From: an uncultured Clostridia bacterium
Lineage (GTDB): Bacteria; Bacillota; Clostridia; TANB77; CAG-508
Direction of reading: 5' to 3'
Assembly (NCBI GenBank): GCA_948517135.1
Contig: CAORJJ010000002.1
Span: forward strand, 671-61,140
Length of the DNA: 60,470 nucleotides
The translations under genes and the position numbers were made by a program. The notes under the pieces were generated by a model. The model was not told where the DNA came from and did not search any database. It saw nothing but the letters and a program-made list of their open reading frames with translations. Shown here piece after piece: positions 1 through 60,470 of the stretch (position 1 is its first letter; every line of letters starts with the position of its first letter).

Positions 1-4
1 TTTT

Positions 5-1219
5 TTATCTTTCATCACGATCTTTTTTTATGTTTTTTACAAAATATGAAATATCAGATTTTCTATCATGAACTATTTTTCTTGCCATATCAAATCTATC
101 TTTTATAGTAAGATTCTTTTTCTTTTCTTGTACAACAAGTTCTTTATCATAATTTAAATCACTAACATTTACAACTTTTGAATGCATTTTTTCCATAATT
201 GCAAAATTATAATATTCTTTTTCATTATCTGTTAGTGTTACTCCTGTCTTTCTTTCCATATCTTCAATTGCTTTACCTAAGTCCAAACTTACAACAGCAT
301 TATCAATCCAAGATTTGAACCATGGTTCTTTTGAATACTGAAGTGTAAAATCTTCAATGTATTCTTTATTTCCTTGTACTACCCTATGCTGTGTTTTCCC
401 TATTGTTTGAACATTAGCGCAAAAATCATAACTAAATAATGGAGCAAGTCTTAATCTATTATCTTCACCTTGTATAAGTCCCCATTTTTCATTTGATTCA
501 TTTTCATTAAATACAATTTTATTAAATAATGTTTGTTTTATCAAACCTTCTCTAATTTCTATTCTTGCCTTTTCTAAATCTTCATTTGGCAATTTATATT
601 TTTTATAATGCTTTTTAATATATTTATCTGTTGTTTCTAATATTTTTTCGAAATCTAGCAATAATCTATTAGGGTTTCCTTTGCAAAATGCCTTTCCCCT
701 AATTAACTTTTCTTTACCTTGTAAAAAGTTTTTAGTTAAATGAAGATTTTCGAATGTACCATGTTCATTTGTATATTCACCTTTATAATATATGGTTGCA
801 TCTATACCTATTTGTTTAGCAAGTTGTGGAATCAAAAAATTATTTTTTTCCGAAATATTTAAATACTCTGATTTTATTTGAGTTGACATATTTGCTGGAA
901 CAGTTGCTAAATATGAATCTAAATTTGAACTTAATATCCAAAATTTTCCTATTTTACTGTCTGCAAGTCTTCTCCTTGAAATTTCAAAGGCATAATCATT
1001 TAAGTTTATAATACCATCTTCATCAGGATCAATATGTTCATTATATTTTTTACTGTCATATATTTTATATAATCTAACTAATGAGTCACATCTTCTCATT
1101 ATATAGTCATTTGGCATCGTTCCATTTAAGTGATTTTCTAGTCCTTCAATTTCAACTTCTGATAATCCGTATAATTTAGCAGCTTTAATTAAATATTCTT
1201 GTTTTGTTAGTTTAGGCAA
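5..1219 (-). CDS. hypothetical protein with a weak, degenerate HipA-like kinase-fold resemblance
   Basis: 404-aa ORF with an apparent TTG start 11 nt after AGGAA, directly downstream of fba. By-eye motifs: STQIK (cf. HipA GxQxK), FNKIVFNENESNEKW (cf. N-x-D-D-H-x-K-N) and LAPLFSYDF (cf. LAPxYD). The catalytic Asp/His are not conserved. Confidence 0.55.
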   Translation of the reverse strand: MPKLTKQEYLIKAAKLYGLSEVEIEGLENHLNGTMPNDYIMRRCDSLVRLYKIYDSKKYNEHIDPDEDGIINLNDYAFEISRRRLADSKIGKFWILSSNLDSYLATVPANMSTQIKSEYLNISEKNNFLIPQLAKQIGIDATIYYKGEYTNEHGTFENLHLTKNFLQGKEKLIRGKAFCKGNPNRLLLDFEKILETTDKYIKKHYKKYKLPNEDLEKARIEIREGLIKQTLFNKIVFNENESNEKWGLIQGEDNRLRLAPLFSYDFCANVQTIGKTQHRVVQGNKEYIEDFTLQYSKEPWFKSWIDNAVVSLDLGKAIEDMERKTGVTLTDNEKEYYNFAIMEKMHSKVVNVSDLNYDKELVVQEKKKNLTIKDRFDMARKIVHDRKSDISYFVKNIKKDRDER

Positions 1220-1231
1220 TAAAAATCATTC

Positions 1232-2161
1232 CTAAGCTTTGTTTGCTGAACAGAAAACATCATTTATTTTATGAGCTACTGTTGCTTTGATTTCTTCTTT
1301 TGCTGCTCCTAAATATTTTCTAGGATCAAATACTGATGGTTCTTCATTAAATACTCTTCTTATTTGAGCTGTCATTGCTAATCTTAAATCAGTATCTACA
1401 TTTATTTTTGAAACTCCATTTTCTCCTGCTTGTTTTAACATTTCATCAGGACATCCTTTTGCACCAGGTATATTTCCACCATTATTGTTACACATTTCTA
1501 CAAGTTCAGGAACAACTGAAGATGCTCCATGTAAAACGATTGGTGTATTAGGTAATTTTTCTTTTATTTTTTGTAATATATCAAATCTTAATTTTGCATC
1601 ACCTTTAAATTTATAAGCTCCATGGCTTGTTCCTATAGCTATTGCTAAAGAATCAACACCTGTTCTTTGAACAAATTCATAAGCTTGGTCTGGATCTGTG
1701 TATCTTGCATCATCAGCTGCAACATTAACATCATCTTCAACTCCTGCTAATTTTCCAAGTTCTGCTTCAACTACAACTCCTTTTGAATGAGCATAGTCTA
1801 CTACTTTTTTAGTTATTGCAATATTTTCTTCAAAATCATATTTTGAACCATCTATCATAACTGATGTAAATCCTGCATCTATACACATTTTACATGTTTC
1901 AAAATCTGGACCATGATCTAAGTGAAGAGCAATAGGAATAGTTGTTGTTTCTACTGCTGCCTCCACCATTTTAATTAGATAATTCATTCTTGCATATTTT
2001 ATAGCACTTGAAGAAACTTGTAAAATTACTGGTGATTTAGCTTCTTCTGCTGCATCTGTAATTGCTTGTATAAACTCCATATTGTTTATATTAAAAGCAC
2101 CTATTGCGAAATGTTCTTTCATTGATTTTTCAAACATTTCTTTTGTTGTTACTAGTGGCAT
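1232..2161 (-). CDS. fba: class II fructose-1,6-bisphosphate aldolase
   Basis: 309 aa. AIGAFNINNMEF, LHLDHG and IGTSHGAYKF motifs are typical of metal-dependent class II FBA. GGAGG RBS, and its own TTGACA-17-TACAAT promoter upstream. Confidence 0.93.
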   Translation of the reverse strand: MPLVTTKEMFEKSMKEHFAIGAFNINNMEFIQAITDAAEEAKSPVILQVSSSAIKYARMNYLIKMVEAAVETTTIPIALHLDHGPDFETCKMCIDAGFTSVMIDGSKYDFEENIAITKKVVDYAHSKGVVVEAELGKLAGVEDDVNVAADDARYTDPDQAYEFVQRTGVDSLAIAIGTSHGAYKFKGDAKLRFDILQKIKEKLPNTPIVLHGASSVVPELVEMCNNNGGNIPGAKGCPDEMLKQAGENGVSKINVDTDLRLAMTAQIRRVFNEEPSVFDPRKYLGAAKEEIKATVAHKINDVFCSANKA

Positions 2162-2269
2162 AGTATCTTCCTCCTTTAAATTATTTTTTCACTTCATACA
2201 TTGTATAATCTTAACTGTTCTATGTCAAGTGAAATTTAAGAAGAGTTCCTCGATTTGTTATAATACTTT

Positions 2270-2542
2270 TCACTCTGTCACAACTTTATTATTCGTGCTT
2301 TTATCTAGAATTATATTCTTTATATCATTAAAATCAATTTCCAAAACAGATGCAAGTGCTATAAGTTCAAAATCTTTAACACTCATCTTAAAATTTTCAA
2401 TTCTATATATTTCATTTCTATCAAAATTAACTCCTAATTCTTTTAGTTTTCTACATAAAAGTGCTTTTGAATATCCTTTTTTCTTTCTCTCCTGAGACAA
2501 AAAATCACCTATTACATTTATTTTATTATTATATTTTTTCAT
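2270..2542 (-). CDS. XRE (Cro/C1) family helix-turn-helix transcriptional regulator
   Basis: 90 aa. The HTH segment KGYSKALLCRKLKELGVNFDRNEIYRIE is present. It starts 20 nt after the adhesin stop with a GAGGTG RBS, so it is probably co-transcribed. Confidence 0.8.
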   Translation of the reverse strand: MKKYNNKINVIGDFLSQERKKKGYSKALLCRKLKELGVNFDRNEIYRIENFKMSVKDFELIALASVLEIDFNDIKNIILDKSTNNKVVTE

Positions 2543-2562
2543 CTATATTTCACCTCATAATT

Positions 2563-5500
2563 CTATACATTAATTTCCTTTTTATTTCTTTTCACTGATT
2601 TCTTTTGGTTATAAAATAGTACTTTCCAAGATATTAGAGCAATTATAAAACCTATAATTGTTATTATGTTTTTCTTTTCACCTCCAGTACTTGGAAATTC
2701 ATATTCTTTTGAATTAATAATCAATATATCTCCATTTTCTTTAATTATAACATCAGGTGCATCTTTTAATGCTGTTATTTTAGGAATAGGATTTTCCTGA
2801 ATTTCAAATTTTATTTTCCATTGTCCTGATGGAAGATGTCTTCCTGATAAAGCCTTTGTTTCAAGTAATCTGTATTCATATGTAATATTCAAGTCACTTA
2901 AATTAATTATTCCTTTATTAGAAGTGGTATATTCTTTAACTTTTTCCCAACACGAAGATACTTCTTTACAATCAATTAATTCACTATCATGATATGCTTC
3001 ATCATGTTCTTTACAAATTAATCTATATAATGAAAATTCTGTATCACCTATTTTAACATCATTATTTTCCTTAGCAACTTTAACAATAGTTAAATTAGTT
3101 GTTCTTACTCTATAATAATATATAACTTCTGTGTTTTCTTCGATTATTCCTTTACTATTTTCAGGTATAGAAACTAATTCATATATTTTGTAATCAACTC
3201 TAGTCTCTGGAGCCTGAGTAGTTTCGTATTCATCTCCTTTATGATACAAATTTTCAGTATATCTTTCATCAGGATCCAACAAAACTTCTGTATTTGATGG
3301 GTCTTTTTGTGGTACTGGATCATCAGTTCCCTCTAAATAATGATGTACAATTAATTTATAAGTTAGTTCTTTATAATAATAATTAACAATAATTATTGGG
3401 TTTTCAGATGTATATATTCCTTTGTAATTTTGAGGAATATATATATCATTTAAAAACTCCTCTGCTGTTTTATAATTTGAGTCTTCAAATTTTTCTACAT
3501 TCAATATTTCTAAAATTTCTTTTTCACTTTTTTCACCATAATACTCTTTATTAGTAATCAAATCATAATCAATATCCACTTTAGGAAGTGCTATATACTC
3601 TTGTCCACTTTCTCCAATATAATATTCACTTTTATCAACATTTTCTGTTGAAGATTCAACACTTCCTCTCCACAAATAATGATTAACTATCAATTTTAAT
3701 TCTTTTTCTTTTGGTGCAAATTCAACAACAATATGAATATTTTCTTTCATACTTTTAAAAATATCTAATATTGTACTTCCATCATCATTTAGTGTAAATT
3801 GATTAAATGCATTTCCATTTATTTCAATATTTTTTATTATATATCCCTCATCTGGTACAATTTTTATTTCACCTTTAGAATCAAATCCATAATAAACCTT
3901 TTCATTCGATATAGAGGTTAAAATCTTACCACCTTCAACTTCTTTATCTTCTTCTAAATGTTTTCTTACTTCTGTTGTTATTGTAAATTGTTTTAATATA
4001 TTTTCAATTTCTAATGATTGTTTTGTTGCAACAATAGCAGATGATGCACCTTCTGATATTACAAATCCTTCAAAATTTCCTAAACGCTTACATACTTGTA
4101 TTTCTCTTGTAGTTTCTTCGTCTTTTTTAAAATTTGTTGCAGTTAAAGTATTAGAACTAAAGAAACCACCTGCTACCCATCTACCATCTTCAGTTTCTGT
4201 AACTGAATTTATACCATTAACATTTTCGCCTTTTAGCATACTTGAATATTCAACTTTATAGTTTGAATCTAATTTTATAATATAACCATATGAAGTAAGA
4301 TTATTAGGTGTTCCATCTAATGCATATTTTTCTGTTAAGCCTTCTCCATTTATATCATTTGAATAATACCATCCACCAAATAAAATACCATTATCTGATG
4401 TTACTTTTACATCAGATACAAACTCACTTAAACTACCTGTTAAAGAATATAAAATTTGTTCCTGTATATTTTTTCCATCAATATTTATTTTATATATATA
4501 AGAATCATAATTACCAATATTTATTCCTGCAATTATACTATTATCTTTTGCAATATCAATACTTTCAATCCTTCCTCTGTTATAATAATTTGTACCAATA
4601 CTTTTAAATATATCTCTATAATTTCCTTCTAAAGAATATTCTACAACACCAGAAAAAAGTGCTAACCTGCTTTGTGTTGTAAGTGTTGGATATATTATCC
4701 CATTATAATTATTTAATGAAACTAATAAACCATCTGAATATTCAGCAACATCTGATACAAGCACATTTGAATTTTCACTTCTAATTCCTTGGCTCCATTG
4801 ATAATCACCATTAAAAGAATATGAGGCAATAAATCCATTTATATTAGATGAATTATTTATTGTATCTCTAACAGTAGAAGTATCTTTATTATAAAAATTA
4901 AAAATTCTACTATTATATTCACCTACTATAACAATATTTTTTTGACTTGTTTCTATAACAGATGTTATTTCTTCATCACCTATACCACCAAGTCTCACTC
5001 CCCATTGATAATTTCCAGATGAATCTAATTTTAATAATAATGCATCTTTTGCAGTAGAGTCTGAATTTTTTGTAAGACTTGAAATAATATTTCCATCATA
5101 TTTTACAGTATTTCCAGACACATAGCCAACTACAACATATCCATTATCTGAAGTGTGTATAACTTTATTAAATCCATCATCACCTGTACTACCAAAAGTC
5201 TTATACCAATTAATTTCACCTAATGAATTATATGAAATTATAATTCCATCCTCATTACCTTCTGATATCTTATCAATTATTTCATCATTATTAACATCAA
5301 TTCCACCTATTGTATCTAATATAGAATATTCTGAAAAAGTTCCTACGGCAATTGTTTCATTATTTTTTGAACTTGATACAGAATTAATATAATTCCACCC
5401 TTTTCCTCTAACAGAATTTATCCAATCTATCTTAGCAGATTGTGATGGTCCAATATAAAAATAATAAGTTCTATCTTCTTCCTTTTCAGGTAAAATATAT

Positions 5501-8500
5501 CCTTCTGGTGTTTCAATTTCTACTGCTTTATAAGTACCTTCTCCTATGTTAGCTGTTATTAAACCATTTGCATCTGTTTCTACTATATATCTATTTGTTG
5601 AAGCATCATATTCTCCAATATATTTACCATCAATTCCTTTTACATAGTTTCCTTCTAAATCTGTTATTATAAATTTAGTTCCTTCAATTGGTTGTTTTCC
5701 TTTTGTAATAGAATTATTACTATATTTATATAAAGAAAATATAGCAGTATCTTCTAAACCTATATTTACTATTGGATAAGAAGAATCTTGATTAACTATT
5801 TTTAAATCATTTATTTCACTTTCTTCGCCTGTATTCTCATCTTTTTGCTTTATTTTTCTAAGTAAATTTTCACCTTCAAGTATTACAATTCTAGGCTGTC
5901 CCTCGAGATTTCTCTCTAATTTAAATCTAAATTTAGTTAAATTTATAGAATATCCTGGTGGAGCATAGATTTCTTCTAAAATATATTCTCCTGTAATATT
6001 TTTACCTTCAATATATTCATATAAGCCATCAATTTTGAGTATACCATTTTTATTCGTAGTATAAACTTGTCCTTGTGATGGTATACCCTCTCCATATATC
6101 CTATATTGTGCATTTGCTAAAATTTTATCTTTTTCAATTCCGCTTTCATCTACTACCGTTTCATCTTTTGCATACTTAGTTAATTGTAAAGCATATGTAG
6201 GAATTTTTTTATTAGTTATATTGAAATTTACTATTGGAATATCTCCATAATCTTCAATACTACTTACAGGCTTTGAACTATTTTCTAAAAATAATAATTC
6301 AAACTTTCCATTATTATTTAAAACTTTAAAAATGATATCCTCTTCTAAATAATAGCCTGTTGCCTCAACCTCTTTTAAAACATATTCCTCATCTACCCAA
6401 AGTCCTGATACTAGAATTTCCCCATTTGAATCTGTTGTTAAAATTTCTCCATTTTTTCCTTTTCCACTAAGTGTAAACTTAATATTTTTTAGTGTCTCTC
6501 CTGTAACACTATCAGTCTTTTTTATTTTTAATTTTGATTTTATTTCATTATCAATTTCTAATTTAGCACTAAATTCATCTGTATTTTCTGAAGTTGTAGC
6601 ATTTCTCACATAATAATAAATATCATTTAATTTTGAATAAGTTCCATCATCATTAATATGTACAATTTGTAATATTTCTTTTCCTTCTGCATTTTTTCCC
6701 AAATATGTATAAAATTTTATTTCTTTATTATTTAATACATAATCATCTATATTATTTTCTTCTTTTAATATATATATCTTTTCTATAAATAAATTTGGAA
6801 TTATTATTTTTCCATCTTTGTTAGTAACTTTTATAGTACTTGAATTTTTTCCTTCTTCTGTAAGTGAAAACATAACTCCTGAAATCTTCTTATCTGTAAA
6901 TCTTTGATATTTTTCAATTTCCAGAGTATATGGTTTTCCAACCATTAATCCAAGTTTTGAACAAGCAGTTGAACCATGTAATAATCCTTTATCTGTTGAT
7001 AATGCATAATATAATGCATGTTCTGAATATGTAATTTCGTTATATTTTACATTTTCAGGTAAAGAAATTTCATATTTTAATTCTAAACTTTTGACTTTTA
7101 CAAAATCAAAAGAATTATCAATAATTACCATATATGATTTTATTGCATTCCAATCAGTTACTTCGTTTGCTAAAACCCATTTGTTATTTGCATCATTTTC
7201 ATCATTAGTTGTATTTTCTTCTGTTGAATAATATACTGTAATTTTATCCTTTAATTCTGGTGTTACAGCTTCTATTCCTTTTGAAGTCATATTAGTCGAA
7301 AATGTCGATTCCATATCTGTACCACTAAGTATATATTTGTTTCCTTTAAAAGGTATTACTCCATGAAATCTTACATTTTGTAAATTACCTTCATAATTAT
7401 TAATAGCAGATATTGTAATTGTAGCACTTCTTTGGTTTCTATCCACAACAGCAATTCTTGGAGCTATTGTAATTGAATTATTTTTATCGTAGTTACTTGC
7501 AATCTGAGTTGTATTTAAAGAACTTCCTGGATTAAATGTTATATTAATTGACTGATAATTAACTATTTCAGTTATATTATTATCATCATCAACATCATAA
7601 ATATCTGGCTTATTGTAATAATATTCTGTTCCTAACTCATTTACTGCATATAATTCTATTAAAGATTCTGTTTTAGTCCCTCTTGGATCTGGAGTTAAAT
7701 CACAATCTATTGTAATTGTATATAAATCTTCAATTATATTTTCTGTTAATATTTTTATAAAATAATTTCCATTTTCTTCATAAATATCATAAGCTGTTAT
7801 ATCTACATTTTCATTATCTATTGTTATACTATTTACTTCTGCCGATACAATATTTTCAGGTAATTTTACTAAAAATATACCATTCTTCCATTTACTTTCA
7901 TTATTACCAAAATTCTCTGTTGTAATTGTAATTTTTTCATTTTTGGCTGTTACTTGTGTAGATAATGTATTGTTTTCAATTGAAGTGGAAAAACTTGCAA
8001 TTGAAAATCTGCTACTATACATTGCAGTTGCATTCAATTCTATTCCTTGCCAAATAGTGTTTCCTGAATCATCAACAAAACCTGAAGTTATTCCCTTAAA
8101 ATAACTTGCTATTTCTATAAATTTAACAAATTCTTCTTTATCAATTTTTTTGGTAATATAATCATCATCAAGTTCTTTTATAGAATATATATTAAAATTA
8201 CTTTTCTTTTTAGGTCTACTACATTCAACTCTTATATGTTTAACAGAAACATCAAACAAGTATGGCCTATCATAAGTATAATAATTCCACGTTCTATCAT
8301 TAAACTCAGCTAATAATACATCTGTCTCATCATCAAAAACTTTTATCCAACCATTTGATCCTAATGAAGCAGTTGCACCTGAAAAATAAATTCCTCTATT
8401 AGTTACAAAATCCTCCATTGATATTCTTTCACCTTTAGAATTTATTAATTCATCAGATTTACCATTATCATTTAATATAATTTTTTCATATTTATCTTCA

Positions 8501-9891
8501 GTTCCTGCATATACACTCCATCTAACAACATATATATCATCCTTTTCTTCTAAAGATTTACCATTATATATATTCATTGGTTTATCTTTGGAAATTAAAT
8601 TTCTATAATATGGTAATCCTATATATGAACCAACTTCCATACCAAAACCAAGAGAACCTTCTTCTTCTTTTAAAGACCAATGAGTTAAAATAATTCCTTC
8701 AGAAACATTTGAAATTTGTGGATTTAAAAATCCATATTCTGTGTTTGGATTATTATAAGCTTTATTTATTGCTTTAACAGGAATAGATAAATCAAAATCT
8801 TTAATACTTCCATCTCCACTATCAAAAGCTTCTATTGGATATACAATTTTTAAATCATATTTATTATTTCTTACAGCAGTTCTGGAATTAACCGTTATGT
8901 CTGTATAAGCATTTGAAATTAAATTTCCATTTACATTTATTTTTGCTTCTCTTTGAGCTACAAATTCACCTGTTTCCTTATTATAATTATATTTTACATT
9001 ATTTCCAACAATTTCTACTGAAATTGGTTTGTACCCATGTAATTCTGGTATTGTTCCAGATATATATGAACCATACATTATTAGTTCATTTAAAGTTTCT
9101 GTACAATTAATTGAAACATCTAAACATACTCCTTCATCAGTTTTTAATTCATTAATATCATTAATATATTTAGTTTGACTTTTCGATTCTATATTACAAT
9201 CAACTTCTCCATACCAATCAATATTAATTGGAACTGTTTTAGTAAAATGTCTTTCATTTTCATTTTCTACATATGTTCCTGAAAAAACAATCCAATTTTG
9301 TAAACTATATTTTCTAGTATCATTTCCAATTGCTTCTCTTTTTTCACCTGTATTTTTATAATTTCCTGAACGAACTTCTCCCATTAATATTTTTTCAATA
9401 CCAGTAGTAATTGTATTTAGTTCTATTCTTTTAGTATTCGGAGATATACAATTGTTTGCTACTTCATTATCTTTAATTATTGCAGTACTTAAATAAAAAT
9501 TGTTTGAATTAATAGAGATTACTGCATCTTTTATATATCCCTCCTCTTTAACTGCAAATTTAAAATAAAGCTTTGATTGTTCACCAATTCTATTACAAGT
9601 TCCTCTAACTCTATTTGCATTATCATTTTCATCATTATCTGATAAAAAGAACGCATCAAATTCTAGTCCTTTTATCTCTTTATTGTTATCATCATTTACA
9701 ATAACATCTTTATCTTGAACAATTTCATAATTTTTAGTTATCAAAGCTTTTGGTGAAAATATTTGTTGCTGTGTTTTCTTTCCTTTTACAAATATACTAA
9801 TTATTGCTACAATTATTATCAAAAGAATAAATAAAATTTTAAACTTTAACTTTATATATGCAATTTTCCTTCTAGTTATTTTTTTCCTCAT
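2563..9891 (-). CDS. giant (2442 aa) multidomain cell-wall-anchored surface protein / adhesin
   Basis: Uninterrupted 7.3-kb ORF with an N-terminal TM/signal anchor (ILFILLIIIVAIISIFV). It has several CnaB/SpaA-like isopeptide-type repeats (e.g. KKTDSVTGETLKNIKFTLSG...GYYL) and a beta-propeller-like repeat block (DGFNKVIHTSDNGYVVVGY..., SBBP-like). Two MucBP-like modules are present (LKLIVNHYLW..., YKLIVHHYLEGTD...). The C-terminal sorting signal is FPSTGG (2680-2697) followed by a hydrophobic helix and a KKSVKRNKK tail. Confidence 0.85.
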   Translation of the reverse strand: MRKKITRRKIAYIKLKFKILFILLIIIVAIISIFVKGKKTQQQIFSPKALITKNYEIVQDKDVIVNDDNNKEIKGLEFDAFFLSDNDENDNANRVRGTCNRIGEQSKLYFKFAVKEEGYIKDAVISINSNNFYLSTAIIKDNEVANNCISPNTKRIELNTITTGIEKILMGEVRSGNYKNTGEKREAIGNDTRKYSLQNWIVFSGTYVENENERHFTKTVPINIDWYGEVDCNIESKSQTKYINDINELKTDEGVCLDVSINCTETLNELIMYGSYISGTIPELHGYKPISVEIVGNNVKYNYNKETGEFVAQREAKINVNGNLISNAYTDITVNSRTAVRNNKYDLKIVYPIEAFDSGDGSIKDFDLSIPVKAINKAYNNPNTEYGFLNPQISNVSEGIILTHWSLKEEEGSLGFGMEVGSYIGLPYYRNLISKDKPMNIYNGKSLEEKDDIYVVRWSVYAGTEDKYEKIILNDNGKSDELINSKGERISMEDFVTNRGIYFSGATASLGSNGWIKVFDDETDVLLAEFNDRTWNYYTYDRPYLFDVSVKHIRVECSRPKKKSNFNIYSIKELDDDYITKKIDKEEFVKFIEIASYFKGITSGFVDDSGNTIWQGIELNATAMYSSRFSIASFSTSIENNTLSTQVTAKNEKITITTENFGNNESKWKNGIFLVKLPENIVSAEVNSITIDNENVDITAYDIYEENGNYFIKILTENIIEDLYTITIDCDLTPDPRGTKTESLIELYAVNELGTEYYYNKPDIYDVDDDNNITEIVNYQSINITFNPGSSLNTTQIASNYDKNNSITIAPRIAVVDRNQRSATITISAINNYEGNLQNVRFHGVIPFKGNKYILSGTDMESTFSTNMTSKGIEAVTPELKDKITVYYSTEENTTNDENDANNKWVLANEVTDWNAIKSYMVIIDNSFDFVKVKSLELKYEISLPENVKYNEITYSEHALYYALSTDKGLLHGSTACSKLGLMVGKPYTLEIEKYQRFTDKKISGVMFSLTEEGKNSSTIKVTNKDGKIIIPNLFIEKIYILKEENNIDDYVLNNKEIKFYTYLGKNAEGKEILQIVHINDDGTYSKLNDIYYYVRNATTSENTDEFSAKLEIDNEIKSKLKIKKTDSVTGETLKNIKFTLSGKGKNGEILTTDSNGEILVSGLWVDEEYVLKEVEATGYYLEEDIIFKVLNNNGKFELLFLENSSKPVSSIEDYGDIPIVNFNITNKKIPTYALQLTKYAKDETVVDESGIEKDKILANAQYRIYGEGIPSQGQVYTTNKNGILKIDGLYEYIEGKNITGEYILEEIYAPPGYSINLTKFRFKLERNLEGQPRIVILEGENLLRKIKQKDENTGEESEINDLKIVNQDSSYPIVNIGLEDTAIFSLYKYSNNSITKGKQPIEGTKFIITDLEGNYVKGIDGKYIGEYDASTNRYIVETDANGLITANIGEGTYKAVEIETPEGYILPEKEEDRTYYFYIGPSQSAKIDWINSVRGKGWNYINSVSSSKNNETIAVGTFSEYSILDTIGGIDVNNDEIIDKISEGNEDGIIISYNSLGEINWYKTFGSTGDDGFNKVIHTSDNGYVVVGYVSGNTVKYDGNIISSLTKNSDSTAKDALLLKLDSSGNYQWGVRLGGIGDEEITSVIETSQKNIVIVGEYNSRIFNFYNKDTSTVRDTINNSSNINGFIASYSFNGDYQWSQGIRSENSNVLVSDVAEYSDGLLVSLNNYNGIIYPTLTTQSRLALFSGVVEYSLEGNYRDIFKSIGTNYYNRGRIESIDIAKDNSIIAGINIGNYDSYIYKINIDGKNIQEQILYSLTGSLSEFVSDVKVTSDNGILFGGWYYSNDINGEGLTEKYALDGTPNNLTSYGYIIKLDSNYKVEYSSMLKGENVNGINSVTETEDGRWVAGGFFSSNTLTATNFKKDEETTREIQVCKRLGNFEGFVISEGASSAIVATKQSLEIENILKQFTITTEVRKHLEEDKEVEGGKILTSISNEKVYYGFDSKGEIKIVPDEGYIIKNIEINGNAFNQFTLNDDGSTILDIFKSMKENIHIVVEFAPKEKELKLIVNHYLWRGSVESSTENVDKSEYYIGESGQEYIALPKVDIDYDLITNKEYYGEKSEKEILEILNVEKFEDSNYKTAEEFLNDIYIPQNYKGIYTSENPIIIVNYYYKELTYKLIVHHYLEGTDDPVPQKDPSNTEVLLDPDERYTENLYHKGDEYETTQAPETRVDYKIYELVSIPENSKGIIEENTEVIYYYRVRTTNLTIVKVAKENNDVKIGDTEFSLYRLICKEHDEAYHDSELIDCKEVSSCWEKVKEYTTSNKGIINLSDLNITYEYRLLETKALSGRHLPSGQWKIKFEIQENPIPKITALKDAPDVIIKENGDILIINSKEYEFPSTGGEKKNIITIIGFIIALISWKVLFYNQKKSVKRNKKEINV

Positions 9892-9939
9892 TTTCTTGCT
9901 CCAAATAATAGTTTATTTTAGTTTATTATAAGTATATTT

Positions 9940-11739
9940 CTAGTGCCATAATTTGGTCCACCACCGTATATTTCCAATACCAAATTTTGAAGTTAATGAA
10001 GAGTACACAAACCAAAAACCTCCACCACGTATAGAACGATAATCTTCATCTTGTATTGTCATACTTATTTCACAAGTATTCCCAGCCATATCATATATGT
10101 TATTTACTTTTGAATATTCTGTACTTCCTGTTGGAATATATTTTTCTTGATTATATTTTTTTTCACTTATTGTCATATTAATATCAGAATAATACTTGAA
10201 TTCAGAATATTTAAAATTTCCCCACATTGGTGAACTCAAATCTACAAGCCTGTTAGTTATTAATGAACCATCTGATATTCTAATTGCATTAGAACTTACA
10301 AACCAACTTAAAGTTGCATCCCACAAACATCCCCAAACAGGCATAGTTGTTACTGCATCATTACTCTCTCCAATCTTTTTACATTTTATATAATTAACAT
10401 ATGAATTATGATTAGTATTATCTTCTTTCATCTTTTTTACAGAAGGTACTGCCTCGTCAAAATCAGTAGTTTCATATCTTCCCATATAAAATCCACCATA
10501 CTTTTCAATACTTTTCATTGTTTTGTAAAAATATTGTTCTAATTCTTTAGATAAATACTCATATCTTTTTTCTCTATTTCCATATGCTAGCATATCATTT
10601 TCTCTACCATCTATATTGTTACCAAGATTAGGTTCCCTAACGCCATTAGGATTAATTATTTTCATTATTCCATTTTCTTCAGTCCAATTATCAGGATTTC
10701 TACCATTAGCACTAAATAAATACATTTTACCAAAAAGCTTTCCTTTTTCATCTACTCCAAATAATTCAGATACGTTTTCTATTGGAACCCATACATACTG
10801 ATTTCTTTCTGTCTGTATTTTTAAAGTATTTTTATCTTGTTCTAGCATCCAACTATCATCATATTCTGTTGTTTCAAATTTATTGGTAGTTTCCTTTTCT
10901 ATACTATCATCAGTACTATTTACATTTTCACTTACTACATTATTTACAATTTCATTATTTACTACATTTTCAACTATTGTATTTGATATAGTATTTTCTC
11001 CTATATTTTCATTTACTACATTTTCTATACTATTTTGATTATTGATTGTATTTTCTTCTACTGTATTTATAATTTCATTTTCTACTACATTAACATTTTC
11101 AATATTTGCTACACTATGGCTATCTATCACAGTATTTTGAAGTGTTTCATTTTGTACAGTATTTTCTACTATATTTTCATTTACTACATTTTCTATATTG
11201 GTTGTATTCTCCAAATCATCAGAATTTATTGTATTATCTACTGTATTATTCCCTATTGTATTACTTGATATATTATTAATTGTATTATTATCTGCTATAT
11301 TATTATCTACTTTATTAGTTATATTGCTTTGATTTATTGTTGTAATTGAATTTGTAGAATTGCTATTTTCCTTTTTTACTTTTTCTATAACATTATCATC
11401 AATAGAAGAATTATTTTTGAGATTTTCCCAATAACTCCAATCTATATCCTCACCTTCATAAATTACAAAACCGCCATTCACATTCATTTCTCCTGGAATT
11501 TTTGAAGCAGAATATCCTTTAGGTACTGGAACCCATTTTCCTTCTATACTTTTTACCATTTTTACATTTTCACTTATTGAATCTGGCTCATCTCCATTTG
11601 TTGCTTGAGTTTTTCCAGATATGGAAATAATAATTGATATAATAGCTATTATTGCTCCTAGCAATACTGTAATTGTAGTCCCCCTACTTTTTAGTATCTT
11701 TATTGCTTCCATTTCAAGTCTACTTTTTTTATTTTTCAT
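9940..11739 (-). CDS. membrane-anchored protein with an N/V/E-rich low-complexity spacer and a C-terminal FGE-sulfatase (SUMF1-like) domain
   Basis: 599 aa with an N-terminal TM (ITVLLGAIIAIISIIISI). The central region has degenerate NxV/NxI repeats. The C-terminus has GGFYMGRYETT ... NIYDMAGNTCEI ... IRGGGFW, typical of FGE/SUMF1-type domains. It lies 48 nt upstream of the adhesin gene. Confidence 0.75.
   Translation of the reverse strand: MKNKKSRLEMEAIKILKSRGTTITVLLGAIIAIISIIISISGKTQATNGDEPDSISENVKMVKSIEGKWVPVPKGYSASKIPGEMNVNGGFVIYEGEDIDWSYWENLKNNSSIDDNVIEKVKKENSNSTNSITTINQSNITNKVDNNIADNNTINNISSNTIGNNTVDNTINSDDLENTTNIENVVNENIVENTVQNETLQNTVIDSHSVANIENVNVVENEIINTVEENTINNQNSIENVVNENIGENTISNTIVENVVNNEIVNNVVSENVNSTDDSIEKETTNKFETTEYDDSWMLEQDKNTLKIQTERNQYVWVPIENVSELFGVDEKGKLFGKMYLFSANGRNPDNWTEENGIMKIINPNGVREPNLGNNIDGRENDMLAYGNREKRYEYLSKELEQYFYKTMKSIEKYGGFYMGRYETTDFDEAVPSVKKMKEDNTNHNSYVNYIKCKKIGESNDAVTTMPVWGCLWDATLSWFVSSNAIRISDGSLITNRLVDLSSPMWGNFKYSEFKYYSDINMTISEKKYNQEKYIPTGSTEYSKVNNIYDMAGNTCEISMTIQDEDYRSIRGGGFWFVYSSLTSKFGIGNIRWWTKLWH
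11001..11197. repeat. in-frame 29-nt perfect direct repeat inside the FGE-domain gene (copies at 11001-11029 and 11169-11197)
   Basis: CTATATTTTCATTTACTACATTTTCTATA occurs twice, 168 bp (56 codons) apart. It encodes the IENVVNENI motif of the low-complexity region. Confidence 0.85.
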
Positions 11740-11774
11740 TATTATAGCCTCTTCTTCAAAATCTTTTACTATTA

Positions 11775-11793
11775 TTAAGTATGTAACTTAATA
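11775..11793. repeat. left inverted repeat (IRL) of a putative invertible DNA switch
   Basis: TTAAGTATGTAACTTAATA is the exact reverse complement of 11930-11948. It lies 35 bp upstream of the FGE-gene ATG. Confidence 0.8.
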
Positions 11794-11877
11794 ATACAGT
11801 ATAAAATAGATATATACTTTGAGACTGTATGTATATATTGATTTTGTAAATTGTTTTTCTGCTCAATATTCAAAATC

Positions 11878-11906
11878 TTGAAGTTTTTATAAATATGTGA
11901 TAATAT
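11878..11906 (+). promoter_or_regulatory. promoter-like element inside the invertible segment, currently pointing away from the surface operon
   Basis: TTGAAG (11878-11883) is followed by TGTGATAAT (11896-11904, extended -10; alternatively TAATAT at 17-nt spacing) on the plus strand. AT-rich DNA produces chance matches, so this is tentative. Confidence 0.4.
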
Positions 11907-11929
11907 GCATTAAAATATAAAATATATAC

Positions 11930-11948
11930 TATTAAGTTACATACTTAA
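11930..11948. repeat. right inverted repeat (IRR) of a putative invertible DNA switch
   Basis: TATTAAGTTACATACTTAA is the perfect 19-bp reverse complement of 11775-11793, separated from it by 136 bp. It lies 90 bp downstream of the recombinase stop. Confidence 0.8.
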
Positions 11949-12037
11949 ATATAAAAAGATTCATTTATCAGTACTTTAGCACGTTTTTATTATAGTACTT
12001 CTTTATTATTACTTTTTTATTACTTTTTTGTTACATT

Positions 12038-12949
12038 TTAAATCTTATCTATATATTTCTTCTTAATCTTATATGAAGAATGTACATATATGGAAAGTGT
12101 AACATCAACATTATTATGTCCTAACACTTCGCTTAAGGACTTTGCATCCATTCCAGCTCTAATGCATCTTGTTGCAAATGTATGTCTTAAACAATGAAAT
12201 TTTTTATAAAAAACATTACAATTTTTCAAGCACTTCTTATACGTAAATCTATATGTTATTGGCTCCATAAACCTTTCTTCAGTTCCAGTTAATATAAAGG
12301 AATTTTCAGAATAATCACATTTAATTTCTCTTAATTTCTTTAATAAAGTTTCAGCTATTGGTACTTTTCTTATAGATTTTATCGTTTTAGGTTCTGAAAA
12401 TACTACTTTGGTCTTCTTTTCTCCCATATAAATTCTTTGAACTGTTTTTTCAACATCTAAGATTTTTTTATTAAAGTCAATATTTTTCCATTTTAAAGCA
12501 CATACTTCTCCTATTCTAAGTCCAGTATATAAACTTATTAAAATTCCTACTTCTCTTATATTATTTGTATTTAAAAGATAATTTGTAATTCTGTTTTTTT
12601 CTCTTTCTGTTAATACTTCAATTTCTTTATTATAAATTACTGGCATATCAATTAAATCTATTTTTAAATCCATATCATACTTTCTTTCTGCATATCTTAG
12701 TATAGATTTTAAAATTGAAATTCTATCTCTCAAAGTTTTTCTAGAAATATTCTCTTTTAATTCTTCAATAATTCTATAAAAACTAGAATTTTCAATATCA
12801 TCTAAATCTACATTTTTAAAATATTTTTTTAAACATTCATTTACTACAAAACTATAATTAAAATAAGTAGATTCTTTAACCTTTGTTCTTTTGTAATTTA
12901 GCCATTCATCAAATAATTCATAAAGTTTAATTTTCAAATTACTTTTCAT
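12038..12949 (-). CDS. tyrosine site-specific recombinase (phage-integrase family), candidate invertase
   Basis: 303 aa. Box I is GLRIGEVCALKW. The C-terminal catalytic region is HCLRHTFATRCIRAGMDAKSLSEVLGHNNVDVTLSIYVH (HxxR...H...Y). AGGAGG RBS. No excisionase, phage or conjugation genes are nearby. Confidence 0.88.
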   Translation of the reverse strand: MKSNLKIKLYELFDEWLNYKRTKVKESTYFNYSFVVNECLKKYFKNVDLDDIENSSFYRIIEELKENISRKTLRDRISILKSILRYAERKYDMDLKIDLIDMPVIYNKEIEVLTEREKNRITNYLLNTNNIREVGILISLYTGLRIGEVCALKWKNIDFNKKILDVEKTVQRIYMGEKKTKVVFSEPKTIKSIRKVPIAETLLKKLREIKCDYSENSFILTGTEERFMEPITYRFTYKKCLKNCNVFYKKFHCLRHTFATRCIRAGMDAKSLSEVLGHNNVDVTLSIYVHSSYKIKKKYIDKI

Positions 12950-12981
12950 TTTTTTCCTCCTAAATTTATATTTATAAAATA

Positions 12982-13018
12982 AAATTTAGGGACATTCTTA
13001 ATAATAATCCCTAAATTT
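12982..13018 (-). terminator. hairpin terminator after the DUF1540-like gene (member of the AAATTTAGGGA/TCCCTAAATTT hairpin family)
   Basis: AAATTTAGGGA (12982-12992) pairs with TCCCTAAATTT (13008-13018) across a 15-nt loop, followed by a T-rich tract on the minus strand. Confidence 0.55.
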
Positions 13019-13031
13019 TTATTATCTTATT

Positions 13032-13196
13032 TTAATGACACTTACATTTATAACTTCCGCACATTGATTCGTCTTTGGCACTTCCATTAGAACATCCTGG
13101 ACATGCTTGAACCTCTATTTGATTTAACTCGCACATTCTGTTATCGCAATTATTATACTTACAGCTTTCTACTGTACATCTTATTTTTTGATCCAT
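13032..13196 (-). CDS. small Cys-rich protein, DUF1540-like
   Basis: 54-aa ORF absent from the ORF track (under 60 aa): MDQKIRCTVESCKYNNCDNRMCELNQIEVQACPGCSNGSAKDESMCGSYKCKCH. GGAGG RBS 7 nt upstream and a hairpin downstream. The Cys pattern resembles DUF1540 proteins of spore-forming Firmicutes. Confidence 0.7.
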   Translation of the reverse strand: MDQKIRCTVESCKYNNCDNRMCELNQIEVQACPGCSNGSAKDESMCGSYKCKCH

Positions 13197-13220
13197 AATA
13201 TAAACCTCCAAAAAAATAAA

Positions 13221-13242
13221 AATAGAGTTTTGTACTCTATTT
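13221..13242 (-). terminator. rho-independent terminator of the 548-aa membrane protein gene
   Basis: The AATAGAGT/ACTCTATT stem is flanked by an A-run and a T-run. Confidence 0.6.
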
Positions 13243-13271
13243 TTATTATTTACATTTATTTATTTTTTTAT

Positions 13272-14918
13272 TTAATAGTTTTGATAGAATTTATCTCCAA
13301 CAAAATGATACTCTAAATTTTTAACATTTTCTGTAAATTCCAAATAATTTTCTTCGTCAATATCTTTATCTTCAGGAAGTTTATAGTATAAATCATATAC
13401 TTGTTCTATTCCATCTAAAATAGTATCTCCATTTTTATTAACAAAACTCCAATTAATTGTATCTGCATATCCATAGTCATTAAATTTTATATTATCTAAT
13501 GTATCTGTTGTTAAATATAAATCACTTTCAATTAATCTTGGATTTATTGAAGCATATTCTTTTTCAAACACTTTATTATACTCTTCATTAATTACTTTAA
13601 AGAAACCATCATCTTTTCTAACTATATATCTTCCATCATCACATATATATATATCTTTATATTCTTCAGACACTTTCTCTTGATTTTCTAAATTCATAAA
13701 ATATATTGTACTTGTATTATAATCTCTAAGTAATACTTTTTCTTCAAAAAAGTCTAATAATTGTGCTTTTCCTGTCATTGGATTTTTCATACCATAATTA
13801 GTAAACCATCCTTGAGTTCTTTTATCTGTTTCAAAAAATGGAATTGTGCCATTTGAATATAGATATAAATATTTTGAGTCATAATCCAAATTTTCTGTAT
13901 CTAATGCAATTCTAATATTTATGTCATCCTTTTTGGCAAATTCATATTTATCATTATGTCCTAAATTAGATTGTGTAACTATTACATCATATTCATCACT
14001 ATAATCATATCTAAATGTGTATTCTGACTGAACTTCTGAATATACCTCTGCTCTCACCATATGATCAGTTACCTTTGGAATTTCAAATTGCATATCACCT
14101 GGTTGGCTTAAAGTTTCTTTATAAACTTTCTCTAATTCTTTCATTTTGGCTTCATAATTATCATCATTAGATTCTGTTCTATATGACATTACTGTTCTTC
14201 CATTTTTTAAAATTATATATGAACTTCCATCTTTACAAACTAATGCAATATAAAAATCTTTATCATATACATTTATTTTAATAAATGGACTTGCATAATC
14301 ATATTCAAAATTATACTTAATATCAACACTTTCACCATATTGATTTACATACCCATATTTTCCATCTTTTTTAATATTTATATATGGATCTGTAATATCT
14401 AATTCTGTTATATATTTAAAATAATCTACTTTGTATGCTGTTTCATCCTTATTTTCTTTATTTTTGATATTTTCACCTATATCTGCATATTTAAACGAAA
14501 CTATTCCTATAATACATGTTACAGAAATTACAACAATTGCAATTGATATTGCAGTAGTGCTATTTATTTCAACTAAATTTTCTTTTATACTTTTAAATAA
14601 TATAATTAATCCTGATATTATATTAAGCAATCCTATACTTGGTTCTTTTATTAATAAAAAGCTTATTGCAAAAGCACCAATTATATAAGATGTATTAAAT
14701 ACTGTATCACTTCTGTGATTATAGCTTTGTATAATATCAATCAAAACTATTGATGCCATTACTATATATATTGCTAATATTAAATTTTTTACAACATAAT
14801 TTTCCTGAATTGTAAGTAACGTTTTATCTTGTGGAACATATATTGTAAAAAATACAATTAATATTCCATAAAATAAATTCATGAAACCTATGCATAAATT
14901 AACGATTTTTCCTCTCAT
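13272..14918 (-). CDS. multi-pass membrane protein with an extracellular WG-repeat-like domain
   Basis: 548 aa with about 5 N-terminal TM helices. This is followed by KDGKYGYVNQYGESV-type (KWG/WG-repeat) segments. GAGGG RBS. Confidence 0.65.
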   Translation of the reverse strand: MRGKIVNLCIGFMNLFYGILIVFFTIYVPQDKTLLTIQENYVVKNLILAIYIVMASIVLIDIIQSYNHRSDTVFNTSYIIGAFAISFLLIKEPSIGLLNIISGLIILFKSIKENLVEINSTTAISIAIVVISVTCIIGIVSFKYADIGENIKNKENKDETAYKVDYFKYITELDITDPYINIKKDGKYGYVNQYGESVDIKYNFEYDYASPFIKINVYDKDFYIALVCKDGSSYIILKNGRTVMSYRTESNDDNYEAKMKELEKVYKETLSQPGDMQFEIPKVTDHMVRAEVYSEVQSEYTFRYDYSDEYDVIVTQSNLGHNDKYEFAKKDDINIRIALDTENLDYDSKYLYLYSNGTIPFFETDKRTQGWFTNYGMKNPMTGKAQLLDFFEEKVLLRDYNTSTIYFMNLENQEKVSEEYKDIYICDDGRYIVRKDDGFFKVINEEYNKVFEKEYASINPRLIESDLYLTTDTLDNIKFNDYGYADTINWSFVNKNGDTILDGIEQVYDLYYKLPEDKDIDEENYLEFTENVKNLEYHFVGDKFYQNY

Positions 14919-14936
14919 ACTTTACCCTCATGAGTT

Positions 14937-15617
14937 TTATTTCTTTTGTATTTCTTTATATACTATATCATATATTTCTTCGTGAATATCTTCTCTTGTT
15001 CTTAATATATTATCTCTAACACATTTAATTTCATTCCAATTATATTTATCTACTAAGCTACATGCAGCATTATACGCATCTTCTAAATGTTTTGGATCTC
15101 TTTCATGAATATCTTTTGTAGCTGTGTGAGTAAATTTATTTTCCCTATTTTTTATAAGTTCTTTTACTTTTTCTGGTGGCATATTTAAGAAAAATACTTT
15201 TGAAGGAACTGGCAAACTATATAAATTAAATTCTAAATCAAATAACCAATTTAAAAACTTTTCTCTTTCCTTTTCATCTTTAATTTTTCCTGCTTGATGT
15301 ACCATATTAGCTGTTGTATATCTATCTGCAAGAATTATTCCACCTTCGTCATAATATTTTTTATATTCTTTCTGAAATGTTGCATATCTATCTGCCGCAT
15401 AAAAGGTTGATGCTATATAAGGACTAACATCTTGTGCATTTTCTCCAAACTCTCCTGATAAATACATTTTTACAAGTGAAGATGATGGACTATCATAATT
15501 AGGAAAACTTACAGTTTTATATTCTATTCCTTCTTTATCTAAATGCTGTTTTAATAAATCAAATTGAGTTTGTTTTCCACTTCCATCAGTTCCATCTATT
15601 ACAAATATTTTTCCCAT
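14937..15617 (-). CDS. tmk: thymidylate kinase family protein
   Basis: 226 aa. P-loop is IDGTDGSGKQTQ; DRY motif is ADRYTTANMVH. Confidence 0.75.
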   Translation of the reverse strand: MGKIFVIDGTDGSGKQTQFDLLKQHLDKEGIEYKTVSFPNYDSPSSSLVKMYLSGEFGENAQDVSPYIASTFYAADRYATFQKEYKKYYDEGGIILADRYTTANMVHQAGKIKDEKEREKFLNWLFDLEFNLYSLPVPSKVFFLNMPPEKVKELIKNRENKFTHTATKDIHERDPKHLEDAYNAACSLVDKYNWNEIKCVRDNILRTREDIHEEIYDIVYKEIQKK

Positions 15618-15632
15618 AATTTTTTGACCTTC

Positions 15633-17231
15633 CTATTTCTTTTCGATTCTACTAAATAATGGTTCTATATTTTCTAGTTTTAATTCTTTTTCTACTGTTA
15701 TAAAATTCCAACTACCTTCTGGCAAATTCAAATATTTTCTAATTTTTTTACATGCTGTTGGCATTACTGGTTCAAATAAATTTGATAAATTTGCGATTAT
15801 TACTGTACATGTATAAATAATATTATTAAATTCTTCAATATTTTCTTTTTTAGCAATCCAAGGTTCTTTTTCATCATAGAATTTATTTCCTAGTTCTACT
15901 AGTTCCATCACTCTTTTTACTGCTTCTCTAAATTCTAATTTTTCAATTAATTCTCCAACTTCTTCATAAGTTTTTTCTATTGAATCTTTTATTTTTTCAT
16001 CTAAATTACCTGCTGGAACTTCTTCTAATCCTTTAAATCTTAATGTTCTATTTACTAGATTTCCAAATTTATTTAAAATTTCACCATTATGTGTATTTTC
16101 AAAATCTTCAATTGTAAAGTTTGTATCTTTCTTTTCTGGTCCATTAGATAATAAATGATAACGAAGTGAATCTGAATTATATAAATCTAATGCTTCTAAA
16201 GCTGTCATTCCAATTCCTTTGCTCTTAGAAAATTTTTGGTCATTGAAATTCAAATATTCTGCTGAAACTATTGTATCTACTAAGTGATAATTTTCTTCTT
16301 GACCTAATAATAGTGCATTTAAAATTATACTATGGAACATTATATTATCTTTTCCATGACACATATATATTTTATTGTTATGTCCTTCTTTCCAAAAATC
16401 TTCCCAAGTACAATCTTTTCTTTCTTCGCAAAGTTTCATTGTATTTGTGACATATCCTAAAACTGCATCTATCCATACATACATTTTTTTGTCATCATAA
16501 CCATCAATAGGAATATCTACTCCCCATGTTAAATCTCTTGTTACTGCTCTATCTAATAATCCTTGTTTTAGATATTTAGTTGTTTCATTTTGAGCATTTA
16601 TTCTCCATTCTGATTTTACTTTTTCTGTATGATCTTCTATTTGTTTTTGAAATTTTGAAAGAGCCAAATATAATACTTTATTTTCTCTTTCTACAACTTT
16701 AGATCCGCAATCTATACAATTACCATCCATTAGTTCTTTACCTGTTGGAACATGAAGACAGCTATCGCATTGATCGCCTTTTGTTTCAGCTCCACATTCT
16801 GGGCATTCTAAAATAATCTCTCTGTCTGATAAAAATTTATTACAATGTTCGCAATAAGCTTGTGGTTCTATCTTTTCATAAATATATCCATTATCATATA
16901 ATTTTCTAAATAATTCTTTTACTTTTTCTTTATGATAATCCTCAAATGTTCTTGAATATAAATCATACGAAAATTGATATCCTTCAAACATTCTATTAAA
17001 TTCTTCATCATATTTACTTGCAATATCTTTTGGTGAACATTTCTCTTTTTTTGCTCTTTCTGTAATTGGAGTTCCATGACAGTCTGAACCTGATACATAA
17101 AGAACATTATCACCTTTTAATCTATAATATCTTGCAAGAAAATCTCCTGAAATTAATCCTGCAATGTGTCCTAAGTGCAATGAGCTATTGGCATATGGCC
17201 ATGCTCCTCCTATTAAAATGTTTCTTTTCAT
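15633..17231 (-). CDS. metG: methionine--tRNA ligase
   Basis: HLGH (HIGH) and KFSKS (KMSKS) signatures plus zinc knuckles CPECG...CDSC...CIDCG. Start moved to MKRNILIGG (ATG 17231, GGAAGAGAG RBS), because the longer track ORF overlaps the upstream gene. Confidence 0.93.
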   Translation of the reverse strand: MKRNILIGGAWPYANSSLHLGHIAGLISGDFLARYYRLKGDNVLYVSGSDCHGTPITERAKKEKCSPKDIASKYDEEFNRMFEGYQFSYDLYSRTFEDYHKEKVKELFRKLYDNGYIYEKIEPQAYCEHCNKFLSDREIILECPECGAETKGDQCDSCLHVPTGKELMDGNCIDCGSKVVERENKVLYLALSKFQKQIEDHTEKVKSEWRINAQNETTKYLKQGLLDRAVTRDLTWGVDIPIDGYDDKKMYVWIDAVLGYVTNTMKLCEERKDCTWEDFWKEGHNNKIYMCHGKDNIMFHSIILNALLLGQEENYHLVDTIVSAEYLNFNDQKFSKSKGIGMTALEALDLYNSDSLRYHLLSNGPEKKDTNFTIEDFENTHNGEILNKFGNLVNRTLRFKGLEEVPAGNLDEKIKDSIEKTYEEVGELIEKLEFREAVKRVMELVELGNKFYDEKEPWIAKKENIEEFNNIIYTCTVIIANLSNLFEPVMPTACKKIRKYLNLPEGSWNFITVEKELKLENIEPLFSRIEKK

Positions 17232-17250
17232 ATTACTCTCTTCCTTTTTA

Positions 17251-18726
17251 TTATTCTTGCATCCAAAATGGAAGTCTTCCATCTTCATGAGAATTTCCAT
17301 GTTGCTCTCTTGGATCCCTATCATCTTTTTCTGTAATCTTCTTTACTCCTGTTGCAATACCAGCAATTGCTACTCCTGTTTCTAGTGCTTTTCCTGCAAC
17401 TCCAATTACATCTTTTGTATCTTCTTTTACTTCTTCAACACCAGCTTTCTCATAAGTACTTTCAGCTTCTCCTTTGGCATCTTGATATATCTCATCTAAA
17501 CTAACTCCAGTTTCTGCTTGTAGGTTTCCAATTTCCATTTTATAAGTATCTTGTATTTCAGCAATTTTAGTTAAATAATCTGCCTGACTATTAAATTCTC
17601 CTGAATTTAGTTGTTCTAATGCTGAATCTCTTTGCATTTTTAAATACTCAACCTTATTTTGTGCATATCTAAGCATATCAATCTCTGTATTACCTTTTTG
17701 AGGATCCATTTCTTGTTTCATTTGTTGATTATTTGAATCTGTATATTCAATATATTGTATATCACTTTTAGTTTTTGTATCATTCACATCTTTTATTGTT
17801 TCAGAACATGCGTGTTCTGGAACTAATTCTTCTGCCACTTCATTAACATTATCTTGTTTTTTTAATAATGTACTTCCATCTGTATTAACAATATACCCAT
17901 CATCTTTATTTAATTCTCCTTCAGCTTTTATAATTAATACAGTTGAGTTTTGCTCTGGTAATTTTTGTCCAAGTAATGCTTCTAGACCTTCTATATCAGT
18001 CATGGCTTTAACACCTTTTATCTTATTTTTATCTGTTATACCTTCTGCTTCCATAAATTTTTCTAATGCTTCTTTACTTGTTCCAACAGTCTTAGCAACT
18101 TCTTCTAAATCAACTTCTTCCTCTTCTGCTTCTTTTGCATTTTGAGGAGCCTCTTTTCCTTTTACCTTTTCTACATCATAATCTTCTTTTTTTACATCAC
18201 CTTTATCTTCAACTTCTTGTTTAGTTGGAACTAAATTTTTCTTTACTATTCCTTCAGATAATTCATCTATATTTTCAGGCACAAACATATCTCCTAATCC
18301 TAAATGTTTTGCTAATCCTTCTGAAGTAAGCATTTTCTGAATTTCTTTTGGATTTTTCATTATTTCGTTTTTTAATCTACCTGATAATACAAAATTAGCT
18401 GATTTACCTTCCTCATCTTTAAGCTCAACTGCCATACTTCTTCCACTCTTATCTACAATCGCCATAACTTCTTGCCCATTTTTTAAAGTTAATGGAATAG
18501 TATAAACCTTTTTTAATTCATCAGAATTCATTAATTCCTCCATGCTTAATTTTACACTTGAAGGCTCTTTTGCTTTTCTAAGTTGTAACTCACAAGCTAG
18601 TGTTCTCATTTTTTCAAATTCTACACCACAATCATCTAAACTTCTAACTCCTATTTCTGTCATACTAAAGTTCATCGCAGCTTTTGCTTTTAATCCGCAT
18701 AATTCAACATAAGATAAATCTGTCAT
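17251..18726 (-). CDS. hypothetical acidic protein
   Basis: 491-aa ORF with an AGGAGG RBS and its own consensus promoter. E/K/D-rich, with a short Gly/Ala-rich hydrophobic stretch near the C-terminus (GVAGKALETGVAIAGIATGV). I recognise no family. Confidence 0.6.
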   Translation of the reverse strand: MTDLSYVELCGLKAKAAMNFSMTEIGVRSLDDCGVEFEKMRTLACELQLRKAKEPSSVKLSMEELMNSDELKKVYTIPLTLKNGQEVMAIVDKSGRSMAVELKDEEGKSANFVLSGRLKNEIMKNPKEIQKMLTSEGLAKHLGLGDMFVPENIDELSEGIVKKNLVPTKQEVEDKGDVKKEDYDVEKVKGKEAPQNAKEAEEEEVDLEEVAKTVGTSKEALEKFMEAEGITDKNKIKGVKAMTDIEGLEALLGQKLPEQNSTVLIIKAEGELNKDDGYIVNTDGSTLLKKQDNVNEVAEELVPEHACSETIKDVNDTKTKSDIQYIEYTDSNNQQMKQEMDPQKGNTEIDMLRYAQNKVEYLKMQRDSALEQLNSGEFNSQADYLTKIAEIQDTYKMEIGNLQAETGVSLDEIYQDAKGEAESTYEKAGVEEVKEDTKDVIGVAGKALETGVAIAGIATGVKKITEKDDRDPREQHGNSHEDGRLPFWMQE

Positions 18727-18764
18727 TTGTTCCTCCTAAATTTCTCTATTTTACAATTAATAAT

Positions 18765-18793
18765 ATTATATAAATATCTTCCAACAATTTCAA
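18765..18793 (-). promoter_or_regulatory. sigma-A type promoter of the 491-aa gene
   Basis: Minus strand TTGAAA (18788-18793), a 17-nt spacer, then TATAAT (18765-18770). Confidence 0.65.
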
Positions 18794-18809
18794 TATTTTT
18801 GATAAAATA

Positions 18810-18840
18810 AATCGTCGAAAATAAAATTTATTCGACGATT
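18810..18840 (-). terminator. rho-independent terminator of the Wzz/BY-kinase gene
   Basis: The AATCGTCGAA/TTCGACGATT 10-bp stem is followed by a T-run on the minus strand. Confidence 0.7.
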
Positions 18841-18846
18841 ATTTTT

Positions 18847-21756
18847 TTACAAATCTTTATTATTTTTAGTCTTCGGATATAAATTATCTACAAGAAGTTC
18901 TTCTTCTATTCTAGCCTCTTCTATTTTTTTCTCTCGCTCTAGTTCTTTCGCCCTTCTTGCCTCTTCACGTTGTCTATTTTTCTCTTCACGTTCTTTTTGC
19001 TTTTTAGCCCTTACTTCCTTTTTTCTTTTTGCATTTTTTTCTCGTTGAATTTTCTTTAAAACTTCTGCTTCTTTTCTTTTTTCTTTTTTTTGCAAGCCAT
19101 TATCATTTAATTCATCTATTACTATTTCAGGAAACTTTAAATTAAAAGTTTCACCTTTTTTTGCATTTAATTCTTCTTCAACTTCTTTAGAAATTTCTTC
19201 AACAGTTTTAACTTTAACTTGCTCAACTCCTATTTTCTTTATTGGATTTATACCTTTTGATTTTTTGTAATACTTTTTACTTTTAGGAAGATTACTTATA
19301 TCTTCATTAATATAATCTTCTTCTGAATAGTTAGATGTATAATTGATTTCTTCAAAACTTTTTTCCTTTTTTTCAATTCCATATAATTTAGCATATTTAC
19401 TCATTGCAATTTTATCTGAAAATCTCATTTTACTTGATTTCCATAACAAATCTATATTATATTCAATTTCTATTTCAGCATTATACAATTCTTCTTTTCT
19501 TAATTTTTTACATCTTTCAATATAACTCTTTCTGCTTTCTCCTTCATTTCTAGGATAATCTTTTGACATACAAAATATATATGATTCAGCTTTATTGGAT
19601 GTCATCTTTTCTTCAAGCCATACATGATCATCATAATCATTTAAAGTTATATATATCATAGGATCTATTCTGCTTACTTGTTTTTTAGTTAATGAATACA
19701 TTAGCATCAAAGCTTCCATTCTTTTATTAACTAAATATGATGAATAATTAGCTTTTATAAAACCATCTGTTGCATCTAATCCTCTTACTAATTTTTCTGT
19801 ATAACAAGTTTTTGAAAATGCTCTACACAATTCATTATTTGCATCTACAATAACTAATACTACATTTTCAGAATCTTTTTTTATTTTTTTTGTTTCAACA
19901 TTATTAATTGATTGTATTTTTTCCTCTTCATTTTCATTAGCTTTTTCTTTTGATGATATTTTTATTTTTTTATAAACCTTTGCAATTTTTATCATGAACT
20001 TTTTATAACTTCTCTTTAATCCTTTTTTTATTGACGAAGTTTCTTTATTCGAAAAACTGTTCACATTTTCTATATCTTTTTCTACATGCTCTTCTTTTAA
20101 ATCTTTTTCTACATGCTCTTCTTTTAAATCTGTTTCTTCAATCACTATAATATCTTGTTCTTCTGAAACTTCTGTTTCTTTTTCATCTATTATATCCTTT
20201 TTTGTTTCAATCAATTCTTCTGTTTCTTCTTTTGTTTCAATATTAGATTCATTTTTTTCTGCTATTTCTTTATTTGTATTATTATCTTCATTTTTACTTA
20301 TTGATGGTATATCAACCACTTTTGTAGCAGTTTCTTCTTTTTCTTCAAATTTTGACTCTTCTAATAATTTTTGTTTTCTGTTTTCTCTTAATTTTAATAT
20401 ATAATTTTTTACTTTCTCTTTTAACTTTTCTAATATTTTATGATTTACTTTTTCTTTAGTTTTTACTTTGTTTAAAATTACACCAATTATTCTTCCACCA
20501 ACATTTTGAATATCTCTTTTTGTCTTCCATAAATCATCTTTTTTGGTTTTCTTTTCATGTGTTACTATTCCTATTGAATTAACTTGTCTTGAAAGAATTA
20601 AAGAATCTATATTATTTAAAATTTGTGGTCCATCTAATATTATTACATCATAAAATACACTTAAATCTTTAAGCATCTCAGCAAGCTTAGGAGAACTTAA
20701 TAGTTCAGATGAATTTGGTGGTACTGTACCTGATGTTATAATATTTAGATTTTTTATATTAGTTTCTTTAATAAAACTATTTATTCTTTCATTTATCTCT
20801 ATACCTGATGAATCTAAATTTGATAAAAAATTAGAAAGTCCAGTTTCATTTGGTATATTAAAAATATTTGATTGTACTCCTGATATTAAATCAGCATCAA
20901 TTAAAATAACCTTTTTGTTTACATTAGCATAACTTACTGCTAAATTTGCTGATACATAACTTTTTCCTTCTTTTTTTGAAGGACTTGTTATTAATATAAT
21001 ATTTTTAGATTTATTATTTACATTTAAAAATTGAATATTTGATCTTAATTGTTTAAATGCTTTATTCGTTAATGTTTTTTGACTTTCAGATTCTATAATT
21101 TTTATATTTGATTCTTTTATTGATGGAATTGAAGCCAAATTTTTCAAAGATAAATTACTTTCTATATCTTTACTATTTTTTACATTTTTCTCGAAATAAA
21201 TTAAAACTATTATATATATAAAATCAATTATTGCACCAATCAATATTGCTATTATTCCAAAGAATACAATTGATATAGTTTTATTAGAATTTACTATGTG
21301 TGATGGATCTACTATATATACTTCTGTATCTTTATACATTGATTTTACTTTATTTGAAAATAGTTCAGTAATTTCATTATTAACTTCTAATGATTCTTCT
21401 TCATTTAATGTCTTTACTCTTATTTGAAAAGTATCTGAATCAGATATTCTTTTTACCACAATACTTCTTTTATTTATTTGTGAATTTATAGTTATTCTTT
21501 CTTTTACTTTTTCTATGCTAGAATCGCTTTTAATTAACTCTTCTAAAGTTGATATTAAATTATTGGTTAATTCAACATTTCCAGTATTTTCTATTCTTCC
21601 ATCTGCTTCTTGAACTTTTATTAACATTACAGAAGTTGAAGAGATAAAAGTTTGGGGTACAAAAATTACTGCATACATAATTCCTATTAACATACAGATT
21701 AAAATAACACCAAAAATATATATTTTATTTTGCTCTAATTTCTCTAAAAATAACAT
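18847..21756 (-). CDS. fused Wzz-type chain-length-determinant / BY-kinase (CpsC-CpsD-like) protein with a long uncharacterised C-terminal extension
   Basis: 969 aa. N-terminal TM, a periplasmic-type region and a second TM (FFGIIAILIGAIIDFIYIIVLIYF). P-loop ATPase motifs are SPSKKEGKS (Walker A), VILIDADL (A') and DVIILDGP (B). These are followed by about 500 aa of E/K-rich sequence, an unknown globular region and a K/R/E tail. Confidence 0.75.
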   Translation of the reverse strand: MLFLEKLEQNKIYIFGVILICMLIGIMYAVIFVPQTFISSTSVMLIKVQEADGRIENTGNVELTNNLISTLEELIKSDSSIEKVKERITINSQINKRSIVVKRISDSDTFQIRVKTLNEEESLEVNNEITELFSNKVKSMYKDTEVYIVDPSHIVNSNKTISIVFFGIIAILIGAIIDFIYIIVLIYFEKNVKNSKDIESNLSLKNLASIPSIKESNIKIIESESQKTLTNKAFKQLRSNIQFLNVNNKSKNIILITSPSKKEGKSYVSANLAVSYANVNKKVILIDADLISGVQSNIFNIPNETGLSNFLSNLDSSGIEINERINSFIKETNIKNLNIITSGTVPPNSSELLSSPKLAEMLKDLSVFYDVIILDGPQILNNIDSLILSRQVNSIGIVTHEKKTKKDDLWKTKRDIQNVGGRIIGVILNKVKTKEKVNHKILEKLKEKVKNYILKLRENRKQKLLEESKFEEKEETATKVVDIPSISKNEDNNTNKEIAEKNESNIETKEETEELIETKKDIIDEKETEVSEEQDIIVIEETDLKEEHVEKDLKEEHVEKDIENVNSFSNKETSSIKKGLKRSYKKFMIKIAKVYKKIKISSKEKANENEEEKIQSINNVETKKIKKDSENVVLVIVDANNELCRAFSKTCYTEKLVRGLDATDGFIKANYSSYLVNKRMEALMLMYSLTKKQVSRIDPMIYITLNDYDDHVWLEEKMTSNKAESYIFCMSKDYPRNEGESRKSYIERCKKLRKEELYNAEIEIEYNIDLLWKSSKMRFSDKIAMSKYAKLYGIEKKEKSFEEINYTSNYSEEDYINEDISNLPKSKKYYKKSKGINPIKKIGVEQVKVKTVEEISKEVEEELNAKKGETFNLKFPEIVIDELNDNGLQKKEKRKEAEVLKKIQREKNAKRKKEVRAKKQKEREEKNRQREEARRAKELEREKKIEEARIEEELLVDNLYPKTKNNKDL
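20074..20127. repeat. perfect 27-bp tandem duplication within the BY-kinase fusion gene
   Basis: ATCTTTTTCTACATGCTCTTCTTTTAA occurs twice back to back (20074-20100 and 20101-20127). It is in frame and encodes LKEEHVEKD twice. Confidence 0.9.
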
Positions 21757-21778
21757 AATATTTCCTCACTAAACAAAA

Positions 21779-21811
21779 AAGATACAAAGAGAGCTCACTC
21801 ATTTGTATCTT
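21779..21811 (-). promoter_or_regulatory. terminator-like hairpin in the 5' leader of the BY-kinase fusion gene
   Basis: AAGATACAAA (21779-21788) pairs with TTTGTATCTT (21802-21811), followed on the minus strand by TTTTTG and then the GAGG RBS. It lies between the promoter (21831-21859) and the start codon (21756). Confidence 0.45.
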
Positions 21812-21830
21812 TAGTAAAATATTCTTTGAG

Positions 21831-21859
21831 ATTATATCAAATTTTCCAAACAATTTCAA
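21831..21859 (-). promoter_or_regulatory. sigma-A type promoter of the BY-kinase fusion gene
   Basis: Minus strand TTGAAA (21854-21859), a 17-nt spacer, then TATAAT (21831-21836). It shares TATTGAAATTGTT with the promoter at 18765-18793. Confidence 0.65.
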
Positions 21860-21899
21860 TACTTTCAAGATATTTATTAAACTTTTATAAAACAAAAAA

Positions 21900-21918
21900 G
21901 CACACTATATAAGTGTGC
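21900..21918 (-). terminator. rho-independent terminator of the small surface protein gene
   Basis: The GCACAC/GTGTGC stem is followed by a T6 run on the minus strand. Confidence 0.7.
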
Positions 21919-21932
21919 CTTGTTATTTAAAA

Positions 21933-22349
21933 TTAAATATTATAATCAGAAACCTTTTTATAAGCATAAACAGCTGAAGCTACAAGAGCTACTACAATAA
22001 ATACTACAGTTCCATTTGTTCCAGCATAAGGTAATTTACTTTTCTTTGTGCTGTTTGTTGAAGTATTAGATTCATTCTTATTTGTGCTATTAGAATTTGT
22101 ATTAGTATTGTTACTAGCTTTATTTGTATTTCCTGCTTTATTATTTGCAGAATTCTTTGTCGCACCTTGTTCCTCTGTTGCCTTAGTATTATCTGTTGCT
22201 TCGTTTGTTAAAGCTGAATTTGTACTAGAATTTCCAGGTTTTATTGTAACAGCTGGTGTTGTTGCTAAAGAATTAACATTACAAACAAGTGATACTGTTA
22301 CTAAAACAATGATTAAACTAACTAATAATTTTACTTTTCTTAATTTCAT
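21933..22349 (-). CDS. small secreted N/T/S-rich protein with an LPxAG-like C-terminal anchor
   Basis: 138 aa. Signal peptide is MKLRKVKLLVSLIIVLVTVSLV, followed by a low-complexity N/T/S/K region. The C-terminus has LPYAGT, a hydrophobic helix and KKVSDYNI. Confidence 0.7.
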   Translation of the reverse strand: MKLRKVKLLVSLIIVLVTVSLVCNVNSLATTPAVTIKPGNSSTNSALTNEATDNTKATEEQGATKNSANNKAGNTNKASNNTNTNSNSTNKNESNTSTNSTKKSKLPYAGTNGTVVFIVVALVASAVYAYKKVSDYNI

Positions 22350-22386
22350 CTTTCTTCCATCTCCCTATTACTTAACATCTGTTCAT

Positions 22387-22416
22387 ATTATAACACATAC
22401 AAAATTTTTAATGCAA
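22387..22416 (-). promoter_or_regulatory. promoter of the small surface protein gene
   Basis: Minus strand TTGCAT, an 18-nt spacer, then TATAAT with an extended TG. An A8 tract lies upstream. Confidence 0.55.
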
Positions 22417-22457
22417 GTTTTTTTTACATTTTTTTCATTTGTAATACTAATGTAATA

Positions 22458-23555
22458 TTAAACATTAAATCTAAATAAAACAATATCTCCCTCTTGCATT
22501 ATATATTCTTTACCTTCTTGTCTAACTAATCCTTTTTCCTTTGCTTGTACCATTGAACAATTAGCTTTATTTATTAAATCATCAAAAGAAATAACTTCTG
22601 CTTTTATAAATCCTCTTTCTATATCTGAATGGATTTTTCCAGCTGCTTGTGGAGCTTTTGTTCCAATTTTTATTGTCCAAGCTCTAACTTCAGGTTCTCC
22701 TGCAGTTAAAAATGACATTAATCCTAATAATTTATAACTTGCTTTGATTAATTTATCTAATCCAGATTCTTCTAATCCAAGTGCTTCTAACATTTCAGTT
22801 TTATCTTCTTTTTCTAATGTGCTTAATTCTTCTTCAATTTTTACACATAAAGGAATTACATCTGCACCTTCTTGCTTTGCATATTCTATAACTCTTTTTA
22901 CATTTTCATTATCTTGTGGATTTTCTAATTCATTTTCTGAAACATTTGCAACATATAATGTTGGTTTCATTGTTAATAAAAATCTTTCTCTTAAAACATC
23001 TTTTTCTTCATCAGAATATTCTAATGTTCTTGCACATCTTCCTTCTTCTAATGTTACTTTAACTTTTTCTAAAGTATCAATTTCAAATTGATATTTTTTA
23101 TCTGCTTTTAAAAGTTTCTTAGCTCTTTCTAATCTTTTTTCTATTGTTTCCAAATCAGCAAAAATTAATTCAAGATTTATTGTTTCAATATCACGAATTG
23201 GATCTATACTTCCATCAACATGAACTATATTTGAATTTTCAAAACATCTAACAACTTGAACTACACTATCTACTTCACGAATATGTGACAAAAATTTATT
23301 TCCTAAACCTTCTCCTTTGCTTGCTCCTTTTACAAGTCCTGCTATATCAACAAATTCTACAACTGCATTTGTAACTTTTTCTGGATTATAAATTTCTGCT
23401 AATTTATCAATTCTTTCATCTGGAACAGCAACAACACCTACATTAGGTTCTATTGTACAAAAAGGATAATTTGCACATTCTGCACCAGCTTTTGTTATAC
23501 TATTAAATAAAGTACTTTTTCCAACATTTGGAAGTCCTACTATTCCTATTTTCAT
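22458..23555 (-). CDS. ychF: redox-regulated ATPase YchF
   Basis: The canonical N-terminus MKIGIVGLPNVGKSTLFN follows a GGAGG RBS. The track ORF starts 4 codons earlier with no RBS. The YchF-type C-terminal domain is present. Confidence 0.92.
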   Translation of the reverse strand: MKIGIVGLPNVGKSTLFNSITKAGAECANYPFCTIEPNVGVVAVPDERIDKLAEIYNPEKVTNAVVEFVDIAGLVKGASKGEGLGNKFLSHIREVDSVVQVVRCFENSNIVHVDGSIDPIRDIETINLELIFADLETIEKRLERAKKLLKADKKYQFEIDTLEKVKVTLEEGRCARTLEYSDEEKDVLRERFLLTMKPTLYVANVSENELENPQDNENVKRVIEYAKQEGADVIPLCVKIEEELSTLEKEDKTEMLEALGLEESGLDKLIKASYKLLGLMSFLTAGEPEVRAWTIKIGTKAPQAAGKIHSDIERGFIKAEVISFDDLINKANCSMVQAKEKGLVRQEGKEYIMQEGDIVLFRFNV

Positions 23556-23575
23556 TTTTTCCTCCATAAATAAGT

Positions 23576-23692
23576 TTGGAGCCCACTAGCGGACTTGGCG
23601 AGCCGCGTCCTAAAAACAGTCTACTAGACTGTTTTTGCCTCATTATATGGAGGCCGTCCTTTTCAAGTCCGTTAATGTTCTCATTATAATCT
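23576..23692 (-). other. tRNA-Thr 3'-end duplicate plus a structured 94-nt insert (tRNA remnant or att-like scar)
   Basis: The 22 nt at 23576-23597 are identical to 23692-23713, which is the T-loop to CCA portion of tRNA-Thr. No 5' acceptor or anticodon arm is present. The intervening RNA has a 12-bp perfect hairpin (23612-23636) and a GCCTC/GAGGC hairpin. CGGACTTG pairs with CAAGTCCG of the duplicate. Confidence 0.6.
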
Positions 23693-23768
<76 letters not shown>

Positions 23769-23786
23769 ATAATTTGTAACAGAACT

Positions 23787-23815
23787 AGTATAACATTATT
23801 ATATATTTTTTTCAA
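23787..23815 (-). promoter_or_regulatory. promoter of tRNA-Thr
   Basis: Minus strand TTGAAA (23810-23815), a 17-nt spacer, then TATACT (23787-23792), about 19 nt upstream of the tRNA 5' end. Confidence 0.6.
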
Positions 23816-23837
23816 CATCTAATTATTAAATTAATTG

Positions 23838-23869
23838 CAAAAACGTCACAGTTTAACTGTGACGTTTTC
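23838..23869 (-). terminator. rho-independent terminator of the 173-aa orphan gene
   Basis: ACGTCACAG (23843-23851) pairs with CTGTGACGT (23857-23865), followed by a T-run on the minus strand. Confidence 0.75.
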
Positions 23870-23879
23870 TCTTTTTTCC

Positions 23880-24401
23880 TTATTTAAGGAATGTTATTAC
23901 ATGCACTTTCTGTACTTCTTCTTTTCTGAAATCCAATTCAAAAACATTTTTGGGCAATTCTTCAATGTTAAGCCAGTCAAGACTATATGCTCCACTATCT
24001 TCTCCTGTAATCTTATTAAATGGTTTCACATAGTATTCCTTCTCAGATGAAAACATTGTGTAACCAACATTTTCCTGTGAGCCAAATAAAATCACTGATT
24101 TGTTAAACGCTCTGGGAAAAGTAGTATTGGCACTTATTCGCTGAACTCTACGTATTTTTCCAGTCATGACATCTAAAATGTAATATACTTGTTTTATATA
24201 CTGTGTGTGGTCTTTGTGATATATGGCATATTCTGAAACACGAACTGTTCCAATAGAAAATCCAACTTCGATTTCATTATTATTACGTGCCAGTATTTTA
24301 AAGTTTCTTAAACCATTACCTTTTTCACAGACAATAAGCACTTTAGAATGACCATATGTTTCTATCTTTTCTTTCCGATAATACCAGTACATATTGTACA
24401 C
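23880..24401 (-). CDS. hypothetical protein (orphan, compositionally distinct)
   Basis: 173-aa ORF with an AGGAGG RBS, its own consensus promoter and a GC-rich terminator. GC is visibly higher than in the neighbours. I recognise no motif. Confidence 0.6.
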   Translation of the reverse strand: MYNMYWYYRKEKIETYGHSKVLIVCEKGNGLRNFKILARNNNEIEVGFSIGTVRVSEYAIYHKDHTQYIKQVYYILDVMTGKIRRVQRISANTTFPRAFNKSVILFGSQENVGYTMFSSEKEYYVKPFNKITGEDSGAYSLDWLNIEELPKNVFELDFRKEEVQKVHVITFLK

Positions 24402-24422
24402 CTCCTGTATTTTTATTTTTTA

Positions 24423-24451
24423 ATTATATACTGTTTTTTAAATTATGTCAA
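24423..24451 (-). promoter_or_regulatory. consensus promoter of the 173-aa orphan gene
   Basis: Minus strand TTGACA (24446-24451), a 17-nt spacer, then TATAAT (24423-24428). Confidence 0.65.
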
Positions 24452-24473
24452 CTTAAAAATGGATTAATTATAA

Positions 24474-24512
24474 AAGAGTAAAACTTTAAAAAAATTCTAA
24501 AGTTTTACTCTT
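24474..24512 (-). terminator. sigH terminator (15-bp perfect stem overlapping the stop codon)
   Basis: AAGAGTAAAACTTTA (24474-24488) pairs with TAAAGTTTTACTCTT (24498-24512). Confidence 0.65.
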
Positions 24513-25143
24513 CATTACTTAAACATTTTATTGCTTTTTTTCTTATTCTTTGTATTGCATTATCTATTGCTTTTACAGGAGAATCTAGTTTATTTGCTAT
24601 ATCTATATAGCTTTCTCCTTGAATATATCTATTTAATACTTTCTTTTCAAAAGAACTTAGATTTTGATCTATTTTACTTTCTAAAAATTCTCTATATTCT
24701 CTTTTAGTTATTGTTTCTAAAGGATCTTCTACAATATTAGCATCTAAAATATCTATGACTTCTGTATCTTCATTTTCATTATATGCTGTAATATTTAGTG
24801 AAAAATATGAATTTAAAGGCATATGTTTTTGCCTATTAGAAGTTTTTATAGCTGTAATTAATTGTCTTTCAATACATAAATTTGCAAAAGTTTTAAAAGA
24901 AATGTTTTTTTCTAAATCAAATGATTGTATTGCTTTAAAAAGCCCAATCATACCTTCTTGAATCATATCATCACTTTCTGCTCCTATTAGGAAAAAACGA
25001 TTTGACTTCATTGTAACTATATTTCTATATTTTTCCAATAAGTAATCTTGCGCATCAACATCACCTAATCTAATTTTATTAATTAGGTCTTCATCTGATA
25101 AGTTTTCATATTTATTGTTAAAGGTGTATGCGTTTGTGTACAT
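24505..25143 (-). CDS. sigH: RNA polymerase sigma factor SigH-like
   Basis: Region 2 reads DDMIQEGMIGLFKAIQSFDLEKNISFKTFANLCIERQLITAIKTSNRQKHMPLNSY, close to Bacillus SigH as I recall it. Start set at MYTNAYTF (ATG 25143). The hydrophobic N-terminal extension in the track ORF overlaps the promoter. Confidence 0.85.
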   Translation of the reverse strand: MYTNAYTFNNKYENLSDEDLINKIRLGDVDAQDYLLEKYRNIVTMKSNRFFLIGAESDDMIQEGMIGLFKAIQSFDLEKNISFKTFANLCIERQLITAIKTSNRQKHMPLNSYFSLNITAYNENEDTEVIDILDANIVEDPLETITKREYREFLESKIDQNLSSFEKKVLNRYIQGESYIDIANKLDSPVKAIDNAIQRIRKKAIKCLSNEE

Positions 25144-25183
25144 ATTTGTCCTATTTGACCTCCTAAAAATGCTTTGTAAAGCT

Positions 25184-25212
25184 ATTATATGTGCATTAAT
25201 TAATAAAGTCAA
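25184..25212 (-). promoter_or_regulatory. promoter of sigH
   Basis: Minus strand TTGACT (25207-25212), a 17-nt spacer, then TATAAT (25184-25189). Confidence 0.6.
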
Positions 25213-25242
25213 TACTAAAAATATTAATTTAGATAAAAAAAA

Positions 25243-25259
25243 GTAGAGCAATGCTCTAC
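25243..25259 (-). terminator. rny terminator
   Basis: The GTAGAGC/GCTCTAC stem is flanked by an A8 run and a T-run. Confidence 0.7.
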
Positions 25260-25263
25260 TTTT

Positions 25264-26808
25264 TTATTTTGCATAATCAATTACTCTAGATTCTCTAATT
25301 ACATTTACTTTTATTTGTCCTGGATATTCCATTTCATTCTCTACTTTTTTAGCAACTTCTCTAGCCATTATAACCATATCAGCATCTGAAACTTTATCTG
25401 GTTTTACTATTAATCTAACTTCACGTCCAGCTTGGATTGCAAATGATTTTTCAACACCTTCAAAAGAATCTGCTATTTCTTCAAGTTTTTCAAGTCTCTT
25501 GATATATGATTCTAATGTTTCTCTTCTAGCACCTGGTCTTGAAGCAGAAATTGCATCAGCAGCTTGTACTAAAACCGCTTCTAAAGTAAGAGGTTCAACA
25601 TCTCCATGATGAGCTTCAACAGCATTGATTATTGTTTGATTCTCTTTATACTTTTTAAGAACTTCAACACCTAATTCAACATGTGTTCCTTCCATATCAT
25701 GGTCTAATGCTTTTCCTAAATCATGTAATAAGCCTGCTCTTCTAGCAATCTTAGAATTAATTCCTAATTCTTCAGCCATTATTCTAGCCAAATTAGACAC
25801 TTCTATTGAGTGATTTAATACGTTTTGTCCATAACTTGTTCTATACTTTAATTTTCCAATTAATTTTATTATATCTGGATGAAGGTTATTAACTCCTGTT
25901 TCTAATGCAGCTCTTTCACCTTCTTCTTTAATAATAGTTGCAACTTCTTCTTTTGCTTTTTCAACCATCTCTTCAATTTTGGCTGGATGAATTCTACCAT
26001 CTTCAATTAATTTTTCAATAGCAATTCTAGCAACTTCTCTTCTTAATGGATCAAATCCAGAAATAATAACTGCCTCTGGAGTATCATCAATTATTAAATC
26101 AATACCTGTAAGTGTTTCTAAAGTTTTTATATTTCTACCTTCTCTACCTATTATTCTTCCTTTCATTTCATCACTAGGAAGTGAAACAACTGATACTGTT
26201 GTTTCTGAAGTATGATCAGCAGCACACTTTTGTATTGCAAAACTTACTATTTCTCTAGCATTTTTAACAGCATCTTCTTTAGCTTTTGCTTCTAAATCTC
26301 TAATTAATTGTGCTTTTTCTTGAGAAATTTCTTTATCTAAATCTGATAATAATTGTTGTTTTGCTTGGTCTTGAGTTAATCCTGAAATTCTTTGTAATTC
26401 CTCCATTTGCTTTTCATAAACTTTTTCTAAGTCTTGTCTTTTTTGCTCGTTATCTGCTAATTTTCTTTCTAAATCTTTTTCTTTACTATCATAAGCAGAA
26501 ACTCTTTTTTCTAAATTTTCTTCTTTTTGAATTAATCTTCTTTCTTGTGCTTGAATGTCGCCTCTTCTTTCTTTAATCTCTAAATCTAAATCATTTCTTA
26601 TTTGTAAAACTTCTTCTTTAGCCTTAATCAATTCTTCTTTTTTTAGATTTTCAGCCTCTATTTTTATGTTTTCAATTAATCTTTTAGCTTCGTTTTCTGC
26701 ACTTTGAATTTTAGATTCTGCAATTTTTTTTCTTATAAAAACACCTATTGGTATAAAAATTACAGCAGAGATTAGAAAAGTGGCAACAATAATTAATGTT
26801 ATTTTCAT
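25264..26808 (-). CDS. rny: ribonuclease Y
   Basis: 514 aa. N-terminal TM, a long coiled coil, a KH domain ([11 protein letters not shown]) and an HD domain (LLHDLGKA). Confidence 0.93.
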
Positions 26809-26914
26809 AATTACATTTACCTCTTTCTATTAAATTTTCAATGTACAACAAAATTATTTCATAAATTCAATTAATTATTTATATAATTTATATTGTATTT
26901 TTTCCTACATTACT

Positions 26915-26943
26915 ATTTTATATGTATTATTGTAAACTGTCAA
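26915..26943 (-). promoter_or_regulatory. promoter of rny
   Basis: Minus strand TTGACA (26938-26943), a 17-nt spacer, then TAAAAT (26915-26920). Confidence 0.55.
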
Positions 26944-26979
26944 GTTTTTTAGGTATAAAAAGATTAATTAATATTAACA

Positions 26980-27924
26980 TTACTCTTCAAACATCTTATG
27001 AATTGCTTTTTTATAAATGTTTTTAGAAATTTCATATCCATTTGGAATTACTTCTGAAAATTTATTCATACATACACTTCCATTAATTTCCATAACAAGA
27101 ATTTTTTTATTAGAAGTAAGTGCAATATCTATACTGGCAAATTTGATATTCATTACTTTTCCTGCAAGTAATGCTACTTTCTTTATTTGCTCTATATATT
27201 CATCATTTTCATCAATTACAATTGGAGTTGCTCCATTACTTAAATTATGTTTCCAAGATATTGTAATTTCCTCCTTATTCTTAGGAACATAATCCATATC
27301 CAAATCATTTATAATTTCAATATTTATATTATTATTTTGATTTTTTTCATTTATTAAATCTAATAATTTTCTTTTACCATCACCTATTACTGATGGCTTT
27401 TTCTTTTTATAAATATACAAAATTTCATTACACAAATAAATTGCTCTATACTCATAATCTATATCTATATAAGGACATGCACTTAAAGTATCCTTATTTG
27501 ATTTGAATAATTTATTAACAGTATCTTCTATTTCTTGCTTATTAGAGCAAAAATATACATCTTTTCCTTCACATGATTCATTTGCTTTTATAACAACTTT
27601 ATTGTTATTTTCTAAGAGTAATTTTTCTGCCTCTTTAATAAAATCTTCACCATAAAATTTACTTCTTGTTGTTGGATTAAATATCATTCTATGCTCAATT
27701 GTTGGAACATTATTAGATTTTAAAACATCATATGTAGCAAATTTATCATGTGCTATATTATATGAATTAGCTGAATTTAAGTCTAATTGATAACTCATTA
27801 TATAATGCGTTTTATCACCTTTTTTTAATTCCCTTATCCAATTATAAGAAATTCTTTTTTGCTCTATATTTTCTTCTTTACATATTTCATCAATTATTTT
27901 AAAAAATGGTTTATTTTGTTCCAT
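26980..27924 (-). CDS. ATP-grasp domain protein
   Basis: About 314 aa from ATG 27924 (the track ORF starts at an upstream TTG, 27957). The layout is typical of ATP-grasp ligases: KVVIKANESCEGKDVY ..., with C-terminal ASIDIALTSNKKILVMEINGS. The family call comes from overall pattern only. Confidence 0.6.
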   Translation of the reverse strand: MEQNKPFFKIIDEICKEENIEQKRISYNWIRELKKGDKTHYIMSYQLDLNSANSYNIAHDKFATYDVLKSNNVPTIEHRMIFNPTTRSKFYGEDFIKEAEKLLLENNNKVVIKANESCEGKDVYFCSNKQEIEDTVNKLFKSNKDTLSACPYIDIDYEYRAIYLCNEILYIYKKKKPSVIGDGKRKLLDLINEKNQNNNINIEIINDLDMDYVPKNKEEITISWKHNLSNGATPIVIDENDEYIEQIKKVALLAGKVMNIKFASIDIALTSNKKILVMEINGSVCMNKFSEVIPNGYEISKNIYKKAIHKMFEE

Positions 27925-27941
27925 AGTCTCTGCCTTTCTGG

Positions 27942-29592
27942 TTAAATAATTTTGCAAAATAATTTAATTTGTTTTTTATTTATATATTTTCTTATGATTA
28001 ATATTCCACATAAAAATGCTGTAATTAATATAATTTCAGATAGTGCTTTTTCTAAAAATCCACATACTCCTATAATAATTCCAGATTCAACAGCTATAAT
28101 TATAAATTGGAAAAACATATTAAAATTTTGTTTAACAACTGCATATTCTGTTGTCCAATCTAATTTAGGATTTTTCAAATCAATTAAAATCATCAAATAA
28201 TTATTAAAAATATTAGCAAGCATAGCTGTAATAAATATGATTATCATGCTACTTATATCAAAACTATTCACTAACACTTTTTCAAATCCTATAACATATA
28301 TTACAGGAACTATATTTAAAATTATTCCTGGAAGTATTTTATATAGTATTTGCTTATTAATTGATACTGGTATTTGTTTTATAAATGTACTATCTCGTCC
28401 ATCTCTCGAAATTGCTGTTAATGCTATAAAATTAAATATATACATAATCAGTATTGCAATTAAAGTTACTGCAAATCCTACTTGTGAATTTATATATTCA
28501 CCAAGATTGTTTGTATATGATATTATTGCTTCTCCACCTGAATCTTTATATGACATAATCACTGGTATTGAAAAAATTATTGGAAATAATAAAGAAGGTA
28601 ATACACACTGCATAAAATATATAGGATTTCTTACTAGAATTTTAAATTCTTTTTTTACATAAGTTTTCCACAGTTTATCTTTTACAAATACCTTTTCAGC
28701 ATTTATTGCTTTACTCTTTTTGTTTCCCATAGATATAATTGAAGTTGCTGTTTTTATATAGATTTTAGCAATTAGTAAACACACTATAAAATATACACTA
28801 ATTGACTCTAAAAATAAAATACACAAACTTTTTATTCCATTAATATTATTATAGTTTTCTACTATTTTTAATGTTGGCTTTATTGTAATAAATAAATTAG
28901 ATGCATTATTTATCATATTTTCTTTTGAAATAATACTATTAGCTAGTTCTTCATTATTTAAATTTTGATTTCCTCCAGTAGAGCCACCAAAAAATTGAAT
29001 CATTACTACTAAGAAAAGTGTAATAAAAACAGATAAATATTGTACAACTTCTTTATTTTTTATAATTTTAGTAAATTTCATTACTAAAATTATAACTAAA
29101 GCAGATGCTACAACAGGTATAATTGGCAATAATAAAATTATTGATAATCCGTATTATATAAAACAATAATTCACATTTTAGCAATATTCCATATGTAATA
29201 AATAATGGAGCTAAAAATACAATAGATATAAAATATTGTGCAATAATTAAACAATTAAACTTTGCCATAATTATTTTTAGTGGACTAATTGGTAATGGTA
29301 ATAAATTTTCTATATCTTTTGAAAAAAACAATAAATTTAAGCTAGTAAATAATGTTTGAATAATTCCAAGTAAAATACTGGCCGAAAAGCACATTTTCAA
29401 AAATAAAATTTCTTGATTTAAAGGTTTTAAGCTTAATATACATATATATGACATATATGCTACAAGTCCACCAATATATGAATATACAAACAAATATAAA
29501 ATTATTTTTCCAATTTTGCTTTCCTTTTTACTACCACTTTTATTTAAAGAGCTTTTAAATAAAAGTTTTGTAAGTAATAATACATCTTTCAT
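27942..29592 (-). pseudogene. ABC exporter permease (putative-ABC-exporter type, about 550 aa) split by a frameshift
   Basis: Track ORFs 29068..29592 and 27942..29129 overlap in different frames. The hydrophobic reading continues as ...LFYI / YGLSIILLLPIIPVV if one base is removed near 29154. The out-of-frame tail NNFIIANYTCCSICFSYNF looks unnatural. Confidence 0.65.
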
Positions 29593-29596
29593 AATT

Positions 29597-30317
29597 TTAC
29601 TCCGTAATTTCTAAAAATAATTCTTCTAAAGAAGCATCTTCTTTAAACTTTTTCTTCATTTCTTCATAAGTTCCTACAAAAATTAATTTACCTTTATTTA
29701 TAATTCCAATTCTATCACACAATTTTTCTGCAACCTCTAAAACATGTGTAGAAAAAAACACTGTGTTTCCAGAGTCTGCATGTTCTCTCATAAGATTTTT
29801 TAAATCATGTGCAGATTTAGGATCTAATCCTGTCATTGGTTCATCTAATATCCAATTTTTTGGATTATGTAGCATTGCTCCAATAACAATTATTTTTTGT
29901 CTCATACCATGTGAATAACTTTGTATTCTGTCATTCAAATTGTCATACATATCAAATATTTTTGAATATTTCTCAATACGACTTTTTCTATCTTCATTTG
30001 AAACATTATATATATCTGCAAGAAAGTTTAAGTATTCTATTCCTTTTAATTTCAAAAATAAATCTGGACTATCTGGAACAAAGCCAAATCTCTTTTTAGC
30101 CTCTATTGGATTATCTTTTATACTAATATCATCTATAAATATATTTCCATCATCTATATCCAGTATACCTGTAATCATCTTTATAGTAGTTGTTTTTCCA
30201 GCTCCGATTTGGGCCTAAAAAACCAAAAATTTCTCCATTTTTAATATCTAAAATTAAATTATCAATAGTTTTATTCTCTTTTACATATGATTTACTTAAA
30301 TTTTCTATTTTTATCAT
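29597..30317 (-). pseudogene. ABC transporter ATP-binding protein with a +1 insertion inside Walker A
   Basis: Reading from ATG 30317 (GGAG RBS) gives MIKIENLSKSY...GEIFGFLGPN, then goes out of frame. Removing base 30206 restores GPNGAGKTTTIKMITGIL. Downstream are the LSGGM-like SHGMRQK motif and Walker B (ILDEPMTGLD). Confidence 0.8.
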
Positions 30318-30432
30318 ATACTTCTCCTTCAAATAAGATTTAGGGATATATTAAAATTTCATAATTTATAAAAATAATGGGACTGTCTTTTATCACTTTT
30401 GTGAAATTTTAAGACTGTCCCTAAATTTCATT

Positions 30433-32466
30433 TTACTTTATTTTAGTTATAATTTTTATAACTTCTGAAACACTCCAAGCTTGTGAAAATGTTCCATTTG
30501 CAATAAATGGTGCTTGTGAGTTATAAAGTTCTGAAATACTTCCAATTCCAACATCATTAACTTCATTCTTGAATGTTGAAAATACATTTTTTATAAGTTT
30601 TTCATATTCAATTAGCAACTTTTCTTTTTCTAATCTATCTTTTTCGTCATTTATTATATTTCTTAGAGCATCATGATATAATCCAATTGGCCATACCCAA
30701 ACAACACCTTGATGATATGCAGAATCTCTTTGTACTGGTCCACCTTCATAATATGGTATATATCCATCTTCACCTTTTGCAAGTGTACGCAAGCCATATC
30801 TAGTAAGTAATTTTGTTGTACAAGTTTTAAAAATATTTTTTCCAATTTCTGATGATGGTTTAATTACTGGATATGTCGTAGAAATACTAAATAATTGATT
30901 TGGTCTAATTTTATTATCACCAATAACATCATATAATGCTTTTTTCTTCTTATTATAAAATTGATTTTGAAATTCCTTCTGATGTTTCATTGCTAACTTT
31001 CTATACATATCAGAAAAATCTTTTTCATCATATTTTATTGCTAAGTTTTCTAATGTTTTTAGAGCATTATACCAAAGAGCATTTAACTCTACTACTTTAC
31101 CATTTCTAGGTGTAATTGCAACATTACCAATTTTAGCATCCATCCAGGTATTTTGAGTAGTTTCTGTACCTGATGATAATAACCCATCTTCATCAATATA
31201 AATATTATTATCATCTAAATTTATTCCATTCATATAATTTTTTATTATATCTTTTAAATGTTCATAAATATTTTCTTTTATAAAATCATAGTCTTTTGTA
31301 TATTGCAAATATTTATTAACTTGTTCAAAAAGTAAAAGTGATGCATCTGCACTATTATACAATGGCCTGTTATCAAATCCTGAATAACCATTTGGGACTA
31401 ATCCACATTTAATATCTCTTGTAAATGTAAGTAATATTTCTTTTGCTAAGTCATATCTTTTAGTTATCAAAAGCAATCCTTCATAAGCAATAAGCGTATC
31501 TCTTCCCCAATCTAAAAACCAAGGAAATCCTGCAATAATAGAATGCGTTCCAAATGCCTGTCTTTTAATTACAAAAGAGTCTGATGTAACAATTAAGTTC
31601 TTTAATAGTTCATTCAAGTCTTTTTCATTTTTAGTAAGTTTAGCTTTTTTTATTAAAAGATTTGAATCATCTATAATATTTTCTAATCTTTGAATTTCAT
31701 CTCTAATTACTTTATTACTATCAACTTGTTCAGTATTATCCTCAAGTGAAGCTACAAAAGTAATTTCTTTTGATTCTTTTGCTTTTACTTGTATTTCATA
31801 CCTTCCAGGAACAATTAAATCTTCTTCTGCATCAAATCCTCTTTCATCTTCTTTTAAGTAATACATATTTTTAAATACATCATTTTGATGTTCAATATAA
31901 ATACTATCATTTACATATGTATATATTGGTACACTAGCATTTCCATCAATTTCAATTCTAACTTTAGAATTATCTATCTTTTGTTTTAATGAAAATTGAT
32001 GATTTGGTGTCATATAATGAAAATCTCTAAAATTTAAAACTGGTGCTAATGTTAGTTTAAAATCATTTTTTCCATTTTTAATTTTATATTGAACTACAAC
32101 TGTATTTCTTCCATAAATCATGGAAATCGTTTTTACTATTTTTATATCTTTAAATTTATAAGTAAATATTGGTAAATATTCTTTTTCAAAACTGTCTAAA
32201 TATTTATAACCATCTGAAATATAATTTTTACATACATTTGTATATAAATTATACTCTTCTCCATTTACTTCTACTTTTTCATCCAATTTAGAAATCAATA
32301 AATGTCTTTGAGCAGGTTGCATTAATGGTGCAACTAAAAGTCCATGATATCTTCTAGTATTTGCACCTACAACTGTTGATGAGCAAAATCCTCCTAAACC
32401 ATTTGTTATAATCCATTCTTTATTTAAACACTCTTTTAAATCTATCTTTTTTTTACTTATTTTCAT
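30433..32466 (-). CDS. glycogen debranching enzyme (amylo-alpha-1,6-glucosidase family)
   Basis: 677 aa. The N-terminal motif is TNGLGGFCSSTVVGANTRRYHGLL. The C-terminal (alpha/alpha)6-type region has FPWFLDWGRDT and QAWSVSE. Confidence 0.85.
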   Translation of the reverse strand: MKISKKKIDLKECLNKEWIITNGLGGFCSSTVVGANTRRYHGLLVAPLMQPAQRHLLISKLDEKVEVNGEEYNLYTNVCKNYISDGYKYLDSFEKEYLPIFTYKFKDIKIVKTISMIYGRNTVVVQYKIKNGKNDFKLTLAPVLNFRDFHYMTPNHQFSLKQKIDNSKVRIEIDGNASVPIYTYVNDSIYIEHQNDVFKNMYYLKEDERGFDAEEDLIVPGRYEIQVKAKESKEITFVASLEDNTEQVDSNKVIRDEIQRLENIIDDSNLLIKKAKLTKNEKDLNELLKNLIVTSDSFVIKRQAFGTHSIIAGFPWFLDWGRDTLIAYEGLLLITKRYDLAKEILLTFTRDIKCGLVPNGYSGFDNRPLYNSADASLLLFEQVNKYLQYTKDYDFIKENIYEHLKDIIKNYMNGINLDDNNIYIDEDGLLSSGTETTQNTWMDAKIGNVAITPRNGKVVELNALWYNALKTLENLAIKYDEKDFSDMYRKLAMKHQKEFQNQFYNKKKKALYDVIGDNKIRPNQLFSISTTYPVIKPSSEIGKNIFKTCTTKLLTRYGLRTLAKGEDGYIPYYEGGPVQRDSAYHQGVVWVWPIGLYHDALRNIINDEKDRLEKEKLLIEYEKLIKNVFSTFKNEVNDVGIGSISELYNSQAPFIANGTFSQAWSVSEVIKIITKIK

Positions 32467-32507
32467 TTGTACTTTTCCTTTTCTTTGCTTTTTATAATAT
32501 ATAAAAA

Positions 32508-34085
32508 TTATTGTTTGTTTTTATTTTTATTTAAAGATTCTCTTTTAGTATTTTCCATTTTCTCTATTTCTTTAGCCAATTTTCTATTTTCTGCAATTTT
32601 CTTTTCTGTATTTTTTATTGAACTAATTCTATCCATATATTTTTCGTTAAATTTACTTTTTTTCTTAGCATCATGTGTTTTTTTGTTTTTTAATGAAGGT
32701 TTTTTTGAAACTTTAACTAAACGCTTTTCATTTTGAGCGATTAACTTTTTCTGTTCTTTTAATACAGATTGTAATAATAAATATTCAGTATTATTCTGCA
32801 TATCATGGAATTTCAAATCATTGCATATCATTTCAATTATAGTTGCTGCTATAACTTCTGGATTATGACGAACTCTTCCATCTTTAATTGAAGACATATT
32901 TCTCTGAATAATTTTAATATTATAATTACTTAATTTCTTATTATCTATTTCAACTAAATCTGCACCTTCTTTATTATACTTTCTTATATATTCAGGCACA
33001 ACTTCACCAGTATCTGCTAAACAATAATCTATTATATCTGTACCAACATGTTCTTTTATTGCTCTAAAATGCTCTGATAAATCATAATTATCTGTTTGAC
33101 CTGGTTCAGTCATAATGTTTGAAATATAAAATTTCATTGCTTTGCTATCTCTTATTGCTTTAGAAACATTTTTTACAAGTAAATTTGGTAATACATTTGT
33201 ATATAAACTTCCAGGTCCAATAATTATAACATCTGCATCTTCAATAGCTTCTATAACTCCTGCTGCTGGTCTGCAATTTGAAGGTGCAATATAAATCCTA
33301 TTTATTTTTTCAACCTTCTCTGCAACAACCTCTGGTATTCTATCTTTTTGCTTTATTGTAGTTCCATCTGCTAATTCAGCACAAATTGTGATTTCATCTA
33401 AAGTTACTGGAATTACTTTTCCATTAATATTTAAAACTTCTGTACTTTTAGCAATTGCTTCTGAGATATTTCCATATATTTCATTCATTGCAGTTAAATA
33501 AATATCTCCAAAATTCAAACCTATTAATCTTTCATTTCTAAAATTTAGATTCATAAGTTTTCTCATAAGTTCATCTTTATCAGACATTGCAATTATACTA
33601 TCTTTTATATCTTTTAATGGTAATGTATCTAAGGCTCTTCTTGAATCTGTTGAAATATTTCCATAATCTGACATAGTAACAATTGCTGTTATATTATTTG
33701 TATATTTTTTAAATCCTTCTATAACTGTATTTAGTCCTTTTCCACCACCAATTACAACAACTTTTGGACCTTCTTCATATACTTTTTTATTAAATATTAA
33801 TGATTTTATATTTAATTGGGCTTTTTTACCCTTTTCTGTTGAAGTGTTATTTGCTTCAATTATTATCTCTAAAGATCTTTTTTGTATAAAAACAACACTC
33901 ACAACTATTGAAATAAAACCAACAACAAATATTACTATTGTTTTTCCTAATTCAAAAAATGTAATTTCTTCTGATACTAATATTTTTGCAATACCATAAC
34001 AAACAAGTACTATACCAAACAAAATTAAAAGAATCCATCTTTTAACTTTGGTACTAGCTTTAAACCATTCAAAAAAAGATTTCAT
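32508..34085 (-). CDS. YvcK/CofD-family (gluconeogenesis factor-like) protein with N-terminal TM helices and a Lys-rich tail
   Basis: 525 aa. The core has VVVIGGGKGL ... IIIGPGSLYTNVLPNLL, typical of YvcK. Two to three TM helices precede the core, and about 100 K/E-rich residues follow it. Confidence 0.8.
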   Translation of the reverse strand: MKSFFEWFKASTKVKRWILLILFGIVLVCYGIAKILVSEEITFFELGKTIVIFVVGFISIVVSVVFIQKRSLEIIIEANNTSTEKGKKAQLNIKSLIFNKKVYEEGPKVVVIGGGKGLNTVIEGFKKYTNNITAIVTMSDYGNISTDSRRALDTLPLKDIKDSIIAMSDKDELMRKLMNLNFRNERLIGLNFGDIYLTAMNEIYGNISEAIAKSTEVLNINGKVIPVTLDEITICAELADGTTIKQKDRIPEVVAEKVEKINRIYIAPSNCRPAAGVIEAIEDADVIIIGPGSLYTNVLPNLLVKNVSKAIRDSKAMKFYISNIMTEPGQTDNYDLSEHFRAIKEHVGTDIIDYCLADTGEVVPEYIRKYNKEGADLVEIDNKKLSNYNIKIIQRNMSSIKDGRVRHNPEVIAATIIEMICNDLKFHDMQNNTEYLLLQSVLKEQKKLIAQNEKRLVKVSKKPSLKNKKTHDAKKKSKFNEKYMDRISSIKNTEKKIAENRKLAKEIEKMENTKRESLNKNKNKQ

Positions 34086-35005
34086 TATTTTTCATCTCCT
34101 AATACTATTATTTCTAATTCTATGTCTACATCAAATTTCTTTTTAACTTCACATTTTATATGTTGGGTTAAATTTAAAATATCATTTGCTGTTGCTTTGC
34201 CTTTATTTATTATAAATCCAGCATGTTTTATTGATACTTCTGCATCTCCAATACTATAACCCTTTAAACCACATTCATCAATTAATTTGGCTGTTATATA
34301 GCCCTCTTTTCTTTTAAAAGTACTACCAGCATTTGGATATTCTAAAGGTTGTTTTTCTTTTCTTAGCTTTGAATATTCTTTTATCTGATTCTCTATTTCT
34401 TCTTTATTTCCTTTTTCACCTTTAATTGTTGTATCGATAATTATTACATCTTTTAGATTTGCGAAAACACTATTTCTATATTCAAATTTATGTTCATCTA
34501 AATTTAATGTTTTAATTTTTCCATCATAAGTCATATACCTAGATTTAACAACAACATCCTTCATTTCTTTCCCATAAGCTCCTGCATTCATACGAATTGC
34601 TCCGCCTACAGTTCCTGGAATTCCAGATAGAAATTCCAATCCAGAAATCTCTTCTTTAGTTGCAATTAATGCTAATGTTGCAAGTGACATTCCTGATTCC
34701 ACAGTTAATTGAATTTCGCTAGAACTTCTTTTAATTTTAAAGTTATTCAAATTAAGTTTTATAACAAATCCTCTAATTCCACCTTCTCTAACTAAAAGAT
34801 TAGTTCCATTCCCAACAATTGTAATTGGTATTTTATTTGATTCTGCAATTTTCAAAACATTTTTTAGTTCTTGAACAGAATTAACAACTATATAATAATC
34901 TGCAATTCCTCCAATTTTAAAAGAAGTATGTTTTGACATAGGTTCATTTTTTAAGATGTTCTTACTATTTATAACATCTTGTAATATTTTTTCAACATCT
35001 TCCAT
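34085..35005 (-). CDS. murB: UDP-N-acetylenolpyruvoylglucosamine reductase
   Basis: 306 aa. FAD-binding motifs are HTSFKIGGIADYY and GNGTNLLV. The C-terminal motif is NAGSTFKR. The stop overlaps the yvcK-like start (TAATG). Confidence 0.92.
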   Translation of the reverse strand: MEDVEKILQDVINSKNILKNEPMSKHTSFKIGGIADYYIVVNSVQELKNVLKIAESNKIPITIVGNGTNLLVREGGIRGFVIKLNLNNFKIKRSSSEIQLTVESGMSLATLALIATKEEISGLEFLSGIPGTVGGAIRMNAGAYGKEMKDVVVKSRYMTYDGKIKTLNLDEHKFEYRNSVFANLKDVIIIDTTIKGEKGNKEEIENQIKEYSKLRKEKQPLEYPNAGSTFKRKEGYITAKLIDECGLKGYSIGDAEVSIKHAGFIINKGKATANDILNLTQHIKCEVKKKFDVDIELEIIVLGDEK

Positions 35006-35158
35006 TTTGCCATTCCCTTCTGACGATATTTTATTTTATAAAACATAAACATATACTATCATTTTTTTAGAATTTTTACAATATAAAAATTACTATTTTG
35101 TTAGTAAAAATATATAGTATAAAATAAATAATAATTTACCAAAAGAACAAAATAAAAA

Positions 35159-35181
35159 GAAGTAGAATTAACCTCTACTTC
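35159..35181 (-). terminator. terminator of the GT2 gene
   Basis: The GAAGTAGA/TCTACTTC stem is followed by a T-run on the minus strand. Confidence 0.65.
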
Positions 35182-35194
35182 TCAACTATTTTTA

Positions 35195-36436
35195 CTAATT
35201 TAATGTATTAGAAGATACTTCTTTTATATTAATATCTCTAACGTGTTCAATTTTTTCCCATGTTGTAGTTGGTTTTATTAAACATTTTATATTTATTAAA
35301 ATCCATGATCCTAAGAATAATGGATAACAAAAAATTCCTTTTATCATTGGTCTGATTTCCTTCTTCTCTAATGCCATTATTAACGTTCCTGTAATTACTG
35401 GAAGAATAAATGTTGCAATTAAATATCTTGAAAAATTCCCAACTAAATCAGCAAATGTCATTTCAGCACCTAAATATAATAATGTATTTATTCCTAATAA
35501 AAGAAATGTTAAAAGCATCATAGGTATACCAAACATATATAATAATCCATCAAAATTCATTAATGTTTTATGCTCTTTTACTCCATTAGCTAATTCTTTT
35601 GTGTATCTTTTCATACATTGTAAATGACCAACTGACCATCTTGAACGTTGAGACCAACTTGCTTTAAATGTTGTTGGTTGTTCATCATATACTATTGCAT
35701 CAACAGCCCAACCTAATTTTCTACCTTGAGCTATATTTATTAAAGAATATTCTATATCTTCTGTTAATGTTTCTGTTTGCCATCCTTCTGGTTTTAATAA
35801 ATCAAACTTTACCATAAATCCTGTACCATTTAATAATGGTGATAAACCTAAATTATATCTTGCTAAATGGTAAAATCTATGCATCATCCAATAAAATATT
35901 GCATATCCTGATGATACCCAACTATCAGTAGGATTTTTTATATCTCTATATCCTTGAACAACTTCTTCTCCTTGGCATAATTTCTTATTCATGTTCTTCA
36001 AGAAATTTTTATCTACTATATTATCTGCATCAAATACACACATTGCATCATAATCAGCATTTTCTTCAATTTTCTGTTGTAAAAACCAATTTAATGCAAA
36101 CCCTTTTGTTTTATGTTCTTCATCAAATCTTTTTAAAACGATTGCTCCTGCATCTTTTGCTATTTTAGCAGTATTATCGTTACAGTTATCTGCAATTACA
36201 TAAATATCATATAATTCTCTTGGATAATCTTGTTCTTGCAAACTATCTACCAAATTTTTAATTACTGATTCCTCATTATGAGCAGGTATAACTGCCATAA
36301 ATTTGTGATCTTTTTCAATTAATAATTTCTTATCTTTTAATTTTATTAGTGAGCAAAAACTTACTACTATTTGATATGCCCAATATATAGTTATTATCCA
36401 TATCAAAGCTTGTTGTAGAAGATATAAATACTTCAT
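35195..36436 (-). CDS. membrane-embedded family 2 glycosyltransferase (processive synthase type)
   Basis: 413 aa. Motifs are VIPAHNEE, VFDADN and QRSRW (QxxRW), with N- and C-terminal TM helices. Confidence 0.82.
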   Translation of the reverse strand: MKYLYLLQQALIWIITIYWAYQIVVSFCSLIKLKDKKLLIEKDHKFMAVIPAHNEESVIKNLVDSLQEQDYPRELYDIYVIADNCNDNTAKIAKDAGAIVLKRFDEEHKTKGFALNWFLQQKIEENADYDAMCVFDADNIVDKNFLKNMNKKLCQGEEVVQGYRDIKNPTDSWVSSGYAIFYWMMHRFYHLARYNLGLSPLLNGTGFMVKFDLLKPEGWQTETLTEDIEYSLINIAQGRKLGWAVDAIVYDEQPTTFKASWSQRSRWSVGHLQCMKRYTKELANGVKEHKTLMNFDGLLYMFGIPMMLLTFLLLGINTLLYLGAEMTFADLVGNFSRYLIATFILPVITGTLIMALEKKEIRPMIKGIFCYPLFLGSWILINIKCLIKPTTTWEKIEHVRDINIKEVSSNTLN

Positions 36437-36497
36437 TTTTCAACCTCTCTTTATATGTTTTTGGTATGTAATACCATTTTACTATTACACAGTTTCT

Positions 36498-36526
36498 ATT
36501 ATACCATTTTATGGATTTCATTTCAA
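36498..36526 (-). promoter_or_regulatory. proximal promoter of the GT2 gene
   Basis: Minus strand TTGAAA (36521-36526), a 17-nt spacer, then TATAAT (36498-36503). Confidence 0.6.
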
Positions 36527-36605
36527 GTTTTTTAAGAAAAATTAAGAATTTTGTAGAATCGTGCCTACATTGTATTATAAAGCTTTTTCAAAATTTTATT
36601 AGTAA

Positions 36606-36634
36606 ATTATATGCAATTTTTTCAAAATTATCAA
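36606..36634 (-). promoter_or_regulatory. distal promoter upstream of the GT2 gene
   Basis: Minus strand TTGATA (36629-36634), a 17-nt spacer, then TATAAT (36606-36611). Confidence 0.5.
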
Positions 36635-36707
36635 AAAAAATTTTTATTTAAGTGAGTATTTATTTTGTCAAATATATTATTCATATACCTATATTTTGAT
36701 AATAAAA

Positions 36708-36738
36708 AAGACATTTGAATAAAATAACCAAATGTCTT
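36708..36738 (-). terminator. pnp terminator
   Basis: The AAGACATTTG/CAAATGTCTT 10-bp stem is followed by a T-run on the minus strand. Confidence 0.7.
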
Positions 36739-36755
36739 TTTCCTCTTTACATTTT

Positions 36756-38888
36756 CTATTCTTTATTTTCAGACTCATTTTCTGTTTCAGAATATAAATC
36801 TTTTCTTGTTAAGTTTACTCTTCCTTGATTATCAATTTCATAAACTTTAACAGTAACTTCATCTCCAATTTTTAAAACATCTTCAACTTTATTTATTCTC
36901 TCTTTTGAAATTTTTGAAATATGAAGTAATCCTTCTTTTCCACCACCTAAGTCTACAAAAGCACCAAATGTAAGTATTCTTGTAACTTTACCAGTGTAAA
37001 TTCCATCAACTTCGATTTCTCTTGTTATATCATCAATAATTGATTTTGCTTTGTAAGCGCCCTCAATATTATCTGAATAAATAAATACAGATCCATCTTC
37101 TTCAATATCAATTTTTACTCCAGTTTCTTCAATTATTTTATTAATAACCTTTCCACCTGAACCAATAACATCTTTAATTTTATCTGGATTAATTTTCATA
37201 TTAATAATCTTTGGAGCATATTTTGAAATTTCTTTTCTAGGTTCTGCTAGTTGTGGAGCCATAATATCATCTAAAATATATCTTCTTGCTTTTGCTGTTC
37301 TTTCAAAAGCTTCAGCTATAATTTCATAACTTAATCCATCAACTTTAATATCTACTTGGATAGCTGTAATACCATCTCTTGTTCCACCAACTTTAAAATC
37401 CATATCTCCAAAGAAATCTTCAATTCCTTGAATATCTGTTATAACAACATATTTTGAAGGATCATTTTCATCTGTAATTAATCCTGTTGAAATACCTGCT
37501 ACTGGTTTCTTAATTGGAACACCAGCATCCATTAATGCAAGTGTTGATGCACAAATACTTCCTTGAGATGTTGAACCATTTGAGCTTAAAATTTCTGATA
37601 CAACTCTTATTGCATATGGGAATTCTTCTACTGTTGGTAATACTGGAACTAATGCTTTTTCAGCTAATGCACCATGTCCAATTTCTCTTCTTCCTGGACC
37701 TCTTGATGATTTTGCTTCACCAACACTATATCCTGGGAAGTTATATTGATGCATATATCTTTTTGATTCTTCTGTATCTAATCCATCTAGCATTTGTTCT
37801 TCACTTTTCATGCCAAGAGTTACAATTGACATTACTTGTGTTCTACCTCTATTAAATAAAGCACTACCATGAACTCTAGGAATTAAACCAACTTCACAAG
37901 ATAAAGGTCTTATATCATATATACCTCTACCATCAACTCTTTTTCCTTCATCTAAAATTAATTTTCTAACTGTTTTCTTTTCTAATTTGTATAAAGCATC
38001 TGCTATTGCTTTACTATCTTCTTCTAATTTTTCTTCTCCGTATTTTTCGCCATACCAAGATTTTACATCTTCTGTAAGCTTGTCTATCTTTTCATCTCTT
38101 TCTGGTTTATCTGGTGTTTGAACATCTTGTTTCATTCTTTCTGAAAATTCACCAGCTACAATATCATATACTTCTTCATTTACTGCAAATGATGTATACT
38201 CAAATTTTGGTTTACCAATTTCATTTTTAATGTTTTGAATAAATTCACAAACTCTCTTAATTTCACCATGAGCCATTTTTATTGCTTCTAACATTGTATT
38301 ATCTGGTATTTCATCTGCACCAGCTTCTATCATTGCTATTTTATCAATTGTTCCTGCAACAGTTAATGTTAATCTACTTTCTTCTCTTTGTTTTTCTGTT
38401 GGATTAATTACTATTTGATCATTTACATATCCAACTGCAACAGCAGCTGTTGGTCCACCAAATGGAATATCTGATATTGATAATGCAGTAGATGTACCAA
38501 TCATTGCACATACTTCTGGTGAACAATCTTGTTCTACTGATAATACTAAACAACTAACAACAACATCATTTCTAAAATCTTTTGGAAATAATGGTCTTAT
38601 TGGTCTATCAATTGCTCTTGCTGTTAATATTGCCTTATCTGTTGGTTTTCCTTCTCTTTTTGTAAATCCTCCTGGAATTTTTCCTACTGCATATAATCTT
38701 TCTTCATAATCTACTGAAAGTGGGAAAAAATCTATTCCTTCTTTTGGTTCTTTTGATGCTGTAACATTTACAAGCACAGTAGTTTCTCCATATTTTACTA
38801 AAACACTACCATTAGCAAGTCCTGCCATTTTTCCGTTTTCAATTGTAAGAGTTCTTCCTGCTAACTCCATACTATAAGTTTTAAACAT
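36756..38888 (-). CDS. pnp: polyribonucleotide nucleotidyltransferase (PNPase)
   Basis: 710 aa. Two RNase PH domains (FGDMDFKVGGT) are followed by KH (GSGGKVINKI) and S1 (GKVTRILTFGAFVDL) domains. Confidence 0.95.
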   Translation of the reverse strand: MFKTYSMELAGRTLTIENGKMAGLANGSVLVKYGETTVLVNVTASKEPKEGIDFFPLSVDYEERLYAVGKIPGGFTKREGKPTDKAILTARAIDRPIRPLFPKDFRNDVVVSCLVLSVEQDCSPEVCAMIGTSTALSISDIPFGGPTAAVAVGYVNDQIVINPTEKQREESRLTLTVAGTIDKIAMIEAGADEIPDNTMLEAIKMAHGEIKRVCEFIQNIKNEIGKPKFEYTSFAVNEEVYDIVAGEFSERMKQDVQTPDKPERDEKIDKLTEDVKSWYGEKYGEEKLEEDSKAIADALYKLEKKTVRKLILDEGKRVDGRGIYDIRPLSCEVGLIPRVHGSALFNRGRTQVMSIVTLGMKSEEQMLDGLDTEESKRYMHQYNFPGYSVGEAKSSRGPGRREIGHGALAEKALVPVLPTVEEFPYAIRVVSEILSSNGSTSQGSICASTLALMDAGVPIKKPVAGISTGLITDENDPSKYVVITDIQGIEDFFGDMDFKVGGTRDGITAIQVDIKVDGLSYEIIAEAFERTAKARRYILDDIMAPQLAEPRKEISKYAPKIINMKINPDKIKDVIGSGGKVINKIIEETGVKIDIEEDGSVFIYSDNIEGAYKAKSIIDDITREIEVDGIYTGKVTRILTFGAFVDLGGGKEGLLHISKISKERINKVEDVLKIGDEVTVKVYEIDNQGRVNLTRKDLYSETENESENKE

Positions 38889-39113
38889 TTTTACATCTCC
38901 CTTTTAATTATTTTAGTAATTTATCTGAAATGTAACCTCTACAATATATACTTAATATACATATGTTTCCACTTATATAACAAAATATACATTGTGCAAG
39001 CTACTCTTCAAATAAATAACCACATATATTTTACTATAATTAAATTTAAAAAGCAACAATAAGTTTATAATATTATGTAACTCTTCTAATGCATTAACTT
39101 TAAAGCACAAAAA

Positions 39114-39138
39114 AGCCTACACATTAAAGTGCAGGCTT
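39114..39138 (-). terminator. rpsO terminator
   Basis: The GCCTGCAC/GTGTAGGC stem (one G-U pair) is followed by a T6 run on the minus strand. Confidence 0.65.
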
Positions 39139-39144
39139 TTAAAA

Positions 39145-39408
39145 TTATTTTCTTAAAGATAATTTTTTAACAATTTCTCTATATCTGTTAATATCTTTTT
39201 TAGCTAAGTAATTTAATAGGTTTCTTCTTTTACCTATCATTTTTAATAATCCTCTTCTTGAGTGATTATCTTTTTGGTGAACTTTTAAATGTTCTGTTAA
39301 TTCAGAAATTCTTTCTGTTAAAAGAGCGATTTGAACTTCTGGAGAACCAGTATCATTTTCCTCTCTTTTATGTGTAGCTATAATTTCTTGTTTTCTTTCC
39401 TTTGTCAT
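39145..39408 (-). CDS. rpsO: 30S ribosomal protein S15
   Basis: 87 aa from ATG 39408 (GGAGG RBS): [34 protein letters not shown]...[14 protein letters not shown]. The track ORF has an 11-codon N-terminal extension. Confidence 0.93.
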
Positions 39409-39500
39409 TTTTCTTTTTCCTCCTATATTTATATTTGCCATATTCTGAGAATAAAGTAGGTTTTTTCCTCTAAACCAAGAATATGGTATTTAACGTAACT

Positions 39501-39529
39501 ATTTTACTACGTTTGTTTCAAAAAATCAA
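39501..39529 (-). promoter_or_regulatory. promoter of rpsO
   Basis: Minus strand TTGATT (39524-39529), a 17-nt spacer, then TAAAAT (39501-39506). Confidence 0.5.
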
Positions 39530-39538
39530 GTATTTTAA

Positions 39539-40183
39539 TTAATCTTTTAATGTTTTATAATTTTTTTCTGTATAATCAATATATAAAACTAACTCAAATA
39601 TTGCAAATGCAATCATTATGTTTATTATAGATGGTGTTAAAGGAACTCTTCCTATTGAAATACAACTTGCAATAAATAGTTCTGTTAATAAAATTATCCC
39701 TGCAATCTTTCCTAAAAGAGTTATTGCATTCATTTTTCTAAATTTGATTATCATATATGCTACTATAACAATTGCTGATATAAATAATGGTACTATATAT
39801 GGTCTTACAATATCTCTTAATCTTATATTAGGATTTGTTGTTATATTAATTGTTTCTTTTGTGAATGCAGTTCCATATTTTTCATTTACTTTGTTTACTA
39901 AATTTTCTTTTTCTTCATCTGTTACAGACTCAACATCAATATTAACAGCATCATCAAATAATTCTATTTTTCTTATTATAACTTTTTTATCATTAAAAAC
40001 TTCTTTGCAAATACTTTCTATATCTGATATTTCGATTTTCTTACCTATTACTAATTTTATTGTTTCATGTTGTTCATATATTAATGAAACATTAAATCCT
40101 TTTAATGCTACAACTATTGCTCCAGCAACAATAATAAGAATTAAACCTAATAATACTATTTTTTTCATTCCACTTAATTTCAT
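39539..40183 (-). CDS. short SecF-like membrane protein (divergent)
   Basis: 214 aa. N-terminal TM, an extracytoplasmic domain of about 100 aa, then only 3 C-terminal TM helices. It sits directly after the SecD-like gene in the conserved queA-tgt...secDF neighbourhood. Confidence 0.45.
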   Translation of the reverse strand: MKLSGMKKIVLLGLILIIVAGAIVVALKGFNVSLIYEQHETIKLVIGKKIEISDIESICKEVFNDKKVIIRKIELFDDAVNIDVESVTDEEKENLVNKVNEKYGTAFTKETINITTNPNIRLRDIVRPYIVPLFISAIVIVAYMIIKFRKMNAITLLGKIAGIILLTELFIASCISIGRVPLTPSIINIMIAFAIFELVLYIDYTEKNYKTLKD

Positions 40184-40208
40184 ATTATCTTCTCCTAAAT
40201 TTCAAAAT

Positions 40209-41687
40209 CTAAATTAAACCTATAAGGTATATTAGTCCACTATAAACAGCTTGTATTGCTAGTCCCCAAAATAGAACCATACCAATACTACTAATTACAG
40301 CACCTGTCATGAAAGTAAATATAATTGCAATTATTGCAACTGGAATAATTGCTAAATATAATTCCTTAATTGTTTCTGTAAATACTAATTTTACATCATC
40401 ACTTTTCTTTAAATTTTCTAATAATTTAAAAGTAAATAATATATTTATTCCTACTACACCTACAAATGCAATTAGTGAATTTATTGTAATTAATACATTT
40501 GTATATCTAAGAGCAAGTGTTAGTATTGCAATATATCCAACATTTAAAATTGCTAATTTAACACCATTTAATTTGTATTTCGAAATCATTATAATTGAAA
40601 GAATTACAAATATAATTGCAAATGAAACAATCGCAATCAATTTTACCTCTGAAGTTACTGATGATTGTATATAATTGTCTGCACTTATTTTATAGTTTAA
40701 TGGTAATGTATCAAGATTTAAAAGTTCTGCAACTCTAACTGTACTAGCATAAGCAACCACAAACTCTTCTTGTTTTTGTGTTGCTTGTCCTAATGGTATT
40801 TGTAAAACACCATTAGTTAATTCATCACCAAAATATGTCTCTATTAATTCTCTATCATCAAGTTCAACTGAAACATATTTTGTTGTTGTATTTCCAGCTT
40901 CATCAGCTTTACTTACATATGTTTTACTTATTTCTTTTAATTTCTCTGTTCCTTCTTTATCTAATTGAACAATTAAATATACCTGGTATCCAGATTCATT
41001 GTTTGTATATGTTGCTGATGCTTGTTTTATATTTGAATTATTTAATAATACTAGACCATTTTGATGATCCACAACTTCAAATTTACCTTCTGTTGCAACT
41101 AATGATTCTTGAATTTCTACATTTTCATTATCTGGAACTTCTAATACTAATTCTCCAGTAACATTATCTAATCTAATATTATATTCATATAAATCAATAG
41201 TTTCTAATCTCTTTTGAATTATTTTTTTTGTTTTCTCAAAATTTTCAATATTTATATCAGCATCTTCATTTGCTTTTATAACTCTCTTTTCTTTTGTATA
41301 ATTTGCTAATATATCATCTTCCTTATTTTCTTCAGATTCAACTGGCGCTTCAGGTTGTGTAACTTCTGTTTGCGCATTATCAACTGGATTGTTATTTTCA
41401 TCTACTAAGCTAATCTCAGGACTACTTGTAGTTTCCTTTTCTTCTGTAACATCTCCTGCATAATTTCCTTCTGAATCTAAATAAATTTCTTTTTCTTCTT
41501 CTGATGTATCAAGAACAAATTTTAATTCTCTAATTCCATCTAATTCCATTCCATAGCTAAATTTCTTTAAAACATTTTCCCATACACCTTGTTTTTTTAC
41601 ATATAGTCCACCAAATGCTATTGCTGATATTAAAATTACTATTAATACTACAGCTACTGTTTTAATTCTTTTTAAATTTTTTTCCAA
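40209..41687 (-). CDS. SecD-like membrane protein (divergent)
   Basis: 492 aa with a TTG start after GGAGG. It has 1+5 TM topology and a large extracytoplasmic domain. YGMELDGIRELKFVLD resembles the GLDLxGG motif. Conserved charged TM residues are not evident. Confidence 0.5.
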   Translation of the reverse strand: MEKNLKRIKTVAVVLIVILISAIAFGGLYVKKQGVWENVLKKFSYGMELDGIRELKFVLDTSEEEKEIYLDSEGNYAGDVTEEKETTSSPEISLVDENNNPVDNAQTEVTQPEAPVESEENKEDDILANYTKEKRVIKANEDADINIENFEKTKKIIQKRLETIDLYEYNIRLDNVTGELVLEVPDNENVEIQESLVATEGKFEVVDHQNGLVLLNNSNIKQASATYTNNESGYQVYLIVQLDKEGTEKLKEISKTYVSKADEAGNTTTKYVSVELDDRELIETYFGDELTNGVLQIPLGQATQKQEEFVVAYASTVRVAELLNLDTLPLNYKISADNYIQSSVTSEVKLIAIVSFAIIFVILSIIMISKYKLNGVKLAILNVGYIAILTLALRYTNVLITINSLIAFVGVVGINILFTFKLLENLKKSDDVKLVFTETIKELYLAIIPVAIIAIIFTFMTGAVISSIGMVLFWGLAIQAVYSGLIYLIGLI

Positions 41688-41699
41688 AACAACTACCTC

Positions 41700-42359
41700 C
41701 TATAATAAGTTTGTATCATTAATTATTAATTCAAACCATAAACCTAAATATTTTGCTGCTCTTTTACTCATTTTTGTTCTATCCATAAATATCTCAAAAT
41801 AATCAATAACTGGACAAATTTTTGTATCTATTTTTAAATTTAAAATAGCTTTTCTTTCTTCAATATCTATTTTTAATTCTGAACTTGTAACTGCATAATT
41901 TACTTCATCATGTTTATCAAAAAGACTTCTATCTGTTTTTGAAACTCTACTTCTATGAGCATCAGACTTATCAGCTAATATTAATGCTGCTGATATATCA
42001 CTAACAGGTGTTCCTGTTGACTCATCATGATTTCCTATTGCCATAATAATTTCTGTTCTATCTTTTACATCCATTCCCATATCTTTCAAAATATTATAAG
42101 CCAAAATAGCTCCTGTATGTGCATGATCAACTCTATTTACTGAATTTCCAATATCATGCATATAACCTGCAATTTTTGCAAGTTCAATTCTTTTTTCATC
42201 ATATCCTAATGATTTAAGAATTTGTGCAGCTCTTTCTGCAACTAAGGAAACGTGTCTTATTGAATGTTCTGTATATCCAATAACATCCATTTGTTTTTGA
42301 GCATTAATTATCAGTTCATTAACTTCTGCATTATTTACAACATCCTCAAAAGTTACCAT
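41700..42359 (-). CDS. HD-domain phosphohydrolase
   Basis: 219 aa with H...HD motifs (SIRHVSLVAE..., YMHDIGN, GNHDES). Confidence 0.8.
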   Translation of the reverse strand: MVTFEDVVNNAEVNELIINAQKQMDVIGYTEHSIRHVSLVAERAAQILKSLGYDEKRIELAKIAGYMHDIGNSVNRVDHAHTGAILAYNILKDMGMDVKDRTEIIMAIGNHDESTGTPVSDISAALILADKSDAHRSRVSKTDRSLFDKHDEVNYAVTSSELKIDIEERKAILNLKIDTKICPVIDYFEIFMDRTKMSKRAAKYLGLWFELIINDTNLL

Positions 42360-42468
42360 ATATCCTCCTTTGCCTCATTATTTATATAAACACTTATGAT
42401 TGTACTTTTCATACTTGTAAATTGTATATTAAATAATAAAAAATATCAACATATTTTTATCATTTAAT

Positions 42469-42819
42469 TTAAAAATTAACACCTAATATTCCTCCAACTG
42501 CTCCTCCTAATATTCCCAAAACTATGAAAATTAATGAATTTATTGTTAAAGAAAAATCTAACAAAATAATACTTGAAAGTATATACAAACATAAAATATA
42601 AACGATTCCTAATAAACTACCAAAAATTATGCCTTTCTCTTTTTTATTTTTTGCTATGCAAAATCCTCCTATTAAAATAGAAAATGTAGTAATTCCTATT
42701 ATAATTGGGTATAACCAACTATCATTTATATTAGTATTACTCATTATAAGTGATAAAACTCCTATTAATACTAATGAAATTACATTTGATAAAACCAAAC
42801 TTTTTAAAAAATTTTTCAT
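42469..42819 (-). CDS. small integral membrane protein (TIGR04086/YrzE-like)
   Basis: About 116 aa from ATG 42819 (GAGGTG RBS; the track ORF begins at that GTG). Four hydrophobic helices, including GGFCIAKNKKEKGIIFGSLLG. Confidence 0.6.
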   Translation of the reverse strand: MKNFLKSLVLSNVISLVLIGVLSLIMSNTNINDSWLYPIIIGITTFSILIGGFCIAKNKKEKGIIFGSLLGIVYILCLYILSSIILLDFSLTINSLIFIVLGILGGAVGGILGVNF

Positions 42820-42896
42820 AATAAAACACCTCACAAAAAGAAAAAATCTAATACAATATATTAGATTTTTTCTTTTTTATTCCATTTTATTAATTT

Positions 42897-44498
42897 TTAT
42901 TCAATAACAATATCCTCTACTGTATTAGTATTTTCATTTTCTTCATTTACAGTATTAGTATTTTCTGTATTTGAACTATTATTCTTTGTATCTTTTTTAT
43001 TTAATAATTTTCCTTCTTCATCAAATTTATTCAAATTGTTTTCAATTAAAAATTCTTTTAGTTCAATTGTTTGTTCATTGTATTCCATATAATAGGTTGT
43101 TTTTCCACCTTGTGTTATAGCATATATTTTACTATAAACACATGGAACTATTAATCTTTCTTCTACTGTATCAAAAATTCCATATGAATCATTAAAGTTT
43201 ACAACAATACCTTTTACTCCAACTTCTGGTGGTATTAATAAAACACTTTGCTCATTACCAGCTGTTTTTGAAGATGCAGTTGATTTGTATCCAAAACCTT
43301 GCCAATTTGTTTTTTGCAATTCTATACCTTGTTTATTGTATAATCCTACATTTCCATCCTTTTCAACTGGTATGCAATTATCAAATAATACATTTGTACT
43401 TTCAATTGGAGTTAATGTAAATTCATCAACAATTTTAGGATCTAACCCAATTTTATCATAATCAGAATGAATTATAACTTGACCTTTTCTACCAACAACA
43501 CCATAGTTTTGACCTTTTTGTACTAAATAAAATTGTTGTTGTTCCTTTTTTTCTCCTTCATCATTTTCACCAGTACTCTCATACAATAATGAAATTTTTT
43601 CATATTCAGATGGTTCTATTATAGTTCCACCTTCAGCATCAAAAAGTCCCATTGTTCCATTTTCAACTGTTATATAAAATTCTCCTACATTTTGAATATA
43701 TGTTATATCATCATATTTTCTACTTATTATTTCTTGTCTTTTGGCTGTTGAATATACTCCATAATATTTAGATGTATTTCCTATATTAGTTGTTGCAGCT
43801 TCTGCATCTCCAACAATAACAATATCATCTAAAGTTGCTCTTAAATTTTCATAGTAACCACTCATTTCTGTATATCCTGCTTTTACCACAGTAGCTTGAG
43901 CTGATTGTACAACCATATCTAATGTATATATTTTCTTTCTAAATTCTTCCCAACTAATTTTTACATTAAGCATTTTAGGAACAGAATCTAATGGTACAAA
44001 TATTCTTCCGTTTACAAACATTATTGGAGTTTCAGTTTTATAAGTTTCTGAGGTATCTGTATCTCCTTTAACAGTTACTGGTATTTCTGCAATTTTTGCA
44101 TTTGCAGCTAGTTCTATATATTTATCATAACTACATTTTCCAGATGTTATTGCAACAATTTCAAAATCATTTTGCAAATAACAGCTATCTTCATTTTCAT
44201 TATATTTTTTATATTCTCCTTTAGTATATCTATATCCTAAAGTTTCTGCTAAAGTTCTTATATCTATATAAGTTACACCTTCAATATTTCTATATAAAGA
44301 ACTATTAAGCTTTGTTGTTTGATTTTTATTTATAAAAAACTTTTCTGTAATTGAATCTTGATAAGATATTATACATATCATAATAAATAGTAATGCTATA
44401 AATACACCACATAATATTATCGACAACATTACTCCTCTTCTTTTTCTATCTCTGCTTTCTACTTCTTGATTATAAGAATTGCTTTCTTCTAGATTCAT
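42897..44498 (-). CDS. membrane-anchored protein with copper-amine-oxidase-N-like and WG-repeat-like domains
   Basis: 533 aa with an N-terminal TM. GVTYIDIRTLAETLGY and IFVPLDSVPKMLNVKISWEE are stalk-domain type. NYGVVGRKGQVII, GNVGLYNKQGIEL and SYGIFDTVEERLIVP are WG-type repeats. The C-terminal tail is N/T/E-rich. Confidence 0.65.
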   Translation of the reverse strand: MNLEESNSYNQEVESRDRKRRGVMLSIILCGVFIALLFIMICIISYQDSITEKFFINKNQTTKLNSSLYRNIEGVTYIDIRTLAETLGYRYTKGEYKKYNENEDSCYLQNDFEIVAITSGKCSYDKYIELAANAKIAEIPVTVKGDTDTSETYKTETPIMFVNGRIFVPLDSVPKMLNVKISWEEFRKKIYTLDMVVQSAQATVVKAGYTEMSGYYENLRATLDDIVIVGDAEAATTNIGNTSKYYGVYSTAKRQEIISRKYDDITYIQNVGEFYITVENGTMGLFDAEGGTIIEPSEYEKISLLYESTGENDEGEKKEQQQFYLVQKGQNYGVVGRKGQVIIHSDYDKIGLDPKIVDEFTLTPIESTNVLFDNCIPVEKDGNVGLYNKQGIELQKTNWQGFGYKSTASSKTAGNEQSVLLIPPEVGVKGIVVNFNDSYGIFDTVEERLIVPCVYSKIYAITQGGKTTYYMEYNEQTIELKEFLIENNLNKFDEEGKLLNKKDTKNNSSNTENTNTVNEENENTNTVEDIVIE

Positions 44499-44515
44499 AA
44501 ATATCTCCCCCTAAT

Positions 44516-45658
<1,143 letters not shown>

Positions 45659-46684
45659 CTATAATATAATCATTGCATCTCCAAAGCTAAAGAATTTGTA
45701 TTCTTTTTTTACTGCTTCATTATATGCTTTCATAATAAAATCTTTTCCTGCTAAACTTGATACTAACATAATTAAAGTTGATTCTGGTAAATGAAAATTA
45801 GTAATTAAGCTATCTATACAGTTAAATTTGTAACCTGGATAAATAAAAATGCTTGTATCACCTTCTATTTCTTTAACCATTCCTTTTTCATCTGATACAG
45901 ATTCTAAAACTCTACATGATGTTGTACCAACAGCAATTACTCTATTTCCATTTAATTTTGCTTTATTTATTTTATCTGCATCTTCTTTTTTTATATAATA
46001 ATGTTCAGAATGCATTTCATGTTCTTCAACAGTTTCAACTTTTACTGGTCTAAAAGTTCCTATGCCAACATGAAGTGTAACATTTGCAACTTCTACACCT
46101 TTTTCTTTTATTTTTTCTAAAAGTTCTTCTGTAAAATGTAGACCTGCAGTTGGTGCTGCTGCTGAACCTTCATATCTTGCATAAACTGTTTGATATTTTT
46201 CATTATCTTCTCTAGAAGCTTCTGTAATATATGGTGGTAATGGCATCATTCCTATTTGGTCTAAAATTTCATTGAAAATTCCGTTATATTCAAATTCTAC
46301 TTTTCTATTTCCACCTTCTAAAATTTCTTGTACTGTTGCTTTTAAAAGACCATCTCCAAAAATAACTTTACTACCTGGTTTTAATTTATTTCCTGGTTTT
46401 ACCATTGCCTCCCAAGTATCACCTTCAATTCTTTTTAAAAGTAAAAACTGAACATTAGCTCCAGTATCCTTTTTTCCATAAAGTCTTGCTGGTATAACTT
46501 TTGTATTATTAATTACCAAACAATCTCCTGGATTTAAGTAATCTATAACATCTTTAAATACTTTATGTTCAATTAGATCTTTATTTTTATCTAGTACCAT
46601 AAGTCTTGCTTCATCTCTTTTATCATATGGATGTTGGGCAATTAACTCTTTTGGCAATTCATAATTAAAATCAGCGACCTTCAT
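45659..46684 (-). CDS. queA: S-adenosylmethionine:tRNA ribosyltransferase-isomerase
   Basis: 341 aa. Motifs are [29 protein letters not shown] and VGTTSCR. Confidence 0.95.
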
Positions 46685-47312
46685 CTACTTTATCCTTTCT
46701 TTCTAAAACTAAAGAGTCTTTTCTTTCAAGTGCTTCTAAAACTTTTTTTGCCTCTTCTCTTAAATTTGTATTTTCAGTATTCATAATTACAATATCAGAA
46801 TTATCTATATAAAAACTAGCTGGCTTTTGAGAACTAAGCCTTGCTATTGCAGTTTGTTCATCTAAACAATCTCTTTGGCAAATTCTTTTTACTTGTAATT
46901 CTTTAGTTGCTACTAAAGAAATTACACTATCACAAACTTTATCTAGTCCAGCTTCAAATAACAGTGGTGCATCAATAACTGCATATTTTATTTTAGGTTC
47001 TGCAAATGCTTTTATTCTTTCATATATTTCTTTTGTAATATGAGGAAATGTTATTGAATTTAGCTTTTCACGTTCTTTTTCATCATTATAAATTATATGA
47101 GCTAAATATCTTCTATTCAAATTTCCATCTTCTTTTAAAACCTCTTTCCCAAAAGCATCTACTACATCTTGTAAATATTCTGTTCCTGGAACAGATAAAT
47201 CTTTTGAAACTTGATCAGCATCTACTACTTTTATATCATCTCTTTCGTTTAAAATTTTACTAAAAGTTGACTTTCCAGAACCTGATGTTCCAGTAACTCC
47301 TAAAATTTTCAT
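46671..47312 (-). CDS. coaE: dephospho-CoA kinase
   Basis: [17 protein letters not shown]-loop, with the start at ATG 47312 after a GGAGAGGA RBS. The 3' end overlaps the queA start by 14 nt. Confidence 0.88.
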
Positions 47313-47331
47313 ATCAAACATCCTCTCCATA

Positions 47332-47766
47332 TTACAATTTTTTAATAGCACTTGTTGCTAAAAAATCGCATCTGTTATTATACTCATTATCGCTATGACC
47401 TTTTACCTTTATAAATTCTACTTTATGCTTTTGTACTAAACTATATAATTCTTCCCAAAGTTCTTGATTTTTAACTGGATCTTTACTTGCAGTCTTCCAA
47501 TTATTTTTCTTCCAATTATATATCCAACCTTGATTAAATGCATTTACAACATATGCACTATCACTATAAATTTTAACTTCACATTCTTCTTTTAATAATT
47601 TCAATGCTTCTAAAACTGCTGTTATCTCCATTATATTATTTGTTGTATTCTTATTTGCACCTGAAATTTCTTTTGATGTTCCATTATACATCAAAATAGC
47701 CCCCCACCCTCCTGGGCCAGGGTTTCCTGAACACGCTCCATCTGTATATATTGTAACTTTTTTCAT
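47332..47766 (-). CDS. rnhA: ribonuclease HI
   Basis: 144 aa. Motifs are [17 protein letters not shown], the E of MEITA, and YSDSAYV ... [13 protein letters not shown]. Confidence 0.92.
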
Positions 47767-47853
47767 AAATTCTCCTATTAAATTGTCTTTTTTATAAATC
47801 TATGATATTATACCAGTAAATTTAAAATATTACAATATAGGCGGTGATTTATT

Positions 47854-49081
47854 TTGGATGGAATATTAGGTATAGTTTCTGAATATAACCCATTTCATAA
47901 TGGACATATTCATCATTTAGAATTATCAAAACAATTAACTAAAACAGCATTTACTGTTGCTGTAATGAGTGGTAATTTTGTTCAACGTGGTGATACTGCA
48001 TTAGTTGACAAATGGACTAGAACTAAAATGGCTCTTAAAGGTGGAATTGATTTAGTTTTAGAATTACCTACTGTTTATGCTATTTCAAGTGCTGAAAATT
48101 TTGCTGATGGAGCAATAAAAATTTTAAATAGTTTAGGTGTTGTTGATTATCTTTCTTTTGGAAGTGAAATAGGTGAAATATCTCCGCTTAATGATGTGGC
48201 ATCTATTCTTTATAAAGAACCAAAAGAATTTTCATCTTTAATTACCACACAATTAAAATCTGGTTTATCTTATCCACGTGCTCGTGAAATTGCTCTATCT
48301 CAATTTTTTGGAACTTCAAAAAAATATACTGATATCTTAAACAATCCTAATAATATTCTTGGAGTTGAATATTTAAAAGCAATAAAAAAACATAGAAGTC
48401 ATATAAAACCTTTAACCATAAAAAGAGATTATAGTGATTATAATAGTAAAACAGTAAAAAATGGAATAGCTAGTGCAACTGCAATTAGAACAATGATTCA
48501 AAATAATAAAAATGTTCATAGAGTAGTTCCTTTTGAAACTTACGAACTTCTTGATGAAGCAATAGAAAATGGAAAAATAATTCCTGATTTATCTGTATTT
48601 GAAAAAGAAATTATATATACTTTAAGAAGAATGACATTATCTGAAATAGCATTACTTCCAGATGTTTCTGAAGGATTAGAAAATAGAATTAAACTTACCG
48701 CAAATAATGTTAACACTTTAGAAGATTTAATTTCTAATATAAAAACAAAACGATATACTCAAAGTAGAATACAAAGAATTTTGCTATATGCGCTACTTAA
48801 CATATCTCGGAAAAGATATTAATGCCTCAAAACGTGTTACTCCTTATATACGTGTTCTTGGATTTAATAAGCATGGTAAACGAATTATTTCCGCTATTGC
48901 AGCTGCTAATCCAAAATTAAAAATAATTGTTTCAGTAAAAAAATTCATGGAAAATTCAAATGATAATACATTAAGAAATATGATAGCAAAAGATATTTTT
49001 GCTAGTAATATATATACTTTAGGTTATAAAAATGAACCTATTGCAAACTTAGATTATACACATAAAGTAATTGAAATATAA
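47854..49081 (+). pseudogene. tmcAL: tRNA(Met) cytidine acetate ligase (TmcAL / YlbM family) interrupted by a frameshift in an A4 run
   Basis: This is the only plus-strand gene. The N-terminus is GIVSEYNPFHNGH. ORFs 47854..48822 and 48788..49081 join as ...LLYALLNISRKDINASKRVTPYIRVLGFN if one A of AAAA (48811-48814) is removed. Confidence 0.8.
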
Positions 49082-49090
49082 AAATAAAAA

Positions 49091-49114
49091 AGTGGGCCCT
49101 TTGATGAGCCCACT
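49091..49114. terminator. bidirectional terminator between the convergent tmcAL and islet genes
   Basis: The AGTGGGC/GCCCACT stem has an A-run upstream and a T7 run downstream. Confidence 0.75.
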
Positions 49115-49127
49115 CTTTTTTTCCAAT

Positions 49128-49397
49128 TTACTGAACTTTTGTCTTTAAAATTTCAATCAGCTTAGAAACAGAATTAACTATTTGTTTTATATCAAGCCGA
49201 TCAACATAGTATTGAACTATATTTGCACGTATTAATTCTACCAATTCTCCACAGCCCTCTTCTTCCTTCAAAAAGGAAATCTGTTCGTTTAACATTCTAA
49301 TATGGCAATCAATGCACATATAATTAGGGTTTTTCTCAAGTCCATGCTTGATTTGTTTCAGTTTCTCGATATTATTCTTGATTTTGCTTATTTCCAT
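49128..49397 (-). CDS. hypothetical small protein (islet gene)
   Basis: 89-aa ORF with an AAAGGA RBS and a helical, K/E/I-rich sequence containing a CxxC (CIDCH). I recognise no family. Confidence 0.55.
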   Translation of the reverse strand: MEISKIKNNIEKLKQIKHGLEKNPNYMCIDCHIRMLNEQISFLKEEEGCGELVELIRANIVQYYVDRLDIKQIVNSVSKLIEILKTKVQ

Positions 49398-49449
49398 AAT
49401 AAATCAATCCTTTCTTAATACCTACAAATTGGTTACAAAAATTAAATGA

Positions 49450-49472
49450 CGGGGGAAAAATATCCTCCCCCG
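49450..49472 (-). terminator. GC-rich hairpin after the 127/165-aa islet gene
   Basis: The CGGGGGA/TCCCCCG stem is followed by a T-rich tract on the minus strand. Confidence 0.6.
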
Positions 49473-49498
49473 CCACAAGGTTTTACTGATCACAAACC

Positions 49499-49882
49499 TT
49501 AGTCTTCTTCCAGCCAGCGTTTTATACCATGTTTGATACTCTTTTCGAACTTTCTGGGAAGTCCTTTGAGATCAGCAACTACGCTGGAGCATTTCGGTGT
49601 TTCCTGTTTGATGGCAGCCTGGATTTCCTCGCAGGCAGCTTTGGTTTCCCGACGAATAACTTTGGCAGCCTCGCTACATACTTCTTTGATCTCATCCTGC
49701 ATTTCCTTGAACACCTCAACCTTGTCTCTCCTGTTGTAGTCATCCTGCATAGTTGAGATAAGATTATTCAGGTGTTTAAGGACATCGCCCCTGGTATTAT
49801 CATGGCGATCAAATCCATCGATAACCTCCAGAATTCTCTCAGCGGCATCTGCATATTCCTCCTCGGAAAGGAGATCATTCAT
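49499..49882 (-). CDS. hypothetical protein of foreign composition; the reading frame extends upstream to ATG 49996 across an in-frame TAG
   Basis: 127-aa ORF with much higher GC than its surroundings. The same frame upstream reads MKKSDIMYEVTELIQIKEALSLEN-TAG-EDVDAAIIRLSGN-M... The strong RBS (AAGGTGA) and the consensus promoter serve the upstream ATG, not ATG 49882. Confidence 0.6.
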   Translation of the reverse strand: MNDLLSEEEYADAAERILEVIDGFDRHDNTRGDVLKHLNNLISTMQDDYNRRDKVEVFKEMQDEIKEVCSEAAKVIRRETKAACEEIQAAIKQETPKCSSVVADLKGLPRKFEKSIKHGIKRWLEED

Positions 49883-50046
49883 ATTGCCACTCAGCCGGAT
49901 GATTGCTGCGTCAACGTCTTCCTAGTTCTCCAGAGATAACGCTTCTTTGATTTGGATCAGTTCGGTTACTTCGTACATGATGTCAGATTTTTTCATAATG
50001 TTGTCACCTTGACCTTTCTTAAAACATTGTTTTTTGATACTCGTAT

Positions 50047-50075
50047 ATTTTACCACATTATGTTAATTTTGTCAA
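50047..50075 (-). promoter_or_regulatory. consensus promoter of the high-GC islet
   Basis: Minus strand TTGACA (50070-50075), a 17-nt spacer, then TAAAAT (50047-50052) with an extended TG. Confidence 0.65.
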
Positions 50076-50095
50076 AGGTTTTACATAAAAATACT

Positions 50096-51244
50096 TTATT
50101 TCATCACTTCTTCAATAACTTTCGCTAAATATTTCATACTTGTATTACATTGTTCAAGAGTATTTCCTGTTGCTCCTACTTCTATAATACAAGCACCTTT
50201 AGTAACATGTTGATTATAACGTGAATTTCTTAATATTATTGGCTTAAATAACCCTGGATACATCTCATTTGCTCTTTCTTGAATTTTAATAGCCATTTTA
50301 AAATTGTAAAGCCAATCTTTATGATCTAATCCACCTCCATCAGTTCCAATAACAAACATTAATTGAGCACCTATATCATTACCAATTTTAACTGTTGGTC
50401 CATAATTACTCATACTCCCAATTGCATCTCTATGCAAATCAATAATAAATTCTGAACTAGGACTTTTAGATAATATATCTTTTATTGTTGCTAAAGATCT
50501 AGTATATGATCCAGTATATGCTGGATAATCATGATAAGTTGTATTATGATTAACATTAAAGCCTAAACTGTTTAAATTATTTGTAAGTTCTGTTCCCACC
50601 CTTGCTACACTATAATTTAAGTCTACTGTTCTAAAATTTCCACTTGACACATAATTATTTGCTTCTGTTGGCGTATAGCTTTCACATGTATGAGTATGAT
50701 ATATAATAATATCTTTTTTATTTTTGAGTTCTACATTAGGAACAAGCATTTCTTCAGTTAAATTGTATGATGATTCATTTCTAATTTTTACAGAATTATA
50801 GTTATTTGTAAATGTATCTGTTTTATTATTTTCTTTTATAACTTGTGTTTCTGCTACTGATTCTACTTTACTCATATCCTGAACTATATCTGTATTTTTA
50901 GAAGTATCACTTTTTTTATCAATGTTTATTTCATTATTTTCAAATTCTAAAACCTCCTCTTGATTTTCTTTTTCCATAAGTTCTTCCTCTTTAGAAAATA
51001 ATGCAAACTGAGAAACTAAAATTTTCTTTAACGCACTTTCACTTTTAGATTGATTATTGCAATAACTTGAAAATGCAATATTATCATCAATAGCCTTACT
51101 ATTAAATTTTATTTTATTTTTTAATTCTACAAAACTAATTTTTCTAAAAAAAATTATTAAAATTATAATTATACCTAAAACAAAAAGTAATTTTTTCATA
51201 AATTTAATAATATCTTTTATATTTATAACTGCTAAATTAATCAT
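50096..51244 (-). CDS. spoIIP: stage II sporulation protein P
   Basis: N-terminal TM followed by IIIYHTHTCESYTP and a C-terminal amidase-like region (DLHRDA, IIEVG). Start set at ATG 51244 after a GGAGAGA RBS; the track ORF begins at an upstream TTG. Confidence 0.85.
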   Translation of the reverse strand: MINLAVINIKDIIKFMKKLLFVLGIIIILIIFFRKISFVELKNKIKFNSKAIDDNIAFSSYCNNQSKSESALKKILVSQFALFSKEEELMEKENQEEVLEFENNEINIDKKSDTSKNTDIVQDMSKVESVAETQVIKENNKTDTFTNNYNSVKIRNESSYNLTEEMLVPNVELKNKKDIIIYHTHTCESYTPTEANNYVSSGNFRTVDLNYSVARVGTELTNNLNSLGFNVNHNTTYHDYPAYTGSYTRSLATIKDILSKSPSSEFIIDLHRDAIGSMSNYGPTVKIGNDIGAQLMFVIGTDGGGLDHKDWLYNFKMAIKIQERANEMYPGLFKPIILRNSRYNQHVTKGACIIEVGATGNTLEQCNTSMKYLAKVIEEVMK

Positions 51245-51297
51245 TTCTATTCTCTCCAATATCAAATTATATTAAAGAGAATAAAAAAAAGAACATT

Positions 51298-52539
51298 TTA
51301 AATGTTCTTTTTTATTTCCTCATAACTTAGTGATATTTCTTTTTCTTCTCCTGTTTGCATATTTTTTATTTTTGCACTATTAAAATTCAATTCATTTTCA
51401 CCTATAACAATAAGATTATTTGCTCCTATTTTATCTGCATATTTCATTTGGGCTTTAAAACTTTTTTCACAGATATCTTTTTCAATAATATATCCATCTT
51501 TTCTTAATTTTAATGATAATTCTAACGCTTTTTGATTTTCTTTCTCTCCTAAAGATAAAATATATAAATCAGGTTTTTTATCTTCAGTTTGAGTATTATT
51601 TTCATTATACATTTCCATAAGTCTTTCTACACCAGTAGCAAATCCAACAGCTGGAGTAGATTGGCCACCAAATTCTTCAACTAATCCATCATATCTTCCA
51701 CCACCTAAAACTGTTAAACCAGATTTCTCATCTATAAATTCAAATACAGTTTTAGTATAATAATCTAATCCTCTAACAATACTTGGATCTATTTCATATT
51801 TCAAGTTTGATGCTTCAAGCATTGATTTTACATTTTCAAAATGTTCTCTACATTCTTCACATAAATAATCAATCATCATTGGAGCACCAACATTTAATTC
51901 TTTACATCTTTTCTCTTTACAATCTAATATTCTCATAGGATTTTTTTCAAATCTTGTCTTACATATATCACAATATTCTTCTAAGTTCTTACCTATAAAT
52001 TCTCTTAATATTTTCTGATATTCACTTCTACATTTTGGACATCCTATACTATTTATTGTTAATTTTATATTAGGAATATTTAAAGCTTCAAAAATATTAT
52101 TTGCCATTAATATAATATCAACATCAGCTAAGTAGCTTTTTGATCCAATAAGTTCTGCTCCTATTTGATGAAATTCTCTAAGTCTTCCTTTTTGAACATT
52201 TTCATATCTATACATTCCCATATTATACCAAAGTTTTACTGGACTTGGCATACTTCCCATACCATTTTCCAAATATGCTCTAACAACTCCAGCAGTTCCT
52301 TCTGGTCTTAAAGTAATACTTCTTCCACCTTTATCATTAAATGTATACATTTCTTTTTGAACAACATCTGTTGTTTCTCCTACACCTCTTTGGAATAATT
52401 CTGTATGTTCAAAAACTGGAACTCTTATTTCCTTAAAATTATAACTCTCTAATACTTTTTTTACTTTATTTTCTGCTTCTTGCCATTTGTAACTTTCATT
52501 TGGCAATAAATCTTTTGTTCCTTTTGGTTTTTGTATCAT
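51298..52539 (-). CDS. hisS: histidine--tRNA ligase
   Basis: 413 aa. Motifs are KGTKDLLP, REFHQIGAE (motif 2) and GGGRYDGL (motif 3). Confidence 0.95.
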   Translation of the reverse strand: MIQKPKGTKDLLPNESYKWQEAENKVKKVLESYNFKEIRVPVFEHTELFQRGVGETTDVVQKEMYTFNDKGGRSITLRPEGTAGVVRAYLENGMGSMPSPVKLWYNMGMYRYENVQKGRLREFHQIGAELIGSKSYLADVDIILMANNIFEALNIPNIKLTINSIGCPKCRSEYQKILREFIGKNLEEYCDICKTRFEKNPMRILDCKEKRCKELNVGAPMMIDYLCEECREHFENVKSMLEASNLKYEIDPSIVRGLDYYTKTVFEFIDEKSGLTVLGGGRYDGLVEEFGGQSTPAVGFATGVERLMEMYNENNTQTEDKKPDLYILSLGEKENQKALELSLKLRKDGYIIEKDICEKSFKAQMKYADKIGANNLIVIGENELNFNSAKIKNMQTGEEKEISLSYEEIKKNI

Positions 52540-52562
52540 AACTTAATCTTCCTTTCATTAAC

Positions 52563-53213
52563 TTAGAAATCTTTTTCTCTTAATTCCATATAAATATTTC
52601 TCTCATCTTGTATCATAGTAATTTTTCCATGACCTGGATAAACAATTGTATCATCTGGAAGTGGCATTAATCTATCTGTAATTGATGTAATTAACTCAAC
52701 AAAACTACCTGTTGGTAAATCTGTTCTTCCCCATGTTCCAGAAAACATTGTATCTCCTGTAAATACCAATCCTTCTTTTTCAGCATATAAGCACACTCCA
52801 CCTTTAGTATGGCCTGGAGTTGCAATTACTTTAAACTCTATTTCTCCAATATGGATTAAATCCTCATCATCAACCCTAGAGTCTGCCTCAAGTTCAGGAA
52901 TTTCCATATTAATATATTCTGCTAAATTAATATCTTTATTATAAAGTCCTTCACTATCAGGTCTGCTTACTAAAATTTTTCCACCTTTAATTTTTTTAAG
53001 GTCAGATATTCCACCTATATGATCTGCATGGCAATGAGTTAAAAATATATATTTTAACTCAGCTCCTAAAATATCTAAAGTTTCTGCAATTCTTTCTGGC
53101 TCTCCTCCTGGATCTATTACCATTGCTTCTTTTGACTTTTCATCACAAATTACATATGAATTAGTTCTTAATCCCTTTTGAGGAGTTATTACTTGTAATC
53201 TCTTTAGTATCAT
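52563..53213 (-). CDS. MBL-fold metallo-hydrolase
   Basis: 216 aa. Motifs are THCHADHIGG and TPGHTKGG. Confidence 0.88.
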   Translation of the reverse strand: MILKRLQVITPQKGLRTNSYVICDEKSKEAMVIDPGGEPERIAETLDILGAELKYIFLTHCHADHIGGISDLKKIKGGKILVSRPDSEGLYNKDINLAEYINMEIPELEADSRVDDEDLIHIGEIEFKVIATPGHTKGGVCLYAEKEGLVFTGDTMFSGTWGRTDLPTGSFVELITSITDRLMPLPDDTIVYPGHGKITMIQDERNIYMELREKDF

Positions 53214-53233
53214 AAATTTTCTCCTTTTTAAAT

Positions 53234-55435
53234 TTATCCACGTTTACGATTTACATCATATACACTTTCAATATTTCTAAAACCAGATATTAATTTATTT
53301 AACATATCTTTATTTTCTACTTCTAGTAAAATATCTATTATTGCAATATTTTCTTTTGTTGTTTTTGTATTCATACCTGTTATTTTTATTTTGCTACTTT
53401 CAACTTGTTTTATTATATCTTTTAATAATCCATTTCTATCATTTGCTAAAATTTCAATTTCAACTTTATATGATCCATTAACATCATCAAACCAGTATAC
53501 ATCAATCATTCTATTTTCTTCATTTAATAAATCTTTAACATTTGCACAATCTGTACGATGAACTGAAACTCCTCTTCCTTTTGTTATATAACCAACGATT
53601 TCATCACCTGGTAATGGATTGCAACACTTTGATAATTTTACTAGACAGTTATCAATTCCTTTTACAACAACACCTGTTTTTGAATTTTGAGGTCTAGTAG
53701 GTTTTGCTTGTGCTAGTTCTTCAATTTTTTGTTCAAAATCTTCTTCTTCATGTTCTTTTCTGTATTCATCTAAAAGTCTTGCCATTAATTTATTTACAGA
53801 TATTCCACCAAATCCAATACTTGCATATAAATCTTCCACTGTTTGAAATTTATATCTATCCATTGCAAGTTGCAACCATTCTGGTCTTACAATATCTGAA
53901 TATTTTATACCTAATTTTTTTACTTCTTTTTCTATTAAATCTTTTCCTTTTTCGATGTTCTCACTTCTTTGTGCTCTTTTAAACCATTGATTTATTCTAG
54001 TTTTTGCTGATGAACTCTTTATAAATTTAAGCCAATCACGACTTGGTCCTTTAGATTGTTCTGAAGTAATAATTTCAACAATATCGCCATTTCTCAATGG
54101 TGTAATAATAGGCATCATCTTACTATTAATTTTACACCCAACCATTTTATGTCCAATTTGTTCATGAACACTATATGCAAAATCTATTGGTGTTGCTCCC
54201 TTAGGCAAAACTTTTATTGTTCCTTTTGGCGTAAAAATATATACTTCATCTTCAAATAATTCTTGTTTTAATGTATTTAAAAATTCATTTGGATTTTCTG
54301 TATTTTTTTGCCACTCTAATGTTTCACGAAGCCAAGCAAGTTTATCTGATGTAACAACAACAGATTTTTTAGTACCTTGATTACTAGCCTCTTTATATGC
54401 CCAGTGAGCAGCGATACCAAATTCTGCAATTCTATGCATATCCCAAGTACGAATTTGAACTTCAAATGGTGTTCCTTTTGGTCCAAGTAATGTTGTATGT
54501 ATAGATTGATACATATTCTTTTTAGGAACTGCAATATAATCTTTAAATCTTCCTGGCATAGGAGTATACATTTCATGAACAATTCCAAGAACTGCATAAC
54601 AATCTTTCACACTATCTACAAGTATTCTTAATGCAAATAAATCATAAATCTGATCTAATGTTTTATTATCTCTTTGCATTTTTCTATAAATACTATATAA
54701 ATGTTTTGCTCTACCTGTAACATCAGCCTTTATTCCTTCTGATTTTATTTCACTATCTAAGTCATCTTGAATTTTATTTATAAATGTAAGTCTTTCTTCT
54801 CTTTTTCTATCAAGTCCTGTTACTATTTCATGATAATCTTCTGGATGTAAATACTTGAAGCTTAAATCCTCTAATTCCCATTTTAAAGAATAAATACCAA
54901 GTCTATTCGCAAGAGGTGCGTATAAATCTTGTGTTTCTTCAGCATTTGCTATTTGTCTATCGCGAGTAAGATACTTTAATGTTCTCATATTATGAAGTCT
55001 ATCAGCAAGTTTTATAAGAATAACTCTAATATCTTTTCCCATTGCTAAAAACATTTTTCTATAATTTTCAACTTGTACTTCTTCTTTAGATGTATATCTT
55101 AAAGTACCAAGTTTTGTAACTCCTGCTACCATTTCAGCAATTGATTCTCCAAAATCTTTTATTAAATCTTCATGTGTTTTTGGAGTATCTTCAACAACAT
55201 CATGAAGAAGTGCAGCACATAATGTTTCATCATCCATTCCAAGTTCTGATAGTATGTAAGCCACATTAACAGGATGTATCATATATGATTCACCAGACTT
55301 TCTACATTGATCACCATGATTCTCCTTTGCATATTCATATGCTCTTTTTATAAGATTAACATCAGTATCAGGATAGTTTTCTAATTGTTTATTTATAATA
55401 TCATCAATCGTTATTTCTTTATTATTATCTGTCAT
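53234..55435 (-). CDS. relA: bifunctional (p)ppGpp synthetase/hydrolase
   Basis: 733 aa. HD hydrolase domain (LLHDVVEDT), synthetase domain (YQSIHTTL, FEVQIRT), TGS, and a C-terminal ACT-like domain. Confidence 0.95.
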   Translation of the reverse strand: MTDNNKEITIDDIINKQLENYPDTDVNLIKRAYEYAKENHGDQCRKSGESYMIHPVNVAYILSELGMDDETLCAALLHDVVEDTPKTHEDLIKDFGESIAEMVAGVTKLGTLRYTSKEEVQVENYRKMFLAMGKDIRVILIKLADRLHNMRTLKYLTRDRQIANAEETQDLYAPLANRLGIYSLKWELEDLSFKYLHPEDYHEIVTGLDRKREERLTFINKIQDDLDSEIKSEGIKADVTGRAKHLYSIYRKMQRDNKTLDQIYDLFALRILVDSVKDCYAVLGIVHEMYTPMPGRFKDYIAVPKKNMYQSIHTTLLGPKGTPFEVQIRTWDMHRIAEFGIAAHWAYKEASNQGTKKSVVVTSDKLAWLRETLEWQKNTENPNEFLNTLKQELFEDEVYIFTPKGTIKVLPKGATPIDFAYSVHEQIGHKMVGCKINSKMMPIITPLRNGDIVEIITSEQSKGPSRDWLKFIKSSSAKTRINQWFKRAQRSENIEKGKDLIEKEVKKLGIKYSDIVRPEWLQLAMDRYKFQTVEDLYASIGFGGISVNKLMARLLDEYRKEHEEEDFEQKIEELAQAKPTRPQNSKTGVVVKGIDNCLVKLSKCCNPLPGDEIVGYITKGRGVSVHRTDCANVKDLLNEENRMIDVYWFDDVNGSYKVEIEILANDRNGLLKDIIKQVESSKIKITGMNTKTTKENIAIIDILLEVENKDMLNKLISGFRNIESVYDVNRKRG

Positions 55436-55456
55436 ATTTTAATCCCCCTAAGTAAA

Positions 55457-57145
55457 CTAATATGAACGTCTTAAATCTTTCATATTAATTTGCACGCTTT
55501 CTACTCCATTAAATGAGTTAATTTCTAATACTCCTATAATATCAATTTTATCTCCAAGTTGATATTCTTCTGAATATTTTCCCATATTAAAACCTATTGC
55601 ATTTATTATTGTATTTCCATCTTTTAATGTTAATTTTAAATGTTTTCCTTCTGATAAAGCTCTAATTGAATCAATTTTCAAATTTCTATATATAAAAATT
55701 GGTGTCTTATTAGCTTCTCCAAATGGCTCTAAAAGATTTAGACTTCTTACATTTTCTAATGTTATATCTTTTAGAGAAACTTCTTTATCAATTTTAACAA
55801 CTGGAACAATGTCTTCAGTATGTGACTCTTCTGCTTTTTCTTCAAAAGCTTTAGTGAATTCTTCAAACTTTTCCTGTTTTAGACTAAGTCCAACAGCCAT
55901 TTCATGTCCACCATATTTTTCTAAATACTCACTTGTTGCACATAATGCACCATGTAAATCAAACCCTGGAATACTTCTTCCTGAACCTTTTCCTATATTC
56001 TCTTCAAAACAAATTAATATACTTGGTTTAAAATATAATTCTGTTATTTTTGAAGCAACAATTCCAATTACTCCATGATGCCAATTTTCAGAACCTAATA
56101 CTATACTATTATTTTTATCTAAATGGTCATTTTCAATTTTAGCTACTGCTTCTTCAAAAATTCTTTTTTCTATATTTTGTCTTTCTTTATTATATTCATT
56201 TAAAATATTTGTAATTCTATTAGCTTCAACAATATTTTCTGTAAGAAATAAATCTAAAGCATCTCTTTCATGTCCCATTCTTCCACAAGCATTTATTCTT
56301 GGAGCTATTCCAAAAGATACTGTATTTGAATTTACTTCTTTATATGCAGAAACATTAAGCAATGCCCTAACTCCAGGAGATTTTGTTACTTCAACTAATT
56401 TTAACCCTAGTTTAGCAATAACTCTATTTTCATCTATTAATGGAACTATATCTGATATTGTTCCTATTGCAACAATGTCTAAATACTTTAAATATTCCTT
56501 CTCATCTATTTTTAATTCTATTCCAATTGCTTGTATTACTTTAAATGCAACTCCAACACCAGCTAAACTATTAAATGGATATTTATTGTCTTTTCTTTTA
56601 CAATCAATAACTGCTAAAGCCTTTGGTAGTTCATCTAATGGTTCATGATGGTCTGTAACTATAACTTCCATTCCTAAACTATATGCATATTTAACTTCTT
56701 CTGTTCCAGAAATTCCACAGTCAACAGTAATTATTAATTTATAACCTTCTTCTGCAATTTTCTTTATTGCTTCCTTATTTAATCCATATCCTTCATTTAA
56801 ACGATTAGGTATATAAGCTCCAACATCTAATCCTCTTTCTTTAAGGAATCTAGATAATACAGTTATACTTGTTATTCCATCTACATCATAATCTCCATAT
56901 ATAATTGTTTTCTCATTATTATTAATTGCCTGTATAATTCTTTTTACTGCTGGTTTCATATCAGGCATTAAATATGGATCATGAAAGTCATTTCTTGTAG
57001 GATTTAAAAATAATTCTACATCTTTTTCATTTATAATATTTCTATTAACCAAGACTGTTGCAAGTAATTCTGAAATCTTAAATTTTTCTACAAGTTTATT
57101 AACTTTTTCCTGCTCTTGATTATAAAATTCCCACTTTTTGTTCAT
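55457..57145 (-). CDS. recJ: single-stranded-DNA-specific exonuclease RecJ
   Basis: 562 aa. DHH motifs are GDYDVDGITS, VDCG and VTDHHE. The DHHA1 motif is GGHEMAVG. Confidence 0.93.
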   Translation of the reverse strand: MNKKWEFYNQEQEKVNKLVEKFKISELLATVLVNRNIINEKDVELFLNPTRNDFHDPYLMPDMKPAVKRIIQAINNNEKTIIYGDYDVDGITSITVLSRFLKERGLDVGAYIPNRLNEGYGLNKEAIKKIAEEGYKLIITVDCGISGTEEVKYAYSLGMEVIVTDHHEPLDELPKALAVIDCKRKDNKYPFNSLAGVGVAFKVIQAIGIELKIDEKEYLKYLDIVAIGTISDIVPLIDENRVIAKLGLKLVEVTKSPGVRALLNVSAYKEVNSNTVSFGIAPRINACGRMGHERDALDLFLTENIVEANRITNILNEYNKERQNIEKRIFEEAVAKIENDHLDKNNSIVLGSENWHHGVIGIVASKITELYFKPSILICFEENIGKGSGRSIPGFDLHGALCATSEYLEKYGGHEMAVGLSLKQEKFEEFTKAFEEKAEESHTEDIVPVVKIDKEVSLKDITLENVRSLNLLEPFGEANKTPIFIYRNLKIDSIRALSEGKHLKLTLKDGNTIINAIGFNMGKYSEEYQLGDKIDIIGVLEINSFNGVESVQINMKDLRRSY

Positions 57146-57305
57146 CCTTTCCTCCCAAAATACAAATTTTCTACAATATTATATAACAAAAATTCAACAA
57201 AAGATAGTTTTTTTATCAAAAAAATAAAATTTAGGAATGCCTGAAATATTTCACATAAAAACAAAAAATGAAATTTAAGGACTATCCCTAAATTTCATTT
57301 TTCAT

Positions 57306-57638
57306 CTATAATACATCTTTTATTGATTCACCAATAATTTTATTTACATCAGCAATCATAACATTAAACTTAACTTCTTTATCGAAATATTCTTTTACAT
57401 CAGAATTTTGAACTAATATTTTGTATAGTTCTTGTAGTTTTGCTATTTTTTCTTCACTTTGTCTTTCACCTTGCATAGCTAATAATTGTTCTTCATAACG
57501 TATTTTTTCAAATTCATCAATTCTTGCTTTTAAACTTGGATCTTTTATTATTTCTTCTTTTATCTTTTTGTACTCTTGATATTCATTTGAATCTTTTATA
57601 GCTCTTGCTAAATTATTTACTGCATCATATACATTCAT
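57306..57638 (-). CDS. YlbF/YmcA family regulatory protein
   Basis: 110 aa, helical, with LARAIKDSNEYQEYKKIKEEI, typical of the family. Confidence 0.75.
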   Translation of the reverse strand: MNVYDAVNNLARAIKDSNEYQEYKKIKEEIIKDPSLKARIDEFEKIRYEEQLLAMQGERQSEEKIAKLQELYKILVQNSDVKEYFDKEVKFNVMIADVNKIIGESIKDVL

Positions 57639-57707
57639 TTTCTGCCTCCATTAATTTTATTAACATATGTCAAAATGTTCAAAACTTTCCTCTACCAATT
57701 ATTCTCA

Positions 57708-59300
57708 TTAATAATAAATCATATAATCTATTTCTGGAAATATATCATCTTTATCAAATACATCTAATAAATATTTTGCATCTACTTTATCATTTTTTAT
57801 CTGATAATAAAGTTTTGTAAATCTTCCAATATGATCTTTTATTGATTTATGTGCATATTCAACCATTGTTCCATTAGTTATTATAAATAACCAACAACTG
57901 GTTTGTGCCATTAATAATTCTCTAGCACATTGATTTAAAGCTTGTCTTCTCAATGTGTCACCTTCGTTTGGAAATTTCTGAGCTAACTCACACATCCTAT
58001 CTGCTGCTTTATGCAAATGACGATGTGCATAATCATTAGTTTGATTTAGCCAAACTTCACTATATCCATTTGCTCCCCAGCTTGAGCGACATGGTGTAGA
58101 AACTTGCATTTGTGGATACTTATCTATATATTCTCCTGGTGTAATTAGTTCAAAATTACACTTATCATAATAAATCTTTTTAAATAATATATATAACCAA
58201 TATGGTCCTTCATACCACCAATGTCCATAAAGTTCTGCATCATATGGACAAGTAATAATTGGTGGAACATCCATATAGCTAGATAAATGTTCTATTTGAG
58301 CTGTTCTACAATCTAAAAAGTGTCCTGCTTGTTTTTCTACTGTATCCATTGCCCATTGTACATCATAATAATCTTTTGGGCAATCCTTACCAGTAATTCT
58401 ATAATATTTTATTCCTGTATTTACTCTTGCACCATTACAAGCAATATATGGTTTTATATAATCATAATCACAATCATATCCTATATCTCTATAAAACTCT
58501 CTATAATTGTAATCACCTGGATAACCATTTATAGAACTCCATACTTGTCTTGAAGATTCTAAATCTCTTGCAAAAGCAATTACTCCTCCATGTGAAACTA
58601 TTGGTGCATATGTTCCATAAATTGGTGTTGGATCTGCATATAACATTCCATGCGTTTCAACTATTGTATACTCTATTCCAAATTCTCTTAAATATTTGTC
58701 AGCTTCTGGAACATAACCACATTCTGGAAGCCAAATTCCTCTAGGCTTTCTTCCAAAATATTTTTCATAAGTTTGAACACCAACAGCAATTTGAGCTCTT
58801 ACCGCCTTTTCATTCACATAAAGAATTGGAAAATATCCATGAGTTGCACCACAAGTTATAATTTCTAAATATCCTGCATCTTGAAAATGTTTAAATCCTG
58901 TAATTATATTGCAATTATAAACATCTTTAAATATATGTAAATCATTTTTATATCTTTCTAAATAATAATAAGATAAGCTATTTAATCTTGGTTCATATAC
59001 AGTTCTTTTTACTTCTTTTTCACAAAGTTCTATATGTTTTTCTAAATACTTTATATATCTTTCTTGTAACAATTTGCTATCAAGCATACTTAATAAAGTA
59101 GGTGTGATTGTCATTGTTAATCTAAAATCTACTTTTTCTTCTTCTAGTTTTTTAAAATTAAGTAAAAGTGGAATATAAGTTTCCGAAATAGCTTCATGAA
59201 GCCATTCTTCTTCCAAATAAGTATCGCATTCTGGATGATGAACATAAGGAAGATGTGCATGTAAAACAAAATTTACATATCCTTTTACATTTTTTTTCAT
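57708..59300 (-). CDS. glycoside hydrolase family 57 1,4-alpha-glucan branching enzyme
   Basis: 530 aa. The N-terminus is GYVNFVLHAHLPYV, with the GH57 catalytic region (ELYGHWW) and a DUF1957-type C-terminal helical domain. Confidence 0.88.
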   Translation of the reverse strand: MKKNVKGYVNFVLHAHLPYVHHPECDTYLEEEWLHEAISETYIPLLLNFKKLEEEKVDFRLTMTITPTLLSMLDSKLLQERYIKYLEKHIELCEKEVKRTVYEPRLNSLSYYYLERYKNDLHIFKDVYNCNIITGFKHFQDAGYLEIITCGATHGYFPILYVNEKAVRAQIAVGVQTYEKYFGRKPRGIWLPECGYVPEADKYLREFGIEYTIVETHGMLYADPTPIYGTYAPIVSHGGVIAFARDLESSRQVWSSINGYPGDYNYREFYRDIGYDCDYDYIKPYIACNGARVNTGIKYYRITGKDCPKDYYDVQWAMDTVEKQAGHFLDCRTAQIEHLSSYMDVPPIITCPYDAELYGHWWYEGPYWLYILFKKIYYDKCNFELITPGEYIDKYPQMQVSTPCRSSWGANGYSEVWLNQTNDYAHRHLHKAADRMCELAQKFPNEGDTLRRQALNQCARELLMAQTSCWLFIITNGTMVEYAHKSIKDHIGRFTKLYYQIKNDKVDAKYLLDVFDKDDIFPEIDYMIYY

Positions 59301-59376
59301 TTATATTTTTCCTTTCATTTTGCCATTAAAGAAAATATGCGTGTATATATATAAGTTCATACACGCAATTTAAAAT

Positions 59377-60345
59377 TTATTTAAATATTGAACTATTGAC
59401 TCCTGATGAAGGATTTGACATATCAAACATTCCTTCTGAAAGTTCATCTTGATATGAATCTTGATAAAATTCTTTTATATCATAATTATTTCCAAATGCG
59501 TCTTTAAAGCTTCTTAATTCCTTTGTTATTTCTTCATTTGTTTTTACATTTCTAAAAATAAAAAATCTTGGCAATGATTCGAAAAGAACATGATCATTTG
59601 GAGCTTCCATTTTATTTGAATCTGCAAATGGTAAATAATCTGTTTGAAGGATTATATTGTTTTGCTTAAATTCTGAAAAATTAATTATTTCTGGTTTGTT
59701 TCTAAATTTTCTTCCTAATTGTATAGTATATTTTGTTTTTGAATCTTCAATATCTATATACCAACTATTAGCAAAATCATTTACCACAATCTCTCTTACA
59801 TATTTTTTATCTTCATTATATAATAATAATACTGGATAAGTTTTATAAAAGAAGTCATCACCAAAGGCTTTAGTATATTTTTCTCTGTCATTATCTGAAA
59901 TATCCCAATATACAAACAATTTTTTAGGAGTTTGTGCAAGAACTTTTACTACTGTTTCATTATATCTATATGGTAAATCATAGTATTCTAACATATATTT
60001 TGGTTTATTATATGTATCGACATCTAACTCTTCAACTTTATCATCATCTTCTTCATTTTTTGAACTTTTCTTTTCTTGCTTTGAATTTTTTTCAGACAAA
60101 TCCTTTTTAGCTTCTTCTTGCATTAAAGCAATTTTTGCTAAGAAGTTTTTTATTTTATCGATAACATTTGCTTCATCTACCTTATTTTCTATTTTTTTGT
60201 CAGAATCTTTTTCATTTTGTACTTCTTTACCTGTACTTTCTTCTACTGAAGATTTATTATCAGCAGGAAGCTCAGCCATATTGTTTTCTAATTCTATATT
60301 GTTTTTTTCTTCTAGTTCATTTTCAAACTCTTCAATCTTTGGCAT
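59377..60345 (-). CDS. DUF4912 domain protein (glycogen-cluster associated)
   Basis: The acidic/lysine-rich N-terminus is followed by YDLPYRYNETVVKVLAQTPKKLFVYWDIS, typical of DUF4912, next to GH57. The start is probably ATG 60345 (AAGGAGG upstream); the track ORF begins at TTG 60405. Confidence 0.75.
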   Translation of the reverse strand: MPKIEEFENELEEKNNIELENNMAELPADNKSSVEESTGKEVQNEKDSDKKIENKVDEANVIDKIKNFLAKIALMQEEAKKDLSEKNSKQEKKSSKNEEDDDKVEELDVDTYNKPKYMLEYYDLPYRYNETVVKVLAQTPKKLFVYWDISDNDREKYTKAFGDDFFYKTYPVLLLYNEDKKYVREIVVNDFANSWYIDIEDSKTKYTIQLGRKFRNKPEIINFSEFKQNNIILQTDYLPFADSNKMEAPNDHVLFESLPRFFIFRNVKTNEEITKELRSFKDAFGNNYDIKEFYQDSYQDELSEGMFDMSNPSSGVNSSIFK

Positions 60346-60470
60346 TTCTACTTTTTTATCCTCCTTAGTATTAATTATTTGCACATTTATATAAAATCCA
60401 CCCAAATAATATAGTTATTATATCTATAATAATTTTAAACTTCAATAGTAAATTTTATATTTTTTTATAT

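Follow-up and report, generated by a model that had tools for sequence, protein, structure and literature searches.

The inversion of short DNA segments that carry a promoter is a textbook mechanism, and several described systems come close to the locus analysed here. In E. coli, fimS is a 314-bp invertible segment between 9-bp repeats, which is served by two recombinases, FimB and FimE, and requires IHF and Lrp. In Bacteroides fragilis, promoters are turned ON and OFF in varied combinations by Mpi, which is a serine recombinase, while the Tsr tyrosine recombinases act in switches for outer-surface proteins. For tyrosine recombinases in general, a complete core site has a short asymmetric centre between two binding arms in inverted orientation, as in lox, FRT and dif. 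The RecV switches of C. difficile (cwpV, flgB, cmrRST and pdcB) have repeats of about 21 bp around segments of 150-200 bp, and lie upstream of surface or motility genes. The cwpV promoter does not lie within the stretch that inverts; OFF transcripts of cwpV form an intrinsic terminator, and the recV gene is not linked to this switch (PMC2784873). The flgB switch relies on Rho (PMC7446863). We looked for a shared repeat consensus in Sekulovic et al. 2018 (PMC5903667), the text of which gives no repeat sequences. According to text descriptions in work on gut invertons, such elements occur widely beside surface and adhesion genes of gut bacteria, Firmicutes among them, and in human metagenomes (PMC11602134, PMC11892184). 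Our literature search found no paper on an invertible promoter ahead of sortase-anchored (LPXTG/SpaA) proteins in Clostridia.

The DNA analysed, which we call the window, is a stretch of 60,470 nucleotides from an uncultured Clostridia bacterium. An earlier note, made from the sequence, had proposed that it holds an invertible promoter driven by a recombinase and assembled in the OFF state. This reading is borne out by relatives that carry the segment in both orientations between a near-identical repeat, by contig breaks at the switch and by a conserved promoter. The window has a G+C content of about 26%, and all genes near the switch are on the minus strand. Identical or 99%-identical loci were found in mouse-gut metagenome-assembled genomes labelled ‘uncultured Clostridia bacterium’ (MGBC), and in ENA and Logan assemblies. 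We name lineages by the identity of their recombinase to that of the window: the window's own (99%), P0003 (85%), P0009 (80%), P0057 (50%) and a further relative (38%). An Rfam scan of the entire window found a tRNA alone, at 23696-23768, and no match at the switch. The features of the locus, in window positions, are as follows.

2270-2542, minus strand: 90-aa putative helix-turn-helix protein (HTH_3 match below cutoff), last gene of the putative operon
2563-9891, minus strand: 2442-aa surface protein with five SpaA (prealbumin-fold) domains (E=5.5e-43) and an N-terminal signal or anchor
9940-11739, minus strand: first operon gene; its 599-aa product is membrane-anchored and has a region of Asn-rich repeats and, at the C-terminus, a divergent domain that resembles FGE-sulfatase (a weak, family-level link)
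11748-11754, minus strand: GAAGAGG, the ribosome-binding site that precedes the first operon gene, in the 35 bp (11740-11774) from IRL to the ATG
11775-11793, unstranded: IRL, the operon-proximal repeat, TTAAGTATGTAACTTAATA, with the palindromic core site TTAAG-TATGTAA-CTTAA
11794-11929, unstranded: invertible segment, 136 bp, non-coding; the 80% lineage has its homologue either way round (L006 versus L007)
11817-11831, minus strand: second conserved block, CATACAGTCTCAAAG (family consensus CTTACAGTATCAA), conserved among paralogous switches
11878-11906, plus strand: predicted sigma-A-type extended -10 promoter, with -35 TTGAAG (11878-11883), a 17-nt spacer, TG (11898-11899) and -10 TAATAT (11901-11906)
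11930-11948, unstranded: IRR, the recombinase-proximal repeat, exact reverse complement of IRL
12038-12949, minus strand: 303-aa tyrosine recombinase, the candidate invertase, with Pfam Phage_integrase and Phage_int_SAM_3 domains and catalytic motifs

This element is very probably a promoter-inversion (phase-variation) switch for the surface operon, OFF in the window, and we have high confidence that it belongs to a family of actively inverting promoter switches. By analogy, the predicted switch would function like fimS, with a promoter that is inverted by a tyrosine recombinase encoded next to it. As in fimS, a short promoter-bearing invertible segment stands ahead of a surface-structure operon, with ON and OFF states and possibly a bias to OFF, and a tyrosine recombinase is encoded directly upstream on the same strand. 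Unlike in fimS, the segment is 136 bp long, the 19-bp repeats would be full palindromic core sites, and there is one recombinase gene rather than two, the product of which lies outside the FimB/FimE family. The RecV switches are likewise from the class Clostridia, depend on an Xer-like recombinase and are similarly arranged. RecV also serves several unlinked sites, and the same is suggested here by switches that have an identical repeat without a recombinase gene. The locus differs from cwpV in its adjacent recombinase gene, in the predicted position of the promoter within the segment and in the lack of a predicted terminator. With the B. fragilis Mpi regulon and Tsr switches it would share the use of one repeat sequence at many promoter invertons to vary the surface repertoire of a gut bacterium; those systems are found in Gram-negative Bacteroidota and have capsule or outer-membrane cargo, whereas the cargo here is predicted to be sortase-anchored SpaA/LPXTG proteins of low-G+C Clostridia. 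The locus also resembles the gut invertons catalogued with PhaseFinder and DeepInverton, as far as their text descriptions go, in having a repeat-flanked intergenic promoter near surface or adhesion genes. The switch is real but conventional, and what it provides is a concrete and testable phase-variation switch for the operon of a giant sortase-type adhesin, in an uncultured mouse-gut Clostridia lineage.

In the mechanism that we propose, the adjacent 303-aa tyrosine recombinase would bind both 19-bp sites, and recombination between them would flip the 136-bp segment. A single strong extended -10 promoter near one end of the segment would read outward across one of the repeats. In the window orientation this promoter would be aimed at the 3′ end of the recombinase gene, and the operon would be OFF. 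In the inverted orientation, transcription would run through the operon-side repeat, giving an mRNA leader of about 70 nt, and the operon would be ON. Its output would then be the 599-aa FGE-fold-like membrane protein, the 2442-aa sortase-type SpaA adhesin and the small HTH protein. As a speculation, the OFF-state promoter might also give rise to an antisense transcript into the recombinase gene, and thereby to feedback on switching.

Inversion is seen directly in the P0009 lineage, whose recombinase is 80% identical to that of the window and whose synteny is the same. The repeat in this lineage, TTAAGTATATAACTTAATA, is identical to that of the window at 18 of 19 positions and differs at one central base. 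Contigs L004 and L006 have the 136-bp segment one way, and L005 and L007 (L007 together with eight similar places) have it the opposite way. The segment of L006 is the 100% reverse complement of that of L007, while the operon-side flank is identical and the flanks are collinear. On L012, the opposite segment orientation is found on the flank haplotype that is shared by L005, L007 and L008.

Furthermore, many Logan contigs end at the switch. We simulated k=31 de Bruijn graphs with both orientations of the segment, and with a single orientation. With both orientations, branches appeared at +0 and +7 from the repeat end in P0009, and at +3, +11 and +156 in P0003; the single-orientation graph was free of branches there. 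The observed Logan contig ends were at +0 (three contigs), +7 (two) and +8 in P0009, and at +3, +11 and +155 in P0003, so the ends of nine truncated k=31 contigs, which belong to two sister lineages, fall on predicted branch points or at most 1 nt away. Sister-lineage runs with contigs broken at the repeat include SRR27999973, SRR27999980, SRR15970540, SRR30905887 and SRR21411942. This agreement is the expected footprint of mixed orientations within samples, and it includes P0003, which is the closest sister group of the window and has a segment homologous to that of the window. Both orientations are thus found in the 80% and 50% lineages (the latter is described below), and are indicated by graph breaks in the 85% lineage.

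The window's own lineage presents a different picture. Look-ups by exact protein sequence, with the recombinase, the 599-aa protein and also three close variants as queries, yielded 17 contigs, some of which are not independent; all 17 have the window (OFF) orientation, with no inverted copy among them. The comparison of orientation across related assemblies that had been suggested earlier therefore revealed both orientations in the relatives, but one orientation only in the lineage itself. Own-lineage Logan contigs also pass through the switch unbroken. Two contig ends were considered as possible inversion footprints: L003 ends 3 nt beyond the operon-side repeat, and L033, from the same sample, starts inside the segment, where a Nextera adapter is present. 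Since neither position fits a mixed-orientation break, we judged them to be low-coverage or adapter artefacts. In view of the uniform orientation of the 17 contigs, it is by homology that we infer that the window copy itself still inverts.

The 17 uniform contigs and the unbroken Logan contigs mean that the window copy could be strongly OFF-biased or locked. In the latter case, the switch would be real in the family but a fossil in the window lineage, where repeats and recombinase would remain but inversion would have ceased at any meaningful rate, and the operon would be constitutively silent or transcribed from a different promoter. We consider this unlikely, because the repeats are perfect at 19 of 19 positions, the recombinase reading frame is intact and retains its catalytic motifs, the operon genes are intact, and sister lineages with repeats that are 18/19 identical do invert. 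A majority-OFF consensus is, moreover, what a switch with a bias to OFF should give; for cwpV, about 5% of cells are ON (PMC2784873). For promoter inversion of the kind proposed, contig breaks and orientation counts in metagenomes could be used as a readout of the state of adhesin expression.

The interior of the segment bears on where transcription starts. The segment remains 136-137 bp long in the sister lineages, although its interior diverges. When sister lineages and paralogous switches are aligned, three parts are conserved amid the divergent interiors: the repeats, the outward promoter and the CTTACAGTATCAA block. The best conserved interior block is the outward-reading promoter, of the form TTGnnn-16/17-TG-n-TAAAAT, which lies about 15-30 nt from one repeat. 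It reads TTGAAT-16-TG-n-TAAAAT in the L014 / P0003 lineage, TTGCAA-17-TAGAAT in the P0009 group and TTGAAA-16-TG-n-TAAAAT in 14 copies from a deer-mouse metagenome.

The earlier note had placed a promoter-like sequence at 11878-11904. Its position was correct, but the -10 element that it had assigned, GATAAT after a 15-nt spacer, is not favoured by the family alignment, which points to TG-n-TAATAT with a 17-nt spacer; a consensus promoter scanner did not list the window promoter in the 15-nt-spacer form. The promoter in the window reads toward IRR and the 3′ end of the recombinase gene, and because it is predicted to face away from the operon, we call the window copy OFF. The same OFF state had been proposed earlier, and the conserved outward-reading extended -10 promoter argues for it. 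After inversion, the predicted start would be about 70 nt upstream of the ATG at 11739, an estimate at which both analyses arrived. On the basis of sequence, we infer that the predicted promoter is the sole promoter of the operon, and the ON/OFF assignment likewise follows from this prediction.

The second conserved block, at 11817-11831, is about 35 nt from the operon-side repeat, and could either be bound by an accessory factor or act as a -35 element, weak or alternative. If it were the latter, the polarity of the switch might be the reverse of what we propose, such that the common orientation expresses the operon from the CTTACAGTATCAA block and a TAnAnT element 17 nt downstream, while the strong promoter serves some other purpose, for example antisense control of the recombinase. 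Such a scheme would fit the conservation of the block at a fixed distance from the gene-side repeat. It would also fit the prevalence of the common orientation, which dominates the window and P0003 lineages and is that of all 14 deer-mouse copies. However, the second element is a poor match to sigma-A promoters (-35 GTATCA or GTCTCA). At seven loci (L084, L173, L071, L072, L180, L005 and L007), moreover, the strong promoter faces the gene at the typical leader distance; at the others it faces away. At orphan switches in the common orientation, the strong promoter runs into the 3′ end of an unrelated upstream gene. A reversed polarity is therefore quite improbable.

A mechanism like that of cwpV or flgB would instead combine a fixed promoter outside the segment, or read-through from the recombinase gene, with an orientation that determines termination or mRNA fate. 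The approximately 90 bp between the switch and the recombinase (11949-12037) do hold a weak promoter-like match, GTAACA-18-AATAAT, the recombinase gene is co-directional with the operon, and C. difficile provides the precedent (PMC2784873). However, no intrinsic terminator was predicted on either strand of 9800-13400, and thus in neither orientation, and the leader RNA fold consists of pairing between the two repeats alone; a terminator mechanism like that of cwpV is consequently not favoured. In addition, the best promoter lies inside the segment, where the best conserved element is the strong extended -10 promoter beside the repeat, and the orphan switches share no upstream, gene-specific promoter region. 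We regard this mechanism as very unlikely here.

The repeats have the properties expected if promoter inversion is the correct explanation. Reading of the sequence and a repeat finder both confirmed the previously claimed 19-bp perfect inverted repeats with 136 bp between them. The claimed geometry was also right, in that the recombinase reading frame (12038-12949) and the next reading frame (9940-11739) are both on the minus strand and 35 bp separate IRL from the ATG. The locus therefore has the inverted-repeat pair around a short intergenic segment adjoining the regulated gene that characterizes an inverton. The palindrome at IRL widens to TATTATTAAGT-ATGTA-ACTTAATAATA (11770-11796), and the pairing between IRL and IRR continues imperfectly to 27 nt (11770-11796 with 11927-11953, 89% complementary). 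IRL and IRR form the longest perfect inverted repeat in the window, among arms up to 3 kb apart, and the runner-up is 15 nt long. They are also the only sites of the 19-mer in the window when up to three mismatches are allowed, and the TTAAG-N7-CTTAA motif is confined to them within the window. No repeat reached 19 nt in 100 dinucleotide-preserving shuffles, the maximum being 18 nt, in three of the 100. IRL with its flank, TATTATTAAGTTAyATACTTAATAATAGTAAAA, is unchanged in the 99%, 85% and 80% lineages. By analogy with known sites, each 19-bp arm appears to have the layout of a full tyrosine-recombinase core site, with the asymmetric 7-bp centre TATGTAA. Inversion of the window copy would create the junctions CTTTTACTATTA + repeat + GTATATATTTT and TCTTTTTATAT + repeat + ATACAGTATAAA.

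It is scarcely credible that no recombination is involved and that the palindromes are operators of a dimeric regulator (such as the HTH protein of the operon) or chance repeats in AT-rich DNA, since, although each arm is a 6-5-6 (up to 11-5-11) palindrome as is typical of operators and the genome has 26% G+C, the asymmetric centres are exactly inverted relative to each other, relatives have homologous segments that are physically flipped, the site recurs beside recombinases of the same family down to 38% identity, and the shuffles (0 of 100 at 19 nt) together with the conservation rule out chance.

The gene beside the switch had been called a recombinase, and this is upheld by a match to PF00589 (Phage_integrase; E=7.7e-26, 91.3 bits against a cutoff of 27.1) and by a motif search that found R145 (LRIGE), H252-x-x-R255, H278 and Y288 in an intact reading frame. 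With this domain and these active-site residues, the protein is a member of the tyrosine site-specific recombinases. Its N-terminal domain is SAM-like (Phage_int_SAM_3), its best PDB match is the Tn1549 integrase (6emy, E=2.6e-17), and XerA is also among its solved relatives. The protein scores far under the cutoff of every named NCBIfam model, including the Xer-like matches. We rejected a FimB/FimE-type invertase (NF007371, 19.2 bits against a cutoff of 222; NF007370, 18.4 bits against 221), and also a serine invertase like Hin, Gin or Mpi, as domain searches gave tyrosine-recombinase domains alone. The recombinase gene is upstream of the operon and co-directional with it, and ends 89 bp from the switch. 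Judged from this adjacency, the neighbouring recombinase is presumably the enzyme that acts on these sites.

Related switches extend beyond the close sister lineages. In P0057, which is common in human-gut metagenomes, two switches lie downstream of the recombinase gene, one with the repeat ATTAAGCTAGAAACTTAAT and a 124-bp segment, the other with the repeat ATTAAGCTTGAAAACTTAATAAA and a 117-bp segment, and each was found in both orientations. In the 38%-identical relative, its own gene is flanked by repeats that likewise have TTAAGT...ACTTAA arms. We also scanned metagenomes for the window 19-mer (with R allowed at the centre), and at 23 loci an inverted partner was present at a distance of 124-150 bp; most of the 117 matches to the 19-mer were single copies without a partner, and were discarded as chance or unrelated. 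At least 14 of the 23 loci are on seven contigs of one Peromyscus leucopus (deer-mouse) faecal assembly, JAAGKN01 (PMC7446861). In the 12 deer-mouse copies that were aligned, about 20 nt separate the repeat from the ribosome-binding site of the gene beside it. We scanned six of the adjacent proteins (668-1418 aa) with Pfam; all six have SpaA and pilin-backbone domains, and five have Gram_pos_anchor. No recombinase homologue was found in the fetched flanks of the 19-mer metagenome loci, and these recombinase-less switches are presumably flipped in trans. The conserved site (a TTAAG-N7-CTTAA core within a 19-bp repeat) thus identifies a larger group of switches across gut metagenomes of rodents and humans.

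Other homologues have a different context. In L039, a relative that lacks the adhesin operon, the recombinase is kept, the segment is gone and one mutated site is left. The recombinase homologues P0002 (88%) and P0015 (74%) were rejected as switch loci, as they have other contexts and no adjoining repeat pair; a recurrent contig start 187 bp upstream of P0015 was judged to be a strain-variation breakpoint.

These observations raise the possibility, which we put forward tentatively, that the window element is the recombinase-linked copy of a portable cassette consisting of TTAAG-N7-CTTAA sites and an outward extended -10 promoter. One family of Xer-like recombinases might then flip many loci in trans, which would create a combinatorial, mostly-OFF repertoire of SpaA/LPXTG adhesins in uncultured low-G+C Clostridia of the rodent and human gut, while the OFF-state promoter would run antisense into the recombinase gene. 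Such a cassette, if it exists, would be to Gram-positive bacteria what the Mpi regulon is to Bacteroides. The switches suggest that promoter inversion is used by Gram-positive gut commensals to vary their set of adhesins, much as Bacteroides do with their capsules.

The operon genes were assigned with differing degrees of certainty. The first of them had been described as an FGE gene. Its 599-aa product itself has no match in Pfam, NCBIfam or PDB (PF03781 is absent even at E<=10), so the description fails for the sequence taken alone. It receives some indirect backing from relatives, as PF03781 matches 13 of the 24 aligned family members (the 599-aa protein and 23 homologues; best E=2.6e-6), and the family profile matches SUMF2 (1y4j) with E=0.0016 and PorK/GldK with about 0.1. 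The protein is thus weakly linked to the FGE-sulfatase fold, through homologues and the family profile. The 2442-aa protein ends in FPSTGG, a hydrophobic stretch and then a basic tail; the motif is non-canonical and has no Gram_pos_anchor Pfam match, and it is a putative variant of a sortase-type sorting signal. A 20-nt gap with a ribosome-binding site separates the 2442-aa gene from the 90-aa gene. The product of the latter had been called an XRE regulator; its HTH_3 match is below threshold (E=0.0024, 18.3 bits against a cutoff of 23). Beyond the operon lies a gene for fructose-bisphosphate aldolase with a promoter of its own, TTGACA-17-TACAAT.

The 19-bp inverted repeat of the window is present at at least 14 switches in JAAGKN01, a metagenome assembly from the gut of Peromyscus leucopus (loci L077, L099, L111, L136, L170, L174, L085, L153, L115, L169, L142, L163, L177 and L181). 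Twelve of the copies were aligned, and in these a distance of about 20 nt separates the repeat from the neighbouring gene's ribosome-binding site. All six adjacent proteins scanned against Pfam contain SpaA and pilin-backbone domains, and five of them additionally match Gram_pos_anchor. At each of the 14 switches the predicted strong promoter is directed away from the gene, and no recombinase was found within the fetched flanks of any of these loci.

The invertible segment also contains a second conserved block, similar to CTTACAGTATCAA, which occurs at the equivalent position of related switches:

Window 11817-11831, minus strand: conserved block, CATACAGTCTCAAAG in the window

About 35 nt separate this block from the gene-side repeat, and a TAnAnT element follows about 17 nt downstream of it. 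The block could correspond to a binding site for an accessory protein, or to a weak or alternative promoter.

Relatives of the window recombinase are found in several other arrangements. In a GTDB representative MAG whose recombinase is 81% identical (L039), the invertible segment and the entire adhesin operon are missing, and the recombinase locus continues into a small ORF and then the aldolase gene. A single mutated hybrid site, TTAAATTATATACTTAA, is left downstream of the recombinase (L039:4990-5060), and may be the remnant of a deletion of the switch. Two more distant relatives are associated with longer repeats:

L041:3870-3924 and 5003-5057: 55-nt inverted repeats around the recombinase gene itself (Bacilli MAG, recombinase 38% identical)
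L055:1439-1695 and 4342-4554: very long inverted repeats, of 69 nt and 40 nt, near recombinase P0025 (55% identical)

The L041 repeats include the same TTAAGT-N5-ACTTAA core, and this relative may be an invertase that resides inside its own invertible segment. The L055 repeats, whose sequence is unlike that of the window repeat, enclose segments of 119 bp and 133 bp, one on each side of P0025, in the neighbourhood of a gene for an HTH protein and an ABC-transporter operon. The homologues P0002 (88% identical; L035-L037) and P0015 (74%; L058-L066) occur in unrelated gene contexts, one of which is upstream of both a T-box-like leader and a gene that resembles threonyl-tRNA synthetase (with tRNA_SAD and tRNA-synt_2b domains). 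No adjoining repeat pair was found at these P0002 and P0015 loci, and the two recombinases may work in trans or serve other functions.

Within the adhesin operon, the gene for the 599-aa protein carries repeats of its own, which code for an Asn-rich region:

Window 11001-11400: direct repeats spaced at 84 nt and 168 nt, inside ORF 9940-11739

Close strains encode variants of this protein of 542-543 aa (P0122-P0124). Since the C-terminal 314 residues are 98% identical, the length difference must lie upstream of them, plausibly in the direct repeats. Separately, three imperfect TTATTACTTTTTT-like direct repeats, spaced by 11 nt, are found at 11991-12043, in the region of the recombinase stop codon, between the recombinase gene and the switch.

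In one public assembly (ERZ776993 NODE_428; L033:1-21), the contig starts with the Nextera adapter TCAGATGTGTATAAGAGACAG joined to the interior of the switch segment, which is adapter contamination. Rfam gives only one match at the gathering threshold for the window, a tRNA gene at 23696-23768 on the minus strand.
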